A DNA stretch of 64,000 nt from Candidatus Coprovivens sp. GTDB taxonomy: Bacteria; Bacillota_I; Bacilli_A; RF39; UBA660. Positions 1-64,000 of this stretch are shown here, one piece after another (position 1 is the first letter of the stretch; each line of letters starts with the position of its first letter). The notes under the pieces were generated by a model, which was not told the origin of the DNA, searched no databases, and was given only the letters and a program-made list of their open reading frames with translations. The position numbers and the translations under genes were made by a program. The DNA is taken from contig JBJFGS010000031.1 in NCBI GenBank assembly GCA_051892935.1, forward strand, positions 1 through 64,000, given 5' to 3'.

Positions 1-21
1 TGCAAAAATAGGTAGTCGCCA
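1..21 (+). rRNA. rrf: 3' end of a 5S rRNA gene (truncated by window edge)
   Basis: TGCAAAAATAGGTAGTCGCCA matches the 3' end of the complete 5S copy at 30930-30950 with 2 substitutions; followed by a T-run. Confidence 0.8.
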
Positions 22-528
22 ATTTTTTTTTGCTCTTTTTTTTTCGTGGAGGGACTTGATTTGAGTCTATTTTTTTTGACTTTTAATTCTTGTTTTATTA
101 AATGCTAAGAACTATCGTGAATTGGAAAACAAAAAAAGATGGAGAAGCTCTTAAATATAAGAATGTATTTTATTATGTTTTAGATGCTTTTTGTAAAGAA
201 GAATTAGGAAAAAAGCTATTGTTATGCATAGCTCGAGTTTACATTAATTCTATTTTTCTTTAAAAAAGCATATGTTTATATCATTACTATTAATAATAAA
301 TTGTAAGATAGTACTTCATATAATTTTAACATTGGATATTGTGATACTTATAATTAGAATATTAATGTATGTCAACTTTTGATGTTTACATTATTCTGAT
401 TTAACTTATAAAAATATGTATTCTTTTATGAAATATTGTAGTTCATATTTTATTATTTTGTGTAAAATCTTATATAATTGTTGAAATATTATTTCTATAA
501 TTGTTATAATTTATTTAGGTGATTAAAT

Positions 529-981
529 ATGAATTATAAATATACTTCAAGATCTGAAGATGACACTTTAGAAATAGCTGAAAATATCGAGAGTGAAAAA
601 TTTCCTGGAATGGTTATTTGTCTAGATGGAGAGCTTGGAAGTGGTAAAACAGTTTTTGTTAAAGGTTTTGCTAAAGCGTTAGGTATAAATGAAACTATTA
701 CTAGTCCTACTTTTAGTTTAGTAAAAGAATATCCGGATGGTGAGTTACCTTTATTTCATATGGATGTTTATAGATTAGATGATTCAAAAGAAGAATTTGG
801 TTTATCAGATTATTTAAACCAAGATGGTGTTTGTATTATTGAGTGGCCAGAGATGATAGAAGATCAATTACCTGAAGAAAGATTAGATATTAAAATTAAG
901 GTGATTGATGATGAGACTAGAGTTCTTATTTTTACTCCTTATGGCCAACAATATGAAGATTTATGTGAAGCTGTTTTATAA
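529..981 (+). CDS. tsaE: tRNA threonylcarbamoyladenosine biosynthesis ATPase TsaE
   Basis: GELGSGKT Walker A, ITSPTF, HMDVYRL, IEW motifs. Confidence 0.95.
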   Translation: MNYKYTSRSEDDTLEIAENIESEKFPGMVICLDGELGSGKTVFVKGFAKALGINETITSPTFSLVKEYPDGELPLFHMDVYRLDDSKEEFGLSDYLNQDGVCIIEWPEMIEDQLPEERLDIKIKVIDDETRVLIFTPYGQQYEDLCEAVL

Positions 982-1011
982 AACTCGAAAGAGTTTTTTC
1001 TTTTTCGTTAA

Positions 1012-1617
1012 ATGTGGTATAATATGGCACGTGAGGTGATAACTTTGTATACTTTATTTATAGATACACATGATAAAAATGTCTTAATTATTTTATTTAA
1101 AGATGGCAAAATTTTTAATATGGAGAATATACTTACGACTAACAAGCATAGTGAAGTTACTATGCCGACTATCGATAAAGTATTATCCAAATCAAATGTT
1201 GATATAAAAGAAATATCTAGTATTATTGTTGTTAATGGACCTGGTTCTTTTACTGGTGAACGTATTGCAGTTACTATTGCTAAGACTTTTGCTTATTGTT
1301 TGAATATTCCTATAAGAGTAATTGATGCTTTATCTATATTGGCCTTAAATGTTGATAGGGATATTAAAAATATTGCTTTAGAAGATCGAAATGGAGCTTT
1401 TATTGGAACTTTTGATAAAAATTGTAATATTATTAAACCTTTGCAATATTTGAGTAAATCACTTTATATATATTTTAAGGAAGAAAATGAAGTGATTGTA
1501 GATGTTGATATTAATTATGAAAAAGTTTATGATTATGTAATGAATATTGAACCTTTGAATCCTCATGAAGTTAAACCTTTATATGTAAAAGGAATTAGTG
1601 CTTTGAATGGTAAATAA
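1012..1617 (+). CDS. tsaB: tRNA t6A biosynthesis protein TsaB (true start probably slightly downstream)
   Basis: LFIDT, GPGSFTGxRI motif; operon context. Confidence 0.92.
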   Translation: MWYNMAREVITLYTLFIDTHDKNVLIILFKDGKIFNMENILTTNKHSEVTMPTIDKVLSKSNVDIKEISSIIVVNGPGSFTGERIAVTIAKTFAYCLNIPIRVIDALSILALNVDRDIKNIALEDRNGAFIGTFDKNCNIIKPLQYLSKSLYIYFKEENEVIVDVDINYEKVYDYVMNIEPLNPHEVKPLYVKGISALNGK

Positions 1618-2041
1618 GATTAAGATAGTTGATAATGATAGATTTAATGAATTGGGTTTATTAATTAATGATAATTTTTGTAAAGTTTATGAATTAAATT
1701 GTTTGTTAAATTCTCCTTATGATTATTTGTTTGGTTATTATGATGGTGATTTACTAGTAGGATTCATTCATGTTAATAAGCTTTATGAAAATATGGATAT
1801 TGTAAATGTTGTAGTTGATATTAATTATAGGAATAAAGGGATTGCTTCTCTATTAATTTCCTTTGTATGCGGTTATTTTGTTGATGTTCAAAATGTATTT
1901 TTAGAAGTTAATGAGAATAATAGTGTTGCAATATCTTTGTATAAAAAGAATAATTTTGAAGTTATAAATATAAGAAAAAGATATTATGGTAATGATGATG
2001 CCTTAATTATGAAAAGAGTTGTTGAAAATGAGAGATGTTAA
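1607..2041 (+). CDS. rimI: RimI-like GNAT N-acetyltransferase
   Basis: YRNKGIA acetyl-CoA motif, LEVNENN..A..LY, RKRYY..DA; lies between tsaB and tsaD. Confidence 0.85.
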   Translation: MVNKIKIVDNDRFNELGLLINDNFCKVYELNCLLNSPYDYLFGYYDGDLLVGFIHVNKLYENMDIVNVVVDINYRNKGIASLLISFVCGYFVDVQNVFLEVNENNSVAISLYKKNNFEVINIRKRYYGNDDALIMKRVVENERC

Positions 2042-3032
2042 TATTTTAGCTATTGAATCTTCATGTGATGAGACGAGCATGGCAATAGTAAGAAATGGTT
2101 GTGAATGTGTTCATTTAACTGTTTTAACACAAATGGATACTCATGCTGAATTTGGAGGAGTTGTTCCTGAAATTGCTTCTCGTATGCATGCGGAAAATGT
2201 AACTATGGTTTTAGAAGAAACATTGACTAAAGCTAATATGAGTATGGAAGATATTGATGCTATAGCTGTTACTTATGCCCCTGGATTATTAGGTAGTTTG
2301 CTTGTTGGTGTGGAATTTGCTAAAGCAATTTCCTATGTATATAAAAAACCATTGATTGCAGTTAATCATATAGCTGGACATATCTATGCTAATAATTTGG
2401 AAAAACCAATGTATTTTCCATTATTAGCTTTAGTTGTTAGTGGTGGTCATACTGATTTGATATTAATGACTGATGATTATAAGTTTGAACATATTGGTGG
2501 AACTCTTGATGATGCAATTGGAGAATGCTATGACAAGGTTGCTCGTGTTATTGGCTTAGGTTATCCTGGAGGTCCAAAAGTTGAAAAAGCTGCTTTAGAA
2601 GGAGAACATACTTATGATTTGCCTATTCCTATGAATGATGATTCCTTTAATATGAGTTTTAGTGGATTAAAGAGTAATATTATTAATCTTGTTCATAACG
2701 AGAAACAAAGAGGAAATGAGATTAGAAATAATGATTTAGCTAGAAGTTTTCAAGATGTTGCTGTTGATCAGTTATGTAGAAAATCTGAATTAGCTATTAG
2801 AAAATATAATATAAAGAATATGATTATAGCAGGTGGTGTATCTGCTAATAAATATTTAAGAGAAGAGCTAAAAAAAGTGGCAGATAAATATGATGTGGAT
2901 TTATCTGTTCCGAGAATGCTTTATTGTACTGATAATGCAGCTATGATTGGTGCTGCTGCTTATCCTCTGTATTTAAAGGGTAAATTTGCTGATTTGACTC
3001 TAAATGCTACAAGTAGTGATGAGCTTTATTAG
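2019..3032 (+). CDS. tsaD: tRNA N6-adenosine threonylcarbamoyltransferase TsaD
   Basis: ILAIESSCDETS, GGVVPEIASR, HIAGH, VSGGHT, CTDNAAMIG. Confidence 0.97.
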   Translation: MLKMRDVNILAIESSCDETSMAIVRNGCECVHLTVLTQMDTHAEFGGVVPEIASRMHAENVTMVLEETLTKANMSMEDIDAIAVTYAPGLLGSLLVGVEFAKAISYVYKKPLIAVNHIAGHIYANNLEKPMYFPLLALVVSGGHTDLILMTDDYKFEHIGGTLDDAIGECYDKVARVIGLGYPGGPKVEKAALEGEHTYDLPIPMNDDSFNMSFSGLKSNIINLVHNEKQRGNEIRNNDLARSFQDVAVDQLCRKSELAIRKYNIKNMIIAGGVSANKYLREELKKVADKYDVDLSVPRMLYCTDNAAMIGAAAYPLYLKGKFADLTLNATSSDELY

Positions 3033-3087
3033 TTTAATGAAATAAATAAATATGATATTATAATTATAATAAGAATCATATAAGAAG

Positions 3088-4044
3088 GTGCATAGAATGA
3101 AAAAGGTTTTAGTTACTGGTGCTGGTGGTACTGTAGGTTTACAGGTTATTAGATTTTTATTGAGTGAAGGAAAATATGAAATTACTGCTTTGGATTTAAA
3201 AATCAAACAAGTTTATAGAAGGTTGAAACCATTTAGAAAAAGAATAAACATTGTTTATGGTGATGTTACTGATGAAGCGCTTATTGATGCTTTAGTAAAA
3301 GACCATGATGTTGTTATTCATTTGGCTGGAGTTTTACCTCCACTAGCTAATGTTCGTGATGATTTGTGTAAGGAAATAGATTTTAATGGAACTAAGGCTA
3401 TTGTTGATTCAATAAAGAATTATAATCCTGAATGTTATTTGTTATATTCTTCTAGCACATCTGTTTATGGAATACAAGAAGATTATAAAAATATATCTAT
3501 TAAAACGGATTGCATTGTTGATGATTATGATTATTATTCTAAATACAAATTAAAATGTGAGAAATATATAAAAAGTAATCTTAAAAATTTTTCTATTTTA
3601 AGATTAGCATATATATTGGGGGATCCTGGACCTGAGGGTTTAATATATAATGTTCCTTTAAATTGTAATATGGAAGTTCTATCTTCAGAGGATGCTGGTT
3701 ATGCATTTGTTTGTGCTATTGACTATAAAAGAAAACTAAATAAAAAAACTTTTAATGTATCAGGTGGAGAAAAATTTAGAACTACTTATAGAGATTACTT
3801 GGTACAAGTTTTTAGTACTTATGGCTTATCTTTAGGTTTTATTGCTTCTTGGTTAATGGCTGAAAAGAATTATTGTGGTGGTTATTATACTGATGGGGAT
3901 GAATTAGATAACATATTACATTATAGAAGTAAGAATTTAGATGTTTATTATAATACTTTGTTGAAGTATAGATATAAATTAAGTAGATTTTTACCTAGAT
4001 TATTGGCTAAGCCATTTGTATTAAAATATACTAAAAAGAAATAG
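3088..4044 (+). CDS. NAD-dependent epimerase/dehydratase (extended SDR)
   Basis: VTGAGGTVG Rossmann motif, HLAG, YSKYK (YxxxK). Confidence 0.85.
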   Translation: MHRMKKVLVTGAGGTVGLQVIRFLLSEGKYEITALDLKIKQVYRRLKPFRKRINIVYGDVTDEALIDALVKDHDVVIHLAGVLPPLANVRDDLCKEIDFNGTKAIVDSIKNYNPECYLLYSSSTSVYGIQEDYKNISIKTDCIVDDYDYYSKYKLKCEKYIKSNLKNFSILRLAYILGDPGPEGLIYNVPLNCNMEVLSSEDAGYAFVCAIDYKRKLNKKTFNVSGGEKFRTTYRDYLVQVFSTYGLSLGFIASWLMAEKNYCGGYYTDGDELDNILHYRSKNLDVYYNTLLKYRYKLSRFLPRLLAKPFVLKYTKKK

Positions 4045-4118
4045 TTTAATTAATGTTTTAGTAGTAATCTTATAAACAATTTTGTATAATATAAAAGATT
4101 TTTAGAAGAGGTGTTATT

Positions 4119-4841
4119 ATGGGAAGAGCTTATGCTGTTAGAGAAGCTAAGATTAAAAAAACAGGAGCTGCTAAAGGAAAGCTATATACTAACTTTGCGA
4201 AAGAAATATATTTAGCAGCTAAAAGAGGAGTTCCTGAAATAGAAGCTAATAGCGCTTTAAAGCATATTGTTGAAAAAGCAAAGAAAATGCAAGTACCAGC
4301 TGATATTATTAATAGAGCTTTGGATAAAGCTAAAGGTGCTGGAAAAGATGAATATGAGGAAATTATTTATGAAGGTTTTGGACCTGGAGCTTCAACATTT
4401 ATGATAAAAACATTAACAGATAATGTTAATAGAACTGTTGGTGAAGTAAGAGCTGCATTTAATAAATTAAATAAAAGTTTAGGAGTTTCAAATTCTGTTT
4501 CATATAATTATGATAATTTATGTGTGTTAAGCTTTAAATCCGAAAAAGAAGAAGAATTATTAATGGCTCTATTAGATGCTGGTATTGAACCTGTTGAATT
4601 TGAAAATGAAGATGGTTTTATTAATGTTGAAGTTAAGTATATTGATAATATTAAAACACGTGATGTTATTGAAAGTATTGAACCTAATGTTGACTATGAA
4701 GTAGATGAAAGTGGTTGGTATGCAAAAGATTTAGTGAAACTTGAAGGTGAGGATTTAGAACTATTTAATAGATTATATGGATTACTTGATGATATTGAAG
4801 ATGTAACTGATATATATCATAATGTTGATTTAGGAGAATAG
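4119..4841 (+). CDS. yebC: YebC/PmpR family protein
   Basis: MGRA, YEGFGP, TDNVNRT, DDIEDVTDIYHN. Confidence 0.93.
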   Translation: MGRAYAVREAKIKKTGAAKGKLYTNFAKEIYLAAKRGVPEIEANSALKHIVEKAKKMQVPADIINRALDKAKGAGKDEYEEIIYEGFGPGASTFMIKTLTDNVNRTVGEVRAAFNKLNKSLGVSNSVSYNYDNLCVLSFKSEKEEELLMALLDAGIEPVEFENEDGFINVEVKYIDNIKTRDVIESIEPNVDYEVDESGWYAKDLVKLEGEDLELFNRLYGLLDDIEDVTDIYHNVDLGE

Positions 4842-4882
4842 ACATTATTTATAATGTCTTTTTTATTATTTTTAATAATTTG

Positions 4883-4915
4883 TTTTTCACTCTTTTTTCA
4901 CAATTATGTTATAGT
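4883..4915 (+). promoter_or_regulatory. Putative OmpR-family direct-repeat box and extended -10 upstream of the response regulator
   Basis: TTTTTCAC at 4883 and 4894 (11-bp period) followed by TGnTATAGT. Confidence 0.5.
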
Positions 4916-4929
4916 ATATTCGTATTGAG

Positions 4930-5604
4930 GTGAGATATATGAAGATATTGGTTGTAGATGATGAAGAACTAATAAGAAATGTTATTCGTGAATATTTATT
5001 AATTGAAGGATATGATGTTGATGAAGCTATAGATGGTGATGATGCTATAGATAAATGTAGATATAACGATTATTCTTTAATTATTATGGATATTATGATG
5101 CCTCATAAAGATGGATATCAAGCTTGTAAAGAAATTAAACAGATGAAAGATATACCATTTATAATGTTGTCTGCGCGAAGTGAAGAATATGATAAATTAG
5201 TTGGATTTGAATTAGGTATTGATGATTATGTTACAAAACCTTTTAGCCCTAAGGAATTAATGGCTAGGGTAAAAGCTATTTTAAAAAGGACAACTCAAGA
5301 AAGTGATGTATATCAGTTTGAAAATTTAGTAATAGATGATAAAGCTCATGAAGTAGAAGTTGATGGAGAAAGTGTATATTTGACTCCTAAGGAATATGAT
5401 TTATTAAAGTATTTTGTTTCTAATATTAATATTGCTTTATCAAGAGAACAATTACTAACTAATGTTTGGGGATATGATTTTTATGGTGATGATAGAACTA
5501 TTGATACTCATGTAAAGACATTAAGAAAAAATTTAGGTAAATATGGAGAATGTATAAAAACAGTTCGTGGAGTTGGTTATAAATTTGAAAGCAATGAAAA
5601 ATAA
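4930..5604 (+). CDS. OmpR/PhoB family response regulator
   Basis: VVDDE, DIMMP, KPFS, winged-helix C-terminus (RTIDTHVKTLRK, TVRGVGYKF). Confidence 0.95.
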   Translation: MRYMKILVVDDEELIRNVIREYLLIEGYDVDEAIDGDDAIDKCRYNDYSLIIMDIMMPHKDGYQACKEIKQMKDIPFIMLSARSEEYDKLVGFELGIDDYVTKPFSPKELMARVKAILKRTTQESDVYQFENLVIDDKAHEVEVDGESVYLTPKEYDLLKYFVSNINIALSREQLLTNVWGYDFYGDDRTIDTHVKTLRKNLGKYGECIKTVRGVGYKFESNEK

Positions 5605-6997
5605 AATTAATACTATTAGAGTAAAAACATTATTTTACTTGATAATGTTTTCAATATTTATTTTGCTAGTTTTGTGGGGAACACAATTATTATTATCTAA
5701 TTTTTTATACGAAAAATATCAGATTAGTGATATAAAAAGTATTGCTGATGTTATTAGTGATACAGATGATGATGATTTGGATGAATATTTAACCGAAGTT
5801 GTCTATAATAATGCGGTTTGTATTGAATATATAGATCAGTATGGAAGAGTTACTTTATATAATGATGCTTCTACTGGGTGTTTATTGGGTAAAGATAATA
5901 AATCGTTAATGAAATATAAACAAGAATTAATTAGTAGTGGAGAAGAAATTAATGCTATAAAATTAGTAAATCCTGATTACAATTCTTCTGCTTTATTATA
6001 TGGTGTTGAAGTTGATGCTAATGGTTATGTATTTATTTATACTATGTTATCTAATGTTAATAAAAATTATAATTTAGTAAAAAGTCAATTAATATATATT
6101 ACCATTGTTGTTATAATTTTAGCTGTTGTAATAAGCTTGTATTTGGCTAAATTATTTAGCGAACCTATAGTTAAAATTACTGAGAAGTCTAAAGAATTAG
6201 CAAGAGGAAATTTTAATGTTGAATTTGAAGAAAGTGATATAAAAGAAATAAATGAATTATCAGAGTCATTAAATTATATGAAAAATGAAATTAGTAAAAC
6301 TGATCAATATAGAAGAGATTTGATGGCAAATGTTTCTCATGATTTAAAGACACCTCTTACAATGATTAAAGCTTATGCTGAAATGGTAAGAGATATTACC
6401 TATAAAAATAAGAAAAAAAGAGAAGAAAATTTAAATGTTATTATTGAAGAAACCGATAGATTGAACTTATTAGTTGGAGATATTCTAGCTTTGTCTAAAT
6501 TACAAGCTAATTCTGATAGTTTAGATTTAGAAGTATTTGATTTAAAAAAAGAAATTGATAGTATTCTTAGAAGATATGATTATTTAAAAGAAACAGAAGG
6601 TTATGTTATTAGTTTTGAAAGCCCAAATGAGGTTATAATAAAAGCTGATAGGAATAAACTAAATCAAGTTATTTATAATTTAGTCAATAATGCTCTTAAT
6701 TATACTGGAAAAGATAAAAATGTTTTAATTAAAATTACGGAAGAAAAAAAAGAGTATTTAGTGGAAATTGTTGATACTGGTAAGGGGATAGACAAAAAAG
6801 ATATAGATTATATTTGGGATAAGTATTATAAAAATGAAAATAATCATAAAAGAAATGTAGTAGGAACTGGTCTTGGATTATCTATTGTAAAGGAAATATT
6901 AGTAAAACATAATTTTATTTATGGTGTTAATAGTGAAAAGAATAAAGGGACTACTTTCTATTTTAAAATTAATAAAGATAATAAACATAATTCTTAA
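5567..6997 (+). CDS. HAMP-domain sensor histidine kinase
   Basis: Two TM segments, SHDLKTPL H-box, NLVNNA, DTGKGI, GTGLGL. Confidence 0.95.
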   Translation: MELVINLKAMKNKINTIRVKTLFYLIMFSIFILLVLWGTQLLLSNFLYEKYQISDIKSIADVISDTDDDDLDEYLTEVVYNNAVCIEYIDQYGRVTLYNDASTGCLLGKDNKSLMKYKQELISSGEEINAIKLVNPDYNSSALLYGVEVDANGYVFIYTMLSNVNKNYNLVKSQLIYITIVVIILAVVISLYLAKLFSEPIVKITEKSKELARGNFNVEFEESDIKEINELSESLNYMKNEISKTDQYRRDLMANVSHDLKTPLTMIKAYAEMVRDITYKNKKKREENLNVIIEETDRLNLLVGDILALSKLQANSDSLDLEVFDLKKEIDSILRRYDYLKETEGYVISFESPNEVIIKADRNKLNQVIYNLVNNALNYTGKDKNVLIKITEEKKEYLVEIVDTGKGIDKKDIDYIWDKYYKNENNHKRNVVGTGLGLSIVKEILVKHNFIYGVNSEKNKGTTFYFKINKDNKHNS

Positions 6998-7281
6998 TAA
7001 TTCTTTCACTAAATTATCACTATAATTTCATAATTATAAAGTATTATTTAATTATGAAAGGGATGAATATAGAAAAAAATAAAAAAAAGGTTTTATTAGA
7101 TTAAAGATGAAATAATAAATTTAATTATATATAATATAAACCCTATACAATTAAAATAACATATAAACTCAAACTCACACTTTTTGGAAAAAGACTTTTA
7201 AAGTCTTTTTCTTTTTAATTGATGTATTGATTTTTTTGAAATATTGTTATATCCTTAATATATGAAAGATGAGGTATTTGT

Positions 7282-7980
7282 ATGAATAATCAGAATAATG
7301 AGCAAACAGGGGATTTAAACGTACAAAACTTAAATAAAGGAGTAAATTATATGGAAAAAAATGAAGTTTCAAATGTTGAAACAGAAAATGCTTCAGCAGC
7401 TAATCAACCAGTTGTAAATACTGAAGCTGTTAAAGCAAAAGCAAATCAAGCAGCTGGAAAGTTAAATGAAGTTGCAGGAAAAGCTAAAGGTTTGTGTGGA
7501 AATCTTGTTCAAAAGATTAAAACCGATAAAAAATATATGATAGGTGCTATAGTTGTAGTTGTATTGGTTTTAATATTACTATTTGGTAAAATGTTTCAAC
7601 CAGGATATGGTGTAGTTAATTCTTATATGAATGGTATGAAAAAATTTGATGCAGAAAAAATTGTAAAATTATATCATAAAGATATGTATGACGATAAAGA
7701 TGACGAGATTGATGATTTAGAAGATTCTTTTGATGAATTGAAGGATGAAGATTTTAAAATTGTTGGATTTAAAATTCGTGAATGTGATAAGTATAGTAAA
7801 GATGAATTAGAAGATCTTGCTGAACGATTAGAAACTTATTATGATATAGATGAAGATGATGTTCAAGCTGCAAGAACATACTATGTAAGATATAACTATG
7901 ATGAAGATGGAGATAAAGGATTAGCTTATAAATCTGTTACAGTTGTAAAAATAAAAGGAAAATGGTATTTATATAACTAG
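7282..7980 (+). CDS. Single-TM membrane protein with acidic extracellular domain (paralog of next gene)
   Basis: One TM helix; C-terminal VVKIKGKWY. Confidence 0.7.
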   Translation: MNNQNNEQTGDLNVQNLNKGVNYMEKNEVSNVETENASAANQPVVNTEAVKAKANQAAGKLNEVAGKAKGLCGNLVQKIKTDKKYMIGAIVVVVLVLILLFGKMFQPGYGVVNSYMNGMKKFDAEKIVKLYHKDMYDDKDDEIDDLEDSFDELKDEDFKIVGFKIRECDKYSKDELEDLAERLETYYDIDEDDVQAARTYYVRYNYDEDGDKGLAYKSVTVVKIKGKWYLYN

Positions 7981-8044
7981 TAATTAAAAAATAGAAATGA
8001 TGTATTCATTTCTTTTTTTATATGTTATAATATTTTTATAATTA

Positions 8045-8749
8045 GTGAGGAGTATTTATATGGTAAAAAAGAATGAAGAAAAAATTGAAGATGTAAAGAC
8101 AGAGAAAGTAGAAGTTGAAAATAAAAAAGAAGATGTAAAAGTCGAAAAAAATAATGATAGTGTTAATGGTCAAGCATCTAATGTGATTAGCGTTATTAAA
8201 GAAAAAGCAATTTTAGCATTTAATAAAATAAAAGAAGCATTTAATTATTATAAAAATAATATTATGACTGATAAAAGATTAATTATTGGTACGGTTGCTT
8301 TTGTAGCTGTTATTGTTTTATTAGTAATTTTATTATTCGTTAATCCTTCTAAATCTGTTGCAAAACAATATGCTGATGCTATGGTTGAATATGATGCTAA
8401 AGCAATAGTAAATATTACACATAAGGATGTAATAGATTATTTTGAAGATTTTTATGGTGATGATTATAAAGACTATTTAAAAGATTATTTTGATCAATTA
8501 GAAGATTCAAAATATAAATATAGAGAATATGAATTAAGTGATGATTATAAAAAATATGATAAAGATGATGTTGAAGATTTTGCTGAAGATTGGGATGATT
8601 TATATGGATTAGATGAAAAGTCTGTATCAGCAGTTAGACGTTATACTATAAAGTTCAAAGTTAGCAATGATGGTAAAAGAGATACTATTAAAGTCAAAGT
8701 ATTAGTTGCTAAAATTGATGGCAAATGGTATTTCATGGGTGAAGAATAA
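8045..8749 (+). CDS. Single-TM membrane protein, tandem paralog of 7282..7980
   Basis: Shared motifs DA.KIV..HKD, KY.KD..ED.AE, VAKIDGKWY. Confidence 0.7.
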   Translation: MRSIYMVKKNEEKIEDVKTEKVEVENKKEDVKVEKNNDSVNGQASNVISVIKEKAILAFNKIKEAFNYYKNNIMTDKRLIIGTVAFVAVIVLLVILLFVNPSKSVAKQYADAMVEYDAKAIVNITHKDVIDYFEDFYGDDYKDYLKDYFDQLEDSKYKYREYELSDDYKKYDKDDVEDFAEDWDDLYGLDEKSVSAVRRYTIKFKVSNDGKRDTIKVKVLVAKIDGKWYFMGEE

Positions 8750-8817
8750 TTATATTAAAAGAATGGATTTATTCCATTCTTTTTTTATGATATAATTTAT
8801 TAGGGAGAATTAAGAAA

Positions 8818-9345
8818 ATGGAAAATTTTTTACATTTATTACTATTTGTCTTAGTTATTTGGTTGATAGTATATATTTTTTTAGAATATAGTATTATTAA
8901 TAATAAAAGAAAAAAAGTTAAAAAAGTGTTTTTAGAGATGGATACTCTTTTTATTAAAAGATTAAATTTATTATCTAAAATGATTGATATTATAAAGATA
9001 TATGATAAGAATCAATTTAATGAATTGAGTAGCAATTTATATGATTATATAAATAATTATGATGATTATGATTATAATAAAAGATTATTAATAAATGAAG
9101 AGTTAGTTATAGAAATAAGAAAAGTCCTACTTGTAAGAAAAGTTTATTATGAACTTAATAATAATATTAAATATGTTAAATTGGAAAAACAACTAGTAAG
9201 AGTTAATACTGTTATTAATAAAAAGCAGGATAAATATAATAAATATTTAAAAGAATATATAAATAGAATGATGATTTTCCCTAGTGGATTAATTTGTATT
9301 ATATGTAGATTTTATTCATATAATTACTTTAACTTAAAGATATAG
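8818..9345 (+). CDS. LemA-like membrane protein
   Basis: N-terminal TM, KR.NL, YN..Y....FPS pattern. Confidence 0.6.
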   Translation: MENFLHLLLFVLVIWLIVYIFLEYSIINNKRKKVKKVFLEMDTLFIKRLNLLSKMIDIIKIYDKNQFNELSSNLYDYINNYDDYDYNKRLLINEELVIEIRKVLLVRKVYYELNNNIKYVKLEKQLVRVNTVINKKQDKYNKYLKEYINRMMIFPSGLICIICRFYSYNYFNLKI

Positions 9346-9360
9346 AAAAAGGATGATTTA

Positions 9361-9828
9361 ATGATTACTAAGTTTTTGATTGTTTTTTTTGTTTCAATGG
9401 TTCCTCTTATTGAACTTAGAGGAGCTATACCTATTGCGATAGGACTTGGTTTGCCTAAGTTGCTATCGTTTGTCATTGCAATAGTTGGCAATATGCTACC
9501 TGTTCCTGTTATTTATTTGTTTTCAAGGAAAGTTTTAGAATGGGGGAAGGATAAACCTTATATAGGAAAGTTCTTTACTTGGTGTTTATTAAAGGGTGAG
9601 CGTGGAGGCAATAAGTTACAAGCTAAAGCTGGAAAAGGTTTATATTGGGCTCTATTTTTGTTTGTAGGTATACCTGTTCCTGGAACTGGAGCTTGGACCG
9701 GAACACTTGCTGCTAGTATTTTAGATTTAGATTTTAAAAAAACTATTCTTGCGGTTATAGGTGGTGTTTTATTGGCAGGATTAATTATGTTAATTGGTTC
9801 AATAGGAGTATTTGAGGTGATTTTTTAA
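9361..9828 (+). CDS. Small multidrug export family protein (COG2426)
   Basis: PLIELRGAIP, FVGIPVPGTGAWTG. Confidence 0.9.
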   Translation: MITKFLIVFFVSMVPLIELRGAIPIAIGLGLPKLLSFVIAIVGNMLPVPVIYLFSRKVLEWGKDKPYIGKFFTWCLLKGERGGNKLQAKAGKGLYWALFLFVGIPVPGTGAWTGTLAASILDLDFKKTILAVIGGVLLAGLIMLIGSIGVFEVIF

Positions 9829-10466
9829 TGGAAACAGTAGTTTACTTAATAAGACATTCTGAAGTTGCACCTAAGAGTAATTTAAAATATATAAGTAATA
9901 ATGATTCTTTGCAAATTCAAAATGAGAAAGCATTTTTATCTGTTAGTGGTGAAAAGAAAGCAGAATTGCTAAGTAAACATCCTGAATTACAAAAAATAGA
10001 TGCTGTATATAGTTCTAGTTATGTAAGGGCTTTGGAAACGGCGAAGTATATTGCATTAGAAAATAATACAATAATAAATGTAGATGAACGACTTAATGAG
10101 CGCAAAATAGGTAAAGCAGGAGATATGGATTGGAATGAGTTTAATAGATTACAGATGAGAGATTTTGATTTTAAGTTAGAGTCAGGTGAATCATTGAATC
10201 AAACTAAAAAGCGTATTGTTGAAGCAATGAAAAATATTTTAATGTTTGAAACTGGTAATAGAGTTGCTGTTGTAAGCCATAGTACGGCTCTTACTTGTTT
10301 ATTAGGTGCTTGGTGTGAAATTGGGCATAATTATAATGATGAAATAATACTGAGTTATGGTGATGAAACAATTATAGATGGTCATTTTAGTGCACCTATG
10401 GTTTTTAAGGTTGTTTTTGATGGTATGAATGTTATTTCTTTAGAATATTTGAATATAGTGGAGTGA
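9828..10466 (+). CDS. Histidine phosphatase (phosphoglycerate mutase-like)
   Basis: LIRHS, SS..RA.ETA, LNER, GES, VVSH. Confidence 0.88.
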   Translation: METVVYLIRHSEVAPKSNLKYISNNDSLQIQNEKAFLSVSGEKKAELLSKHPELQKIDAVYSSSYVRALETAKYIALENNTIINVDERLNERKIGKAGDMDWNEFNRLQMRDFDFKLESGESLNQTKKRIVEAMKNILMFETGNRVAVVSHSTALTCLLGAWCEIGHNYNDEIILSYGDETIIDGHFSAPMVFKVVFDGMNVISLEYLNIVE

Positions 10467-10470
10467 TAAT

Positions 10471-10722
10471 ATGGGATTATTTTCTAAAATAGTAAATAAA
10501 AATAATGATGAATTAAGTGGTGGTATTGAAAATGTTGAGGTTCCATCTATAGTAATTGATCAAAATAATGTACTTGAAAAAATGCAAAATGACTTTGTAG
10601 AAGAAATTAATGAACAAGATAATAATTCTTTAGGAGATGATCCTACTTCTATATTTAATGGAAATGTTTCTTTGAATGAGGATAATCCTATGGCGATTTT
10701 TGGCGTAGATAATAAGGAATAA
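10471..10722 (+). CDS. Hypothetical acidic protein
   Basis: ORF with RBS at the end of the operon. Confidence 0.55.
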   Translation: MGLFSKIVNKNNDELSGGIENVEVPSIVIDQNNVLEKMQNDFVEEINEQDNNSLGDDPTSIFNGNVSLNEDNPMAIFGVDNKE

Positions 10723-10789
10723 ATGTAAAAAATACACTAACTCAATTAGTGTATTTTTTTAAAAAACATTTTTATTGTATCTTGATAAA

Positions 10790-12031
10790 TCATTTTTTTA
10801 TAGTTCTATATATTTTTAATAGAATTGGTAAAACTTTATACCATATTGGTTTATTAATTAAGTCGAATTCTCCTATGAATTCTATTAAATCCCCACCAAT
10901 TTTTCTTTTGTATTCAAAAATGCCTGCTAGATTTTTATACTTTGTTTTTGGATCTCCAACTACGCCAAATAAATCTGCATATTCATATCCGTTTTCGTAT
11001 GCATCTTTTATAAATTCATAATAAAGTCTATTAACTGTTCCAGTGTATGTTGCAACTTCATCGTTTCCTATATAAAGAGACCATGCTCCTGTTTTTGAGT
11101 ATGTACATATTAATGAAGCACAAGTGTATTCATCTTTATTATTTTTGCTTATTTCTTTAAAATACTCTATGTCTTTTTGAATTTTTGCTTTACGTTCTTC
11201 TTTTTTTTCATTTTCTAGTTCTTTTGTAAACTTTTCAATTAATTTGCATGGGTTTATCTTTACATTGTAAATCTTGACATATCCTTTTTTGTTTAATTCT
11301 GTATATACATTATTATAATAATCGTAGCTATATTCATTAAAGCCATCCTTATTAGATATTAATTTTATTAAATCATGGAATGTTTTAACTTCATTTGCTT
11401 GGTATACTTCTATATCGTAATTATAACTTCTTTTCAAAGGTTTAGAAAATGATTTAGAAAACGTTTTTTCTACTTCTTCAAAAGAATTGAATTTATTAAA
11501 ATATGTACGAAATGTATAACGTGGTTGGTTGCCTTCATATAGCTTGTTAAATCCTTTATGCTTATATCCTAGATTTAAAAAATTATTATAAGTAACATAG
11601 TTATTCTTTCCATTTTCTATTTTTTCACCATCAGTGTTTACTTCTTGATACATTATCGGAGGATCTAATCGTAGATAGATAGCATTTTCTTCTTTTAAAT
11701 AGTTTTTTAGTTCTTTTGTAAATTCTGTTAATACTTCATTATTATTGAAATCCATTGTGAAGCCGCGTGGAGCATAGAAATAACACATGTTAAGTGGTGT
11801 TCTCTTTTTTAGAAGAAGTGCTGCTGCAACTAACTCGTTTTTATCATTTTTTAGTCCTACATAACATGGAATTTGATTTCTGTTTTTTTTACAAGCTTGT
11901 CCCCATTCGTAACTTTGCATAAAGTGGTTATTTGGACATTTTTCCCAAAAGGATTGATATTCTTTTTCACTTAAGTTTTTTATAAATTTCATATAATCAC
12001 TTCCTATTAAAAGTATATCATATATTGTCAA
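10790..12031 (-). CDS. FemABX/MurM family peptidoglycan interpeptide-bridge aminoacyltransferase
   Basis: HFMQS.EW, YAPRG, QPR, DLFG, GIFEYKRK.GG..IEFIGEFD. Confidence 0.92.
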   Translation of the reverse strand: MTIYDILLIGSDYMKFIKNLSEKEYQSFWEKCPNNHFMQSYEWGQACKKNRNQIPCYVGLKNDKNELVAAALLLKKRTPLNMCYFYAPRGFTMDFNNNEVLTEFTKELKNYLKEENAIYLRLDPPIMYQEVNTDGEKIENGKNNYVTYNNFLNLGYKHKGFNKLYEGNQPRYTFRTYFNKFNSFEEVEKTFSKSFSKPLKRSYNYDIEVYQANEVKTFHDLIKLISNKDGFNEYSYDYYNNVYTELNKKGYVKIYNVKINPCKLIEKFTKELENEKKEERKAKIQKDIEYFKEISKNNKDEYTCASLICTYSKTGAWSLYIGNDEVATYTGTVNRLYYEFIKDAYENGYEYADLFGVVGDPKTKYKNLAGIFEYKRKIGGDLIEFIGEFDLINKPIWYKVLPILLKIYRTIKK

Positions 12032-12194
12032 TTTTATTATGTGTTTTGTAAATGAATGTAAATATTTATTTAATGATTTTTACTTTAGTATGGGCATTAT
12101 AACTTTTTTATATATTAAAGTGTAATAAATACACTTTTTATTTTTTTATATCTGTGGTATGCTTTAGATGGTAGAGAAAAATGGAAGGTAAAAG

Positions 12195-13649
12195 GTGAGT
12201 TTTATGAAAGTAGTTATGCTTGGAAATGATTCCAAGGAGGAAATAGAAAAGAGATTACAAATAGTTGCATCTGCTGGTAATTTGTCACGTGCAGATGGAA
12301 CTGTTACTCAAGTTTTTGAGAGTAATAATGATTATGAAAAAAATTTAAAATTGGCAAGATCTGTAGTTGGTTATGGTCATAAATCGATTGCTGAACATGA
12401 TTACATTGTTTTTGCTTTAGAAGATGTTACACCAATAATTGAACAAACTATAATTGGATATAGATTAACTTCATTTACAATTAAATCTAGAAGGAATGTT
12501 GATTTTAGAAATGTTGGTTTTTATGTTCCAAAATTTCATGATAAAGATGGTAATGTTTTAAAAAATAACAAGAAATTACAGAAACAATATTCTGCTTATA
12601 TGCAGTCTTTATTTGATAAATATGGAGAGTTAGTTGATGAGGAAATTCCTGTTGAGGATTGCCGATATATATTGCCTTATTCTTATTATAGTAATATCAT
12701 AATGGGCTGTGATGCTAATGAGTTGTTGTGTATGACATCTGATATGTTATATGGAAAAATATCAAATATACCGGAAATTAAAGAATTAGGTGAAAAATTA
12801 GCTACTATGATAGTTAATAAAGTACCATATTTAGTTAGGGCTTTAGATTCCGAAAAAGAAAAAGATTATTATGATGATAAATATGTATTTTTGGATGAAA
12901 TGGTATCTAAGACAGATATAGAACCAGGGAGACTATTATCAGGTGTTATTTTAACTGATTATACAAAAAATGCTGATTGGAAGGTTTTATGTAGTTTAAT
13001 AGCTGCTAGATATCAAGTTAGTATGGATGATGCTGCTGAAATATTACATAAATTATCATATCAAGATAGTGGAATTAAGAGAAAAATTATGCAAGCTTTA
13101 ATTCATAGTAAAAATCAAAGAGAATTGGAACAAGTTTTATTTTCATTTGAAATTCCTATTTCACTTGCAGTATTAACTCATATTACAAGACATAGAATGC
13201 ATTCATTATTAGTTCCTGATTTTGTTCCATTGTGGGATATGGGAAATTATGTAATTCCTGAAACTGTTTCTAAGAATCATAAAGATGAATATACTGAAAT
13301 ATTCTCTAATAATGTTTTGATGGTTGAAGAGTTTAAAAAGCAAGGAGTTAGGGATGAAGATTTAGTTTACTTCTATTTATCTGGTAATGCATGTAATATT
13401 TATACAACAATGAATGGAAGAACACTTGAATGGATATCTAGAATGAGATGTTGTAATAAGGCTCAATGGGAGATTAGAAATATTGCAAATTCAATGGTTT
13501 CTCAGGCTTCTAAAGTTGCACCATTAATAGGTGAGGGATTGGGACCTTATTGTAAAGTAATGGGTTATTGCCCTGAAGGAAAAGATAGTTGTAAAGCTAG
13601 GGGAGTAGTTGTATTATCTAAAAAGCCCAAAAATGATGTAAATAAATAA
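12195..13649 (+). CDS. thyX: FAD-dependent thymidylate synthase with two tandem ThyX domains
   Basis: GHKSIAEH, RYILP, RHRMHS, R.C.KAQWEIR, GP.C...G.CPEG. Confidence 0.88.
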   Translation: MSFMKVVMLGNDSKEEIEKRLQIVASAGNLSRADGTVTQVFESNNDYEKNLKLARSVVGYGHKSIAEHDYIVFALEDVTPIIEQTIIGYRLTSFTIKSRRNVDFRNVGFYVPKFHDKDGNVLKNNKKLQKQYSAYMQSLFDKYGELVDEEIPVEDCRYILPYSYYSNIIMGCDANELLCMTSDMLYGKISNIPEIKELGEKLATMIVNKVPYLVRALDSEKEKDYYDDKYVFLDEMVSKTDIEPGRLLSGVILTDYTKNADWKVLCSLIAARYQVSMDDAAEILHKLSYQDSGIKRKIMQALIHSKNQRELEQVLFSFEIPISLAVLTHITRHRMHSLLVPDFVPLWDMGNYVIPETVSKNHKDEYTEIFSNNVLMVEEFKKQGVRDEDLVYFYLSGNACNIYTTMNGRTLEWISRMRCCNKAQWEIRNIANSMVSQASKVAPLIGEGLGPYCKVMGYCPEGKDSCKARGVVVLSKKPKNDVNK

Positions 13650-13718
13650 AAGAAAGTTATTAATACTTCCTTTTTTTTATGTTTTTTGATAGTATAAATT
13701 GCGTAAGTAGGTGATGTT

Positions 13719-14651
13719 ATGCTTGATTATAAATTAGTTGATGCACAGTTTAAAGATAGTGATATTCTTGTTAGTATTAAACTAGTAACAATGATAGATG
13801 ATGAAATGGATAAAGTCTTATCATATACTGAAAAAAATAAAATACGAAAAAGTGTGGATATTAATGTCGAAAGAACTTGTGAATCCTATAAGATTATATA
13901 TGTTGGTAAAAAAATTGCTGGTGCTTATTTGACTTTACCTTATGAAGAGGGAATTATAATAGATGAAATATATTTATTTGAGGAATTTAGAAATAATGGT
14001 ATTGGAACAGATATTATTAAAAGAATTCAGAAAGAAAATTCAGATTTATATGTTTGGGTCTATAAGAATAATAAAAAAGCAATTGATTTGTTTGAAAGGT
14101 TAGGATTTAGAGTAATCTCAAATGGTAGAACTCTAATAATGAAATATGATAAAGTTTATATAAATATTAAAGATAAATTAGATGGTATTAAATTAGGATA
14201 TAGAGATAAAGAAGGTAATTATTATTCCGGTTTTAAATATAATTTTAAAGATATATACTATCTACAGAGTCCTAAACAATTGTTAGAAAGTAAGGTAGGT
14301 TGTTGTTTTGATCAAGTTGAGCTTGAAAGAGATTTAGTATCAAAGCTTAATGTAGATTGTCGTACTTATTATATGATGTATTCTGATGATGTTGTTGATT
14401 ATGCTCATACTTTTTTGATTTATAAAGATAGTAAAAAATATTATTGGTTAGAAAATGCATGGTTAAAGTATAAGGGAGTTCATGTGTATGATTCTAAGGA
14501 AGAGTTATTCGAAGACATAGTTGGTAAATTTGTTAATACTATACCTAATGGTAATATAAATAAAATAAAATTATTTATGTATGATAAACCAAGATTTGGA
14601 TTAAATTATAGTAAATTGTTGGCTCATTTTATTAATTCTAAAAAATGTTAA
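13719..14651 (+). CDS. GNAT acetyltransferase fused to a transglutaminase-like domain
   Basis: FRNNGIGT, N..A..LFERLGF; C-terminal GCCFDQVE / AHTFL / WLE. Confidence 0.7.
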   Translation: MLDYKLVDAQFKDSDILVSIKLVTMIDDEMDKVLSYTEKNKIRKSVDINVERTCESYKIIYVGKKIAGAYLTLPYEEGIIIDEIYLFEEFRNNGIGTDIIKRIQKENSDLYVWVYKNNKKAIDLFERLGFRVISNGRTLIMKYDKVYINIKDKLDGIKLGYRDKEGNYYSGFKYNFKDIYYLQSPKQLLESKVGCCFDQVELERDLVSKLNVDCRTYYMMYSDDVVDYAHTFLIYKDSKKYYWLENAWLKYKGVHVYDSKEELFEDIVGKFVNTIPNGNINKIKLFMYDKPRFGLNYSKLLAHFINSKKC

Positions 14652-14758
14652 TATTAATTTTCTAAATATATTATGTATGATTAGTTTAATAAGTAAAGTT
14701 TACTAAAATGAAGTTACTTAATGAGTAGCTTTATTTTTATGTGTTATAATATATATAG

Positions 14759-16549
14759 GTGACAGAAATGAGTAAAGTTGTTATCTTAAAGAAAAAAAGA
14801 ATTTTTATTATTATGTTAACCTTTTTTATAGTTGTTTCATTAATATTTGTTTGTTTTAAAATGAATAAAAAGAAGGAAAATGCAGTAGATGATGTTATTA
14901 ATAAATTATATTTTGAAAATATAAGTAATAAAAAAGAAGTTGGAAAACTTGTTTTGATAGATGAAATTCATAGTAATGTTAGTTATAAAGTTAACTATCC
15001 TGTTTTAGGGAATGATAAAATAGATTCTATAATAGTAAAAGAAGTCGATAAAATAATTACTAATAACGATAAAAAATATTTGTGTAATTGTCCTTCTGTT
15101 AATTATTATTTTCTGATGAATTATGAAAGTTATATTGTTGGTAAAAGCTATGTTAATATTTTATTAAACGAAGTATTTGAAGATAAAGATTTAAACTTGG
15201 TTGAAAAAAAATCTTATTCATATTTATTTGATATTACTAATGGTAAACTTTTAAAAAATGAAGAAGTTTTTAAAAATGAGTTTTATGATTATTTAAAGTC
15301 CAACTTAAAAAAAGAAGAAATTACTAATAATCTTATTTATGTTATTAACGATGAGAAGTTAGTTTTATTAGATTATGATGTTGAAATTTCGTTAGAAGAT
15401 ATAGGGAAATACTTTTTTATAGATGTTGTTTCTGATAGAGATTATGCTAGTAAAGATGTTGAAACTGAATATGTAATATTAAATAAGGAGAAGAATGTAA
15501 CTAGTACAACCTTACTATATAGTAAAGATTCAAATGATAGTGATTCTATTGGAAAAATAGAGAAAGATTCTAAGGTAAAAGTTTTTTCAGAAAGTGATAA
15601 AGGATGGAGTATTTTGTTTTATGAAGATAGAATTGTTTTTGTAGAAAGCAAATATTTATCTGAAATAAAAAAAGAAGAAAATGTTGATAATGGAAATTTT
15701 ACGGAAAAAAGAACAATGTATGCAATTATTGATGTAAATATAAGAAGTGAAGCAAATTCTAATTCTGAAAAGCTTGGTGAATTAAAAACTGGGGAATCAA
15801 TAGAGAAGATTGGAGAAGAAGGTAGTTGGACAAAAGTATTATATGAAGGTGAAATAGCCTATATATCATCTTCTTGCTTATCATCTGTAAAAATAAAGAA
15901 AAGGGAAGTAAAATTAAATGTACCACCTCAGGGGAATATTGATGTAAATAAACCGATGGTTGCACTTACTTTCGATGATGGACCTAACCCTGTATCAACA
16001 CCATTAATTCTAAATACTTTGGAAAAATATAATGTACATGCTACTTTCTTTGATTTAGGTAGTTTAATGAAAAAATATCCTGCTGTTGTGCAACGTGAAG
16101 CTCAACTTGGTGAAGTTGGAACTCATACATATTCGCATAAAAATTTAAATAAACTTAGTATTAATGAGATAGAACAAGAACTTAAGTTAAGTAGGGAAAC
16201 TTATAAAAATGTATTGGGGTATGATCCTATCTTATTAAGACCGCCATATGGAAATATTAATGCTACAGCACGAGCTTTAGTAGATATGCCTATTATTCAA
16301 TGGGATGTTGATAGTCTTGATTGGAAATATCGAAATAAAGATTTAATATTAAATGAAATAGATAAATATGGTAATTTAGATGGACGTATTATATTAATGC
16401 ATTCTATTTATACCTCAACTGCTGATGCTGTTGAAATATTAGTTCCTGATTTGATAGATAGGGGATATCAAATTGTGTCTGTTTCTGAATTAGCTAGTTA
16501 TAGGGGATACACTTTAGAAACAGGAACTATTTATCATCATTTTAAATAA
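14759..16549 (+). CDS. Membrane-anchored polysaccharide (peptidoglycan) deacetylase with SH3b domains
   Basis: TFDDGP, HTYSH, RPPYG, DSLDW, ILMH NodB motifs; VNIRSE...W.KV SH3b. Confidence 0.9.
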   Translation: MTEMSKVVILKKKRIFIIMLTFFIVVSLIFVCFKMNKKKENAVDDVINKLYFENISNKKEVGKLVLIDEIHSNVSYKVNYPVLGNDKIDSIIVKEVDKIITNNDKKYLCNCPSVNYYFLMNYESYIVGKSYVNILLNEVFEDKDLNLVEKKSYSYLFDITNGKLLKNEEVFKNEFYDYLKSNLKKEEITNNLIYVINDEKLVLLDYDVEISLEDIGKYFFIDVVSDRDYASKDVETEYVILNKEKNVTSTTLLYSKDSNDSDSIGKIEKDSKVKVFSESDKGWSILFYEDRIVFVESKYLSEIKKEENVDNGNFTEKRTMYAIIDVNIRSEANSNSEKLGELKTGESIEKIGEEGSWTKVLYEGEIAYISSSCLSSVKIKKREVKLNVPPQGNIDVNKPMVALTFDDGPNPVSTPLILNTLEKYNVHATFFDLGSLMKKYPAVVQREAQLGEVGTHTYSHKNLNKLSINEIEQELKLSRETYKNVLGYDPILLRPPYGNINATARALVDMPIIQWDVDSLDWKYRNKDLILNEIDKYGNLDGRIILMHSIYTSTADAVEILVPDLIDRGYQIVSVSELASYRGYTLETGTIYHHFK

Positions 16550-16684
16550 GAAGTCACTTTGTGACTTCTTTATTTTTTATAAGCTGTTGATAAGTATAGA
16601 AGTTGTCAACATACATTATTAATTATGAGGATGATTTAATTGTGTGATACAATTAAGATATAAAAAATAAAGGAGATTTGTTTA

Positions 16685-17572
16685 ATGGATTTAAAAAAAT
16701 TATTTGGTTATGAAGGAAAGAATGTTGTTGTAACTGGTGCAGCTTCTGGTATGGCTAGAAGTGCTGCAGAGTTATTAATTGAATTAGGAGCTAATGTTTA
16801 TGCAGTAGATATTAATCCTATTGATTTACCTGTTGCAAAGTCTTTTCAAGCTGATTTAAGTAAAAAAGAGGAAATTGATAGAGTAATGGCAGAATTACCA
16901 AACGAATTAGATTGTTTATTCTTATGTCATGGAATAGCTCAATTTCCTGGAAGAGAATTACTTGTTCAAAAGGTTAATTTTTATGGTCAAAAGTATATGG
17001 CTGAGTCTTTACTTCCTAGAATTAAGGAACATGGTTCAGTAAACTTTATTTCATCAGTTGGTGGATTTGGATGGGAACAAGTTTATGATAAGTGTGTAGA
17101 ATTAATTAATTTAAAAACTTGGGATGAAGCTATGGAATGGTATGATAAACATCCTGAGTTAATTCAAAGTGCTTATGTATTTGCTAAACAAAGTTTAGAG
17201 TCATATGTAACTTATAAATGTATGGCACCTGAGTATATAGATAAGAGAATTAGACTTAATTGTATAAATCCTGGGGATACTACTACAGGACTTACTGATG
17301 ATTTTAATAAGTCAACTAGTCCAACCGGTAATGCTGATGAGGGTGCTGAAATGATTTCAAATATCTTCTTAAAGAGTTGGAATGGTTATGCAGCTGAGCC
17401 ATGGCAGATGGGATATCCTCTAGTTGTGGTAGGTAGTGATATTTGTTCTTATATGTCAGGTCAATTAATTTATATTGATATGGGTTTAACTAGTACTTGG
17501 AAGAGTGGAGCTATGCTTCAACAAAATGCTAAGTCAATAGAGGAATTGAGTGCTGAGGCAAATCAAGAGTAA
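16685..17572 (+). CDS. SDR oxidoreductase
   Basis: TGAASGMA, YVFAK (YxxxK), NCINPG. Confidence 0.88.
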   Translation: MDLKKLFGYEGKNVVVTGAASGMARSAAELLIELGANVYAVDINPIDLPVAKSFQADLSKKEEIDRVMAELPNELDCLFLCHGIAQFPGRELLVQKVNFYGQKYMAESLLPRIKEHGSVNFISSVGGFGWEQVYDKCVELINLKTWDEAMEWYDKHPELIQSAYVFAKQSLESYVTYKCMAPEYIDKRIRLNCINPGDTTTGLTDDFNKSTSPTGNADEGAEMISNIFLKSWNGYAAEPWQMGYPLVVVGSDICSYMSGQLIYIDMGLTSTWKSGAMLQQNAKSIEELSAEANQE

Positions 17573-17585
17573 AAATTAAGAACAC

Positions 17586-18623
17586 TTGGGTGTTCTTTTT
17601 TTATTTTTTTGTGATATAGTACGTTTAAGTGGTGATTTTATGGTTAGAAATGTTATGAATTTTTCTTCTTTAGAGGATTTGTTGAAAAAATATACAAAAG
17701 ATGAATTAAAAAATATTGGTAAAGAATTAGAAATTGCTAATATTAGTCAATTTAATAAAACTAAACTTATTGAAATAATAAGAAAAGCATTGAGTGATGA
17801 AAAAAAGTTGAACTGTTTGTTGAAAAATATGACTAGTGATGAACTGGATTCTTTTAAGTATCTAATGTTTAATGAAGGAATGGTTACTAATAAATGGTTA
17901 GATTGTGGCAACTATTTATATAATCTAGGAATTTTATATTGTAATGAAAAATATGATTATATTCCCTCTGAATTATATAATATTTTGATAAATATAGATT
18001 TGGCTGAAATAGAAAACATAGTTAATGAAAATTCTAAGTTATATAATTTATTAAAATCAATGATAAATTTATATGGTGTTATAAACTTCGATGATTTGGT
18101 AGGAAAATATGAACAAATTTATAAAGAATTTCCCAAAATTTCTATTGAAGTTTTTGATACTTTTTTACGTTCTGGTTTTATTGATTATGTTCATATGGGT
18201 GATGAGTTGTATTTCGTTCATAATTTTTTTATTTTATATGATGCATTTGACTTAGTGGAGGAAATTGTAGAAAGACAAAAATGGATTCCTAGAAAAAACA
18301 TAGAGATTAGTGAATTATTAAAATATCGAAATAATACTTACTATGTAGAAAATAAAGAAATAATAAAATTTAAGAGTTATTTAAAAAGTAAAATAGTGTT
18401 TGATACAGAAGATTCACTTGAAGAATTTGTGGTTTATACAATTGAATGCTTAAAATTTAGTAATGATAACATAAATGAAATTGTCGGTTTATTACTTAAT
18501 AAAGATAAAAAATTGAATATACAAAAGCTTTTTGAATTATTAGTTGATGTTTATAACAATTTAATTATATATTCTAACAATGGTTGGACACCGATTGAAA
18601 TGAGGAATATGAAGAATGGATAA
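17586..18623 (+). CDS. Hypothetical protein (resembles SEC-C-associated proteins but lacks a SEC-C tail)
   Basis: N-terminal EL..I.K...SQFNK..LI motif, NLYG, terminal NNGWTP.E. Confidence 0.55.
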   Translation: MGVLFLFFCDIVRLSGDFMVRNVMNFSSLEDLLKKYTKDELKNIGKELEIANISQFNKTKLIEIIRKALSDEKKLNCLLKNMTSDELDSFKYLMFNEGMVTNKWLDCGNYLYNLGILYCNEKYDYIPSELYNILINIDLAEIENIVNENSKLYNLLKSMINLYGVINFDDLVGKYEQIYKEFPKISIEVFDTFLRSGFIDYVHMGDELYFVHNFFILYDAFDLVEEIVERQKWIPRKNIEISELLKYRNNTYYVENKEIIKFKSYLKSKIVFDTEDSLEEFVVYTIECLKFSNDNINEIVGLLLNKDKKLNIQKLFELLVDVYNNLIIYSNNGWTPIEMRNMKNG

Positions 18624-19022
18624 AAGTAATATAAAAAAATAGAAGTTGTAGCGGCATTAATAGAAAAAGATGGTAAATATTTGATTTCTAGAAGAGCTAC
18701 TGGAGATGAAAATGTATTAGGTAAATGGGAATTTCCTGGTGGAAAAGTAGAATCAAATGAAGAAGAAATGACTGCTATTGAAAGAGAGATAATGGAGGAA
18801 TTTGAGTTAGAAGTAAAAGCTGTTAAATTTTTAGATAATAATGTATGTGAATATCCAAATAAAATAGTAGATTTAAGATTATATGAATGTAAATATGTTA
18901 GTGGAGAATTTAAGTTACATGATCATTATGAATATAAGTATGTTGGGAAAGATGAAATACTAGAGTATTATTTGTGTTTTGCCGATGTGCCTTTGGCTGA
19001 ATATGTGAAAGAAGCAATTTAA
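18616..19022 (+). pseudogene. MutT-like NUDIX hydrolase, apparently frameshifted near the start
   Basis: WEFPGGK.E..E......RE..EE Nudix box; the typical N-terminus KKIEVVAALIEK is in frame upstream of 18681, but ATG 18616 is out of frame by one base at an A7 tract (18633-18639). Confidence 0.7.
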
Positions 19023-19097
19023 TATTGTTTCTTTTCTTTATGAAAAGTAAGTTTATTATGTTATAATATTTTAGAAAGATTTCAGGAGGTAGATACT

Positions 19098-19928
19098 ATG
19101 TTAAAAGGTAAACCATTCGTTAAGTGGGCTGGAGGAAAAAGGCAAATAATTGATAAACTTAAAGAACATGTTCCTGAAGAATTTGATACTTATTTTGAAC
19201 CATTTGTAGGTGGTGGAGCTTTATTATTTGAGTTAGAACCAGAAAAAGCTGTTATTAATGATAGTAATAGAGAATTGATGAATGTATATGAATGTATTCA
19301 AGATGAAACTAAATTGGAAAAAATGTTAAGAGAATTAGATAAATATGAAGCTAATCATAGTGAAGAGTTTTATTTTGAAATAAGAAATAAAGATAGAGAT
19401 AAAGCTAAATTTTGGAAAATAGTAGATTATAAAAGAGCAGCTAGAACTATTTATTTAAATAAAGCTTGTTTTAATGGATTGTATAGGGTTAATAGTAGAA
19501 ATGAATTTAATGTTCCATTCAATAAGAAAGAAAAGATTAATACTTATGATGGTCCTAATATGTATACTATTCATGCATATTTAAATTATCGTAATATAAC
19601 TTTGTTATCTTGTGATTTTGAAGAAGCAGTAAGAGGTGCTAAGAAAGGTGATTTTATCTATTTTGATCCGCCTTATGATTCAGATACTTCTACATTTAAT
19701 AATTATACAGAAGATGGTTTTGATAGAAATGAACAAGTTAGATTAGCTAGAGTATTTAAAGAGTTAGCTGATAGAGGTTGTTATGTTATGTTATCTAATC
19801 ATAATACATCTTTAATAAAAGAATTATACAAAGATTTTAATATTCATTTAATTGAAGCAAAAAGAAATATAAATGCCAACGGAAAGAAAAGGGGTAAAGT
19901 AGAAGAAGTAATTATAACAAATTACTAG
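19098..19928 (+). CDS. Dam/DpnM-family DNA adenine methyltransferase
   Basis: KWAGGK, EPFVGGGA, FNGLYRVN, DPPY. Confidence 0.93.
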   Translation: MLKGKPFVKWAGGKRQIIDKLKEHVPEEFDTYFEPFVGGGALLFELEPEKAVINDSNRELMNVYECIQDETKLEKMLRELDKYEANHSEEFYFEIRNKDRDKAKFWKIVDYKRAARTIYLNKACFNGLYRVNSRNEFNVPFNKKEKINTYDGPNMYTIHAYLNYRNITLLSCDFEEAVRGAKKGDFIYFDPPYDSDTSTFNNYTEDGFDRNEQVRLARVFKELADRGCYVMLSNHNTSLIKELYKDFNIHLIEAKRNINANGKKRGKVEEVIITNY

Positions 19929-19982
19929 AAAATAAAAGGAAATTAGCCCTTTTATCTATAATAATATAGGTAGGAGGGCTTT

Positions 19983-21287
19983 TTGCATATGAAAGAAGTT
20001 GAACTTTTAATGGCTAAAAAAACAGTAGCACAATTATGGGAAGAGATATTTGAAAAGTATAATATCTTGGATAAAATTAATGAGAACGGTATGCTTAAAA
20101 TAACCGCTGATCAAATAAGAGAATTTAAGGAACCTCGTTTGATGGCAAAGTTTGATTATTCTAAACAATTACCATCTGTATTTAAAAATAATGGATTAGG
20201 AATATTACCTATAAAAAATGGAGAATATGTTATTGGTAAGTTTAACTTATTTGAAAAACTTACAGGTACAGGAATAGAAAAGGTTGAAATAAAAAAAGTA
20301 CAATTACCTGATTTTATTGAAACAATAGATCCTGATAATATTTATTCAGAAAGTAATGCCTTAAATGTTGCTTTGTTATCAGGAATGTTAAACGATGCAT
20401 TTGAGGAAGAATTATTTGAAACTATTCAAGGTAAGATGAGAACTAATGAATTTAAGTTTGAGATTAATTCGGTTGATAATGTCTCTAGTTTAGTAAATGT
20501 TAATGGCGCTGTTATTGAAATTGATGGTGGTTACGAAGGTAGAAGTAAGTTAGTTTTGATTGAAGCTAAAAATAATTTGCCTGATGACTTTATAATAAGA
20601 CAACTTTACTATCCTTATAGATTTTGGAAAGCTAAAGTTGCTAAGATTGTAATACCAGCATTTTTTGCATATGAAAATGGTATTTATAATATTTTTATTT
20701 ATAATTTTAATGATGATAATAATTATAATTCTTTAGAGTTAAATACTATAAAAAGATATATGTTATCTAGTGAATCAACTGAAAATATTAAGAAGAATAT
20801 TTTTGAGTTAATTGAATTGGTTGATGAATTATCACAAGACAAAGTTCCATTTCCACAAGCTGATTCTTTTACAAAAGTTTTAGGTACTATGGAATATTTA
20901 AATAGTGGATTAAATACTGCTAATTTAATTGCAGAGGCATTTGAATTTGACTCTAGACAAGGTAAGTATTATATAGATGCTTTAAGATATTTAGATATTG
21001 CTCAATCATCTAATGTTTGGGGAGAATATGAATTAACTGATTTTGGTAAACACTTGATGGAGTTAGATGTAAAAAATAGAAATAGATTAATAATTCAAAA
21101 AATATTATCTCATAAACCTTTTTACGAAGTTTATAAAGGGTATTTAGAAAATGAAGAGATTTATAATAGGGGAGTAATAAAAGATAATATATTAAATGTT
21201 ATTCCTCAACTTAGTGATGAAACTGCCAATAGAAGAGCAAGTATAGTTCGTGGTTGGATTGAGTGGATAATTGGTGCACAAATTTAA
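19983..21287 (+). CDS. Putative type II restriction endonuclease (PD-(D/E)XK) paired with the Dam-type MTase
   Basis: EPRLMAKFD, EIDGGYE...IEAK, RQLYYPYR, FPQAD, C-terminal wHTH-like region. Confidence 0.75.
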   Translation: MHMKEVELLMAKKTVAQLWEEIFEKYNILDKINENGMLKITADQIREFKEPRLMAKFDYSKQLPSVFKNNGLGILPIKNGEYVIGKFNLFEKLTGTGIEKVEIKKVQLPDFIETIDPDNIYSESNALNVALLSGMLNDAFEEELFETIQGKMRTNEFKFEINSVDNVSSLVNVNGAVIEIDGGYEGRSKLVLIEAKNNLPDDFIIRQLYYPYRFWKAKVAKIVIPAFFAYENGIYNIFIYNFNDDNNYNSLELNTIKRYMLSSESTENIKKNIFELIELVDELSQDKVPFPQADSFTKVLGTMEYLNSGLNTANLIAEAFEFDSRQGKYYIDALRYLDIAQSSNVWGEYELTDFGKHLMELDVKNRNRLIIQKILSHKPFYEVYKGYLENEEIYNRGVIKDNILNVIPQLSDETANRRASIVRGWIEWIIGAQI

Positions 21288-21291
21288 AAAA

Positions 21292-21374
21292 TTAATTCTA
21301 AGACCTCGGGTTTAGAATTCTAAAGTGGAGATTTATGGCTCCACTTTTTCTTAAGAGATTTAGAACTCTAAGAA
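21292..21374. repeat. Triple-hairpin element, copy A (diverged)
   Basis: Same three consecutive inverted repeats as 51671 and 52933, with compensatory changes in stem 2. Confidence 0.75.
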
Positions 21375-21400
21375 AAAAAAGAGAAAATGAATAGATAAAT

Positions 21401-21429
21401 TTGACTATAATAGGAACTTACTATATAAT
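21401..21429 (+). promoter_or_regulatory. Near-consensus sigma-A promoter
   Basis: TTGACT-17 nt-TATAAT. Confidence 0.8.
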
Positions 21430-21435
21430 CGAAAA

Positions 21436-21631
21436 CATCATAAATTTTATATTTATGATTTTCATGTTTTGCAGAATTATTTATATTAAGAGTTTATTTA
21501 ATTACAAAGACTCTCTACTTACCTTTGTAACTATTCATCATACCTTTCTATTTATATAAAAAGCTCTTAAATAATTTATATTATTCTGCTGTTCTTGTTT
21601 TCTGAAGGATTAAGTAATCCTTCTTTTTTTT
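21436..21631 (+). ncRNA. Candidate structured small RNA (~195 nt)
   Basis: Lies between the promoter above and terminator GAAGGATTA/TAATCCTTC-T9; nested stems; no meaningful ORF. Confidence 0.55.
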
Positions 21632-21720
21632 GATTTTTCTTGCTAGATGAGTAAGTTGTTTGATATGCTTATGTTAAGAATAAAATGCGGATTAATGTTG
21701 TTGTATGAGGTATTATATTT

Positions 21721-23622
21721 ATGATTGATGATGTAGTTACTAAGTTTAATATTACTGAAACTGTAAAGTTAGATAATGGATGCAAGTATAAAGTTACCCT
21801 AGAGCTTCCAATGAAAGATGGTTGGTTTGAAGATGTTTATTTTTGTGTTCAGAAAGGTAATCAGTTGATGCCAATTAAACTTAAGCATAAGGAAAATAAA
21901 GATGGTATAGTCTATTTTGAGACTGAGGAAGATGTCTTCTTAGAGACAAGAGCAATTTATAAGTATTATTTTTCTTATAAGGTTGATGGATTTAGAAGAT
22001 TTGTTAAGAATAATAATATTATAGGTTCTGATGGAATTGCTCTTGAAGAAATGTTTAAGATGAGTGTTAATTTTACAGCTCCAGAGTGGGCGAAAGGCAG
22101 GATGATGTATCATATTTTTGTAGATAGATTTTATCGTGGTAGTGAGGAACCAATGAAAGAGATGGTACGTCGCCATATTCATAAGTCTTGGGATGAACCG
22201 GTTGTTGTTGAAGGTGATGAACAAGGTATTTGGAATAATGATTTTTATGGTGGAGATTTAAAAGGGATTATAAAAAAGTTAGATTATATTCAAGAATTAG
22301 GAATAGATATCCTTTATTTAAGTCCAGTTGTTTATAGTCAGTCGACACATGGGTATGATGCTTCAGATTATGAAATGGTAGATCCTTATAAGGGAACAAT
22401 TGATGATTTAAAAATGTTATGTGATGAAGCTCATAAAAGAGGTATGAAAGTTATACTTGACGCAGTGTTTAATCATACGGGGTCAGATAGTAAGTATTTT
22501 AATAAATATCAAAATAAAGAATGGATAGAAAAAGAACAAGATAAAGGAGCTTATTGGGATAAGGACAGTAAATATTATAATTTTTATAAAAGAGTTCGTG
22601 GAGCAGATGGAATTATATACCAGCAATATTGGTGGGGATTCGATACATTATCAGTATGTGATGGAAATGCAAAAGAATGGCAAGAATATATAACAGGCAA
22701 AGGTGGAGTTATTGACCTTTGGTTTTCTTGTGGTATAGATGGATTACGATTAGATGTAGCGGATGACTTAACTGATGAATTTATTGAATTAATAAGAATT
22801 GCTCTACATAGAAATAAACCAGATGGATTTATACTTGGTGAAGTATGGGAAAATCCAATGAATATGTATAAAGATGGTAAGAAACGAGAGTACATTGAAA
22901 ATGGTAGGTGTATGGATTCAGTAATGAATTATAATTTTGTTAAAGCTTTAATTAGATATTTTAGGTATGGAGAAGTTGAAGATTTAGCAAGAAAAATTAA
23001 AGAATGTAGAGATACTTATCCAGAAGATACTTTTTATACAGCAATGAATTTTACATCAACGCATGATATGACAAGAGGTATTAATTTATGGGATAGTAAT
23101 ATTTTTAATTATTATGGTCTTTGGCCTTGGAATTTAAATAATGAAGATCATAAGTGGGCGCAACAATATAAGATGAATCCTGAGCAGTATGAAGAAGCGA
23201 AGAAGATTTATCAAGCTTATATATTTTTTCAAACATTTTATCCAGGGATTCTTAGTATATTTGCTGGTGATGAAATGGGAGTTCAAGGAATTGGTAATTT
23301 AGATAATAGAAAGCCTATTCCTTGGGATAGTCCAGATGAGAATTTGATAGAGTTTTTTAGGGAGATTGGTGCGATAAGGAAGTCAGAAACTTTTATGCAT
23401 GATGCTGATATAAAGGTGAGAAATATAAATCCAAATTATGCAGCTTTTGAGAGAATTAAAAATGAAGAGAGAATGTTAGTTGTTGTTAATAGGACGAATA
23501 CGGAGCAGCAGTTTGTAGTACCCGAGGAATATCGAAGTGCTGAGAAAGTTTATACTTTAAAGAAATGTAGACCAGGTATGGTTGGTCCATATGGCGGAAT
23601 TGCAATGAAGATAAGAAACTAG
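21721..23622 (+). CDS. GH13 glycosidase (neopullulanase/amylopullulanase-like)
   Basis: YHIFVDRF, GGDLKGI, DAVFNH, GLRLDVA, GEVW, STHD. Confidence 0.93.
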   Translation: MIDDVVTKFNITETVKLDNGCKYKVTLELPMKDGWFEDVYFCVQKGNQLMPIKLKHKENKDGIVYFETEEDVFLETRAIYKYYFSYKVDGFRRFVKNNNIIGSDGIALEEMFKMSVNFTAPEWAKGRMMYHIFVDRFYRGSEEPMKEMVRRHIHKSWDEPVVVEGDEQGIWNNDFYGGDLKGIIKKLDYIQELGIDILYLSPVVYSQSTHGYDASDYEMVDPYKGTIDDLKMLCDEAHKRGMKVILDAVFNHTGSDSKYFNKYQNKEWIEKEQDKGAYWDKDSKYYNFYKRVRGADGIIYQQYWWGFDTLSVCDGNAKEWQEYITGKGGVIDLWFSCGIDGLRLDVADDLTDEFIELIRIALHRNKPDGFILGEVWENPMNMYKDGKKREYIENGRCMDSVMNYNFVKALIRYFRYGEVEDLARKIKECRDTYPEDTFYTAMNFTSTHDMTRGINLWDSNIFNYYGLWPWNLNNEDHKWAQQYKMNPEQYEEAKKIYQAYIFFQTFYPGILSIFAGDEMGVQGIGNLDNRKPIPWDSPDENLIEFFREIGAIRKSETFMHDADIKVRNINPNYAAFERIKNEERMLVVVNRTNTEQQFVVPEEYRSAEKVYTLKKCRPGMVGPYGGIAMKIRN

Positions 23623-23643
23623 ATAGAGATGTCTAGTTTTTTT
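23617..23643 (+). terminator. Intrinsic terminator / 27-bp direct repeat (left copy)
   Basis: AACTAGATAGAGATGTCTAGTTTTTTT, identical to 28926-28952. Confidence 0.8.
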
Positions 23644-23701
23644 GTTCTCTAAATAGTTAATTGTGATATACTTTATATAGAATAATGGAGTTGAGCTTTG
23701 T

Positions 23702-25771
23702 ATGAAAATTAAGAATAAAAAAATAAAATTTTTATTATATGGATTGTTATTGATGATTCCGACGATAGTATTTGCGGAATCTAGTAATGAAATGAGTTTT
23801 GTTGAAGCCGTATTTGCACATTTATTTTTGACAATGTTTTCTTATGTGACGGTTCTAACACCTTTATCTCAGATTATCAAAAGTGATGTGGAAGAACGAA
23901 AGAGTTGTTGTAAAACATTATTTTTAATTCGTATTGTTATTTTAATAGTGTTAATTTCTTTTTCACCAATAATTAGTTTTTTTGTTGATTTCGTATCGAT
24001 TTTTGTTGGAGGTTTTATACTAATTCCAATGGCAACACGTAAAGATAATACAAATAAGGAGTTGTTGAGGGCTAATATTATTGATGAACCTATGAGATGT
24101 ACTAAGTGTAATGCAGAAATAAAAGCAGGGGATGTTTTTTGTATAAGCTGTGGAGAAAAAGTTGAGTCAACAACTGTTGTAAATACGAATTCGACAGAGG
24201 TTTTTACTTGTCCGAAATGTAAAAGAAAATTACCACCAGGTAATCATTTCTGTATTCATTGTGGCCAAAGTATAGAAGTTAGTGAAGCAATAATCAATAA
24301 AACCGATTTAAAATGTGCTAAATGTCAATCAGTTATAAAACCTACTGATGTGTTTTGTACAAATTGTGGTTCAAAAGTAAGTTATATATCTACAGTAAAA
24401 AATTTTAGTGAATATGCTCAAGCTCATGCTGGTAATTCAATTAATGTTTATGAGTTGCCTTATTATAATATGACAGAAGATCAGATGTTAACAACAATGA
24501 TTGAAAGTGAAATCACTAAGAGTGGTGAAAAAAATAGTGTTTCTATCGCTGCCTTAGAAAAAAAGAAAAGCATATTTGCTTTAGTATATGCTGTTATTGT
24601 ATTTATTTGTATATCTTTATTATTCTTTCATACTAAAACTGTAGCCATTATTGCAGTATTTGGAATTGCATCGTTTATTTATTTTAATAATGTAAGAAAA
24701 TATAATATTGTTCAATATTTGAAAAAAGAGATAAAGTCTCGTCCTGATGAGAAAATTAATTACATAGTTTCCAGTGTTATTTCTGGAAAAATTGATAATT
24801 CATTTTTCAAAATAGTTAGAATTGCGATTTTAGTAGTTGCTGTTATTATTCCATTATTTATATTTAGAGCGCCACATGTTATTTATGAAGAGCAAAGCGA
24901 TGGCTATGTAATTCGTTTTTATACTGTTGGTCTTTTAGAAAATGATAAAGTTCTAGAAATTCCTGAGAAATATAAAGGTAAACCAGTTGTTGGTATTAGA
25001 GGAGATGTTTTTGCAAACGTAAAAACTATAGAGGAAGTTATATTGCCAGATACAATTAAGGAAATTAGAGGCGGAGCATTTATGAATGCTATTAGCTTAG
25101 AAAAGATTAATTTACCAGAAGGAATTCCAGAAATTAAAGGTAGTACCTTTGAAGGATGCAGTAGTTTGAAAGAGATTACTATTCCAGATAGTGTTACGAG
25201 AATTGGTGGTTCAGCATTTCGTGATAATACTTCTTTAGCGAAGGTTGTTATTAGTGAAAATAGTAAACTTGAAGAGATTGGATCTTCGGCATTTAGAAAT
25301 TGCTATAAATTAAAAGAAATAACTTTACCTAAAAATGTAAATATTAATGAAAGAGCATTTAAAGGAAATACAACTACTGTAAGAGAGTATACTAATAATT
25401 ATGTTTCTTCTAGTGCTGATTCTTCGGGAAGTACTTCTTCTGGTGCTATTACTAGTACAAAAGATGTTTATGAATACAATAGATTTTTATATCTAACGCT
25501 TGGTGAACGTCAGTTGGTTAATGCATATCGAACTAATGCAGTGACACAAGATTACTACATTGAATTAATTAAGGTTGAAGAAAGTAGAACAGATGATTAT
25601 ACATATGTATTAAATATATCTAACGCATCTGGTGGAAGTCATAGTTTCTTGTTGTTTGAAGGACAAAATACATATGTAGATAATGAATATGATATTGTAG
25701 TTGAATGTGTTAATTCTTATTACTTTACTGCTTATAATGAGAGTATTGGAGTAAACATTTACTTTAACTAA
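23702..25771 (+). CDS. Membrane protein with three zinc ribbons and BspA-type leucine-rich repeats
   Basis: 3x CxxC..FCxxCG; TM segments; LP..I.EI...AF..C..L repeats. Confidence 0.8.
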   Translation: MKIKNKKIKFLLYGLLLMIPTIVFAESSNEMSFVEAVFAHLFLTMFSYVTVLTPLSQIIKSDVEERKSCCKTLFLIRIVILIVLISFSPIISFFVDFVSIFVGGFILIPMATRKDNTNKELLRANIIDEPMRCTKCNAEIKAGDVFCISCGEKVESTTVVNTNSTEVFTCPKCKRKLPPGNHFCIHCGQSIEVSEAIINKTDLKCAKCQSVIKPTDVFCTNCGSKVSYISTVKNFSEYAQAHAGNSINVYELPYYNMTEDQMLTTMIESEITKSGEKNSVSIAALEKKKSIFALVYAVIVFICISLLFFHTKTVAIIAVFGIASFIYFNNVRKYNIVQYLKKEIKSRPDEKINYIVSSVISGKIDNSFFKIVRIAILVVAVIIPLFIFRAPHVIYEEQSDGYVIRFYTVGLLENDKVLEIPEKYKGKPVVGIRGDVFANVKTIEEVILPDTIKEIRGGAFMNAISLEKINLPEGIPEIKGSTFEGCSSLKEITIPDSVTRIGGSAFRDNTSLAKVVISENSKLEEIGSSAFRNCYKLKEITLPKNVNINERAFKGNTTTVREYTNNYVSSSADSSGSTSSGAITSTKDVYEYNRFLYLTLGERQLVNAYRTNAVTQDYYIELIKVEESRTDDYTYVLNISNASGGSHSFLLFEGQNTYVDNEYDIVVECVNSYYFTAYNESIGVNIYFN

Positions 25772-25790
25772 TTAAGTAAGGGGGATTGTT

Positions 25791-27521
25791 ATGAATTATA
25801 AGTTTATACATTTACTTTATGTTCCAACGATGGCTTGCAATATGGCTTGTAAGTATTGTTATTTAGAAGATAATACAAAGGATGAATGGAATAAATATAA
25901 ACCGCTTGATACTCTAGAATATGCTGTAGAAAAGTTTCATAATAGTAATGTTATACCTTTTAATATATCTTTACATGGCGGAGAAGTTACTACTTTAAGT
26001 AAAAATGATTTTGAAGGTGTTGTTAAGTATATTTATGATTATTATAAAGAAAATAAGAAGTTGATTGAATCAAATGGTTTTAGAGTAGGGAGTCCACATA
26101 TTAAAACAAATTTGTTTGATTTAGAAAAGCATCTTGATGCGATAAAGAAGTATGATGTTTCTATAAGTGGTAGTTTGGATTTACCTTTAGTAATGCATGA
26201 TGAGTATAGAGTTACTAAAGGTGGTAAAGGAACTTTAAAAAAAATATTAGAAAATATAAAGTTGCTTGAAGATTTACCTAATAAGAAGAAAGTGTCAGCA
26301 ACTATATTTAAAGAACATTTTGATTTAGATAAGATTGTTAATGATATTAAGTATTTACATGAAAATACTTGTTTAAATATGAATGATTTTAATTTCATGA
26401 TAGGTTTTGATTACAATTCGAATGGTATTTTACATCATATAAGTGAAGACGAACAGGTTGAGCTGTTTAAAAGGATGCATCAGGAGTTTGATGGAACTGA
26501 TTTGGATGAAGGTGTTAATGGCGCTTGGTTCAATGAGTTTGGTCCTGATTATTGTACTAATTGTACGAATTGTGGTGAAAAGTTTTTCTTACTGGAAAAG
26601 AATGGAGATATTTATTCGTGTGTAAGAGGTCAGAAGAATAAGGATTTTTATTATGGAAATATATATAAGGATGATGTTGAAACGATATTAAATAATGCCA
26701 AAGAGAAGATGTTAGCTAATCATAGAAGAGTTGGCTTTAATGAGGAATGTAGTAAATGCAAGTATTTATATATTTGTAAAACAGGTTGTCCTTTTGTAAA
26801 GAATACGTATAAAAATAATAAATCCTATACATGTAAATTACAACAGGAATTGTATAAAAAAAGACAGTACTTAGAAGATGATAGCACTGATGAATTTGTA
26901 TATGAATATGTTAAAGAAATGCATCCTGATGAGTTAATGAATTATTATCCTAGTAGAAGGGTTAATGAGTTTAAGTCTTTGGAAGAGCTAATAAAGGAAG
27001 ATCAGAAGTTAAAATATATTTATGATAGTGAATGTTTTGTATTAAGTGTTGATGGTGTTGATTATAAGTTAGAATCGCAGATACTTAAGAAATTTAGAGA
27101 GATAATTTATATAACACCTGATAGTGATATTAATTTGTATATTAAGAATGATTTGTTAGAACAAGAATGTGATTATCCACAGAACAATTCTTTATATATG
27201 ATGTTACTTAGTGGGCATTTGATTCAATATGGTGATGAGGGAAGAACTAAACAAGAACATATTGCTACTCATCAAGTTTATAAGGGTGTTTTGGAAAAGA
27301 ATGAATCCGATAAAGAAGGATTTTATAAGTACAATATTACGAGTATGATAAGAGAGTATGGTAAGTATTTTGATAAAGAAAATCCGAATAATATGTTCTT
27401 TACGACGAATGCGTTAAGAGATTATCATTATACTAAGCAAAAGAATAATGCTTATTATCATATAGATGCTATTAATTTACCATTTCAAAATATTGAGTTT
27501 TACTATATAGGAGGAGAGTAG
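25791..27521 (+). CDS. Radical SAM/SPASM protein (anSME-like) with ~200-aa C-terminal extension
   Basis: CNMACKYC, LHGGE, SPASM cysteines (C...GDIYSC...CSKC..LYICKTGCP...C). Confidence 0.9.
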   Translation: MNYKFIHLLYVPTMACNMACKYCYLEDNTKDEWNKYKPLDTLEYAVEKFHNSNVIPFNISLHGGEVTTLSKNDFEGVVKYIYDYYKENKKLIESNGFRVGSPHIKTNLFDLEKHLDAIKKYDVSISGSLDLPLVMHDEYRVTKGGKGTLKKILENIKLLEDLPNKKKVSATIFKEHFDLDKIVNDIKYLHENTCLNMNDFNFMIGFDYNSNGILHHISEDEQVELFKRMHQEFDGTDLDEGVNGAWFNEFGPDYCTNCTNCGEKFFLLEKNGDIYSCVRGQKNKDFYYGNIYKDDVETILNNAKEKMLANHRRVGFNEECSKCKYLYICKTGCPFVKNTYKNNKSYTCKLQQELYKKRQYLEDDSTDEFVYEYVKEMHPDELMNYYPSRRVNEFKSLEELIKEDQKLKYIYDSECFVLSVDGVDYKLESQILKKFREIIYITPDSDINLYIKNDLLEQECDYPQNNSLYMMLLSGHLIQYGDEGRTKQEHIATHQVYKGVLEKNESDKEGFYKYNITSMIREYGKYFDKENPNNMFFTTNALRDYHYTKQKNNAYYHIDAINLPFQNIEFYYIGGE

Positions 27522-27522
27522 T

Positions 27523-27888
27523 ATGTTAAAGAAAAATCCTGAAACTTATAATGAGATTGTTCATTATAAAAAAATGATGGAGTTAATTAAAAATTATAAG
27601 GTTTCGCAAGAAGTAGTTGATGAAATAAGTGATTTTATATTAGCTAGTCCTACAAATAATATTGTTTGTAATACTTCACAAATAATCTTGAAAAGCGGAA
27701 ATGTTGTTAATAAGACTTATAATGCAGTGAAATTATCAAGTGCTATTGATGGTTTGAGAATGTCTATGGCTTCATTAGTACTTATTCCACATTATACGCC
27801 ATCTTCTGGTGGAGGAGGTTATAGCGGAGGTTCTTCTTCAAACAATAACAATAACAACAATAACAATAATAATAACAATAATAATTAG
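27523..27888 (+). CDS. Small protein with Gly/Ser linker and poly-Asn15 tail
   Basis: Strong RBS (GGAGGAG) coupled to the rSAM stop; mixed AAC/AAT codons at 27841-27885. Confidence 0.7.
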   Translation: MLKKNPETYNEIVHYKKMMELIKNYKVSQEVVDEISDFILASPTNNIVCNTSQIILKSGNVVNKTYNAVKLSSAIDGLRMSMASLVLIPHYTPSSGGGGYSGGSSSNNNNNNNNNNNNNNN

Positions 27889-27896
27889 GTGATGTT

Positions 27897-28925
27897 ATGA
27901 TAACTGAGAGAAAACATGAAGATAGATTAAAAAGATTTGGACTTAATATAAAGACAAAGTATAAGTCTTTTGATAATGTGTTAGAAAGAAATACTGATGG
28001 TTCTAAAAATGATAATATTCCTGAGGGAGTTAGAATAAGAAAAGATTATTACTATAAAGGGCAGGTTATACACAAAGAGACTTTGTTTGATTCGAGAATT
28101 ATTTATAAATTTGTATTTGAACATGATGGAGAAAATCAGAAGTGTCCAAATTGTGGAAATGTTGGGAAGATAGAAGAGTTTACGGATGGTTGTCCTTATT
28201 GTGGTACTCATTATAATATGGATTATGATAATAAAGAATTGGGTAGTAAACATTATTATGATTTAACAATGAAGGATTCTGAATATATTGTTAGGACTTT
28301 GATTATTGATTTAATAGTTTCTTTTATTGTTTCGTTAGTGTTTATTATACAGACTAGTAGAACGTTTACGATTTTTGATATGAGTAAGGTTTTGTTAGGA
28401 ACTGTGTTGATAGGAGCAATATTGTTTTTTGTATTTTATTATATGGATGCGGCGATTGTGTTGGCTTCTGTTAGAGCGAAGAAAGAAAAACTTAATCAGG
28501 AACAGAGAGAGTTTTGGAATAGAGTAAGTGAACGTGGAATTACTAAGACATGTTTTTATAATAATTTGAATTATGAATTACGTGAATTGTATTATGGTAA
28601 TGATTATCCTAATATTATAGATTATGATATTTTAGATTATAACTGGTTTAGTGAGTCTGAAGATAAAGATGGTTTTTATATAACAGTTAATTTAGATATT
28701 AGATTAGTGGAGTTTAAAAATGGAAAGTGTCATTCAAAAGTAGATAGCAAGACATATAAGTTTAAAAGAATTAGAATCGATGGAGTAACAATGAATAAAG
28801 GTGTAAACATTATTCAATGTCCTAATTGTGGTTCATCTATAGATGCTACTAAAGGTAAATGTGAGTATTGTGGTACTGAAAATAACTATTTGCAAGAGTG
28901 GTATTTGGTTGATGTAGATGAATAG
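27897..28925 (+). CDS. Zinc-ribbon membrane protein
   Basis: CPNCG..CPYCG, two TMs, C-terminal CPNCG..CEYCG. Confidence 0.75.
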   Translation: MITERKHEDRLKRFGLNIKTKYKSFDNVLERNTDGSKNDNIPEGVRIRKDYYYKGQVIHKETLFDSRIIYKFVFEHDGENQKCPNCGNVGKIEEFTDGCPYCGTHYNMDYDNKELGSKHYYDLTMKDSEYIVRTLIIDLIVSFIVSLVFIIQTSRTFTIFDMSKVLLGTVLIGAILFFVFYYMDAAIVLASVRAKKEKLNQEQREFWNRVSERGITKTCFYNNLNYELRELYYGNDYPNIIDYDILDYNWFSESEDKDGFYITVNLDIRLVEFKNGKCHSKVDSKTYKFKRIRIDGVTMNKGVNIIQCPNCGSSIDATKGKCEYCGTENNYLQEWYLVDVDE

Positions 28926-28952
28926 AACTAGATAGAGATGTCTAGTTTTTTT
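28926..28952 (+). terminator. Intrinsic terminator / 27-bp direct repeat (right copy)
   Basis: Identical to 23617-23643. Confidence 0.8.
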
Positions 28953-28966
28953 ATGATATAATTGTT

Positions 28967-29494
28967 GTGGTGGTATATGTGAGTTATAAAGAGATGTTTG
29001 AAATTTTCTTGTGTGATATGAGTGCTAATATTGAGAATGCTAAAAAATTGTATCAGAAGGTTAAAGTAAAGAGTGATTTATTAAAGATGTATTATAATGA
29101 TATTCTGAAATATGAAGTGGTAGTTGAAGAATATAAGAAATATAATAGAGATACTTTAAATGATATTATTTTGAATAGGATAGAAGAAGATTCAACAGAA
29201 TTAGAATAGTTATACGATGATTTTAGTGATGAAGTTGATGATTATATTGATGAATTAAGTGACGATGATGAAGAAGAATTTTGGAATGACCCAATTTTAG
29301 TATATGAATCTGTGAAGAGAAATCAGAAAATTATGGATAGTCTTTTTGATAGTACTAAAGATGCTAAAGAGAAAAATCATGTAAGAAAGAGTAGACCAGA
29401 ACATCGACCTTTACCTAGGGGAGATAGTCGTGTACGTTCAATGGATGACTTTGTTGAAGATAGTGATGTTATGAATTTTGATGAGTTAAATTAG
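28967..29494 (+). pseudogene. Acidic hypothetical gene split by one in-frame TAG
   Basis: ORFs 28967..29209 and 29312..29494 share a frame and the sequence between them is open (LYDDFSDEVDD...). Confidence 0.6.
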
Positions 29495-29508
29495 AGAGGA
29501 ATGAAGTT

Positions 29509-30810
29509 ATGAATGAATTAAAATGTCCTAATTGTGGGACTGTATTTCAGATAGATGAACAAGACTATGAATCTATAGTTAAGCAGATACGTGATAAAGA
29601 GTTTGAAAAAGAGATAAATCTAAGAGAAGCTCAGTATAAGAATGATAAGGAACAAGCTTTGAAGTTAGCTGAAGCTAAAGCAGAGAAGGATTTGGCAGAT
29701 GAATTAAATAAGAAAGAATTAGAAATAGCTAGTTTGAAGAGTGAACTTAAGTTAAAAGAAACTGAGACTGAGAATAGATTGGAGAAGAAGTATAGTGAAG
29801 AATTAAGTAAAAAGATTATTGAAATAACTGAATTAAAGAATGAGATTAAGTTAAAGGATACAGAGAAGGAGTTAGCTTTAAAGGATATTGTTAATGAGAA
29901 AGATAAGGAGATAGATTCTTTAAATACTAAGTTGGAAAGTAATAAGAATGAATTCTTAGTTAAAGAGCAATCTTTGAAGGAAAAGTATGAAGATAAGATA
30001 AAAGATAAAGATGAACAAATAGCTTATTATAAGGATTTTAAGGCAAGACAAAGTACTAAAATGATTGGAGAGTCGTTAGAGCAACATTGTAGTAATGAAT
30101 TTAACAAGTTAAGACCATTATTTAAGAATGTTTATTTTGAAAAAGATAATGATGCAAAGACTGGTAGTAAGGGAGACTTTATATTTAAAGAAACAGATGA
30201 TGATGGTACGGAAATTATTTCAATTATGTTTGAGATGAAGAATGAAGCAGATGAGACAGCTACTAAACATAAGAATGAAGATTTCTTGAAAGAACTTGAT
30301 AAAGATAGAAAAGAGAAAAATTGTGAGTATGCTGTATTAGTATCTTTGCTTGAAATAGATAATGATTATTATAATAGTGGTATTGTTGATGTATCACATA
30401 GATATGAAAAAATGTATGTAATTAGACCACAATTCTTTATACCTCTTATAACTTTACTTAGGGGGTCTGCTATGAATGCACTTGGATATAAAAAACAACT
30501 TGAAATTGTTCAAAATCAAAATATCGATATTTCGAAATTTGAAGAAAATATGAACAGTTTTAAAGATGCTTTTGGTAGAAATTATCGACTTGCAAGTGAA
30601 AGGTTTCAAAAAGCAATTGAAGAGATTGATAAAACTATTGATCATTTGCAGAAAACTAAAGAACATTTGCTTAAAAGTGAAGATAATTTAAGACTTGCTA
30701 ATAATAAAGCAGAAGACTTGAGTATTAAAAAGCTAACTAGCGGAAATCCAACTATGCAACAGATGTTTGAAGAATTAAAAAATGACAAAGAAGAAGAAAA
30801 AGTTGATTAA
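29509..30810 (+). CDS. DUF2130 family coiled-coil protein
   Basis: CPNCG N-terminus, [34 protein letters not shown]. Confidence 0.88.
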
Positions 30811-30849
30811 TATCTTGTAATTTTTAAATATTTATTATATTATATTTGT

Positions 30850-30952
30850 ACTGGTGACGATTGCTAAGTGGAAACACCTCTTTCCATCCCGAACAGAGAA
30901 GTTAAGCACTTATACGCCGACGATAGTTTTGCGAAAATAGGTAGTTGCCAGT
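30850..30952 (+). rRNA. rrf: 5S rRNA, stand-alone copy
   Basis: CTGGTG...CACC...CCATCCCGAAC..AGAAGTTAAG...GCCGA.GATAGT...AGGTAGTTGCCAG; own TTGTAA-17-TATTAT promoter (30815-30843); T-run after. Confidence 0.92.
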
Positions 30953-31349
30953 TTTTTTTGTGTTTTTTTTTATGATTTTGTTTTTTCAGTAGTTGGATAT
31001 TTATTTTCTAAAACAATGATTTTATTTTTCTTACCATTTGCATTGATTGGTATATTGATATTAAGTCAATTATATGATTAATTGCTTATTGATACAAAGG
31101 ATGGTAAGAAGTTTATTATGTATTAATTAGGAGATATTAAACAATCATTTAAGATAATAGTCTAATTAAAGGTTTATAAAGAAATGTTTTTTATAAAAAT
31201 AAGAAACAATATTACTTTTAAATAAGAAGGAACATGTATAGAGATGTTTTTTTTTATTTACATATTCCTATTTATTTATGTAAATGATTCTATATTAATA
31301 AATAACAAATTAAATTAATTGATATAATTTAATTAATGATAGGGCGTGA

Positions 31350-32936
31350 GTGATTTTTATGAAAAAGAATATTATTTTTTTAGTATTAATGTTTTTTATA
31401 GCTATATCAACAGTTAGTGCTTTAGGGGATTATAAGGGGTTTACTAGAAATGTTGGAGAAGAAAGATTATTTTCAGGTGTTATATTAAATGATGGAAGCT
31501 TTATTATAGCTGGTGGGTATGGAACTTGGGATCGACCTGAATTAGGTGGAGCAGGAGATGGTAATTTTGCATCTATTATTGCTAGATATGCTATGTCAGG
31601 AGAAATGATATGGGAGAAGACACTAGATACAACTCATGATAATCCTATTAATGCTATAAAAGTAGCTAAAAACGGAGATTTAATACTTGCTGGTACTTAT
31701 TTTTTATCTAGATTAGATAAAAATGGTGAAATAATTTGGTATGATCGATATGAACAATGGAATGATGATTATTATTTTGATTCTTTAGTTTTGGATCAAG
31801 ATGATAATATTTATGTTGATACTACTAAAAAACTTATTAAATATGATAAAGATAGAAATATTGTAAAAGAATATCCCCATAATCAAATATATGAGGAAGA
31901 TATGGTTTATTCTAAAGAAAAAGATGAAATAGTTTTACTACATAGGCATATAGTGGGAGGTAGTCTTGATACAGAAATATTAGTAACTGGTTTAGATACT
32001 GATTTGAATAAGAAATGGGAATATAAATTAACACCTCCAAATAATGATGGAAGATATTTAGTATCATCTATTACAGAAGCTAATGATGGTTATATTATAG
32101 TTGGATATGTACATGATGATATTACAATTGATGGTATCGATAAAAAAGGAGAAGAAGATGCTTTTATTTTAAAAATTGATAAAGAGGGAAATAAACTTTG
32201 GGTTAATACATATGGTGGAACTGATAAAAGAGCATATTTCGCAATTGGAGGTCAAGTTGAGAATGGAAATATTATAGTTATTGGTGATACAGAATATTAT
32301 GAAAATAGAACAAAATTATCTGATGAAATCAATATATTTGAATATTCTAATAAAACGGGAGAATTAGTAAGTGTAAAAACACATTTACATTCTGAACAAT
32401 TTAGTGGTTCTGGTATTTCAAATATATCTTGTGCTTTTGGTGGAGTAATATCTAATGAAAATGGTTATGTATTTACTGGGTTTACTGCATTTGATGAATT
32501 TGATGGACTTAAGCCTTCTGAAAATCCTGATTTTGAAAGATATCATCACAACTCTTTTGTTATATATAATACACAGCCTTCGGTTTACGATATTAATAAA
32601 AATGAAAAAAATGGTGGTTCTATTGATTTATCAGCTTCAAATTCTATAGCTGGTGAAGTAATAACTATAATTGTTAATCCTAGTGATGGTTATTTGTTTG
32701 ATAATTTAACTATTTTAGATAATGATAATAAAGTTGTTGAATATAGCAAAATGAGTGATAATATGTATTCTTTTGTAATGCCTGATTCGGATGTTTTTAT
32801 TGAAGCTTATTTTTTAGAAGAAATAAAAAATCCAGAAACTGGCGATATTATATTGATATCTATTGTGGCTATCTTATTGCTTGTTTTGTGTATTATTTGT
32901 ATTAGGAAAAGATTTAATATATTTGTAAATTATTAG
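31350..32936 (+). CDS. Secreted beta-propeller-like surface protein with bacterial repeat domain and NPETG sortase-like anchor
   Basis: Signal peptide, DAFILK.D.EGN..W..TYGG repeats, YSFVMP..DV, NPETGD + TM + basic tail. Confidence 0.7.
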   Translation: MIFMKKNIIFLVLMFFIAISTVSALGDYKGFTRNVGEERLFSGVILNDGSFIIAGGYGTWDRPELGGAGDGNFASIIARYAMSGEMIWEKTLDTTHDNPINAIKVAKNGDLILAGTYFLSRLDKNGEIIWYDRYEQWNDDYYFDSLVLDQDDNIYVDTTKKLIKYDKDRNIVKEYPHNQIYEEDMVYSKEKDEIVLLHRHIVGGSLDTEILVTGLDTDLNKKWEYKLTPPNNDGRYLVSSITEANDGYIIVGYVHDDITIDGIDKKGEEDAFILKIDKEGNKLWVNTYGGTDKRAYFAIGGQVENGNIIVIGDTEYYENRTKLSDEINIFEYSNKTGELVSVKTHLHSEQFSGSGISNISCAFGGVISNENGYVFTGFTAFDEFDGLKPSENPDFERYHHNSFVIYNTQPSVYDINKNEKNGGSIDLSASNSIAGEVITIIVNPSDGYLFDNLTILDNDNKVVEYSKMSDNMYSFVMPDSDVFIEAYFLEEIKNPETGDIILISIVAILLLVLCIICIRKRFNIFVNY

Positions 32937-33169
32937 TTATTTACAAATTCTTTGTAAAAAAATAAGGATATTTTATTACTGAAATATCTTTTTATTTTTC
33001 GACATAATTCGACATATATCTTTATTTTATATATAGTCAATGATATAATGTATATTGTAGGATAGTAGTTCTATATGAGATATGATTTAACCTACGTGAT
33101 TTATCCATAATACTTTGAGTATTTTGGTTAATGATTATTTCTATTTTGATAATGAGGAGGTGAATAAAG

Positions 33170-33661
33170 GTGAAAAAGAAAAGAACATTTTTAGTAGTAG
33201 CTTTATTAGTTGCTGCATTAACTCTTGCTGTAGGTTATTCGGCTATAACTAAAAATTTAGAAGTTACGGGTTCTGCTTCAGCAACTACAGATGATTCTAA
33301 TTTTAAAGTAAGATTTACAGGAACTCCAGCAACAAGTGATGCTGATAAAGTAACAGCTTCAATTACTAGTGAATTAGCTGCAACAATTGATGTTAGTGGC
33401 TTAACTACAACAGGTGATACTGTAACTGCTACTTATACAATTGAAAATTATAGTTCTGAATTAGGAGCTGCTCTTGCAGTAGGAGCTATAACTAATAATA
33501 ATAGTGAATATTTTGAAGTAACAGCTTCATTAGGTGCTGCTTCTATTGCTGCAGGAGCAACAACTACTTTAACTGTGACTGTTAAATTGGTAAAGACTCC
33601 AATTGTAGATCAAACAACAAGTATTAAAGTTCCAGTAACAGCAACTGCAACAACTATTTAG
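33170..33661 (+). CDS. Secreted Thr/Ala-rich beta protein, candidate SipW-processed fibre subunit
   Basis: Signal peptide ending VGYSA-ITKNLEVTGSA; upstream of a SipW-type peptidase. Confidence 0.6.
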   Translation: MKKKRTFLVVALLVAALTLAVGYSAITKNLEVTGSASATTDDSNFKVRFTGTPATSDADKVTASITSELAATIDVSGLTTTGDTVTATYTIENYSSELGAALAVGAITNNNSEYFEVTASLGAASIAAGATTTLTVTVKLVKTPIVDQTTSIKVPVTATATTI

Positions 33662-33696
33662 TGATATTTGGCTTAAAGTAGGCAAGGGGATGAGTT

Positions 33697-34815
33697 ATGA
33701 AAAGAAATCAATTAAAAACGTATTTTTTGCAAGTATTATTGATAATAATTTTAATCCTTGCTCTCTTTAAACCAAATATTGTATCTAATATGGTAATGGC
33801 AATTATTTTGTTTATATATATGATAGTTGTATTTTTCTTGTTAAAGAAAAGAAAAATATTATCTATATATTATAAACAAGTAACTATTTTAATGGTTGGT
33901 TTAGCTATTATTTATTTAGGATTGTTTTATTTATTAGGTGTATACTTTGGTTTTTATAAATCACCTGTTCCTTTTGGATTATGGGGCATAATACATTACA
34001 TTTTACCTTTTTCTGTGATTGTTATTTCATCTGAAATTATTCGATATGTATTCTTATCACAAAAGAGTAAAATGTCTGGTATTTTAACTTTTGTAGCAAT
34101 GGTTCTAATAGATATTGTTTTATATACAAAAGTTTACGATATGGGGAGATTGGATGATATTTTAGCAGCTGTTGGTTTTGTTGCTTTTGCTTCTGTATCT
34201 TGTAACTTATTATATAACTATATTACTAATAGATATGGTTATATGCCAGTTATGATATATCGTCTAATTACAGTTTTATATGCTTATATTATCCCTATTC
34301 TTCCGGATGTATATATATTCTTTAGATCTATTGGTAGAATGATATATCCATATTTAGTTTACTTAGTAATTGAATATACATATTCAAAAACGAAAGTAGC
34401 TAGTGAATATAGATTTAGAAATCTAAGATTAATTAATACGACAATACTAGTTGTTGTAATAGGATTATTAGCAATGCTTATATCATGTAAATTTAAGTAT
34501 GGTATTTTAGTAATTGGTTCTGAAAGCATGACAGGAGCTATTAATAAAGGTGATTCAATTATATATGAAAGTTATAATAATCAATCTCTTAGTGAAAACG
34601 ATATTATAGTTTTTGAAAATAATAATATGCAAGTAGTTCATAGAATTGTTGATATAAAAAATGTTAATAACAAAAATCGTTACTATACAAAAGGTGATTT
34701 TAACCAGAGTAAAGATATTGGTTATATTACAGATGAAGATATAATTGGAATAGTAAAATATAGAATTCCATATATTGGATATCCAACCTTATGGTTGAAA
34801 GAAATGATTGATTAG
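33697..34815 (+). CDS. Multi-TM protein fused to an S26 signal peptidase I (SipW/ER-type)
   Basis: VIGSESM..AI.KGD (Ser), VVHRIV (His), TKGD.N..D. Confidence 0.85.
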   Translation: MKRNQLKTYFLQVLLIIILILALFKPNIVSNMVMAIILFIYMIVVFFLLKKRKILSIYYKQVTILMVGLAIIYLGLFYLLGVYFGFYKSPVPFGLWGIIHYILPFSVIVISSEIIRYVFLSQKSKMSGILTFVAMVLIDIVLYTKVYDMGRLDDILAAVGFVAFASVSCNLLYNYITNRYGYMPVMIYRLITVLYAYIIPILPDVYIFFRSIGRMIYPYLVYLVIEYTYSKTKVASEYRFRNLRLINTTILVVVIGLLAMLISCKFKYGILVIGSESMTGAINKGDSIIYESYNNQSLSENDIIVFENNNMQVVHRIVDIKNVNNKNRYYTKGDFNQSKDIGYITDEDIIGIVKYRIPYIGYPTLWLKEMID

Positions 34816-34830
34816 AAAGGAGTAGAATAT

Positions 34831-35946
34831 ATGAAAAGAAAACAAGTTAATGCTATATTAGTTGATCAAACTATAAGAAGAAGAAAAATATTAAATTATA
34901 TATTTATAATTATTGCTTTAACAATCTTATTTAGTTTTTTCTTAGCTTTATATATTTTGAATAATAAAGTTTATTATGTTAATTATAAAGAAAATAGTGA
35001 ACTTGATTATAAAGTATATCTAAAAGAAAATGAATTCTTTGATACTAATTATTTAGGTAAGGATCGTCAGTATATAGCTAGTATAATTGATTATATAGAT
35101 GCTAATTTTAATTATAAATTAGAAGTCGATGATAAAGATATAGATTATCAATATTCTTATAAAATAGTAGCAAATGTAGATGTAAAGGAAAAGAATTCTG
35201 ATAATAGTCTTTATAGTTATAGTAAAGTATTAGAGCAAAAAGATTCTATTGATACAAATAGTAATACTGATTTAATAATATATAAAGATTTAAAAGTAGA
35301 TTATAACTATTATAATGAACTTATTAAAAAATTTGTTAATACTTATGGTTTAGATGATACTGAAAGTACATTAACAATTAGTATGTATGTTAATGTATTA
35401 GGTAATTGTGATAGCGTTGATTTTAATAAAAATGAATCAGTTATTTCATTAGTAATTCCTTTAACTACAAAAACAGTTGGTATTGATATTAGTTATGACT
35501 TATTAGATGAAGATTTAGAAAATATTATGATATGTAAGGATAGCAATTATTTCGGTACAATACTAATTATAATGATGATTATTGTTTTAGGTGCTGATGT
35601 TTATTATGTTGTTGCTCTTTCAAAGTATGTAGTTATTACTAGAACTGCTGAAACTATATATGATAAGGAATTAAAGAAAATACTAAATAATTATAAGAGT
35701 TATATTCAAAAGATTAATAATGAATTTGATTTAAGAGGATACCAAGTATTAAAAGTTGATACTTTTAATGATATGTTAGAAATAAGAGATACTGTTTGTG
35801 AACCTATTTTAATGGTAGAAAATAAAGAAAAAACAGGTGTATTCTTCTTAATACCAAGCAGTAATAAAATATTATATTCTTATAGTTTAAAAGTAAGTAC
35901 AATAAAAAAAGAGATAAGAAAAAATGAATACAGTAAGAAGTCATAA
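34831..35946 (+). CDS. DUF5305-like membrane protein
   Basis: Two TMs, DYKVYLKEN.F, KILNNY..YI, V.TF.DML.I.D....PIL. Confidence 0.65.
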   Translation: MKRKQVNAILVDQTIRRRKILNYIFIIIALTILFSFFLALYILNNKVYYVNYKENSELDYKVYLKENEFFDTNYLGKDRQYIASIIDYIDANFNYKLEVDDKDIDYQYSYKIVANVDVKEKNSDNSLYSYSKVLEQKDSIDTNSNTDLIIYKDLKVDYNYYNELIKKFVNTYGLDDTESTLTISMYVNVLGNCDSVDFNKNESVISLVIPLTTKTVGIDISYDLLDEDLENIMICKDSNYFGTILIIMMIIVLGADVYYVVALSKYVVITRTAETIYDKELKKILNNYKSYIQKINNEFDLRGYQVLKVDTFNDMLEIRDTVCEPILMVENKEKTGVFFLIPSSNKILYSYSLKVSTIKKEIRKNEYSKKS

Positions 35947-37111
35947 AAATATGCAAAAACATGTTAGATATTATAAAATATTTCCTATTCTAATTCTTTT
36001 CTCTTTTTTCTTTATTAGTATAGGGTATGCTGCTATAAATTCTATTACTATGGAAGTTAGTGGTGTTGCTGTTGCTAATGTTCAAACAGGGGTCTTTATA
36101 ACTAGTGCAACAACAAATGATTCGTTATCTACTGTTGATAATTATTATAAAACAATGCTTGAAAGTACGACTACTTTATCAACAACAATTTCAACTTCAT
36201 CTGTGGTTTATACTATTACAATATTTAATAATACTTTAGAAAAACAAACATTTACTGGTGTTAAATATGAAGAAGAATTCTATGATAATGAAAATATAGT
36301 ATTTGAACTAGATGGAATAGCTGTTGGAGATTCTTTAGAACCAAATGAAAGTAAAACATTTAATATTTCTTTCCATTATTTAGATTATAATATCGTAAGT
36401 AATAATGTTTTAAAATCATATTTAAATTTTGAATTTAAGAAAACTTATTCTGTTCAATATATAAATTTTTCAGATGATGAAGTTACTACTAATAATTATC
36501 CAACGATGGCTATTGAAGGGGAATCTTTAGTAGTTAATTTTGTAGATGTTGTACCTAATCTAGTAGTTAGTATGGATGATAATGAATTATTAAAAGATAC
36601 TGATTATAGATATGTTGATAATGTTTTAACAATACCTAATGTTAATGGTGATATTATAATTAGAATTAATACAATAGTTGGTCCTGTTCAAGGAACAGAT
36701 GGTAATTACTTTGAGGGTAGTGCTATACCTGGAAATGGTACTGTATTAGAAGATAAATGGACTGGTGATGTTTATAATTTAACACTTGGAATACCGGCTG
36801 GTATTGGATCTGTTACTACTTATACTTATACAGTTAGGTTAACTAATAATACAGAGTATGTTTGGACTAATTTGCAAAATACAGATACAATTATAAATTC
36901 TGGTGGTGGTTTTTTAGGAAAAGCATTACAAGGATTTAGTTCTTCATTATCAAGTAATACTTTAAATCCAGGAGAGACATTAACTATTACATTTACTATT
37001 AGATATAGAGTTAATTTTGATTGTTCAGCACAAGGACAAACTATAATAAAATTAAATACTAATGGTGAAGAAAAGCAAATTGAACTTAATATTAATTTCT
37101 CAATGACTTAG
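35924..37111 (+). CDS. Secreted/surface protein with the same GYAA-type N-terminus (candidate minor fibre subunit)
   Basis: SIGYAAINSITMEVSG.A; beta-rich Ig-like segments. Confidence 0.55.
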   Translation: MNTVRSHKNMQKHVRYYKIFPILILFSFFFISIGYAAINSITMEVSGVAVANVQTGVFITSATTNDSLSTVDNYYKTMLESTTTLSTTISTSSVVYTITIFNNTLEKQTFTGVKYEEEFYDNENIVFELDGIAVGDSLEPNESKTFNISFHYLDYNIVSNNVLKSYLNFEFKKTYSVQYINFSDDEVTTNNYPTMAIEGESLVVNFVDVVPNLVVSMDDNELLKDTDYRYVDNVLTIPNVNGDIIIRINTIVGPVQGTDGNYFEGSAIPGNGTVLEDKWTGDVYNLTLGIPAGIGSVTTYTYTVRLTNNTEYVWTNLQNTDTIINSGGGFLGKALQGFSSSLSSNTLNPGETLTITFTIRYRVNFDCSAQGQTIIKLNTNGEEKQIELNINFSMT

Positions 37112-37312
37112 TGTATACTAGTATATTGAAGGAGATTAAATTTTTTGAGTAGTATATTTGCTTGTATAAATTTGAAATAAGTTAATATTTTCAAAGTACG
37201 AATAGTAATTTCTAAAGTGCAATTTTGGCACTTTAGAAATTTCTTTTTTTATTTATGTAATACTAACAAATGATAACTTTTTTGTTATAATGTTATTAAT
37301 GGAGGTGCTAGA

Positions 37313-38161
37313 ATGTCTGAAAAAGAATTAGATTCAAGTATAAATGATTATATTGAAACTGAAACACCTAAAAATTATATAAAACAATTGCAATGGGATA
37401 TGGCTATTGGACTTCAAGAAGTTGATAACTTAAAACCATCTAAGTATTTAGAAAAGTTGTTACAAGAAAATGTAACAGGTGAAAAAACAATTTATGAAGT
37501 TGAACATGAATTAAAACAATATTATGTAGAAAAAGATATAACTGATAAAATAATACAAGGAGAATTTGAATGTGATTTAGTTTCAACTAGAATAGTTCAA
37601 TTACTAGAAGAAGATAATTTTGAATTATCAGTAGACTATATAAAATATATTCATGAATATTTATTTAAAGATGTTTATGAATTTGCAGGAGAATTTAGAA
37701 AAGTAGATTTTTCTAAACATGAAAAGATATTAAATAATGATTCAGTTGCTTATGGTGATTGCAAACTATTAGAACAATCATTAGATTATGATATATCATT
37801 AGAAAAAAATAAGAACTATAATGAAATGAATATAGTTGATGTAATTAATAATATAACTAACTTTTCTTCAAGTATATGGCAAATACATCCATTTAGAGAA
37901 GGTAATACTAGAACTACTGCAGTATTTATAGAAAAGTATTTAGTATCACTTGGATATGATGTAGATAATACTATGTTTAAAGATAAATCTGTTTATTATA
38001 GAAATGCTTTAGTAAGAAGTAATTATTTTAATAATTATTTAAATATTAAAGAAGATAATAGTTTTTTAGTTAAATTTTATGAAAACTTATTATTAGGTAA
38101 AAATAATAATTTACATTCAAAAGATTTGATTGTAGAAGAGTTGTTTGATAAGAATAATTAG
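37313..38161 (+). CDS. Fic family protein with N-terminal VbhA-like inhibitory segment
   Basis: HPFREGNTR Fic motif; W.MAIGLQEVD.L.PS N-terminus. Confidence 0.9.
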   Translation: MSEKELDSSINDYIETETPKNYIKQLQWDMAIGLQEVDNLKPSKYLEKLLQENVTGEKTIYEVEHELKQYYVEKDITDKIIQGEFECDLVSTRIVQLLEEDNFELSVDYIKYIHEYLFKDVYEFAGEFRKVDFSKHEKILNNDSVAYGDCKLLEQSLDYDISLEKNKNYNEMNIVDVINNITNFSSSIWQIHPFREGNTRTTAVFIEKYLVSLGYDVDNTMFKDKSVYYRNALVRSNYFNNYLNIKEDNSFLVKFYENLLLGKNNNLHSKDLIVEELFDKNN

Positions 38162-38320
38162 ATGCTGATACGAACTTATTGATATTAGGTTTGTATCAGT
38201 TTTTTTAATGGTTATTAAAATAAAAAAGTATCATTGATACTATTTTTTGTTGACTTCGATAAAATAGTGAATATAATAATAGGTAATAAATAGGGTCCCA
38301 TAAGGGTAGAAAGGAAATAA

Positions 38321-38665
38321 ATGAAGTGAAGGGCAATTAATGAGGAAGTAGCAGAATATTTAAAAGATGTAAGAAGAATAATTAAGAAACCTAACAATTT
38401 AATAATGTCTGATAATAGAGAAAAGAATAAAAATTTTTATAAGAAGTTTAAGTATGATAGAAAAAGAGTAATTAATGTATTAAATAAATTAAAAAAAGAA
38501 GATTTTAGATATAAAACAAAGAATGAACATGAAACTTATGAATATGAATATTTATATGTATTTAGTATATGTTGTGAAGAGAATATAGAAGTGTATTTAA
38601 AGATTAATAAATTAACAAATAAAGTAATAATAGTTTCTATGCATGAAACAGAATATAAGGTTTAG
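38321..38665 (+). pseudogene. MqsR/RelE-like toxin gene with an early in-frame TGA (ORF track starts at 38405)
   Basis: RBS GAAAGGA-ATG AAG TGA, then open frame into 38405; C-terminal YLKI....IVSMH; upstream of an MqsA-like antitoxin. Confidence 0.6.
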
Positions 38666-39676
38666 GTGAGATTTATGAAAAAGTTTTGTGATAAATGTTT
38701 AAAAGATGTAGAAGTAGTTTATAAAGAAGAGAATACAAAAGAATTTATTGATGATATAGAAATAGAATATTTAGAAAAGTATTATATATGTAAAGAATGT
38801 AATCATGAATTCTATGATGATCTTCATGATTATAATATTGATGCAGCTAATTATGAATATAGAAAAGCGATAGGAATGATTACAATTCCTGAAATAGAAG
38901 AAATAATAGAAAAATATAATATAGGTAAAAAGCCATTATCTTTAATATTAGGACTAGGTGAAATAACTATTACTAGATATTTAGATGGTCAGAATCCTAC
39001 TAAAGAAAATTCAGAGTTATTAAAGAATATAAAAGATAATCCTTGTTTATATGAATTATATTTATTAGGTAATAAAGATAAAATAACTGAAGTAGCATTT
39101 AAGAAATCATTAGGTAAAACTAAGCAGTTACAGATGAATGAAGAACATTCTAAGTTATATGATAGTGCTTTATATATAGTAAAAAAATTAGAAGATACTA
39201 CTCCTTTAGCAATACAAAAAATATTATATTTTGCACAATGTTTTAGTAATAAGTTTATGAAGAAGACATTATTTGTAATGCCAGCTGAAGCTTGGATACA
39301 TGGCCCAGTATATAGAGACATATATGATTGTTTTTCATATTATAAAAATAATGCTATAAATTATAGTGAATTATTAAGTGAACATGAATTTAGTTTAGAT
39401 ACAGAAGAAAAAGAATATTTAGATTCTATTATTAAGTATTTTGGATGTTATAGTGCGAGAGTTTTAAGAGAGATGACTCATTTAACTAAGCCATGGCAAA
39501 TGGCTCGTGAAGGTTTAAATAAAGATGAATCTTCTAATAGAATTATTGATTTAAAAGATGTTAATTATTATGTAGATGAAATTAGTAAAGAATATAATAT
39601 AAATAAAATAGATGACTTAAAGCAATATAGTACTGACTTATTTGAGAAGGCTTTGAGTAATTTGGAGAGTAGATAA
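38666..39676 (+). CDS. Antitoxin: MqsA-like Zn ribbon + HTH fused to a SocA/Panacea (DUF4065) domain
   Basis: CDKC..CKEC, LSLILGLGEITITRY HTH, QKILYFAQ...EAWIHGPV...L...TH...PW. Confidence 0.85.
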   Translation: MRFMKKFCDKCLKDVEVVYKEENTKEFIDDIEIEYLEKYYICKECNHEFYDDLHDYNIDAANYEYRKAIGMITIPEIEEIIEKYNIGKKPLSLILGLGEITITRYLDGQNPTKENSELLKNIKDNPCLYELYLLGNKDKITEVAFKKSLGKTKQLQMNEEHSKLYDSALYIVKKLEDTTPLAIQKILYFAQCFSNKFMKKTLFVMPAEAWIHGPVYRDIYDCFSYYKNNAINYSELLSEHEFSLDTEEKEYLDSIIKYFGCYSARVLREMTHLTKPWQMAREGLNKDESSNRIIDLKDVNYYVDEISKEYNINKIDDLKQYSTDLFEKALSNLESR

Positions 39677-40216
39677 GGGGCATGCTTTTTTAGTGTTTTT
39701 TTAGAAAGTGAAATGACTTATATGTTTTCGAGTAAGATGAGTAATATAAATTCTAGTTTTTATTAAAAAATGATAAAGCTTAATCTAAATAATTATTTTA
39801 ATTATCTAAAAAGATGACAGATTCTTGATGTAGAGTTATTCTTAAAGAATTTTCATCTAGATGGGAACTAAAAGATATGTAATCAACTGGCTGTCAACTA
39901 GCTTTATGGAATTGACTATTAGATAATAATTGCGAAATTATCTTATAGTAAAATAAATTCTCGTAAAAGGGAACTTTTAGAAAAATATTAATAAAATAAC
40001 AACTGTGTTGTAAATGGAACACTTGGGAAATAATAGTAAATAATAATCAATGTATATTAAATTTATGAAAGCAATATATAGCTAATATGATTAGTTTTTA
40101 GACATCGCGACCAAAACATTTGAAATTAGAATATTTATGATATCTAATGTTTAGATATAAATCGACAAATATTGCACATTTTTATAGTGTAATAAAAAAG
40201 AAGAGGAGATGATTTA

Positions 40217-41737
40217 ATGACTGAAGCTGAAGTAATTGAGATAATAGAATATTTAAAAACGTACAAAACTGAAACAAATAAAATAGAAGCAAAGACTGCT
40301 TCAGTAGATTTTCCTAAAAAATGTTATGATACTTTTTCTAGTTTTTCAAATAAATATGGTGGAGTTATTATATTTGGTGTAAATGAAGAAAAAGGTTTTG
40401 AAATAGAAGGTGTTTATGATTTAAATGACTTACAAAAGAAAATAAGTTCATTATGTAGCGATTCAATGTCACCAGCCATAAGACCTGATATTTTACCTAT
40501 AAAGTATGAGGGGAAAGATTTACTAGCAGTTAAAGTTGATGAGATAATACAAAATAAAAAACCATGTTTTTACATTCCTAAAGGATTAAATAAAGGATCT
40601 TATACAAGAGTTGGTGATAGCGATGAAATAATGACTGATTACGAAATATATGCTTTACAAAGTTATAATGATCATATATTTGAAGATACTAGACCAACAA
40701 GAAGGTCTACAGTTGAAGATTTAAATCATGAAGAATTGATTAAATATGTAAATAAAGTAAAGGAAAGTAAGCCAAACTTTGCAAAAAATGACTTTGATAA
40801 ATGTTTGAAACTATGCGGCATAACAGATAATAGTGAAGACAAAGTATACCCAACGTTAGCTGGGACTATGTTATTTGGTGAATATCCTCAATCATATTAT
40901 CCACAATTATTTGTTGCATGTGTTGTTGTACCGGGCATAGAATTAGGTGATACTGGTGCAATGGGAGAAAGGTTTATTGATAATAAAAGAATTGAAGGTA
41001 CTATCGAAGAAATGATAACAGGTACTATGAACTTTTTAACACGTAACATGAAAACAAGCGTTATCATAGATTCTAGAGGCCAAAGAATTAATAGAACTGA
41101 ATATCCGTTAGAAGCATTAAGAGAAGCTGTTGCTAATTCTCTTATTCATAGAGATTATAGTACACAAACAGAAAATGCTTATGTTTCTGTATACATGTAT
41201 AACGATAGAATAGAAATTATTAATCCAGGTACACTTTATGGAACAAATAAACTTGAAAAATTAGGAACAGCAACAACTATGGAATCAAGAAACCCAACAA
41301 TTGTAAAAATTCTTGAAGAAAAAGGAGACGTAATTGAAAATCGACATTCAGGAATACCTACAATGAAAAGAGAAATGAAAAAATATGGATTACCTGAACC
41401 AGAGTTTTATGAAGAAAGAGATAGTTTTAAAGTAATATTTAGAAATACTAGTCCTAAACTTGATCAACAAGTTAGTGATCAAGTTAGTGGTCAAGTCGGT
41501 GGTCAAGTCAGTGGTCAAGTCAGTGAACAACAAAAATTAGTATTGAACTTTTGTATACAACAAAAATCAACTAAAGAAATAATGTTACACCTTGGAATTA
41601 ATTCTAGAAGATATATTAGAGAAAAAATAATTAAACCTTTAGTTGATGAAGGTAGATTAGATTATACTAATAAAAACCATATTAATGCGAGTAATCAAAA
41701 ATATATAACAGTAAAAAATGAAGAAACAGAAAAATAA
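40217..41737 (+). CDS. AlbA_2 (Schlafen-like) + HATPase_c_4 protein with C-terminal wHTH
   Basis: IEAK, SFSN..GG.IIFGV, ALREAVAN.LIHRDY, RNP. Confidence 0.85.
   Translation: MTEAEVIEIIEYLKTYKTETNKIEAKTASVDFPKKCYDTFSSFSNKYGGVIIFGVNEEKGFEIEGVYDLNDLQKKISSLCSDSMSPAIRPDILPIKYEGKDLLAVKVDEIIQNKKPCFYIPKGLNKGSYTRVGDSDEIMTDYEIYALQSYNDHIFEDTRPTRRSTVEDLNHEELIKYVNKVKESKPNFAKNDFDKCLKLCGITDNSEDKVYPTLAGTMLFGEYPQSYYPQLFVACVVVPGIELGDTGAMGERFIDNKRIEGTIEEMITGTMNFLTRNMKTSVIIDSRGQRINRTEYPLEALREAVANSLIHRDYSTQTENAYVSVYMYNDRIEIINPGTLYGTNKLEKLGTATTMESRNPTIVKILEEKGDVIENRHSGIPTMKREMKKYGLPEPEFYEERDSFKVIFRNTSPKLDQQVSDQVSGQVGGQVSGQVSEQQKLVLNFCIQQKSTKEIMLHLGINSRRYIREKIIKPLVDEGRLDYTNKNHINASNQKYITVKNEETEK
41468..41527 (+). 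repeat. Five in-frame 12-bp tandem repeats (QVSD/QVSG/QVGG/QVSG/QVSE)
   Basis: CAAGT(T/C)(A/G)GTG(A/G)N x5. Confidence 0.85.
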
Positions 41738-42132
41738 TTTTTCTGTTTTTTGTTTTATAATGAAAACGATTATAAAATTACTTTATTAGGTGAATTACTT
41801 TTTAAATATGGAGTTAATAATGGTGGTATAAAAGAAGATAAATAGAAATTTATTTTATTTTGGGATAATATCAATTACTTTTGTTTTTGTTTGAGCATAA
41901 TTTTATATAGTAACAACTTAATGAATATATTTTAATAATATATATAGTTAATTATAGTATGTAAGTATATCTATATATAATAGTATTAATCTTTATAACT
42001 AGTATAGTTATAAAAAAGACTATATAATCTTATATACTAAAGGAGATTAAGTATTAATCTCTTTTTCTTTGTTGTTCTCTTGTTTTATTTAGGAGAAAGA
42101 TTATAATATGTGGTAGAAGAGAGGTAGAGTGT

Positions 42133-43227
42133 GTGAAGAAATATAAATTAAAAGTAAAACTATTAGTATATGGATTTCCTTTTCTAGATGAAAAGTTTGT
42201 AATTGATAATTTTGAATTAAAAGCTGAAAAAATAGATTTGTCTGTAATTGAAAAAAGCATAGAAGATAATCCATTTATTCCTGCTGGATATATGTTAAAT
42301 TGTACTTTTCAATTAAAAGATGATGAGAATACTTATTATAATTGTTTCGAAACCGTTGAGGAGCTTGAGTATAATGTTTCAAACGATAAAGCTAAAAGCA
42401 AAGAAACTGTTATAAAACATTTTTTTGAATTTAGTGAACTTGAAGAATTAATAAATAATTTTAAGAAAAAGTTAAGATTGATATATAATTTGAGAATAAT
42501 TTTTCCAGTGTGCAAAGTTTCTATTATGGATGAAAATGATAAGTTGGTTGGATACTTTATTAATTATAAAGATTTTCCTTCACAGCATGGTTTAGGTGTG
42601 CTCTTTGATAAAGAAAAATTTAGTAAAAATAGTAGAAGTGGTTTTGATTTAAAAAGTTTTCTTTTGACGGAGAAGTCAAATGTTAAGTTTAATAGAGCAA
42701 TGTCGTTGTTTAATGACTCCTTTGAATCTAGTGATGTTTCTGTGAGATTTTTATTGCTATTTTCTTGCTTAGAGGCTTTATTTATAACTTCAAAAACTGA
42801 TATTACTGAAAACTTAGCTGTATGTACAAGTAGGATTTTATTATATGATTCTAGTGTAGAAGAAAAAGTCATGTATGATAGGATTAAGGAATTGTATGAT
42901 TATAGATGTAAGTTTGTTCATGGAAGGCAAATAAAGAACATTACTTATGAACTAGAGTTAGAATTAAGAGAAATAGTAAGGTATGTGTTACTTATTTATT
43001 GGAATATTTGTATTTCTGGAAAAACATCAAATCAAATTATTAAAGCATTAAAAAATAATGAAAAAATATCGTTACAAACAAGAATGTATGCCAAAACTAT
43101 AAGATGTGATGATTATTCACAGGCTTATAAAGAAATCTTGTGTACTATTGCTTTAGAAATAGCTAAAGGTAATGTCAGAATAACAGAACAAGAAAATGGT
43201 GTTATAAAAGCCGTAGAGGAAATATAA
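42133..43227 (+). CDS. ApeA-like HEPN domain protein (putative RNase defence effector)
   Basis: FLLLFSCLEAL helix and LYDYRCKFVHG (RxxxxH). Confidence 0.75.
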   Translation: MKKYKLKVKLLVYGFPFLDEKFVIDNFELKAEKIDLSVIEKSIEDNPFIPAGYMLNCTFQLKDDENTYYNCFETVEELEYNVSNDKAKSKETVIKHFFEFSELEELINNFKKKLRLIYNLRIIFPVCKVSIMDENDKLVGYFINYKDFPSQHGLGVLFDKEKFSKNSRSGFDLKSFLLTEKSNVKFNRAMSLFNDSFESSDVSVRFLLLFSCLEALFITSKTDITENLAVCTSRILLYDSSVEEKVMYDRIKELYDYRCKFVHGRQIKNITYELELELREIVRYVLLIYWNICISGKTSNQIIKALKNNEKISLQTRMYAKTIRCDDYSQAYKEILCTIALEIAKGNVRITEQENGVIKAVEEI

Positions 43228-43281
43228 AAATGGTTAACTAAATTTTACTAATATTTCTTACTTTGTTATAATTATTAGTAG

Positions 43282-44211
43282 GTGATGTCTATGTTAATTC
43301 GTAATAATAAACTATTAAAACAAGATAAATTTAAATTAGAAAAAGATTTACAAGTATTTATAGAAAATCATATACCAGATATCCTTGGTGAAGAATATGA
43401 ATTTGTATGTACTGAATTTATAGTAGGAGATTTTAGAATAGATTCATTAGCTTTTAATAAAGAAACAAAATCTTTCATAATAATAGAAGATAAAAAAGTA
43501 GAAAATAAAAGTCTAGTAGATCAAGGTCTAACTTATCTTAAATTACTAAGAGATAGAAAAGCTGACTTTATATTAAAGTATAATGAAATAAAAGGAACTA
43601 ATTATAATATTAATGATATAGATATATCTCAATCTAAAGTATTATTCTTTTCTCCATATTATAATAAGTATCAAATCTATTCTTCAGACTATCAAAACAT
43701 ACCATTTGAATTATATAAAGTAACTAGATATGAAGATGATATAGTTGATATAGAGAAGATAGAAAAGACTAGTAAAGAAAAAATGGATAATTCTATATTC
43801 TCTTCCTTATTAACTACTAAAGATAATAAGGAAGAGATAAAAGTGTATACTGAAGAAGAACATTTAGAAAAATGTACTGAAAAAGTAAAAGATATTTATT
43901 ATAGTTTAAAAAATAGAATACTTGAACTTGGAGATATTGATTTGGATATTAAGAAAGTGTATATAGCTTTTAAAGGAATTAGAAATATTGTTGATTTAGA
44001 AATATTTAAGAACTTTGTTCAAGTTAATATTAATATGAAAAAAGGAACTTTAGAGGACCCTTTAACTATTATGAATTGTTATGTATTAGATGATGGTAAA
44101 GTAATTGGTCATCATGGTAATGGAGATTATTATATATCTATTTATAATGAAGATGAAGTAGACAAAGTAATTCCTTTTATTAAACAATCATTAGAGATAA
44201 ACAAAAAATAG
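43282..44211 (+). CDS. PD-(D/E)XK nuclease + DUF5655 domain protein
   Basis: LEKDLQ, RIDSLA..IIE.K, DQG..Y; YTEEEH, K.YIAFK, GHHGNGD. Confidence 0.75.
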   Translation: MMSMLIRNNKLLKQDKFKLEKDLQVFIENHIPDILGEEYEFVCTEFIVGDFRIDSLAFNKETKSFIIIEDKKVENKSLVDQGLTYLKLLRDRKADFILKYNEIKGTNYNINDIDISQSKVLFFSPYYNKYQIYSSDYQNIPFELYKVTRYEDDIVDIEKIEKTSKEKMDNSIFSSLLTTKDNKEEIKVYTEEEHLEKCTEKVKDIYYSLKNRILELGDIDLDIKKVYIAFKGIRNIVDLEIFKNFVQVNINMKKGTLEDPLTIMNCYVLDDGKVIGHHGNGDYYISIYNEDEVDKVIPFIKQSLEINKK

Positions 44212-44350
44212 TATAAATTCATAAAATAAAGACTTTTGTGGGGACAAAAGTCTTTTTTAGTGTCTAATTTGATGTTAAAATAAGGATTAAAAATTATGAA
44301 TGTGTTATACTTTTTGTATAGAATAAAGTACAGATAAGTACATAGTAGGA

Positions 44351-45928
44351 GTGAACAACATGAATAATAAAAAAGAACAAGAAAGAGAAGAACTTCATAA
44401 AACAATATGGAAGATAGCTAATGAACTTAGAGGTTCAGTAGATGGATGGGATTTTAAGCAATATGTTTTAGGATTATTGTTTTATAGATTTATTTCCGAA
44501 AATATAGAACATTATGTTAATGATAATCAAAGAAAAGCTGGTATAACTAATTTTGAATATAGAAATATTAGTGATGAACAAGCTTTAATGGGGAAACAAC
44601 AAATATTAGAAGAAAAAGGATTATTTATATTACCAAGTGAATTATTTTGTAATGTAAGAATTAATGCATCAAAAAATGAAAACTTGAACGTAGTTATTTC
44701 AAATATATTTAATAATATTGAAGCCTCTGCTAGAGGTACTGCATCTGAAAATGATGTTAAAGGTTTATTTGATGATTTTACTATTGATAATAAATTAGGT
44801 AATACAGTTGATGAAAGAAACGAAAAATTAGTAAAATTACTTAATGCTATCGGTGATTTGAAACTAGGTGATTATTACGATAATAACATTGATTTATTCG
44901 GAGATGCTTATGAGTTTTTGATGACTATGTATGCATCATCTGCAGGTAAGTCAGGAGGAGAATTCTTTACTCCTCAAGAAGTTGGAGAATTATTAGCTAG
45001 AATAGTAATTCAAGATAAGACATCAGTTAATAAAGTATATGATCCAGCTTGTGGATCTGGTGGATTATTATTAAAATTCGCTAAAATCCTTGGTAAAGAA
45101 AATGTAAGAGATGGTTTTTTTGGTCAAGAAATAAATTTAACTACTTATAACTTAGCTAGAATTAACATGTTCTTACACAATATAAATTATAATAATTTTC
45201 ATATAGCGAGGGGAGATACATTAATTCATCCAGAACATTGGGATGATGAACCATTTGATGCAATCGTATCTAATCCGCCATATTCAATTAAGTGGGCTGG
45301 AAAGGAAAATCCAATTTTGATAAATGATGAAAGATTTTCTCCAGCAGGTGTATTGGCACCTTCTTCTAAAGCTGATTTAGCATTTACTATGCATATGTTA
45401 TCATGGTTAAGTCCAAAAGGAACAGCTGCAATAGTTGAGTTCCCTGGTGTACTATATAGAGGTGGAGCAGAACAAAAGATAAGACAATATATGATTGACA
45501 ATAACTTTGTAGATGCAGTTATTCAGTTACCATCTGATTTATTCTTTGGAACATCAATTGCTACATGTATTTTAGTATTAAAGAAAAATAAATCAGATAA
45601 CAATATCTTATTTGTAGATGCCAGTGAGGAATTTGTTAGAAATACAAATAAAAATAAATTGTCTGATGAAAATATAAACAATATAGTTAATTTATTAAAA
45701 GAAAGAGAGTCAGTTGAAAATAAAACTTATTTAGCTACTTATGATGAAATAAAAGAAAATGATTATAATATATCTGTAAATTCATATTTAAAAACAAATG
45801 CTGGTGAAGTAGAAATAGATATAGAAGAAGTAAACAAAAAATTAGCTGAAATAGTTCCAAGACAACAACAAATAAGAAATGAATTGGAAGAAATAATCAG
45901 AGAATTGGAGTCTGATTATTATGAGTAA
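44351..45928 (+). CDS. hsdM: Type I RM methyltransferase HsdM
   Basis: LRGSVDGWDFKQY, GEFFTP, DPACGSG, NPPY. Confidence 0.96.
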   Translation: MNNMNNKKEQEREELHKTIWKIANELRGSVDGWDFKQYVLGLLFYRFISENIEHYVNDNQRKAGITNFEYRNISDEQALMGKQQILEEKGLFILPSELFCNVRINASKNENLNVVISNIFNNIEASARGTASENDVKGLFDDFTIDNKLGNTVDERNEKLVKLLNAIGDLKLGDYYDNNIDLFGDAYEFLMTMYASSAGKSGGEFFTPQEVGELLARIVIQDKTSVNKVYDPACGSGGLLLKFAKILGKENVRDGFFGQEINLTTYNLARINMFLHNINYNNFHIARGDTLIHPEHWDDEPFDAIVSNPPYSIKWAGKENPILINDERFSPAGVLAPSSKADLAFTMHMLSWLSPKGTAAIVEFPGVLYRGGAEQKIRQYMIDNNFVDAVIQLPSDLFFGTSIATCILVLKKNKSDNNILFVDASEEFVRNTNKNKLSDENINNIVNLLKERESVENKTYLATYDEIKENDYNISVNSYLKTNAGEVEIDIEEVNKKLAEIVPRQQQIRNELEEIIRELESDYYE

Positions 45929-47901
45929 GATAAATGATTTAATTAAAGAATTATGTCCTAATGGTGTTGAGTATCATAAACTTTGTGATATTGGTGAAAT
46001 ACTAAGTGGGTTAAAAAGCAAGAGCAAAGATGATTTTAATAATGGCGAATCAAAATATATAACTTATGTTAATGTCTTTAATAACTTAGCAGTTGATTTT
46101 AGCAAATATGAATTAGTTAAAGTTAAAGAAAATGAAAATCAAAACGAATTAAAATATTGTGATGTTATTTTTACAACATCATCAGAAATAGCAGAAGAAA
46201 CAGGAATGACAAGTGTTGTATGTATAGAACCTGAAGAAAAATATTACTTAAATAGTTTTTGCTCAATATATAGATTTAATGATGAATTTATAAGTAAAAT
46301 TAATCCTAATTTTATAAAACATTTATTTAGATCAAATGATATTAGAGAAAAAATTATAAAATGTGCAAATGGTGTAACTAGATTTAATCTTAGTAAAAAA
46401 GATTTTATTAAAATAGATATACCAATACCACCATTAGAAGTTCAAAATGAGATAGCAATTATTCTTGATAAATTTGGCGAGCTAGAGGCGGAGCTAGAGG
46501 CGGAGCTAGAGGCGAGAAAGAGTCAATACGAGTTTTGGCGTGGTAAGATTTTTGCAGATAAAGAAACTAAGTATAACAAAGTAAAATTTAAAGATATTGC
46601 AACAATTACAAGAGGAGGAAATTTCCAAAAAAAAGATTATGTAGAAAATGGAATGCCTTGTATACACTACGGACAAATATATACTCAATTTGGTCCGTAT
46701 ACTGATAAAGTAATATCATATATACCAAAGGATATATTTGATAAACAAAGAAAAGCAAAACATAACGATGTTATTATGGCTGTAACAAGTGAGAATTATG
46801 AAGATGTATGTAAATCTGTTGCATGGATTGGTAAAGATGAAATTGCAGTAAGTGGACATAGTGCAATAATATCTTCTGAACAAAACGCAAAATATTTATC
46901 ATATTATTTTAGTAGTAGTGTATTTCAAAAAGAAAAATTAAAATACGCTAGGGGAGTTAAGGTAATTGAATTCCCGCCAGAAAAACTAAATGAAATTGAG
47001 ATAGCATTACCACCAATGGAAGTTCAAAATAAAGTAGTACATGTTTTAGATAATTTCGAAACACTATGTAGTGACCTTGGAATAGGGCTACCTGCAGAAA
47101 AAGAAGTGAGAAGACAACAATATGAATATTATCGCGATATGTTGTTGACCTTTGCAGACAGTAATGAGATAATCTTACAAGACAAGACAAGACAAGACAA
47201 GACAAGACAAGACAAGACAAGACAAGACAAGACAAGACAAGACAAGACAAGACAAGACAAGACAAGACAAGACAAGACAAGACAAGACAAGACAAGCAAT
47301 AATTAGGCTATTACAATATGTATTCGGAAGTATAAAAGTTTCACTTGAAGATATTGCATACTACTCAAAGGATAGAATAAGTCATACAGAACTTAATGAA
47401 AATAATTATGTAGGAGTAGATAATTTATTACAAAATAAGAGGGGTAAAACAAATTCAACACATATTCCTACTTCAGGTAATTCAATTAAATTTATAAAAA
47501 ATGATATTCTAATAGGGAATATAAGACCTTATTTAAGGAAGATTTGGTTAGCAGATTGTACTGGTGGTACAAATGGAGATGTACTTGATATTAGAATAAA
47601 TAATACAGAATTTGTATATCCTAAATTTTTGTACTATATATTATCTTCAGAAGATTTTTTTGAATATAATAATTCAACCTCAAAAGGTTCTAAAATGCCA
47701 AGAGGTGATAAACAAGCTGTAATGAAATACGAGTTTTTCTTGCCTTCAATTGAAGTTCAAAGAAAAATAACAAGTATATTAGATAAATTTGATAAATTAG
47801 TAAACGACATTTCAGAAGGTTTGCCCGCAGAAATTGAATTAAGAAAACAACAATATGAATATTATAGAAATAAATTATTAGATTTTAAGGAAGTGAATTA
47901 A
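45921..47901 (+). CDS. hsdS: Type I RM specificity subunit HsdS, phase-variable: 2-TRD product ends at 47306; third TRD out of frame
   Basis: Three TRD + conserved-helix units (IPPLEVQ, LPPMEVQ, LPSIEVQ; GLPAE...QYEYYR); continuous open frame 47296-47901. Confidence 0.9.
46479..46514 (+). repeat. (GAGCTAGAGGCG)3 in the hsdS central conserved region (ELEA repeats)
   Basis: Three perfect 12-bp units. Confidence 0.95.
47177..47296 (+). repeat. (ACAAG)24 simple sequence repeat in hsdS
   Basis: 120 bp of perfect pentamer repeat. Confidence 0.97.
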
Positions 47902-47902
47902 A

Positions 47903-50900
47903 ATGAATAGTATTGGTTTAATAAGTGAAAATGACAACTCAACAGTATTAGCTGAATATACAGGTTTGAATAGAGTAGCTACATCTTTTCAAAGTGAAGA
48001 TGCCTTAGAAAAAGAATTAATTAATACTTTAATTGAACAAGGTTATGAAAGATTATATATTAATGATGAAGATGAATTGATTCTTAATCTAAGAAAACAA
48101 TTGGAAAAACTCAATAATTATCATTTTACTGATGGAGAATGGGATTATTTATTTGCTAAAGTTATTGCTAATAAAAATGATTATATTATTGAGAAAACTA
48201 GATTAATACAAGAAGATTATAAACAAGAACTAACTTTAGATTCAGGTGAAAAAAGAAATGTATATTTAATTGATAAAAATAATATTCACAATAATAGTCT
48301 TCAAGTATTGAATCAATATGTTAATAATGATGGTAATTTTGATAATAGATATGATGTTACTATTTTAGTTAATGGTCTTCCTTTAGTTCATGTCGAATTA
48401 AAGAAAAGAGGAGTAGATTTAAGAGAAGCTTTTAACCAAATAGAAAGATATCAAAGAGATTCTTTCTGGGCTGGTTCTGGATTATATAACTTTGTTCAAA
48501 TATTTGTTATCTCAAATGGAACATTAACTAAATATTATTCTAATACTACTAGAGAATTCCATATAAATAACCAAAAGAAAAAGAAATCTAATTCATTTGA
48601 ATTTACTTCTTATTGGGCAGACCAAAAAAATAATGGAATTACTGATTTAATTGATTTTGCTAAAACATTTTTTACTAAGCATACTTTATTAAATATACTA
48701 ACTAAATATTGTGTATTTACTAGTGAAGAAGACTTACTTGTAATGAGACCTTACCAAATAGTTGCAACTGAAAAAATATTAAATAGAATTACAATTGCAT
48801 ATAACAACAAGTTCTATGGAACATTAAAGTCAGGTGGATATATTTGGCATACAACAGGATCAGGAAAAACATTAACTTCATTTAAGACATCTCAATTAGC
48901 AAGTAAACTAGAATTTATTGATAAAGTATTATTTGTTGTTGATAGAAAAGACTTAGATTATCAAACAATGAAAGAATATGATCGTTTTAAGGAAGGTGCA
49001 GCCAACTCTAATACTTCTACGAAAATATTAGAAGGTCAATTAGAAGATGATAATTGTAAAATAATAATTACTACAATCCAAAAACTATCACAATTTATTA
49101 AAAAGAATGCTGATAGTGAAGTGTTTAATAAACATGTAGTATTTATATTTGATGAATGTCATAGATCGCAATTTGGTGAGATGCATAAATCGATTATTAA
49201 GAAGTTTAATAAATATTATATATTTGGATTTACTGGTACTCCAATATTCCCAGAGAATGCTAGAACAATAAAAGGTATATCTGAAACAACAGAACAAATC
49301 TTTGGAGAAAGATTACATACTTATACAATAGTAAATGCTATAGCTGATAAGAATGTATTACCTTTTAGATATGAATATGTTGGTAGAGTAGATGTATCTG
49401 AAGATGTAAAAGATGAAAAAGTTTATAGTATAGATGAAGAAAAATTATTTGATAATCAAATAAGAATTAGTTTAATTACTGAATATATTATTGAATATTT
49501 TAGCACTAAAACAAAAACTAGTGAATCATATGTTTATTCAACCTTAGATAACGTAATTGAAGTTGCTAAAAGACAAGATACAGAAGAAATAAAATCTAAA
49601 AAGAATATTAATGGATTTAATTCTATATTTGCAGTATCTAATATTAAAATGGCAAAAGAATACTATGAAGAATTCCAAAAACAATTAAGAATAAAAAATA
49701 GTAATTTAAAAGTAGCTTTAATATATTCATATGGTGTTAATGGAGAAGATGGAGTTATTGATGAAAACTCGGAATCAACAGAAGCTTTAAGCATTGATGA
49801 TAGAACATTCTTAGATAATGCTATTAAAGATTATAACAAGATGTTTGGAACTAGTTATGACACATCATCAGAAAGATTTCAAAATTATTATAAAGATGTT
49901 TCATTGAGAATAAAGAATAGAGAAATTGATATATTAATAGTTGCAAATATGTTCTTAACAGGATTTGATGCTAAAACATTAAATACATTATGGGTAGATA
50001 AGAACTTAAAATGGCATGGCTTAATTCAAGCATTCTCTAGAACTAATAGAATTTTAAATAGTGTTAAAACTTATGGTAATATCGTTTCATTTAGAAACTT
50101 AGAAGATAGACTTAATGAGGCATTAGCTAAATTCGGCGATGAAGAAGCTCATGGAATAGTATTATTAAAACCATATAATGATTACTACTATGGATATGAA
50201 GATGATAATGGTAAAACATTTGAGGGTTATAAATCTTTGGTAGAGAAACTTACTTCTAAATTTGCACCAGGAGAACTAATGCAAAGTGAAGCAGAACAGA
50301 AAAAATTTATTAAACTATATGGTGAAATATTAAAAGTAACAAATATATTATCTTCATTCGATGAGTTTAAAGATGATGAATTAATCAATGAAAGAGATAA
50401 ACAAGATTACCATAGCATCTATATCGAACTTTATAATGAATTTAGAAATAAAGCTAAACAAGAAAAAACTGATGTTACTGAAGATGTAGTATTTGAAATG
50501 GAATTGATTAAATCAATAGAAGTTAATATTGATTACATCTTAGGATTAGTTAAGAAATACCATGATAGTAACATGGAAGATAAAGAGATTCTTGTAACTA
50601 TTCAAAAGACAATCATGGCAAGTCCAGATTTGAGAAATAAGAAAGATTTAATCATGGCATTCATTGAATCATTAGATCAAGACTCAAATGTATATGCTGA
50701 TTTTGAATCATTTATGAATAGTAAAAAGAAAGAAGAATTAGATAAGATAATTGCTGAAGAAAATCTTAATAAAGAAGAAACATATAACTTTATTCAAAGA
50801 TCATTTGAACAAGGAAGAGTAGAAACGAATGGAACAGAAGTATCTAATATACTTCCTCCTATGAATATGTTTACTCCAACAAATGATAGACAAGAAAAGA

Positions 50901-50971
50901 AAAATAAGGTTATTGATAAACTATTAGAATTCTTTGATAAATTCTTTAGCATTTCAAGTAATAAAATGTAA
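47903..50971 (+). CDS. hsdR: Type I RM restriction subunit HsdR (EcoR124-like)
   Basis: YDVTILVNGLPLVHVELK, HTTGSGKT, DECHRS, FTGTP, QAFSRTNR. Confidence 0.96.
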   Translation: MNSIGLISENDNSTVLAEYTGLNRVATSFQSEDALEKELINTLIEQGYERLYINDEDELILNLRKQLEKLNNYHFTDGEWDYLFAKVIANKNDYIIEKTRLIQEDYKQELTLDSGEKRNVYLIDKNNIHNNSLQVLNQYVNNDGNFDNRYDVTILVNGLPLVHVELKKRGVDLREAFNQIERYQRDSFWAGSGLYNFVQIFVISNGTLTKYYSNTTREFHINNQKKKKSNSFEFTSYWADQKNNGITDLIDFAKTFFTKHTLLNILTKYCVFTSEEDLLVMRPYQIVATEKILNRITIAYNNKFYGTLKSGGYIWHTTGSGKTLTSFKTSQLASKLEFIDKVLFVVDRKDLDYQTMKEYDRFKEGAANSNTSTKILEGQLEDDNCKIIITTIQKLSQFIKKNADSEVFNKHVVFIFDECHRSQFGEMHKSIIKKFNKYYIFGFTGTPIFPENARTIKGISETTEQIFGERLHTYTIVNAIADKNVLPFRYEYVGRVDVSEDVKDEKVYSIDEEKLFDNQIRISLITEYIIEYFSTKTKTSESYVYSTLDNVIEVAKRQDTEEIKSKKNINGFNSIFAVSNIKMAKEYYEEFQKQLRIKNSNLKVALIYSYGVNGEDGVIDENSESTEALSIDDRTFLDNAIKDYNKMFGTSYDTSSERFQNYYKDVSLRIKNREIDILIVANMFLTGFDAKTLNTLWVDKNLKWHGLIQAFSRTNRILNSVKTYGNIVSFRNLEDRLNEALAKFGDEEAHGIVLLKPYNDYYYGYEDDNGKTFEGYKSLVEKLTSKFAPGELMQSEAEQKKFIKLYGEILKVTNILSSFDEFKDDELINERDKQDYHSIYIELYNEFRNKAKQEKTDVTEDVVFEMELIKSIEVNIDYILGLVKKYHDSNMEDKEILVTIQKTIMASPDLRNKKDLIMAFIESLDQDSNVYADFESFMNSKKKEELDKIIAEENLNKEETYNFIQRSFEQGRVETNGTEVSNILPPMNMFTPTNDRQEKKNKVIDKLLEFFDKFFSISSNKM

Positions 50972-51041
50972 AAAGCAATGGTAAAACATTGCTTTTTTAG
51001 TGTGTAAAATCTATAATAGAGATTAATTTATAGGAGGGTTT

Positions 51042-51635
51042 ATGAAGGAAGCTAAAATATTAACATATATATTTGGATTAAGTTTAATAATTGCTTGCTG
51101 CTTGCTTTTATTTGTTCCGGTATTAAAACATGGTATTTGTTATGATATTGTGATGGGAATAATTACAGGTTTAATCGTATCTTTAATGGGAGTTGTTGCT
51201 CAGTATTTTATTCAAAAAGGTAGAATTAAAAATGATATATTTAATTGTTATTTTGATTTGTATAAAAAAATATATAATGTAGAAAAAATGCATACTTTTC
51301 TGGGGTATAATTGGATTTCGTTATATAAAAAAATGGAAAATTTTTCAGTAGAATACTCAAAATTAGTTTCTGAATATTCTGGTTTTATTAATAATAAATA
51401 TAATTTATTATATAAAAAATTAAATCCTAGTATTAAGGTTGATTATGATATATATAACATAAAAAATATCGCGAAGTTATTGTTTCCGTTTAATCATAAG
51501 AATTTTAAAGAAATTATTGTACCATTTAAGTTGGAATTAGAAAAATCATTAAAAGTTTTAAATAAAAATAAGTTTAATAAAGAGTTTGATGAATATAAAA
51601 GAATTAGTAAACTTATTTTAGGAAGAAAAGTATAG
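51042..51635 (+). CDS. Hypothetical protein with two N-terminal TM helices
   Basis: GGAGG RBS; two hydrophobic segments. Confidence 0.6.
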   Translation: MKEAKILTYIFGLSLIIACCLLLFVPVLKHGICYDIVMGIITGLIVSLMGVVAQYFIQKGRIKNDIFNCYFDLYKKIYNVEKMHTFLGYNWISLYKKMENFSVEYSKLVSEYSGFINNKYNLLYKKLNPSIKVDYDIYNIKNIAKLLFPFNHKNFKEIIVPFKLELEKSLKVLNKNKFNKEFDEYKRISKLILGRKV

Positions 51636-51670
51636 TGTTATTTTTTTGATTTACTTGTAAAGCAAAAAAA

Positions 51671-51785
51671 TTAATTCTAAGCCTAAGGTCTTAGAATTCT
51701 AAAGTTGAAACTACAGGTTCAACTTTGTTCTAAGAGACTTATTATATAAGGCTCTTAGAAATTAAATAAATCATTAATTATTATA
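51671..51785. repeat. Triple-hairpin element, copy B (candidate minus-strand sRNA)
   Basis: Three inverted repeats; minus-strand TATAAT at 51780-51785; A-run on the left. Confidence 0.8.
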
Positions 51786-51944
51786 AAAAGATAACGTTTA
51801 TATTATTTACTGCTGTTCACTGCCGTTCACTAGTGTTTGTTTTAAGAATTTATTGAATAGTAATGTTATTTTTTTCAAAAAAACTGTAAAAGTGTGATTT
51901 TCATGATAAATTATTATTTTTTATGTTAGAATACTTGTAACGAG

Positions 51945-52832
51945 GTGTTTTGTATGGATTATAAATTTAATGGTGCTTTAAATGAGTTTTTATCTGATGT
52001 TGGAGATATAAATGAAGATGAATTAAATGAGAGATTGCAAGAATTTGTAGAAAAGTATAATAATGGTGAGATTGATTATGAAAATATAGCAATGGATCAA
52101 GCATATGAGTTACTAGAAGAAGCTGAGAATACAAAGTCAAAGAAAAAAGCTATTAAGTTAGCTGAAGAAGCTTATGAAATTTGTCCTGATTGTTTTGATG
52201 CAGTTATATTCCGAGCAAGTTTAGAGGATAATCAAACAAAGAGAGAAGAATTATTGAACGAAGGATTGGAATTTGAAAAAGACAGATTAACTGAAGAAGG
52301 GTATTTTGAAGAAGGAAATATTGGGAAATTTTATGGTATCTTTGAAACAAGACCTTATATTCGAGGACTATCTTGTAAGGTTTATAATTTAATTGCTCAA
52401 GGTAAAATAAAATTAGCAATGGAAGTATGTAAAGAAATATTGAGACTTAATGAAAACGATAATACAGGTATAAGATATTTACTTGCTGCTATATATGCAT
52501 ATTTCGAAGATGAAAAAGAATTACTATCACTATATGAAAAATATCCAGAAGAAAATTTATCAATATTATTTCCTTTATTAGCTTTATATTATAAAAAGGA
52601 AAACTATGAGAAAGCTAAAGAATATTTGTTAAAGATAAATAAAAATAATAAAAATTTTATTAAGTTATTTAAAGGTACATTTGAAGAAAATGAAGATATA
52701 CCTAGTGGTTATTATAGTTCTGGCGGTTCTTCAGAAGTTGCTATGTATATTAATAATTATCAATTTTTAGTTATGACAATGCCTTGTCTTGATGAATTTG
52801 TATTAGAATATAGTAAAAATTCTAAAAAATAA
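51945..52832 (+). CDS. TPR-like hypothetical protein
   Basis: A......PDC.DA, FYG.FETRPYIR, L.LNENDN.GIRY. Confidence 0.7.
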   Translation: MFCMDYKFNGALNEFLSDVGDINEDELNERLQEFVEKYNNGEIDYENIAMDQAYELLEEAENTKSKKKAIKLAEEAYEICPDCFDAVIFRASLEDNQTKREELLNEGLEFEKDRLTEEGYFEEGNIGKFYGIFETRPYIRGLSCKVYNLIAQGKIKLAMEVCKEILRLNENDNTGIRYLLAAIYAYFEDEKELLSLYEKYPEENLSILFPLLALYYKKENYEKAKEYLLKINKNNKNFIKLFKGTFEENEDIPSGYYSSGGSSEVAMYINNYQFLVMTMPCLDEFVLEYSKNSKK

Positions 52833-52932
52833 GAAAGTCTATTTATAAAAAGTCTATTTATTATAAGATAGACTTTTTCTTATGTACTAAAAAACATGGT
52901 CTATTTTTTTGATTTAATAAAAGTCAAAAAGA

Positions 52933-53049
52933 TTAATTCTAAGACCTTAGGCTTAGAATTCTAAAAGTTGAAACTACAGGTTCAACTTTGTTCTAAGAGA
53001 CTTATATTAATAAGGCTCTTAGAACTTAAATAAATCCTTAATTATTTTA
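52933..53049. repeat. Triple-hairpin element, copy C
   Basis: Near-identical to copy B; minus-strand TAAAAT at 53044-53049. Confidence 0.8.
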
Positions 53050-53113
53050 AAGTAGTTATGTTATAATAATACTACTTGTATAAACTTAAATATTAAGGAG
53101 GTCTTGGATATAT

Positions 53114-55243
53114 ATGATATTAATAATAGCTGAAAAACCATCACTAGCTAGAAATATAGTAAGTGCTATTGGTAATATGAAAAGAAATGATGGTTTTTAT
53201 TCTAATAATGAATACGTAGTATCATGGGCTTTTGGTCATCTATTTAGTTTGGCAGATATAGAAGACTATGAAGATAATCCTCCTAAAGAAGTAAGATGGA
53301 AAATGGATAACTTACCATGTTTTCCTAAAAAGTTTAAATTTAATTTAAAGAAAGACTCTAGTAAACAAGTAGATGCTGGAGTAATGAAACAATTTAATAT
53401 AATAAGTACTTTATGTAATAGAGAAGATGTAGTAAAAATCGTTAATGCTGGCGACTCTGATCGAGAAGGAGAAATAATAGTAAGACTATGTATTGAGAAT
53501 GCATTAAAAACTGAAAAAGAAATATATAGATTATGGTTACCAGATCAGACAAGTGAAACTATATCACAAGGTTTAAAAGAAATGAAGTTAGATAGTGAAT
53601 ATGATAATCTAGCTAATGAAGGATTTGCTAGAACATATATAGATTGGCTATATGGTGTTAATTTAACGAGGTATGCAACACTTAAAACAGGTACTTTGTT
53701 AAGGGTAGGTAGAGTAATTATTCCAATAGTAAAAGCAATCTATGATAGAGATATGGCAATAAGAAACTTTGTACCAGAGATGTACTATGGTATGTGGAGT
53801 AATGAAGAAACTAATGGTGAATTAGTTGAATTAAATAGTAAAGAAAAGTTTGATAAAAAAGATCAAAAAAGAGCACAAGAATTGTGCGATAAATATAATA
53901 GTGTAGATGCTATAGTTGTGGATAAAAAAGTAAAAAAAGATACAATGAATCCACCTAAGTTATTTTCTTTAACTAAATTACAAAATTTATTAGGTAAAAA
54001 ATATAAAATACCAATGGATAAGTCTTTAGAAGTAGTACAAAGATTATATGAAAATGGTTATTTAACATATCCAAGAACTAATTCGGAGTATTTAGCAGTA
54101 GCTGAGAAGGATAAAGTTAAAAAGATAATTGATAATATTAGTAAGATAGGGTATCCAGTTAAGTTTAAGGATAAGAAGACAATATTTGATGATAGTAAGA
54201 TTGAGTCACATTCAGCAATAACTCCAACATATAAGATTCCTAGTAAAGAAAGTTTAACTGAAGAGGAGTTCTTAATATATCAGACTGTATTTAAAAGATT
54301 TGTTGCAGTATTCTGTAGTGATGAATGTAAGGTAGAGAAGACTGAGATTAAGATTAGTGTTGGTGAGTATGAGGATTTTGTACTTAAAGGTATGACAATA
54401 GTAGAACCAGGATGGACAAAGTTCGATTCTCCTAGTAGTAAAGATAAGATACTACCTAATTTAAGCATTGGTGATAAAGTTAATACGTTATTTAAGTTAA
54501 AAGAAAAAGAAACTACTCCGCCAAAACATTATACAATAGAAACTTTGAATAATTACTTAATGAATCCTTTTAAGGAAGATAAGAAAGAATTAGATGAAAA
54601 GTACGAAGAGATGAAAGAAGCAGGGGAAGAAGTTGATGATACTGAAGATTATAAAGCAATATTTGAGGGATTAGAACTTGGTACAGAAGCAACAAGAACT
54701 GGTATTATAGATAATGCTAAAAAATCAGAGTACATTGCATTAAAGAAGGATGTTTATACGATATTGCCTGCAGGAGAATTCTTAATAAATTCTTTAATGC
54801 AAATGGAAATATCTATGGATAAATATAAGACAAGTGAGATGGGCAAAGCATTAAAGAAAGTTTATCATGATGAAATAAGTGTTTCTGATTCTGTAGATTT
54901 AGCAAAAAAAGAGATACAAGAAGTATTTACAAAGAAGGAAGTAGCTATAGAAAAAGATACTGATATTGGATTTTATGGTGATGTAGTTGGTAAGTGTCCA
55001 TTGTGTGGTAGTGATGTTATAAAGAATAGATATGCATATGGATGTAGAGACTATCAAAATTGTAAGTTTAAAATAAGTACGCAAATATGTGGTAGATGGA
55101 TATCTAAAAGTAATGTAGAAAAGTTACTAAGTGAGGGGATGACTTCTAATATTGAAGGATTTGTTTCAAAAAATGGTAAGAACTTTAATGCAAGACTTAA
55201 ATTAGATAGTGATAACAAGGTAGTGTTTGATTTTAGTAATTAA
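53114..55243 (+). CDS. topB: Type IA DNA topoisomerase III
   Basis: IAEKPS, AGDSDREGE, TYPRT, GTEATR, C-terminal Zn finger and GF.SK.GK.F.A repeat. Confidence 0.9.
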   Translation: MILIIAEKPSLARNIVSAIGNMKRNDGFYSNNEYVVSWAFGHLFSLADIEDYEDNPPKEVRWKMDNLPCFPKKFKFNLKKDSSKQVDAGVMKQFNIISTLCNREDVVKIVNAGDSDREGEIIVRLCIENALKTEKEIYRLWLPDQTSETISQGLKEMKLDSEYDNLANEGFARTYIDWLYGVNLTRYATLKTGTLLRVGRVIIPIVKAIYDRDMAIRNFVPEMYYGMWSNEETNGELVELNSKEKFDKKDQKRAQELCDKYNSVDAIVVDKKVKKDTMNPPKLFSLTKLQNLLGKKYKIPMDKSLEVVQRLYENGYLTYPRTNSEYLAVAEKDKVKKIIDNISKIGYPVKFKDKKTIFDDSKIESHSAITPTYKIPSKESLTEEEFLIYQTVFKRFVAVFCSDECKVEKTEIKISVGEYEDFVLKGMTIVEPGWTKFDSPSSKDKILPNLSIGDKVNTLFKLKEKETTPPKHYTIETLNNYLMNPFKEDKKELDEKYEEMKEAGEEVDDTEDYKAIFEGLELGTEATRTGIIDNAKKSEYIALKKDVYTILPAGEFLINSLMQMEISMDKYKTSEMGKALKKVYHDEISVSDSVDLAKKEIQEVFTKKEVAIEKDTDIGFYGDVVGKCPLCGSDVIKNRYAYGCRDYQNCKFKISTQICGRWISKSNVEKLLSEGMTSNIEGFVSKNGKNFNARLKLDSDNKVVFDFSN

Positions 55244-55483
55244 GATGACTAAATTTAAATAAATATTTTGGCTAGTTATTTTTGTTTAAAAGAGAAAAGT
55301 TAAACAAAAAAAGTACTAAATTTGATGGTTTAGTACTTTTAAAATGTTTAAAAAACAAGTTTAGTTTAAAGTCTTTTCTTAGATGAAATAGTGTATTAAA
55401 ATATTCTTTCGAGACGACTTAACTTAGATGTTTAAACCTTTAATTTCGAAAGAAAGAAGGTGGTCCTATGAAGGGAAAAATAC

Positions 55484-55549
55484 ATGGAATACTTAGTTAT
55501 TCTAGTAGTACTACTTGTTATTGTAGAAAAGACTTTCAGGGGAGAATAA
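55484..55549 (+). CDS. Putative type I toxin peptide MEYLVILVVLLVIVEKTFRGE (copy 1)
   Basis: 21 aa, single hydrophobic helix + charged tail; GAAGGG RBS; identical second copy. Confidence 0.6.
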   Translation: MEYLVILVVLLVIVEKTFRGE

Positions 55550-55650
55550 AAAAAGAGCAAACGAAAACATCTAATTGGAGTTAGATGTTTTCTCATGTTC
55601 AAATGGACTAAGAAACATCTGACTCTATTAAGACGTCTCTTTTTATATCC
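55548..55650 (-). ncRNA. Putative antisense antitoxin RNA (copy 1)
   Basis: Minus-strand TATAAT at 55657-55662; GAAAACATCTAA/TTAGATGTTTTC hairpin followed by U-rich tail. Confidence 0.5.
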
Positions 55651-55817
55651 ATTTATATTATACTATAAATAATGTAAAATAGTACTAAATATTTTTGTTT
55701 AGTGCTTTTTAAGTACTTAAAATAGAAGTTATAATTTCATATTGAAAAACTATAGATTAGTATAATTAATTTATAAGAAATAAAAAATTGTATGTTAGTA
55801 TGATATAATTTGTATAG

Positions 55818-56993
55818 GTGTTTTTTATGATAAAAGAAATATTTACAGAATTAATTTGTGAAGCCAAAGATGGAAAAGTTTTTATAGATGGTGAGGAATG
55901 GCCGATAGGTTTTAATACTGTTATATCAACTGATGGTCGTGAAGTCGTTTATAGAAATGAAAGGAATTTGTCTGAACTTATTATAAAAGATGAAGAAATC
56001 TTTCTAAAAGTATTAGAAGATTATGTTAATTTGGAGTTGTCTTATAAACGTAAAGTTCCTAGCTTTATTATGAATAAAGAGAGAAATACTATTAAATGGA
56101 TTATGGCTTACTTATTTGTTAATGCCACAACTGAAGATTTTATTAATCCTGTTTCTTATATGAAACGACGAATAGCTTTTTTGAATGATACAACATTTTC
56201 TTATTTAAATGAACCAGTTTCTTTGGAAATAGGGAATCACTTTTTAAATAGTTCTATTAAAATTCAAAATAGTATACATAGTATTGCGATGGAAACTCCT
56301 TATAGAATAGATATTTGTTTGGTAAATTCTATTGATAGTAAGGAAGTTTCTTATCCTTTAGCTACTGTTACTTATGGTATTTGTGAAGATAACGGCGAAA
56401 AAGTTTGTTATGTTTATAGCTTAATGAAACCTAAATCAAAAGTATCTACTGAAGAAGAAGCATATTATGATAAAAAAATAGCTCGTATGTTGTATAAATT
56501 AAATGAAGGTATAGAAAGTTATGAAGTTTCTGAATATTTCGATTATAAAGAAGGAAATTCAAAATATTATCCTGAGGGGAATATTACAGATGTAACTCCA
56601 TCGTTTATTTTATCTTTAAGTGTTTTTTTATCATTGTTGCAAAGAGAAGGTATTCATCATTTAAAAGCTATACCTTATTTGCCTGTTCGTTATTTATCTA
56701 GGGATATTATTGCTAGTGACGTTAAGGAAGAAGATACAAGGTATCAACTTAAACTACGAAATGATAAAATTCAAGAGAATATTACTAATAAGTTTATTAG
56801 AACATTTCGTAGAATAGCTTTTCATACTCCTGATGTAGAAGTTTTATCTGTACCTTATGAATTATCAGAGTATTTAGAATTAAATATAAAGGATAAGGAA
56901 CATATGATTAGTAATCCTATTTTAGAAGATGTTGCTGTAGCTGTTTATCAAATGGATGATAATATAAGAAAAGGATTTCATAAGAATTTTTAA
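55818..56993 (+). CDS. Hypothetical protein between the two TA-like modules
   Basis: 391-aa ORF with TGnTATAAT promoter and RBS. Confidence 0.75.
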   Translation: MFFMIKEIFTELICEAKDGKVFIDGEEWPIGFNTVISTDGREVVYRNERNLSELIIKDEEIFLKVLEDYVNLELSYKRKVPSFIMNKERNTIKWIMAYLFVNATTEDFINPVSYMKRRIAFLNDTTFSYLNEPVSLEIGNHFLNSSIKIQNSIHSIAMETPYRIDICLVNSIDSKEVSYPLATVTYGICEDNGEKVCYVYSLMKPKSKVSTEEEAYYDKKIARMLYKLNEGIESYEVSEYFDYKEGNSKYYPEGNITDVTPSFILSLSVFLSLLQREGIHHLKAIPYLPVRYLSRDIIASDVKEEDTRYQLKLRNDKIQENITNKFIRTFRRIAFHTPDVEVLSVPYELSEYLELNIKDKEHMISNPILEDVAVAVYQMDDNIRKGFHKNF

Positions 56994-57076
56994 AGCGAAA
57001 AAATATGAGGCTTTTCTTCGTTTTTGTTTGTGAATATATTAGTAAATTAATGTTTATAGGTTTTATAGTTCAGATG

Positions 57077-57171
57077 ATTGGTATGATATAATAAAAGTAT
57101 CTAATTATCTTTACATTTTTAGTCTTAAGCCTTTAGTTTTAATTATCTGTGTCAATATTAAGTGATATTAA
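57077..57171. ncRNA. Degenerate tracrRNA-like copy
   Basis: 57114-57171 aligns to the tracr anti-repeat + nexus region 57777-57830; 57077-57097 resembles 57709-57730. Confidence 0.55.
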
Positions 57172-57399
57172 ATAAAAAATAATAATTGTATTTTTTATGA
57201 ATAGATACGTAAAAAATCAAATAAAAAAGTACTAAAAAAAATTATTTAGTACTTTTTAAATTCGTAAAAAACTATTTTAGTTTTTCTGCTTTTCTTTAGT
57301 ATAATAATATATTAAAATAGTGCGTTGAGACGTTTAAATAGGTGTTTTTAAACCTTTATTTTCGAAAGAAAGAAGGTGGTCCTATGAAGGGAAAAATAC

Positions 57400-57465
57400 A
57401 TGGAATACTTAGTTATTCTAGTAGTACTACTTGTTATTGTAGAAAAGACTTTCAGGGGAGAATAA
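57400..57465 (+). CDS. Putative type I toxin peptide (copy 2, identical)
   Basis: Same 21-aa ORF. Confidence 0.6.
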   Translation: MEYLVILVVLLVIVEKTFRGE

Positions 57466-57566
57466 AAAAAGAGCAAACGAAAACATCTAATTGGAGTTAG
57501 ATGTTTTCCGACGTTCAATTGGACCAAGAAACATCTGACTCTATTAAGACGTCTCTTTTTATATCC
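57464..57566 (-). ncRNA. Putative antisense antitoxin RNA (copy 2)
   Basis: Minus-strand TGnTATAAT (57573-57581) and the same terminator hairpin. Confidence 0.5.
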
Positions 57567-57737
57567 ATTTATATTATATCATAATTATATTTGTTTTTGT
57601 TATAGTTTTAAATATTTAATAGTATATGGTTAAAATATATTTATTCTTAATATTAATTTTGTATATTTCTTTTTACCAATAAATACCAATAATGTTATAA
57701 TACAAGTAATTGGTGATGATATGAAAAACGATGACAT

Positions 57738-57835
57738 AAAAAAAGACGGCTAACCGTCCGAAACACATATTGTGAGCATTTAGGCTTAAAGCTTTATTTT
57801 AACTCTCTATGTCATCTTAAATGGTATTAAGACAA
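57738..57835 (-). ncRNA. tracrRNA
   Basis: 25-nt perfect anti-repeat (57806-57830), GTTAAAATAA lower stem/nexus, GACGG/CCGTC-T7 terminator, TTGACT-17-TAGTAT promoter overlapping the cas9 RBS. Confidence 0.92.
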
Positions 57836-57869
57836 CTTAATACTAACAAAAAAATGGAGGTAAGTCAAT

Positions 57870-60800
57870 ATGAATAAAAAATATAATATAGGTCTTGATA
57901 TAGGAACTACATCTGTTGGTTGGGCTGTAGTTGAGTCAGATACACAAAAAATTATAAGAAAAGGAAAAGGAAAAAATCGTAAAGCACTTTGGGGTGTTAG
58001 ACTTTTTGAGGAGGCTTCAACTGCTGAAGGAAGACGAAGCTTCAGAAGTACAAGACGTAGATACGATAGAAGAAGAAATCGAATTAAGTTGTTACAAGAG
58101 GAATTTAAAAATGAAATGAATAATGTAGATCGTGATTTCTTTAAAAAATTAGAAGAATCAAAATATCATGTGACTGATAAGTTTAATAAAACAGTTGTAT
58201 TAACAGCAGAAGAGAAAAAAATGATTCGCGAGTATAATAATCAATACAAAACTATATATCATTTAAGAAGTCGTTTAATTAATGACGATAGTAAAGCTGA
58301 TATTAGATTGGTTTATTTAGCAATTCATCATATTATTAAATATCGAGGAAACTTTTTATATGCTGTTGATAATTTTAATGTTAGTAGTTTAAACATAGAA
58401 GAAAAAATAAGAGAAGTAATGTATTCCTTTGTTAATCTTGTTCCTGCATTAGGAATATCAGATGATTATGAAAATATTGTAAGCATTAATAAAATATCAC
58501 AAATAATGATTAATCCTTCTAAAAATGATGTAAAAGTAGAATTAAGAGAGGTATTAAAAGATTTTTGCAATAGTAATAAATTTGCAACAGAATTTTGTAA
58601 AATGATTGTTGGAAATAAATTTAATTTAAAAGATTTATTTGCTTTAGAAGAAATTAATAAATTACAAATTAGTTTTGATGGTACTGATTATGATGATAAA
58701 TACGAAGAACTAGAAAATATATTAGGAGATAAAATTGAAACTTTAGATTTATTAAAACAATTATATGATACGTTATTCTTGAAAAAACTATTTAAAGGTA
58801 AAACTAATGTAAGTTTATCAGAATTAATGGTAGACAAATATAATCAACATAAAAATGATTTAAGCTTATTAAAGCAATTATTTAGATATGATAGAAAAAA
58901 ATATAACTTAATATTTAGAAGTGTGACTGCAAGAAAAAAAGATAATAACCATACTGAAAGAAAAGAGTATATTTGCTATTATGAACAATATATACACAAT
59001 AAAATTTCTTTTTATGATTTAAGTAAAGAATTAGACAAATATATTCCTGATTTATTAGAATTAGCTGATTTAGAAATTTGTCAAAAATGGAATAGTATTA
59101 AAGAAAGGTATGCAAATGGAGATTTTTTACCAAGAATTACTGATTCAGATAATGGGAAATATCCATATCAATTAAATAAAGATGAGTTAGTTAAAATAAT
59201 TGAAAATCAAGGTAAATATTATCCATTCTTATTAAACGAAGTAAATGATAAGTATAGAATTGTTAAATTACTAGAATTTAAAATTCCTTATTATGTTGGA
59301 CCTTTAGTTTCTGATAAAAAAAGTGATTTTGCTTGGATGGAAAGAATAACACCTAATGTAAAGATTACTCCTTTTAATTTTGATGATGTTGTTGATAAAG
59401 AAACTACTGCCGAGAAATTTATAAAAAGAATGATATCTCATTGTTCTTATTTATTAGATGAGTATGCTTTACCAAATAATTCTATATTGTATTCTAGATA
59501 TAAAGTTATGAATGAATTAAAACAAATTAAAGTTAATGGTAATAAAATTCCTATTGATATTCAACATAAGATATTAAACGATTATTTTATGAAAACATCA
59601 GGTACTATTACAGATAATAAGTTTAAAAGTTATTTAAGAACTTTACCTGATTTTGGTATGTACGAAAATGATATTAATGTTACTGGTTATTCGGCAGATG
59701 GTCAATTTGCTAATAATATGCAATCTTTTGTAGATTTCTTTGGAGAGAATGGAATATTTGAAAGTACTTCGTATAACGAAGAAGATGCTGATCAGATTAT
59801 TGAATGGATTACAATATTCGATGATAAAGATGTATTGGAAAAAAAGGTTAGAAAAGAGTATAACGAGTTGGGTGAATTTAGCATTAAAAAGATAGTAAGT
59901 AAAAAATATTCTGGATGGGGAAGTTTATCTAAAAAATTATTATGTACACCTTATTATAAAGATAGGAAGTCAGGAATTAGTAAATCAATATTGGATTTGA
60001 TGTATGAAACAGAAGATAATTTTATGCAAATAATTAATAATGATGAATACAAATTTCAAGGATTGATAAAAGAAGAAAATGTTATTAAAGATACAACAAA
60101 AATAAATTATGATTTAGTTAAAGGATTGGCAACATCACCTTCTACTAAAAAAGGAATATATCAAGCCTTAAAAGTAGTAGATGAAATTGTTGATTATATG
60201 GGATATGAACCTGAAAATATCATGATTGAAATGTCAAGAAATGAAGATAAAAAAGAACGCAAGGATGATAGAAAAAAATATCTAACTAAGTTATATGATA
60301 AATTTAAAGAAGAAATTAACAATTATTCTCAATTGTCTTTAGAGCTAGATGATTTAGATAAAATTGATACAACTAGATTGTTTTTGTATTTTATTCAAGA
60401 AGGTAAATGTTTGTATACAGGAAAACCATTAAATGTGGATGATTTAAGTAGTTATGAAATAGATCATATAATACCAAGAACGTTAATTAAGGATGATTCT
60501 CTTGATAATAAGGCGTTAGTTTTAAGAGAGTGTAATCAGACAAAAAAAGATAGTTTTGTTCTTCCATCTATGTATAATACATTTGAAAATAGAAAATGGT
60601 GGCAACATTTAAAAAAAATTGGATTAATGTCTGCTAAAAAATTTCACAATTTAATTAGAACTGAATATAGTGATGAGGATATTCAAGATTTTATTAATAG
60701 ACAATTAGTTGAAACGAGACAAATAACAAAGCATGTTGCTAATATTCTAAATAATTTTTATGAAAATACAAAAATTGTATATTTAAAGGCAAATTTATCT

Positions 60801-61943
60801 CATAATTATCGTGAAAGATATGAATTATTTAAATTTAGAGAAATAAATGATTATCATCACGCTCATGATGCTTATTTAGCAGCAGTATTAGGTGAGTATA
60901 AAGAAAAATATATGACTAGAAACGTTAATTATGAAATGATGCGTGAATTAAATTCAAGGATTAAAAGTTCTGGTAATTACAAAAAATTTAATTATGGTTT
61001 TGTAATTAATAGCTTAGATAATGAAATAAATGATTGTATTTATGAATTATCTAAAAATATGATTAATAAAGATACTGGTGAATTATTATTTGATTCTGAT
61101 AAATTCAATAAAATAGTAGAAGATACTTTATACCGAAATGATATTTTAATTAGTAGAAAGACTGAAATTAGGAGCGGAGAGTTCTATAATCAAACTAAAC
61201 AAAAAAAGGGTGGCAAAGGTGTGCCTTTAAAAGGCAATATGCCGATTGAATTATATGGAAGTTATACTAGTTTAAATCCTTCTTATGCTGTAATGGTTAG
61301 TTATACTAAAAAAGGTAAAGAAAATAGAAAAATGGTTGGATATCCTATGTATTTTAATGGAAAAGCTGAAGAAGATAAAATATTATATTATAAAACTCTT
61401 TTAGGTTTAAATGAAAATGATAATGTTGAGATTTATGATAAGAAAATACCTTTTTACTCATTAATAAATTGGAATAATCAGGCGTGTTATTTAGTTGGGG
61501 CATCAGACAATGTAGAAGTATGTAATTCTAAACAGTTTAAATATTCAAAAGAGTTTATGAAAAAAAATAAATATTCTTTTAATGTTTTATTTAATGGAGC
61601 AAAATATGATGATGAAGAAAACTATAGTAAATCTTTAGATGAAATAATTAATTATATTGTTAATAGATTTGAAAAAGATTATGTTTTGTTTAGTAATTTA
61701 GTAGTAGAGTTAAAAAAGATTGTTAGTTATGGTGATTATTCTGTGTTTAATGTTCAGGAAAAAGAGAATATAATTAAACAACTTACCTTATTACTAAATT
61801 GTAGAAGTGATAATGCAAATTTCAAATTTTTAAATGATAAGTATTCAAGTGCGTTTGGTAAGAAAAATGATCGTATAATAGAAAGTTGTTTTGTATCTAA
61901 TTTATCTGTAACAGGGTTAAAGGAAAGTAAGCATGAGTTTTAG
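57870..61943 (+). CDS. cas9: Type II-A CRISPR nuclease Cas9
   Basis: GLDIGTTSVGWA RuvC-I, Arg-rich bridge helix, IPYYVGPL, EIDHIIP HNH, HHAHDAYL. Confidence 0.98.
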   Translation: MNKKYNIGLDIGTTSVGWAVVESDTQKIIRKGKGKNRKALWGVRLFEEASTAEGRRSFRSTRRRYDRRRNRIKLLQEEFKNEMNNVDRDFFKKLEESKYHVTDKFNKTVVLTAEEKKMIREYNNQYKTIYHLRSRLINDDSKADIRLVYLAIHHIIKYRGNFLYAVDNFNVSSLNIEEKIREVMYSFVNLVPALGISDDYENIVSINKISQIMINPSKNDVKVELREVLKDFCNSNKFATEFCKMIVGNKFNLKDLFALEEINKLQISFDGTDYDDKYEELENILGDKIETLDLLKQLYDTLFLKKLFKGKTNVSLSELMVDKYNQHKNDLSLLKQLFRYDRKKYNLIFRSVTARKKDNNHTERKEYICYYEQYIHNKISFYDLSKELDKYIPDLLELADLEICQKWNSIKERYANGDFLPRITDSDNGKYPYQLNKDELVKIIENQGKYYPFLLNEVNDKYRIVKLLEFKIPYYVGPLVSDKKSDFAWMERITPNVKITPFNFDDVVDKETTAEKFIKRMISHCSYLLDEYALPNNSILYSRYKVMNELKQIKVNGNKIPIDIQHKILNDYFMKTSGTITDNKFKSYLRTLPDFGMYENDINVTGYSADGQFANNMQSFVDFFGENGIFESTSYNEEDADQIIEWITIFDDKDVLEKKVRKEYNELGEFSIKKIVSKKYSGWGSLSKKLLCTPYYKDRKSGISKSILDLMYETEDNFMQIINNDEYKFQGLIKEENVIKDTTKINYDLVKGLATSPSTKKGIYQALKVVDEIVDYMGYEPENIMIEMSRNEDKKERKDDRKKYLTKLYDKFKEEINNYSQLSLELDDLDKIDTTRLFLYFIQEGKCLYTGKPLNVDDLSSYEIDHIIPRTLIKDDSLDNKALVLRECNQTKKDSFVLPSMYNTFENRKWWQHLKKIGLMSAKKFHNLIRTEYSDEDIQDFINRQLVETRQITKHVANILNNFYENTKIVYLKANLSHNYRERYELFKFREINDYHHAHDAYLAAVLGEYKEKYMTRNVNYEMMRELNSRIKSSGNYKKFNYGFVINSLDNEINDCIYELSKNMINKDTGELLFDSDKFNKIVEDTLYRNDILISRKTEIRSGEFYNQTKQKKGGKGVPLKGNMPIELYGSYTSLNPSYAVMVSYTKKGKENRKMVGYPMYFNGKAEEDKILYYKTLLGLNENDNVEIYDKKIPFYSLINWNNQACYLVGASDNVEVCNSKQFKYSKEFMKKNKYSFNVLFNGAKYDDEENYSKSLDEIINYIVNRFEKDYVLFSNLVVELKKIVSYGDYSVFNVQEKENIIKQLTLLLNCRSDNANFKFLNDKYSSAFGKKNDRIIESCFVSNLSVTGLKESKHEF

Positions 61944-62805
61944 GACAGTTGTTATTACAAAACAATCAAAAATTAGTTATAAAAATAAATTTTTGGTTGT
62001 AAAACAAGATAACGATGAAAAATATGTTCATCTATCAGAGATAGATACGATAATAGTAGATTCTATATCTGTATCTATTTCTGCCTATCTTTTAAAGGAA
62101 TTATCTGATAATAAAATAAACATTATATTTTGTGATGAGAAACATAATCCTTTTGGAGAATTGTCTTCGTATTATTCCAGGCATAATACTAGTAAAAAGA
62201 TAAAAGAGCAGATAGCATGGAAGCAATCTGATAAAGATAAATTATGGTCAAAGTTAGTAAGAAATAAAATTGTTAATCAAGCTATGTTATTGAGGAAGAT
62301 TAATTCTGAAAAATTTGAATTAGTTTTGAGCTATGCGGATGAAGTTGTTAATGGAGATAAGACAAATCGAGAAGGACATTCAGCTAAAGTTTATTTCAAT
62401 GCTTTATTTGGTATGGATTTTGTTAGAAATGAGTCTGATGATATTAATGCGGCATTGAACTATGGTTATGCTATATTATTATCTACGGTAAATAAAGAAG
62501 TTGTTTCAAATGGTTATTTAACGCAATTAGGTGTTCATCATAAAAATGAATTTAATGAATTTAATTTAACTTGCGATTTGATGGAACCTTTTAGAGTTAT
62601 CATTGATAATTTTGTATATTTTAACCAAGGTAGGAAATTAGATACTAATTATAAATTAGATATTGTTAATATTTTTAATAATACGTATAAGTATCAAGGT
62701 AAAAATTATGTATTGAAAGATATTATAAAAATGTTTGTAAAAAATACTTTGAGCTCAGTAGAAGATTTGGATAGTTATAAGGAATTTGTATATTATGAGG
62801 GATAG
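61933..62805 (+). CDS. cas1: Type II Cas1
   Basis: NREGHSAKVYF, NAALNYGY, DLMEPFR. Confidence 0.97.
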   Translation: MSFRTVVITKQSKISYKNKFLVVKQDNDEKYVHLSEIDTIIVDSISVSISAYLLKELSDNKINIIFCDEKHNPFGELSSYYSRHNTSKKIKEQIAWKQSDKDKLWSKLVRNKIVNQAMLLRKINSEKFELVLSYADEVVNGDKTNREGHSAKVYFNALFGMDFVRNESDDINAALNYGYAILLSTVNKEVVSNGYLTQLGVHHKNEFNEFNLTCDLMEPFRVIIDNFVYFNQGRKLDTNYKLDIVNIFNNTYKYQGKNYVLKDIIKMFVKNTLSSVEDLDSYKEFVYYEG

Positions 62806-63115
62806 AGTTATGAGAACGATAGTATTTTTTGATTTACCAAATATTTATGCAAAAGACAAAAGAAATTATTTGAAATTTAGAAAATATTTAATAAATGAAG
62901 GTTTTATAATGATGCAAGAATCGGTTTATTCAAAAATTGTGTTGAACTCTCAACAATCTGAATTTCTAGTAGATAGATTAAAAAAGAATGCTCCCAAAAA
63001 AGGATTAATTCAAGTTTTAACGATTACGGAAAAACAATATGCTCAAATAGAATATATTATTGGTCAAAGCAATTCAAAAATCGTGGATAGTGAAGATAGG
63101 TTGATTGTACTATGA
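62786..63115 (+). CDS. cas2: Cas2
   Basis: FFDLP, GFIMMQESVY, ITEKQY. Confidence 0.96.
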   Translation: MYIMRDRVMRTIVFFDLPNIYAKDKRNYLKFRKYLINEGFIMMQESVYSKIVLNSQQSEFLVDRLKKNAPKKGLIQVLTITEKQYAQIEYIIGQSNSKIVDSEDRLIVL

Positions 63116-63786
63116 ATGTAATAGTCGAATATTTTGATAATATAATAAATTTAAAATTAGATGGTGTTAATGTTGTGGAAATAGAAAATAAAAAGTATTT
63201 TTATAGATTTGTTAATGATCTTTTTTCTATTTGTAATGATGGCTTTGCTGATGATATTACTTTTTTCGAAGAAGAACTAGAAAAAAATATGAATGGAAAA
63301 CTTAAGGTATTTGTTGATTTTTTTGATTTTCAGTTTGATTCCAAAAAATATATTAATGATGTTAGTAAATATGTTAATGAAAATATTGATGATGAAGATA
63401 AAAATGATTTGTTTAATTTGTATAATAGAATTATCAAAGTTTATAAAAAACTATTGAATAGTGTAGATTTACCATTATCTGTAGAAAGTGAAGTTTCAGT
63501 TGATACAATTACAAAATTAGTTAAAGTTAATATTAACTCTAAAGTAGAGTTGTTGGATAATTTGTTTTTATTGGTTGATTTAGAAAAAGTTTTAAAAACT
63601 AATAATTTATTGATATTTATTAACTTAAAGCAATACTTAACAAGAAATGAACTAGTTGAATTATATAAATATGCCATTTACAATAATATTCAATTATTAT
63701 TAGTAGACTCACAGTCGTATGGTGGTACTTTAGAATATGAAAAAAAGCTTATAATAGATGAAAATCTAGATGAATTTATGATATAA
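63112..63786 (+). CDS. csn2: Csn2 (type II-A)
   Basis: 224 aa after cas2; FINLKQYL, IIDENLDE. Confidence 0.92.
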   Translation: MNVIVEYFDNIINLKLDGVNVVEIENKKYFYRFVNDLFSICNDGFADDITFFEEELEKNMNGKLKVFVDFFDFQFDSKKYINDVSKYVNENIDDEDKNDLFNLYNRIIKVYKKLLNSVDLPLSVESEVSVDTITKLVKVNINSKVELLDNLFLLVDLEKVLKTNNLLIFINLKQYLTRNELVELYKYAIYNNIQLLLVDSQSYGGTLEYEKKLIIDENLDEFMI

Positions 63787-63868
63787 TTAGTGTGATATGA
63801 CATAGAAAATACCATTTATAAAACATTAAATTCTCTATGGTAATGTTGATATAGATCTAAAATTTGAG

Positions 63869-64000
63869 GTTTTAGGTCTATGTCATCTTAAATGGTATTA
63901 AAACGTAAAGATAAAATAATTTCTATAACTATATGTTTTAGGTCTATGTCATCTTAAATGGTATTAAAACTGATATAGACTATTCAAAACATACCTTAAA
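63869..64000 (+). CRISPR. Start of CRISPR array: 36-nt repeat GTTTTAGGTCTATGTCATCTTAAATGGTATTAAAAC x2, two 30-nt spacers (continues past window)
   Basis: Repeats at 63869-63904 and 63935-63970; ATTTGAG leader-anchoring sequence. Confidence 0.96.

Follow-up and report, generated by a model that had tools for sequence, protein, structure and literature searches.

A candidate type I toxin-antitoxin-like module family of gut Bacilli, present in three copies around a type II-A CRISPR-Cas9 locus

In the 64-kb window analysed here (the whole stretch of 64,000 nucleotides from Candidatus Coprovivens sp.), a type II-A CRISPR-Cas9 locus stands directly beside repeated units that encode a very small hydrophobic peptide, and this arrangement raises the question of what these units are and whether their position around cas9 carries functional meaning. 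A sequence-only reading had described them as twin type I toxin-antitoxin (TA)-like units that guard the Cas9 locus together with an enclosed gene, possibly in connection with Cas9 RNAs. The evidence assembled here points, with a probability of roughly 0.6, to three paralogous copies of a new type I TA-like family, confined by covariance-model search to one family of gut Bacilli, with putative antisense and mok-like control and with a position at Cas9 that is local.

Three copies of the peptide/antisense-RNA module surround the CRISPR-Cas9 genes (Table 1). Both copies reported earlier are present within the window, and a third lies just beyond it. The unit spans about 235 nt from promoter to terminator, its first base pairing with the last base that precedes the U-tail, and contains a strong ribosome-binding site (RBS), a hydrophobic ORF of 21 aa, an upstream ORF that overlaps it in another frame, and a terminator hairpin for the minus strand only. 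The two 21-aa ORFs and the out-of-frame 38-aa ORFs behind the stronger RBS had been located correctly, as had the fold-back between GAGACG and CGTCTC ends, followed by TTTTT. The predicted folds of module 1 (-67.4 kcal/mol, z = -4.95) and module 2 (-67.2 kcal/mol, z = -4.93) are more stable than shuffled sequences, with 0/200 shuffles equally stable. The 5' arm of module 2 had been misread, being GGTGTTTTT and not AGATGTTT. Modules 1 and 2 together form a 300-nt direct repeat that agrees at 84% overall and is near-identical in its core.

Table 1. Features of the module-CRISPR-Cas9 region (window coordinates unless stated otherwise; transcripts are predicted)
Feature	Position	Strand	Remarks
-10 box TAAAAT, module 1 toxin mRNA	55397..55402	+	8 nt 5' of first helix base
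Module 1 toxin mRNA (predicted)	55411..55644	+	5' end pairs with 3' end; U-run follows
Shine-Dalgarno AGAAGGTGG, module 1	55455..55463	+	family-conserved motif GGTGGTCC
Module 1 upstream overlapping ORF, 38 aa	55468..55584	+	start 16 nt 5' of peptide ORF, +1 phase; behind AGAAGGTGG
Module 1 putative toxin ORF, 21 aa, MEYLVILVVLLVIVEKTFRGE	55484..55549	+	ORF call and coding signature in relatives
Module 1 antisense (antitoxin) RNA, predicted, ~100 nt	55548..55652	-	complementary to mRNA 3' UTR; ends inferred
Module 1 intrinsic-terminator hairpin	55563..55592	-	minus strand only; U-run is complement of 55548-55554
391-aa gene of unknown function	55818..56993	+	C-terminal half GNAT-like fold
Pseudo-tracr	57118..57171	-	nexus-like part and anti-repeat kept, without terminator; ~78% identical to real tracr
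Stretch X: hairpin 57224-57257 and module promoter	57184..57326	+	identical (0 differences) to stretch after last CRISPR repeat
Module 2 toxin mRNA (predicted)	57327..57560	+	mosaic; leader as in module 3, 3' UTR nearest module 1
Module 2 upstream overlapping ORF, 38 aa	57384..57500	+	from RBS-adjacent ATG; behind AGAAGGTGG
Module 2 putative toxin ORF, 21 aa, MEYLVILVVLLVIVEKTFRGE	57400..57465	+	identical to module 1
Module 2 antisense RNA, predicted	57464..57568	-	terminator hairpin 57508-57479; ends inferred
tracrRNA gene	57737..57835	-	anti-repeat (matches array repeat), nexus, terminator 57759-57744
cas9 (57870-61943), cas1, cas2, csn2: type II-A operon	57870..63786	+	orthologues in relative G438
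CRISPR array, start in window	63870..64000	+	28 identical 36-nt repeats, 27 spacers; to contig 65687
Module 3	contig 65840-66074, beyond window		directly after last CRISPR repeat

Relatives of the module were sought with R1, a covariance model of its 5' 130 positions that, by modelling only the 5' half, may let distant relatives escape. A BLAST tally of 67/301 genomes consisted mostly of short AT-rich matches, and only loci with the GGTG..GTCC motif were kept. Within the bacterial family, R1 matches 23 loci in 18 of 151 sampled genomes, this one included (20 loci in 17 of the 150 others), and an exact-pattern scan of all species genomes recovers 19 loci, 17 of them matching R1; among 137 genomes from 25 other families of the class, this 5'-half model finds no match. 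As far as R1 reaches, the module occurs only in a single family of gut Bacilli, uncultured and with small genomes. Neither Pfam nor NCBIfam nor Rfam has an entry that covers it, and within the scope of these databases and of a literature search the module family is apparently undescribed, with the proviso that similar ORFs could stand in the tables that supplement Fozo et al. (2010) and T1TAdb.

A unit bounded by inverted repeats of 11-25 bp, occurring in several copies and lying within ~300 nt of a tRNA gene at 5/20 loci might be taken for a non-coding repeat, either MITE-like with inverted repeats at its termini or a small RNA with structure, on which the ORFs are incidental. The pairing of the arms is conserved among relatives. 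In the long-range helices, 88.7% of cells are paired, versus 79.2% in shuffles, and both sides have changed at 17 of the 41 pairs, a figure reached by 0/500 shuffles; when partner columns are slid, pairing falls to 30-44%. Helix cells contain 23 G.U against only 7 A.C combinations, indicating that the pairing is strand-specific, which speaks against a mere repeat. Promoter and U-run lie exactly at the helix ends, with a -10 box (at least 5/6 matches) whose end precedes the first paired base by 6-10 nt in 22/23 modules and a T-run after the last helix base in all 23. Furthermore, there are only 1-3 copies per genome, the 15-mer is present in 63 viral contigs of which none matches R1, and plasmids yield no BLAST match.

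The ORF itself provides a second line of evidence against the non-coding alternative, since the codon-position pattern and the excess of synonymous change appear in the peptide frame only. Codon position 2 is best conserved in this frame (0.88 versus 0.59 and 0.60), and synonymous changes make up 38% of differing codons, against 2.9% for the frame of the upstream ORF and 19% for the remaining one. The hydrophobic ORF has a charged tail and starts at the same position with ATG, TTG or GTG; at 17-27 aa it is retained in 19/20 matches of other genomes, the last one having decayed (G105b). A non-coding element is, on these grounds, very improbable.

The upstream ORF shows a different mode of conservation. 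It is present in 19/20 subtype-A modules, always in +1 phase (19/19), and its ATG lies 13, 16, 19, 22, 28 or 31 nt from the peptide start, distances that all equal 1 modulo 3 (19/19); its length (19-56 aa) and sequence are not conserved, but its phase is. In frame and in position, an overlapping ORF at the stronger RBS corresponds to mok of the hok/mok/sok system. Opened by the RBS-adjacent ATG, this ORF runs across the hydrophobic ORF of 17-25 aa and could act in a mok-like manner, either coupling to or occluding peptide translation. The fold-back of hok/mok/sok also has its counterpart, in that the covarying helices coincide with the predicted transcript ends. A sigma-70-type promoter would fire at the first base of an mRNA predicted at 235-290 nt across the family, with leader and 3' UTR pairing over 25-35 bp up to the U-tail; predicted folds also allow alternative local hairpins in the leader, and sequester the RBS (mean unpaired probability 0.21).

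On the opposite strand, the hairpin abuts the peptide stop codon and has the properties of a terminator for that strand alone, with an A-run (5 or more A among the 8 nt that precede the hairpin) in 19/23 modules and 5 or more T behind it in 0/23. A scan of the region finds 3 terminator-like sites against 0.4 expected. Minus-strand promoters scoring at least 10 occur within 90 nt past the mRNA end in 9/15 modules, compared with 5.2% of 3000 random windows and with 1/15 modules on the plus strand. In the window itself the antisense promoters score low (8 for module 1) and are weak, and a minus-strand TATAAT (55662-55657 in module 1) is the sole promoter element shared by all three copies. As for the convergent minus-strand -10 and terminator previously assigned to both modules, the terminators stand in each, and the promoter is clear in module 2 (TTTAAA-17-TATAAT, 57612-57584), whereas module 1 offers only a -10 with no good -35. 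Rfam type I antitoxin families give no match at E <= 10 in the window region and none at E <= 0.1 in 20 related loci.

In the proposed mechanism, an antisense RNA of ~100 nt would start just past the mRNA end and stop at the hairpin by the stop codon. By pairing with the whole 3' UTR it would break the 5'-3' closure and thereby bring about mRNA decay or silencing, as in Gram-positive 3'-overlap systems, and the peptide would act as a membrane toxin. Partition-function folds, however, show no masking of the RBS by the antisense RNA, its accessibility being unchanged with the 3' arm blocked (mean unpaired probability 0.21 versus 0.19), and hence lend the proposed antisense effect no computational support.

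An alternative is that the ORF encodes a small membrane protein that does no harm, its mRNA being tightly controlled by a cis-antisense RNA, with no TA pair involved. The hydrophobic core of the peptide comprises only ~12-13 residues, few for a membrane span, the modules lie among housekeeping genes, and searches of Pfam and NCBIfam provide no above-threshold match to Hok or to other known toxin families; the sole Pfam hint is to Ibs (PF13956), for 1/18 peptides, at E = 0.13 and 12.8 bits against a cut-off of 27 bits. Against a harmless protein, the conjunction of mRNA closure, sequestered RBS and predicted convergent antisense RNA constitutes a recognised type I architecture in the account given by PMC8594479. 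Furthermore, the patchy distribution of the module, the tandem or multiple copies seen in L154, L159 and G118 and the decayed copy in G105b fit selfish or accessory loci. The harmless-protein alternative is considered unlikely.

The module resembles hok/mok/sok of plasmid R1 and its chromosomal homologues in its 5'-3' closed toxin mRNA, in the overlapping out-of-frame reading frame at the better RBS (mok) and in its small hydrophobic peptide. The target of Sok is the 5' leader where mok begins, and Hok has ~50 aa. The module differs in placing its predicted antisense RNA over the 3' UTR, in encoding a peptide of 17-25 aa without sequence or Pfam relation to Hok, and in residing in a Gram-positive-type host. 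To our knowledge, a mok-like upstream ORF of fixed phase is no feature of Gram-positive 3'-overlap families, and its combination with a 3'-overlapping antisense RNA may be undescribed in the families compared here.

Those Gram-positive families, for which the treatment in PMC8594479 names TxpA/RatA, BsrG/SR4, BsrE/SR5, YonT, Fst/RNAII and SprA1, share the 3'-overlap arrangement, and in Fst and SprA1, as presented there, the antisense RNA likewise leaves the ORF uncovered. The module peptides are nonetheless shorter and unrelated, no Rfam antitoxin matches, and an SR4-like effect on the RBS, as in BsrG/SR4, is not reproduced in silico. AapA1/IsoA1 of Helicobacter pylori also closes its toxin mRNA through a long-distance 5'-3' interaction (PMC6733600), and the possibility of alternative local hairpins in the leader is a further likeness. 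IsoA1, however, lies inside the mRNA and overlaps the ORF, and the system belongs to another phylum and has no sequence relation to the module. Ibs/Sib matches the module in its very short hydrophobic toxin (Ibs, 18-19 aa); Sib RNA, however, is described as spanning the whole ORF (PMC8594479), whereas the predicted module antisense RNA ends at the stop codon.

The second part of the question concerns Cas9. The tracrRNA gene identified upstream of cas9 by the sequence-only reading is upheld: it adjoins cas9 on the minus strand and possesses, as expected of a type II-A tracrRNA, an anti-repeat that complements the array repeat, a nexus and a terminator, although its Rfam score (RF02348, 25.3 bits) does not reach the gathering score of 70. 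In one alternative the modules would serve addiction and so stabilise the CRISPR-Cas9 island together with the enclosed 391-aa gene, perhaps coupled to Cas9 RNAs as in CreTA. In keeping with this proposal, all three copies found in the genome sit within a 10.7-kb CRISPR-Cas region, the relative G438 retains a module directly upstream of tracr-cas9 despite a Cas9 only 71% identical, and the island is variable, being absent from the same-genus genome G144. Type I TA loci also adjoin CRISPR arrays in C. difficile, where type I-B arrays in most strains have beside them toxins of 50-53 aa whose tails are rich in lysine, according to the sections of PMC5961336 that deal with them. The likeness to those loci extends to convergent overlapping transcripts (predicted here), a small, here putative, membrane toxin and, in module 3, a position directly beside the array; the module, in contrast, is associated with a type II-A system, and in only two related genomes.

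The family-wide distribution argues against a guarding role. The family search that the earlier reading had recommended, scored for cas9 adjacency, did yield relatives, and with them a new family, but the adjacency it was meant to reveal occurs at 1/34 loci outside this genome, and the general co-localisation with CRISPR arrays reported in C. difficile does not extend to the module family. In a neighbourhood check that recovered this genome's own array as a control, 0/19 loci from 17 other genomes have an array, cas9, cas1, cas2 or csn2 within ~8 kb or up to the contig end, and among 15 further loci the one with cas9 is the orthologous locus of G438. The remaining 33/34 stand beside ordinary genes, including the housekeeping genes miaA, dxs, guanylate kinase and pseudouridine synthase, and in all 5 sampled genomes that hold both, module and Cas9 are on different contigs.

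The suggested wiring to Cas9 RNAs likewise failed to find support, since neither spacers, repeat, tracr nor pseudo-tracr shows complementarity to the modules beyond that of shuffled sequences. The longest spacer match is 10-11 nt, where shuffled spacers reach 13-16 nt; the repeat gives matches of 8-9 nt, and tracr and pseudo-tracr duplex energies fall within those of shuffles, the best of them (tracr with module 1 mRNA) being reached by 2/40. CreA is a repeat-flanked guide that requires the Cas effector and matches the toxin promoter (PMC10120712). With CreTA, as portrayed in that source, the locus shares TA cargo carried within CRISPR-Cas surroundings and a lone repeat-like element, here the pseudo-tracr; the predicted module antitoxin, however, is an ordinary cis-antisense RNA and not repeat-like, and guide-promoter complementarity was not found. 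Moreover, modules in direct repeat would permit deletion of the locus with one intact module left behind, so that locus loss would not be punished. The module-tracr-cas9 adjacency has nevertheless outlived the split of two species, and this, with the presence of all three copies in the locus, leaves some room for a stabilising role. On balance, dedicated addiction modules for Cas9 are quite improbable. The earlier proposal of an uncharacterised type I TA-like peptide family is supported by the coding signature, helix covariation, fixed ORF phase and minus-strand terminator, and its proposed role as guard of Cas9 or partner of Cas9 RNAs is not supported. From the sequences compared, it looks like a free-standing TA element whose position around Cas9 is a local, lineage-specific arrangement, and adjacency to cas genes is not to be taken as functional coupling.

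How such an arrangement could have arisen is suggested by the modules themselves. Over upstream region and leader, module 2 has 0/185 differences to module 3 and 62/185 to module 1, and over the 3' UTR it has 5/95 differences to module 1 and 17/95 to module 3; this site comparison makes module 2 a mosaic between module 3 and module 1. The shared flanks and the mosaic pattern, typical of local recombination, indicate that the three copies are not independent. The degenerate tracr described earlier also proves genuine, its alignment to the tracr locus scoring 49 against 16.5 +/- 2.5 for shuffles and exceeding that to the last CRISPR repeat (30). Its left side is tracr-like, and next to the pseudo-tracr comes the sequence that also stands behind the last CRISPR repeat. 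The mosaic module 2 and this junction of pseudo-tracr and post-array sequence point to an unequal crossover between modules, after which one CRISPR-Cas copy collapsed. The close relative G438 has, in this order, a topoisomerase gene (94% aa identity), a single module, tracr, cas9 (71%), cas1 (90%), an array with the same repeat, and mscS.

In the inferred history of duplication and collapse, an unequal crossover between a post-array module and a module before tracr most likely duplicated the locus and formed the mosaic module 2. The left CRISPR-Cas copy would then have collapsed through recombination of the tracr anti-repeat with the last CRISPR repeat, leaving the pseudo-tracr, and the 391-aa gene would have ended up inside the remnant of that copy. 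Against this history, the regions from module 1 to pseudo-tracr and from module 2 to tracr have no significant similarity to each other beyond 27 nt. Module copies look as though they acted as recombination handles, and the tracr/terminal-repeat junction looks like the scar of the collapsed copy.

The 391-aa protein has no match in Pfam or PADLOC, only weak Foldseek matches against PDB and none in the ESM Atlas. An assignment of its gene as CRISPR-associated was considered and rejected: the homologue in G098 lies ~3.4 kb upstream of cas9, but metK and typA intervene, and that in G438 is 28 kb from the CRISPR-Cas locus. In public sequence data, run X2 shows the same gene order, with contigs that break at module 2. 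A contig from X5 joins 55320 to 57245, omitting module 1, the 391-aa gene and the pseudo-tracr; this junction was not counted as a strain polymorphism, its likeness being 85% and its source possibly a G438-like relative.

A bolder combination of these elements is that, in this lineage, the Cas9 island has taken up the module for its own upkeep, the copies penalising flank loss post-segregationally and, as direct repeats, driving duplication, collapse and possibly on/off excision of the whole Cas9 locus, and, separately, that the invariant +1 phase of the upstream ORF may betray translational gating like that by mok in a 3'-overlap system of Gram-positive type. This is distinctly unlikely in the present assessment, but if true it would be the first partnership of a type I toxin-antitoxin with a type II-A system.

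For the uncultured small-genome gut Bacilli, in which none is annotated, the free-standing module provides a well-supported candidate type I TA family. The family would unite traits of Gram-negative type, namely 5'-3' closure and a mok-like frame, with a predicted convergent 3' antisense RNA of Gram-positive type, and the fixed phase of its upstream ORF offers a testable handle on how such peptides may be silenced. The locus itself, with its recombinant module and its tracr/terminal-repeat junction, would be a natural case of small repeated elements remodelling a Cas9 locus.

The gene order given in the sequence-only reading (module 1, 391-aa gene, degenerate tracr, module 2, tracrRNA, cas9) is borne out by the sequence and the gene calls, within a locus that runs from a topoisomerase gene through module 1, the 391-aa gene, the degenerate tracr (pseudo-tracr), module 2, the minus-strand tracrRNA gene and cas9-cas1-cas2-csn2 to a CRISPR array. 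The window covers positions 1-64000 of contig C31 in a 1.8-Mb draft genome of low G+C, and a search of that genome with R1, an RNA model built on the 5' 130 positions of the module from an alignment of 12 sequences, returned exactly three module copies. Three hairpins of the form A-run/GTACTAAA...TTTAGTAC/T-run, a two-way terminator-like element, bracket the modules (55308-55340, 55677-55710, and 57224-57257); a close relative, G438, has similar hairpins after its topoisomerase gene and after its array. A good plus-strand promoter (TTTACC-18-TATAAT with TG, 57672-57701) upstream of the tracr gene is oriented through that gene in the direction of cas9; its transcript would be antisense to tracrRNA.

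Features of the locus and of its counterpart in G438; positions are those of the window unless stated otherwise
Feature	Position	Description
Topoisomerase gene	53114-55243	Pfam Topoisom_bac and Toprim
Module 1	55411-55644	First bases GAGACG... pair with last bases ...CGTCTC, then TTTTT
Folded stretch with 12-bp hairpin	55563-55592 (hairpin proper)	Stretch begins five bases after the peptide stop; hairpin proper 13 bases after the stop
391-aa gene	55818-56993	Between module 1 and pseudo-tracr
Pseudo-tracr	57118-57171 (-)	Degenerate tracr
CRISPR array	After csn2	28 identical repeats, 27 spacers of 30 nt
Module 3	Contig position 65840-66074	From genome search; directly after last repeat, before MscS-like gene
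G438 locus (L163)	G438 contig 4, 45422-53180	Compared with window 57870-64000

BLAST against 301 genomes of the host's family returned many short AT-rich matches and few genuine ones. R1 gave 23 matches in 18 of 151 family genomes, host included (a sample of about one genome per genus), and in a class sample it matched 2 of 13 genomes of the host's family and none of 137 genomes from 25 other families. When one genome of each species was scanned for the pattern, 19 loci emerged, 17 of them matching R1 and the other two labelled Chloroflexi and Oscillospiraceae. Of the 20 R1 matches in other genomes, 15 are intact and of subtype A, the type seen in the window, four belong to subtype B, and one is a decayed copy (G105b; locus L063, G105 contig 11, ~8060-8181), in which a deletion truncates the hydrophobic ORF and the RNA frame, RBS, and helices are retained. 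Subtype B encodes a 25-27-aa peptide (MTKRE.SLFIIILLLL...) from an RBS-adjacent ATG, without an upstream ORF; one genome, G149, carries a module of each subtype. Tandem modules stand ~400-500 nt apart at loci L154 (1055-1678) and L159 (4162-4672), and locus L061 (G118) has two on one contig, at 8021 and 13482, 5.4 kb apart. At 5 of 20 related loci (L036, L040, L042, L044, and L053), the module has a tRNA gene no more than ~300 nt away, which is more than expected for 1-Mb genomes; positions 40000-64000 of the window hold no tRNA gene. In G110, group II intron domains 1-4 (Rfam RF02001, 119.5 bits; L041 1-290) lie ~1.2 kb from the module.

The predicted folds of modules 1 and 2 (-67.4 and -67.2 kcal/mol; z = -4.95 and -4.93) are far more stable than those of shuffled sequences. 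In an alignment of 12 modules, 88.7% of the cells in the long-range helices are paired; shuffles give 79.2%, and sliding the partner columns gives 30-44%. Both sides have changed in 17 of 41 helix pairs, a number reached by none of 500 shuffles; in the terminal helix this holds for 10 of 13 pairs. Since G.U cells outnumber A.C cells in these helices by 23 to 7, the pairing is a property of the plus-strand RNA, rather than of a symmetric inverted repeat in the DNA. In 22 of 23 modules the end of a -10 box stands 6-10 nt ahead of the first paired base, and in all 23 a T-run comes after the last one. Judged by these features, the predicted module mRNA is a closed unit. Alternative folds are likely, because a local hairpin with covariation of its own is also available both to the leader and to the antisense strand.

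In module 1, AGAAGGTGGTCC precedes the ATG that opens a 38-aa frame, and the 21-aa frame encoding MEYLVILVVLLVIVEKTFRGE starts 16 bases after that ATG, in another frame. Among 14 subtype-A modules, codon position 2 of the peptide frame is the most conserved (0.88 vs. 0.59 and 0.60), and the share of differing codons that are synonymous is 38% in the peptide frame, compared with 2.9% in that of the upstream ORF and 19% in the remaining one; by this signature, the hydrophobic ORF is the coding frame. Its start codon may be ATG, TTG, or GTG in subtype A, always at the same place. Pfam and NCBIfam contain no model that covers the peptides, and the sole family hint in that search was Ibs_toxin (E = 0.13) in one of 18. 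The mok-like overlapping ORF suspected from the sequence proves to keep a fixed +1 phase: the upstream ATG, replaced by CTG in one module, lies 13, 16, 19, 22, 28, or 31 nt upstream of the peptide start codon, a distance of 1 mod 3 in 19 of the 19 subtype-A modules that have it. The upstream ORF ranges from 19 to 56 aa, and its phase is kept while its sequence is not. Codons in this phase end on the T of hydrophobic codons, and the frame is therefore open across the peptide ORF; the occurrence of six length classes in a single phase argues that the upstream stretch is translated and that its phase matters.

The minus-strand terminator that had been claimed is likewise present. Read on the minus strand, the post-stop hairpin is followed by a U-run and is called as a terminator by a terminator scan; at least five A occur in the 8 nt before it in 19 of 23 modules, and at least five T after it in none of 23, so that it would terminate minus-strand transcripts only. 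On the minus strand, 9 of the 15 modules with enough sequence have a promoter-like site scoring at least 10 no more than 90 nt past the end of the mRNA; such a site occurs in 5.2% of 3000 random windows, and on the plus strand of the same region in 1 of 15 modules. Antisense promoters are best in subtype B, where extended -10 boxes stand at a constant distance. Among the host's own copies, a TATAAT ~12 nt beyond the U-tail is common to all three, but a -35-like hexamer is found in modules 2 and 3 only, and not in module 1. The predicted antisense RNA would be ~100 nt long and complementary to the 3' UTR only, the same convergent 3' arrangement as that described for Gram-positive type I families in the T1TAdb paper (PMC8594479). 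Blocking the 3' arm in silico leaves RBS accessibility unchanged (0.21 vs. 0.19), and the mode of action of the antisense RNA is therefore inferred. No Rfam family matches the module or antisense RNA in the window region or at 20 related loci. Covarying 5'-3' helices, the coding signature, the fixed phase of the upstream ORF, and a minus-strand-only terminator thus make the reading as a putative type I toxin-antitoxin system well supported by sequence comparison, for a family that is uncharacterised, as first proposed.

The sequence-only reading also had the modules guard the Cas9 locus, possibly wired to Cas9 RNAs with CreTA-like logic. Neither proposal is supported. Within ~8 kb or to the contig end, no array, cas9, cas1, cas2, or csn2 accompanies any of 19 module loci in 17 other genomes, where the neighbours are ordinary genes; the same check recovered the host's own array. 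Adjacency to cas9 was seen at one of 15 further loci, the orthologous locus of G438. Cas9 occurs in 19 of 151 genomes, five of which also have a module, always on a different contig. Complementarity to the modules does not exceed that of shuffles for the spacers, the repeat, the tracr, or the pseudo-tracr.

The 391-aa gene was considered as CRISPR-associated and rejected, its homologues in other genomes not being linked to cas genes. It is present in 36 of 151 family genomes, and its protein, which has no Pfam or PADLOC match, has 246 homologues in Bacilli metagenome bins, all unnamed or "hypothetical." The confidently predicted structure (pLDDT 89) suggests a GNAT-like acetyl-CoA-binding fold in the C-terminal half (residues ~125-375), the best match being the C-terminal domain of M. 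tuberculosis ICL2, which binds acetyl-CoA (Z = 9.3, rmsd 4.1 Å over 150 residues); GCN5, RimI, and AtaT-type proteins give Z of 6-7, and Foldseek alone gives E of at least 0.008.

G438 shares the CRISPR repeat and has a topoisomerase 94%, Cas1 90%, Cas9 71%, and Csn2 72% identical to those of the host. Its contig is labelled Muribaculaceae, although both gene content and G+C match the Bacilli group. There, the order is topoisomerase, hairpin, one module at the orthologous position, tracr, cas9 through array, two other genes, and mscS; a module after the array, the pseudo-tracr, and the 391-aa gene are all absent from this locus. G144, of the same genus, lacks the entire region: its topoisomerase is followed after ~600 nt by a homologue of contig position 73296, and ~18 kb is hence variable here (window 55244 to C31 position 73295), a stretch that includes several other genes besides the modules and the CRISPR-Cas locus.

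A 97-nt core is common to all three modules, with 0-1 differences. Module 2 matches module 3 exactly across 185 nt of leader and sequence upstream of it, where 62 positions set it apart from module 1, and its 3' UTR shows 5 differences in 95 from module 1 and 17 in 95 from module 3. Because module 2 is such a mosaic, we infer an unequal crossover between a post-array and a pre-tracr module, which would have duplicated the tracr-cas-array unit. The alignment of the pseudo-tracr with the tracr locus extends through its nexus-like part and scores 49 (vs. 16.5 ± 2.5 for shuffles), more than that with the last CRISPR repeat (score 30); the pseudo-tracr has lost the terminator, and from 57184 on the sequence is exactly that found after the last repeat. 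A deletion in the left copy, between the tracr anti-repeat and the last repeat, would account for the pseudo-tracr junction, and the 391-aa gene, flanked by 15-nt direct repeats at 55795 and 57078, would sit in the remnant of that copy. A weak point for this duplication and collapse is that only 27 nt are significantly similar between the left remnant and the stretch from module 2 to tracr. Among DNA contigs from other samples, one run has the same order, and in another a contig joins the topoisomerase side straight to the sequence preceding module 2. Recombination between module copies, probably a crossover followed by a deletion, explains the local arrangement better than the guarding of Cas9 does.

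What the first reader, a model, noticed from the sequence alone, without database searches (positions are those of the whole stretch)
57077..57253. Second, degenerate tracrRNA-like sequence with its own plus-strand promoter: possible anti-tracr or scaRNA-like regulator
Seen: 57114-57171 (CATTTTTAGTCTTAAGCCTTTAGTTTTAATTATCTGTGTCAATATTAAGTGATATTAA) aligns to the tracr locus 57777-57830 (CATTTAGGCTTAAAGCTTTATTTTAACTCTCTATGTCATCTTAAATGGTATTAA) across both anti-repeat and nexus. A TGnTATAAT at 57084-57092 points into it on the + strand, and a hairpin-T run lies at 57228-57257. This would give a ~155-nt RNA complementary to tracrRNA; three of the anti-repeat substitutions keep G-U pairing in that orientation. 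Inference: either a repeat-mimic RNA that binds tracrRNA/Cas9 (cf. Francisella scaRNA, crRNA-like regulators) or a decayed duplicate. The similarity extending to the tracr flank (57077-57097 vs 57709-57730) fits the duplicate explanation.
Basis: partly seen in the sequence, partly recalled or inferred. Interest (0 to 1): 0.7.

Follow-up and report, generated by a model that had tools for sequence, protein, structure and literature searches.

The report
Decayed tracrRNA relic beside live CRISPR-Cas9
The second tracrRNA-like stretch is real, but it looks like a decaying leftover of an older CRISPR-Cas9 locus that was lost by recombination, not a working regulatory RNA.

Summary
Window 57114-57171 aligns to the tracr locus 57777-57830 at 43 of 54 columns, and 0 of 1000 shuffles reach that score. 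The promoter side, the nexus side and the repeat-like side are each significant on their own.

The functional reading has no support. The stretch is a chimera:
- Its left part matches the region upstream of cas9: a conserved + strand TGnTATAAT promoter, the tracr terminator with its G/C pairs mutated to A/T, the nexus and the anti-repeat.
- Its right part matches the trailer that follows the last CRISPR repeat, including a 280-nt block identical to that trailer.

This is what recombination between the tracr anti-repeat and the terminal repeat would leave after deleting cas9-csn2 and the array. A relative (G019) has gene X directly followed by tracr-cas9. Another (G017) has gene X directly followed by the downstream MscS-like gene. 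G004 keeps an orphan tracr and no cas9 was found.

The relic differs at 7 of 38 positions invariant in 14 functional tracr loci. It scores 17.7 bits against 102.1 for the live tracr, and has no copy outside this species.

Best reading: a non-functional fossil of CRISPR-Cas loss and regain. Interest is low to moderate.

The parts
55307..55671 (+). Copy 1 of a repeated ~365-bp type I toxin-antitoxin-like element (TA1), between the topoisomerase gene and gene X
   Evidence: 87% identical to 57223-57587; aligned with the other copies
55818..56993 (+). Gene X, 391 aa, no known family. In relative G019 its homologue lies directly upstream of tracr-cas9
   Evidence: ORF; no Pfam or PADLOC family; found in 13 of 27 genus genomes, G019 at 63% identity; G019 context read
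57063..57092 (+). Relic of the conserved + strand promoter that precedes tracr loci. The extended -10 TGATATAAT at 57084-57092 is kept; the -35 is lost
   Evidence: Aligned with the TGnTATAAT of 5 of 5 genus tracr loci; similarity on this side reached by 6 of 2000 shuffles; not listed by the promoter scan
57093..57113 (-). Decayed remnant of the tracrRNA terminator. AAAAGTATCTAATTATC stands where live loci have AAAGACGGCTAACCGTC
   Evidence: MAFFT alignment A1; 17 G/C-to-A/T changes against 6 the other way across the relic, GC 0.20 against 0.32; the - strand fold has no terminator, -5.3 kcal/mol
57114..57136 (-). Nexus-like segment of the relic
   Evidence: (7 of 2000 shuffles)
57137..57171 (.). 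Anti-repeat / terminal-repeat-like segment. It has the longer bulge form of the tracr locus and stands where the last CRISPR repeat stands relative to the trailer
   Evidence: 0 of 2000; 7 of 38 invariant positions changed, plus two inserted bases
57172..57183 (+). Diverged first bases of the array trailer
   Evidence: right flank against the trailer 0 of 1000 shuffles; against the tracr right flank 39 of 1000
57184..57463 (+). 280-nt block identical to the trailer and TA copy after the CRISPR array (TA3). It marks a recent recombination or gene-conversion tract
   Evidence: every window is 30/30 from 57184 to 57453, and identity runs on to 57463
57219..57262 (.). It is part of the repeated element and also follows the topoisomerase gene and the CRISPR array
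   Evidence: I6
57296..57562 (+). TA2 candidate toxin mRNA: TAGTATAAT, 5' GAGACG pairing with 3' CGTCTC plus a T run, and a 21-codon hydrophobic ORF at 57400-57465 (MEYLVILVVLLVIVEKTFRGE)
   Evidence: (I17). That the ORF frame is conserved through synonymous or conservative changes in G006 and G004 was read by eye
57672..57701 (+). Conserved + strand promoter (TTTACC/TTACCA, then TG-T-TATAAT) upstream of the live tracr gene. It is probably the cas operon promoter, reading antisense through tracr
   Evidence: conservation (5 of 5) and by eye (9 of 10 with TGnTA[T/A]AAT). Its function is inferred
57737..57834 (-). Live tracrRNA gene: anti-repeat, nexus, hairpin and terminator
   Evidence: Covariance model 102.1 bits; terminator 57759-57744; duplex with the repeat -38.4 kcal/mol
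57840..57868 (-). tracrRNA promoter TTGACT-17-TAGTAT. Its -35 abuts the cas9 start codon
57870..63786 (+). cas9, cas1, cas2, csn2 (type II-A)
63869..64000 (+). Start of the CRISPR array. It runs to C31:65686, with 28 identical 36-nt repeats and 27 spacers of 30 nt, followed by the trailer and TA3

Best explanation
57063-57183 is a non-functional, decaying fossil of an earlier copy of this type II-A locus.

Its left part comes from the region that normally precedes cas9: the + strand promoter, then on the - strand the tracrRNA terminator, nexus and anti-repeat. Its right part is the trailer that follows the last CRISPR repeat.

The most likely origin is homologous recombination between the tracr anti-repeat and the terminal repeat of the array. 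On the + strand the anti-repeat reads like a CRISPR repeat. Such an event deletes cas9-cas1-cas2-csn2 and all spacers, and leaves promoter, terminator, nexus, a hybrid repeat and the trailer downstream of gene X.

A working tracr-cas9-array unit was later regained just downstream. This probably happened by recombination in the trailer/TA-like repeat, which now brackets the live unit as two ~445-bp direct repeats.

Since then the relic has drifted toward A/T and has lost its terminator stem, its native promoter and several invariant positions.

What is shown: the chimeric homology, the decay, the arrangements in relatives and the 280-nt identical tract. What is inferred: the order of events, the recombination partners and the lack of function.
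For: - **Chimera.** The left part matches the tracr-locus left side (6 of 1000 shuffles reach it) but not the DNA left of the last repeat (247 of 1000). The right part matches the array trailer (0 of 1000). BLAST in the same genome gives 57134-57579 = C31:65649-66091 at 93%.
- **Tracr origin of the left part.** The bulge region has the tracr-locus length, not the repeat's.
- **Decay.**
  - 17 G/C-to-A/T changes against 6 the other way; GC 0.20 against 0.32.
  - The terminator GACGGCTAACCGTC now reads GTATCTAATTATC.
  - 7 of 38 columns invariant in 14 cas9-linked tracr loci are changed, and two bases are inserted.
  - nhmmer gives 11.0 bits against 72-106 for genus tracr loci.
  - The covariance model gives 17.7 bits (E 0.083) against 102.1 for the live tracr, which is below the CRISPR repeats themselves at 36.4 and 27.2.
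- **Context in relatives.**
  - G019 has topoisomerase, gene X, promoter, tracr, cas9.
  - G006 has topoisomerase, TA, promoter, tracr, cas9.
  - G017 has gene X followed directly by the MscS-like gene, an empty site.
  - G004 has TA, promoter and an intact tracr, with no cas9 found in a 93%-complete genome.
- **Recent recombination at the site.** 57184-57463 is identical to the trailer/TA3 copy. The 3' part of TA2 resembles TA1 instead.
- **Not conserved beyond the species.**
  - No match to the relic part in 40 other genomes.
  - 10 of 10 further species have one tracr upstream of cas9 and no second copy at E<=10.
  - The 24-mer was not found in the genome or metagenome collections.
- **Present in other strains.** Contigs at about 95-96% identity hold it: X1 covers 55768-57578 and X4 covers 56663-57317.
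Against: - Expression was not tested. The extended -10 TGATATAAT survives, and such promoters can work without a -35, so a + strand RNA of about 165 nt ending at the 57219-57262 hairpin may well be made.
- That RNA could still pair with tracrRNA in silico: -27.6 kcal/mol, against a shuffle null of -8.7 +/- 2.6.
- The relic persists in strains about 5% diverged. Neutral DNA would persist too, and the listing was cut, so I could not see where their differences fall.
- The first 12 nt of the trailer side are A-rich and diverged, so the exact junction is uncertain.
- The recent conversion tract may have overwritten older sequence to its right.
- The orphan tracr in G004 keeps a tracr-type right flank. 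It shows loss of cas9 with tracr left behind, but not this same recombination.
- No CRISPR-less allele (gene X, relic, trailer, MscS-like gene) was observed.
Confidence: 0.68

Rival explanations
1. It is a relic, but made by another route. The promoter-tracr region was duplicated and decayed, and the trailer/TA-like repeat was inserted or converted next to it independently. No anti-repeat x terminal-repeat crossover took place.
For: - The TA-like element is repeated three times and is mosaic, so it moves or converts readily.
- The identical tract starts only at 57184, and the 12 nt before it are low-complexity.
- The G004 orphan tracr was left behind by a deletion with a different right breakpoint.
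Against: - The repeat-like segment ends where the terminal repeat ends relative to the trailer. BLAST carries the array-end homology through the repeat, from 57134.
- The right flank fits the trailer (0 of 1000 shuffles) better than the tracr right flank (39 of 1000).
- No trace of the tracr promoter or cas9 start follows the relic's anti-repeat.
Confidence: 0.18
2. It is a functional + strand RNA. Transcription from TGATATAAT (57084-57092) to the 57219-57262 hairpin gives a repeat-mimic RNA that pairs with tracrRNA. It then acts as a decoy or sponge, or as a crRNA-like guide that makes Cas9 bind without cutting, as with scaRNA, tracr-L or CreA.
For: - An extended -10 survives.
- The predicted duplex with the tracr anti-repeat is -27.6 kcal/mol, against a null of -8.7 +/- 2.6. 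The + orientation pairs better than the - orientation, which gives -22.1.
- The relic is kept in strains about 5% diverged.
Against: - The pairing is what homology leaves, and it is 10.8 kcal/mol weaker than each of the 28 true repeats.
- If the conserved promoter at 57672-57701 drives cas9, its leader is already a perfect antisense of tracrRNA at -168.6 kcal/mol.
- The 12-nt guide-end CTTAAGCCTTTA has no other site in the genome.
- Only 3 of 4 transitions keep wobble pairs.
- There is no copy in relatives.
- The substitution pattern is drift toward A/T.
Confidence: 0.08
3. It is a functional second tracrRNA on the - strand, transcribed from the TTTACG-17-TACAAT match at 57213-57185.
For: - A promoter-like site faces it.
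- The covariance model aligns it end to end with tracrRNA, at 17.7 bits, the best non-CRISPR hit after the live gene.
- Alternate tracrRNAs within Cas9 loci have been suggested (passage read in bioRxiv 10.1101/2020.09.02.279885).
Against: - It has no terminator hairpin, and the whole - strand folds at only -5.3 kcal/mol.
- The nexus and anti-repeat are changed at 7 of 38 invariant positions, plus two insertions.
- The duplex with the repeat is -22.1 against -38.4 kcal/mol.
- The native tracr promoter that overlaps the cas9 start is gone.
Confidence: 0.03

Closest known systems
Orphan or degenerate CRISPR-Cas remnants, and array collapse by homologous recombination between repeats
   Same: Repeat-like sequences serve as substrates for homologous recombination that removes CRISPR content. 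Array collapse by repeat-repeat recombination is described in a passage I read in PMC12477760. The remnant then decays.
   Different: Here one partner is the tracr anti-repeat, so the whole cas operon and array are removed, and a promoter-terminator-nexus-hybrid repeat-trailer scar is left. My searches (over CC-licensed PMC and bioRxiv only) found no paper describing such a scar.
S. pyogenes tracr-L (natural single-guide RNA that represses the cas promoter) and Francisella scaRNA
   Same: These are non-canonical tracr- or crRNA-like RNAs encoded beside cas9 that use Cas9 for regulation. They are mentioned in a passage I read in PMC12477760; the details are recalled.
   Different: Those RNAs have an intact Cas9-binding scaffold and a guide that matches an endogenous target. 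The relic has a decayed scaffold, and its guide-like end has no target elsewhere in the genome.
Alternate or second tracrRNAs predicted within Cas9 loci
   Same: A second tracr-like sequence lies in or near a type II locus (passage read in bioRxiv 10.1101/2020.09.02.279885).
   Different: Those candidates score as homologues of working tracrRNAs. This one scores 17.7 bits against 102.1 and lacks a terminator.
Type I toxin-antitoxin modules adjacent to CRISPR arrays in Clostridioides difficile
   Same: A small hydrophobic ORF, with signs of an antisense RNA, sits directly beside the CRISPR array and the cas locus (title and start of abstract of PMC5961336 seen).
   Different: This concerns the neighbouring repeat, not the relic itself. 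It is a different organism (an uncultured gut Bacilli) and a type II-A rather than type I-B system. The 21-aa peptide is untested.

Membership tests
Functional type II-A tracrRNA | Anti-repeat complementary to the CRISPR repeat | tested here: inconclusive
   The duplex with the repeat is -22.1 kcal/mol, against -38.4 for the live tracr and a null of -7.2 +/- 2.5. Pairing is partial, with mismatches and an inserted base.
Functional type II-A tracrRNA | Conserved nexus and anti-repeat positions | tested here: not met
   7 of 38 columns invariant in 14 cas9-linked tracr loci are changed, and there are 2 insertions. The covariance model gives 17.7 bits against 102.1.
Functional type II-A tracrRNA | 3' hairpin(s) and a Rho-independent terminator | tested here: not met
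   The stem G/C pairs are mutated to A/T. No terminator is listed at the relic. The - strand folds at -5.3 kcal/mol.
Functional type II-A tracrRNA | Own promoter on the tracr strand | tested here: inconclusive
   The native TTGACT-17-TAGTAT promoter, which overlaps the cas9 start, is missing. Only a consensus match in the trailer (57213-57185) faces the relic.
crRNA-like Cas9 regulator (scaRNA / tracr-L / CreA-type logic) | Degenerate repeat able to pair with tracrRNA | tested here: met
   -27.6 kcal/mol in silico, with 0 of 1000 shuffles as low. Homology alone would give this.
crRNA-like Cas9 regulator (scaRNA / tracr-L / CreA-type logic) | Guide segment with a partial match to an endogenous target | tested here: not met
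   The 12-mer next to the pseudo-repeat occurs only at the relic itself in the 1.81-Mb assembly. Shorter or mismatched seeds, and the PAM, were not tested.
crRNA-like Cas9 regulator (scaRNA / tracr-L / CreA-type logic) | Expressed and bound by Cas9 | not testable with these tools
   No RNA run was listed for this DNA.
crRNA-like Cas9 regulator (scaRNA / tracr-L / CreA-type logic) | Conserved with the cas9 locus in relatives | tested here: not met
   No match to the relic part in 40 other genomes. No second tracr-like hit upstream of cas9 in 10 of 10 further species.
Type I toxin-antitoxin (the adjacent repeated element, not the relic) | Short hydrophobic ORF under purifying selection | tested here: met
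   The 21-codon ORF 57400-57465 is kept in 3 own copies and in G006 and G004, with synonymous or conservative changes. The overlapping 38-codon frame changes radically (alignment, codons read by eye).
Type I toxin-antitoxin (the adjacent repeated element, not the relic) | Antisense antitoxin RNA; toxicity of the peptide | not testable with these tools
   Only consensus sites are available: a - strand promoter at 57612-57584 and a - strand terminator at 57508-57479.

The most novel reading that the evidence does not exclude
The fossil has been put to use. The surviving extended -10 promoter makes a ~165-nt + strand RNA whose degenerate repeat still pairs with tracrRNA. This RNA would titrate tracrRNA/Cas9, or load as a non-cleaving crRNA-like guide, and so tune CRISPR-Cas9 activity. 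It would be a chromosomal counterpart of crRNA decoys and of tracr-L/scaRNA-type regulation, born from a deletion scar.
Probability: 0.07. Interest if true: 0.7.

Novelty: new variant of a known kind. Interest (0 to 1): 0.3.

Why it matters
As a regulator it would have been interesting, but the evidence points to a fossil. The modest value is evolutionary:
- The tracr anti-repeat can act as an extra CRISPR repeat in recombination, which gives a one-step route to losing cas9, the adaptation genes and the whole array.
- The scar, the empty site in G017, the orphan tracr in G004 and the live unit bracketed by ~445-bp direct repeats together record loss and regain of CRISPR-Cas9 at one chromosomal slot in uncultured gut Bacilli.
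- It is a caution for annotation pipelines that call second tracrRNAs or regulatory crRNA-like RNAs from sequence similarity alone.

Tried and rejected
- **Rfam at E<=1 over 55000-64000.** Nothing at the relic. There were only sub-threshold CRISPR-DR22 hits on the repeats and the anti-repeat, and a sub-threshold sau-19 hit on the TA1 hairpin.
- **Other copies in public collections.** Gene X in metagenome contigs gave 91 pattern stretches but 0 relatives. The 24-mer of the pseudo-repeat gave 0 in genome contigs and 0 in metagenome contigs. Records of the window's own genome, or ones very near it, may be left out of those scans.
- **Expression.** No RNA holder was listed.
- **Laying contigs of 4 DNA runs.**
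  - The list of differing letters was cut (164 not shown), so I could not compare divergence inside the relic with its flanks.
  - A joint in X5 (57025 to 57424, skipping 398, side of 34 letters, at 85% likeness) might be an allele lacking the relic. It is too weak to use.
  - Contigs break at the 30-mer shared by the TA copies.
- **Guide-target idea.** The 12-mer seed is unique in the genome.
- **The G-U argument.** Only 4 transitions, 3 of them wobble-compatible on the + strand.
- **Gene X.** No Pfam or PADLOC family.
- **Earlier notes of this scan.** There were none near the finding.
- **Literature.** Searches for a tracr x repeat recombination scar, an orphan tracrRNA or a tracrRNA pseudogene found no such description. 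Only CC-licensed PMC and bioRxiv were searched, and supplements were not seen.

Full report
**Setting**

The window is contig C31:1-64000 of a 1.81-Mb, 53-contig assembly. GC is 26%. Its Cas9 relatives carry titles such as 'uncultured Bacilli bacterium' and 'Clostridium sp. CAG:451'. An earlier, unchecked note of this scan names the genome Candidatus Coprovivens (I only looked the name up).

The locus is a type II-A CRISPR-Cas system:
- cas9 at 57870-61943, cas1, cas2 and csn2.
- An array of 28 identical 36-nt repeats and 27 spacers of 30 nt, from 63869 to C31:65686.
- The live tracrRNA gene on the - strand at 57737-57834. Its promoter, TTGACT-17-TAGTAT, abuts the cas9 start codon. Its terminator is at 57759-57744. 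Its anti-repeat pairs with the repeat at -38.4 kcal/mol.

- 57114-57171 aligns with 57777-57830 at 43/54 columns, score 49. Shuffles gave 20.1 +/- 2.7 with a maximum of 32, so 0 of 1000 reached it. No other part of the 64 kb, apart from the CRISPR array, exceeds 30.
- The promoter/flank side (6 of 2000), the nexus side (7 of 2000) and the repeat-like side (0 of 2000) are each unusual on their own, and they are collinear.
- TGATATAAT at 57084-57092 and the hairpin at 57219-57262 are present.

A search of the organism's own genome shows that 57134-57579 is 93% identical to C31:65649-66091, which is the last CRISPR repeat plus the DNA after the array. It also shows that 57223-57587 is 87% identical to 55307-55671.

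The repeat-like half of the finding therefore stands exactly where the terminal repeat stands relative to the array trailer.

A column-by-column comparison shows a sharp mosaic:
- Left of 57184 the two copies agree at only 14/30, 19/30 and 23/30 per window.
- 57184-57463 is identical (280 nt).
- After that, identity drops to 23-29/30.
- The 3' part of this copy resembles copy 1 instead.

The relic is therefore old, and it lies next to a recent recombination or gene-conversion tract.

**Chimeric origin**

- The left part of the relic (57050-57136) matches the left part of the tracr locus (6 of 1000 shuffles) but not the DNA left of the last repeat (247 of 1000).
- The right part (57172-57200) matches the trailer (0 of 1000) better than the tracr right flank (39 of 1000).
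- In the bulge region the relic has the tracr-locus length (TTTTAA + 4 + TCT), not the shorter form of the repeat.
- The multiple alignment with the tracr loci of four relatives lines up three features:
  - TGATATAAT with a + strand TGnTATAA[T/C] present in 5 of 5 genus loci. By eye, 9 of 10 further species have TGnTA[T/A]AAT.
  - AAAAGTATCTAATTATC with the terminator AAAGACGGCTAACCGTC.
  - The nexus and the anti-repeat.

That promoter probably drives the cas operon through the tracr gene in antisense, which is an inference.

**Decay**

- Across the relic there are 17 G/C-to-A/T changes against 6 the other way. GC is 0.20, against 0.32 for the live gene.
- Among 14 cas9-linked tracr loci, whose Cas9 proteins are only 55-72% identical to this one, 38 core columns are invariant. 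The relic differs at 7 of them and has two inserted bases.
- A profile of five genus tracr loci gives the relic 11.0 bits (E 0.065), against 72-106 bits for those loci.
- A covariance model of the 14 loci gives 17.7 bits (E 0.083, 57088-57175, - strand). The live gene, which was part of the training set, gives 102.1. The reverse-complemented CRISPR repeats give 36.4 and 27.2. The next background hit gives 11.9.
- The - strand has no terminator and folds at -5.3 kcal/mol.

**Relatives**

- G019 has topoisomerase, gene X (63% identical), promoter, tracr, cas9, with no repeated element.
- G006 has topoisomerase, repeated element, promoter, tracr, cas9.
- G017 has a broken gene X followed after about 150 nt by the homologue of the MscS-like gene that follows the array here (20/30 identical, E 9e-11). 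This is an empty site.
- G004 has the repeated element, the promoter and an intact tracr gene, but no cas9 beside it and none found in the 93%-complete genome. Its right flank is tracr-like, so it shows loss of cas9 with the tracr left behind. It does not show the same crossover.
- The relic part has no match in the 40 other genomes searched.
- 10 of 10 further species show a single tracr hit within at most 3 kb upstream of cas9, and no second hit at E<=10.
- Contigs from other metagenomes, about 95-96% identical, do carry the relic between gene X and the repeated element: X1 covers 55768-57578 with 88 differences and 5 gaps, and X4 covers 56663-57317 with 24 differences.

**Most likely history (inferred)**

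1. An ancestor carried gene X, promoter, tracr, cas9 through to the array, trailer and the MscS-like gene, as in G019.
2. Recombination between the anti-repeat and the terminal repeat deleted the cas genes and the array. This left promoter, terminator, nexus, hybrid repeat and trailer.
3. A G006-like unit (repeated element, promoter, tracr, cas, array, trailer, repeated element) was regained by recombination in the repeated element. That element now brackets the live unit as ~445-bp direct repeats.
4. The scar drifted toward A/T.

Repeat-repeat recombination that collapses arrays is documented (passage read in PMC12477760). I found no description of an anti-repeat x repeat scar, and those searches were limited to CC-licensed PMC and bioRxiv.

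**Functional rivals**

- A + strand RNA could still pair with tracrRNA at -27.6 kcal/mol (null -8.7 +/- 2.6). That is leftover homology.
  - It is weaker than each of the 28 true repeats.
  - It is dwarfed by the perfect antisense that the cas9 leader would provide (-168.6).
- The wobble argument rests on 3 of 4 transitions.
- The guide-like 12-mer has no other site in the genome.
- A - strand 'second tracrRNA' lacks a terminator, its native promoter and invariant positions.
- Expression remains untested because no RNA holder was listed. For that reason I keep about 0.1 for some function.

**The neighbouring repeat**

It looks like a type I toxin-antitoxin module:
- A promoter TAGTATAAT.
- A 5' GAGACG that can pair with a 3' CGTCTC plus a T run (I17).
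- A 21-codon hydrophobic ORF at 57400-57465, kept by synonymous and conservative changes in G006 and G004, while the overlapping 38-codon frame is not kept (read by eye).
- A convergent - strand promoter (57612-57584) and terminator (57508-57479).

Type I TA modules beside CRISPR arrays are known in C. difficile (PMC5961336; title and start of abstract seen).

**Verdict**

The feature is real and the finding is explained. It is a decaying tracr/array-trailer fusion scar, not a demonstrated regulator. Interest is low to moderate, mainly as a record of CRISPR-Cas9 loss and regain.

Noticed in passing
window 55307-55671, 57223-57587; C31:65737-66091 (L002 ~1589-1943): There are three copies of a type I toxin-antitoxin-like element flanking gene X and the CRISPR-Cas unit. 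Each has a conserved 21-aa hydrophobic ORF (57400-57465 in copy 2), 5'-3' end pairing (GAGACG/CGTCTC) and a convergent - strand promoter and terminator. Copy 2 is a mosaic: its 5' part is identical to copy 3 and its 3' part is like copy 1. G006 and G004 have one copy upstream of their tracr loci.
   Followed up: partly
window 57134-57579 and C31:65649-66091: The whole live tracr-cas9-cas1-cas2-csn2-array unit is bracketed by ~445-bp direct repeats (93% identical, including a 280-nt identical block). A single homologous crossover could therefore excise it.
   Followed up: partly
L012 (G004:C134) ~1317-1412, - strand as fetched: An orphan but apparently intact tracr gene (97 bits with the genus profile). 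It has its upstream promoter and TA-like element, but no cas9 beside it and none found in the 93%-complete genome. A second copy of the promoter region precedes the next gene, which by my recollection is NERD-like and was not tested.
   Followed up: partly
window 57672-57701; L010, L011, L012, L022; L040-L049 upstream of cas9: A + strand extended -10 promoter is conserved upstream of the tracr terminator in 5 of 5 genus loci and, by eye, in 9 of 10 further species. If it drives cas9, the cas9 leader is a full antisense of tracrRNA. In L042, L048 and L049 a short hairpin plus T run lies between this promoter and the tracr gene, which could be a leader or attenuator.
   Followed up: no
window 57840-57870: The -35 box of the tracrRNA promoter (TTGACT on the - strand) directly abuts the cas9 start codon and overlaps its ribosome-binding region. 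The same arrangement is seen in relatives (by eye). Transcription of tracr and translation or transcription of cas9 may therefore interfere with each other.
   Followed up: no
L027 (G017:C246) 1-330: In G017 a broken gene X homologue is followed directly by the MscS-like gene that follows the CRISPR array here. This is an empty version of the CRISPR-Cas slot.
   Followed up: yes
window 55818-56993: Gene X (391 aa) has no Pfam or PADLOC family. It occurs in 13 of 27 genus genomes, sometimes with paralogues, and is the left neighbour of the CRISPR-Cas slot in G000, G019 and G017.
   Followed up: partly
window 57213-57185 and the identical copy after the array (C31 ~65700-65728): A - strand promoter-like site (TTTACG-17-TACAAT) in the array trailer would read antisense into the last repeat of the CRISPR array, and at the relic into the pseudo-repeat.
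   Followed up: no
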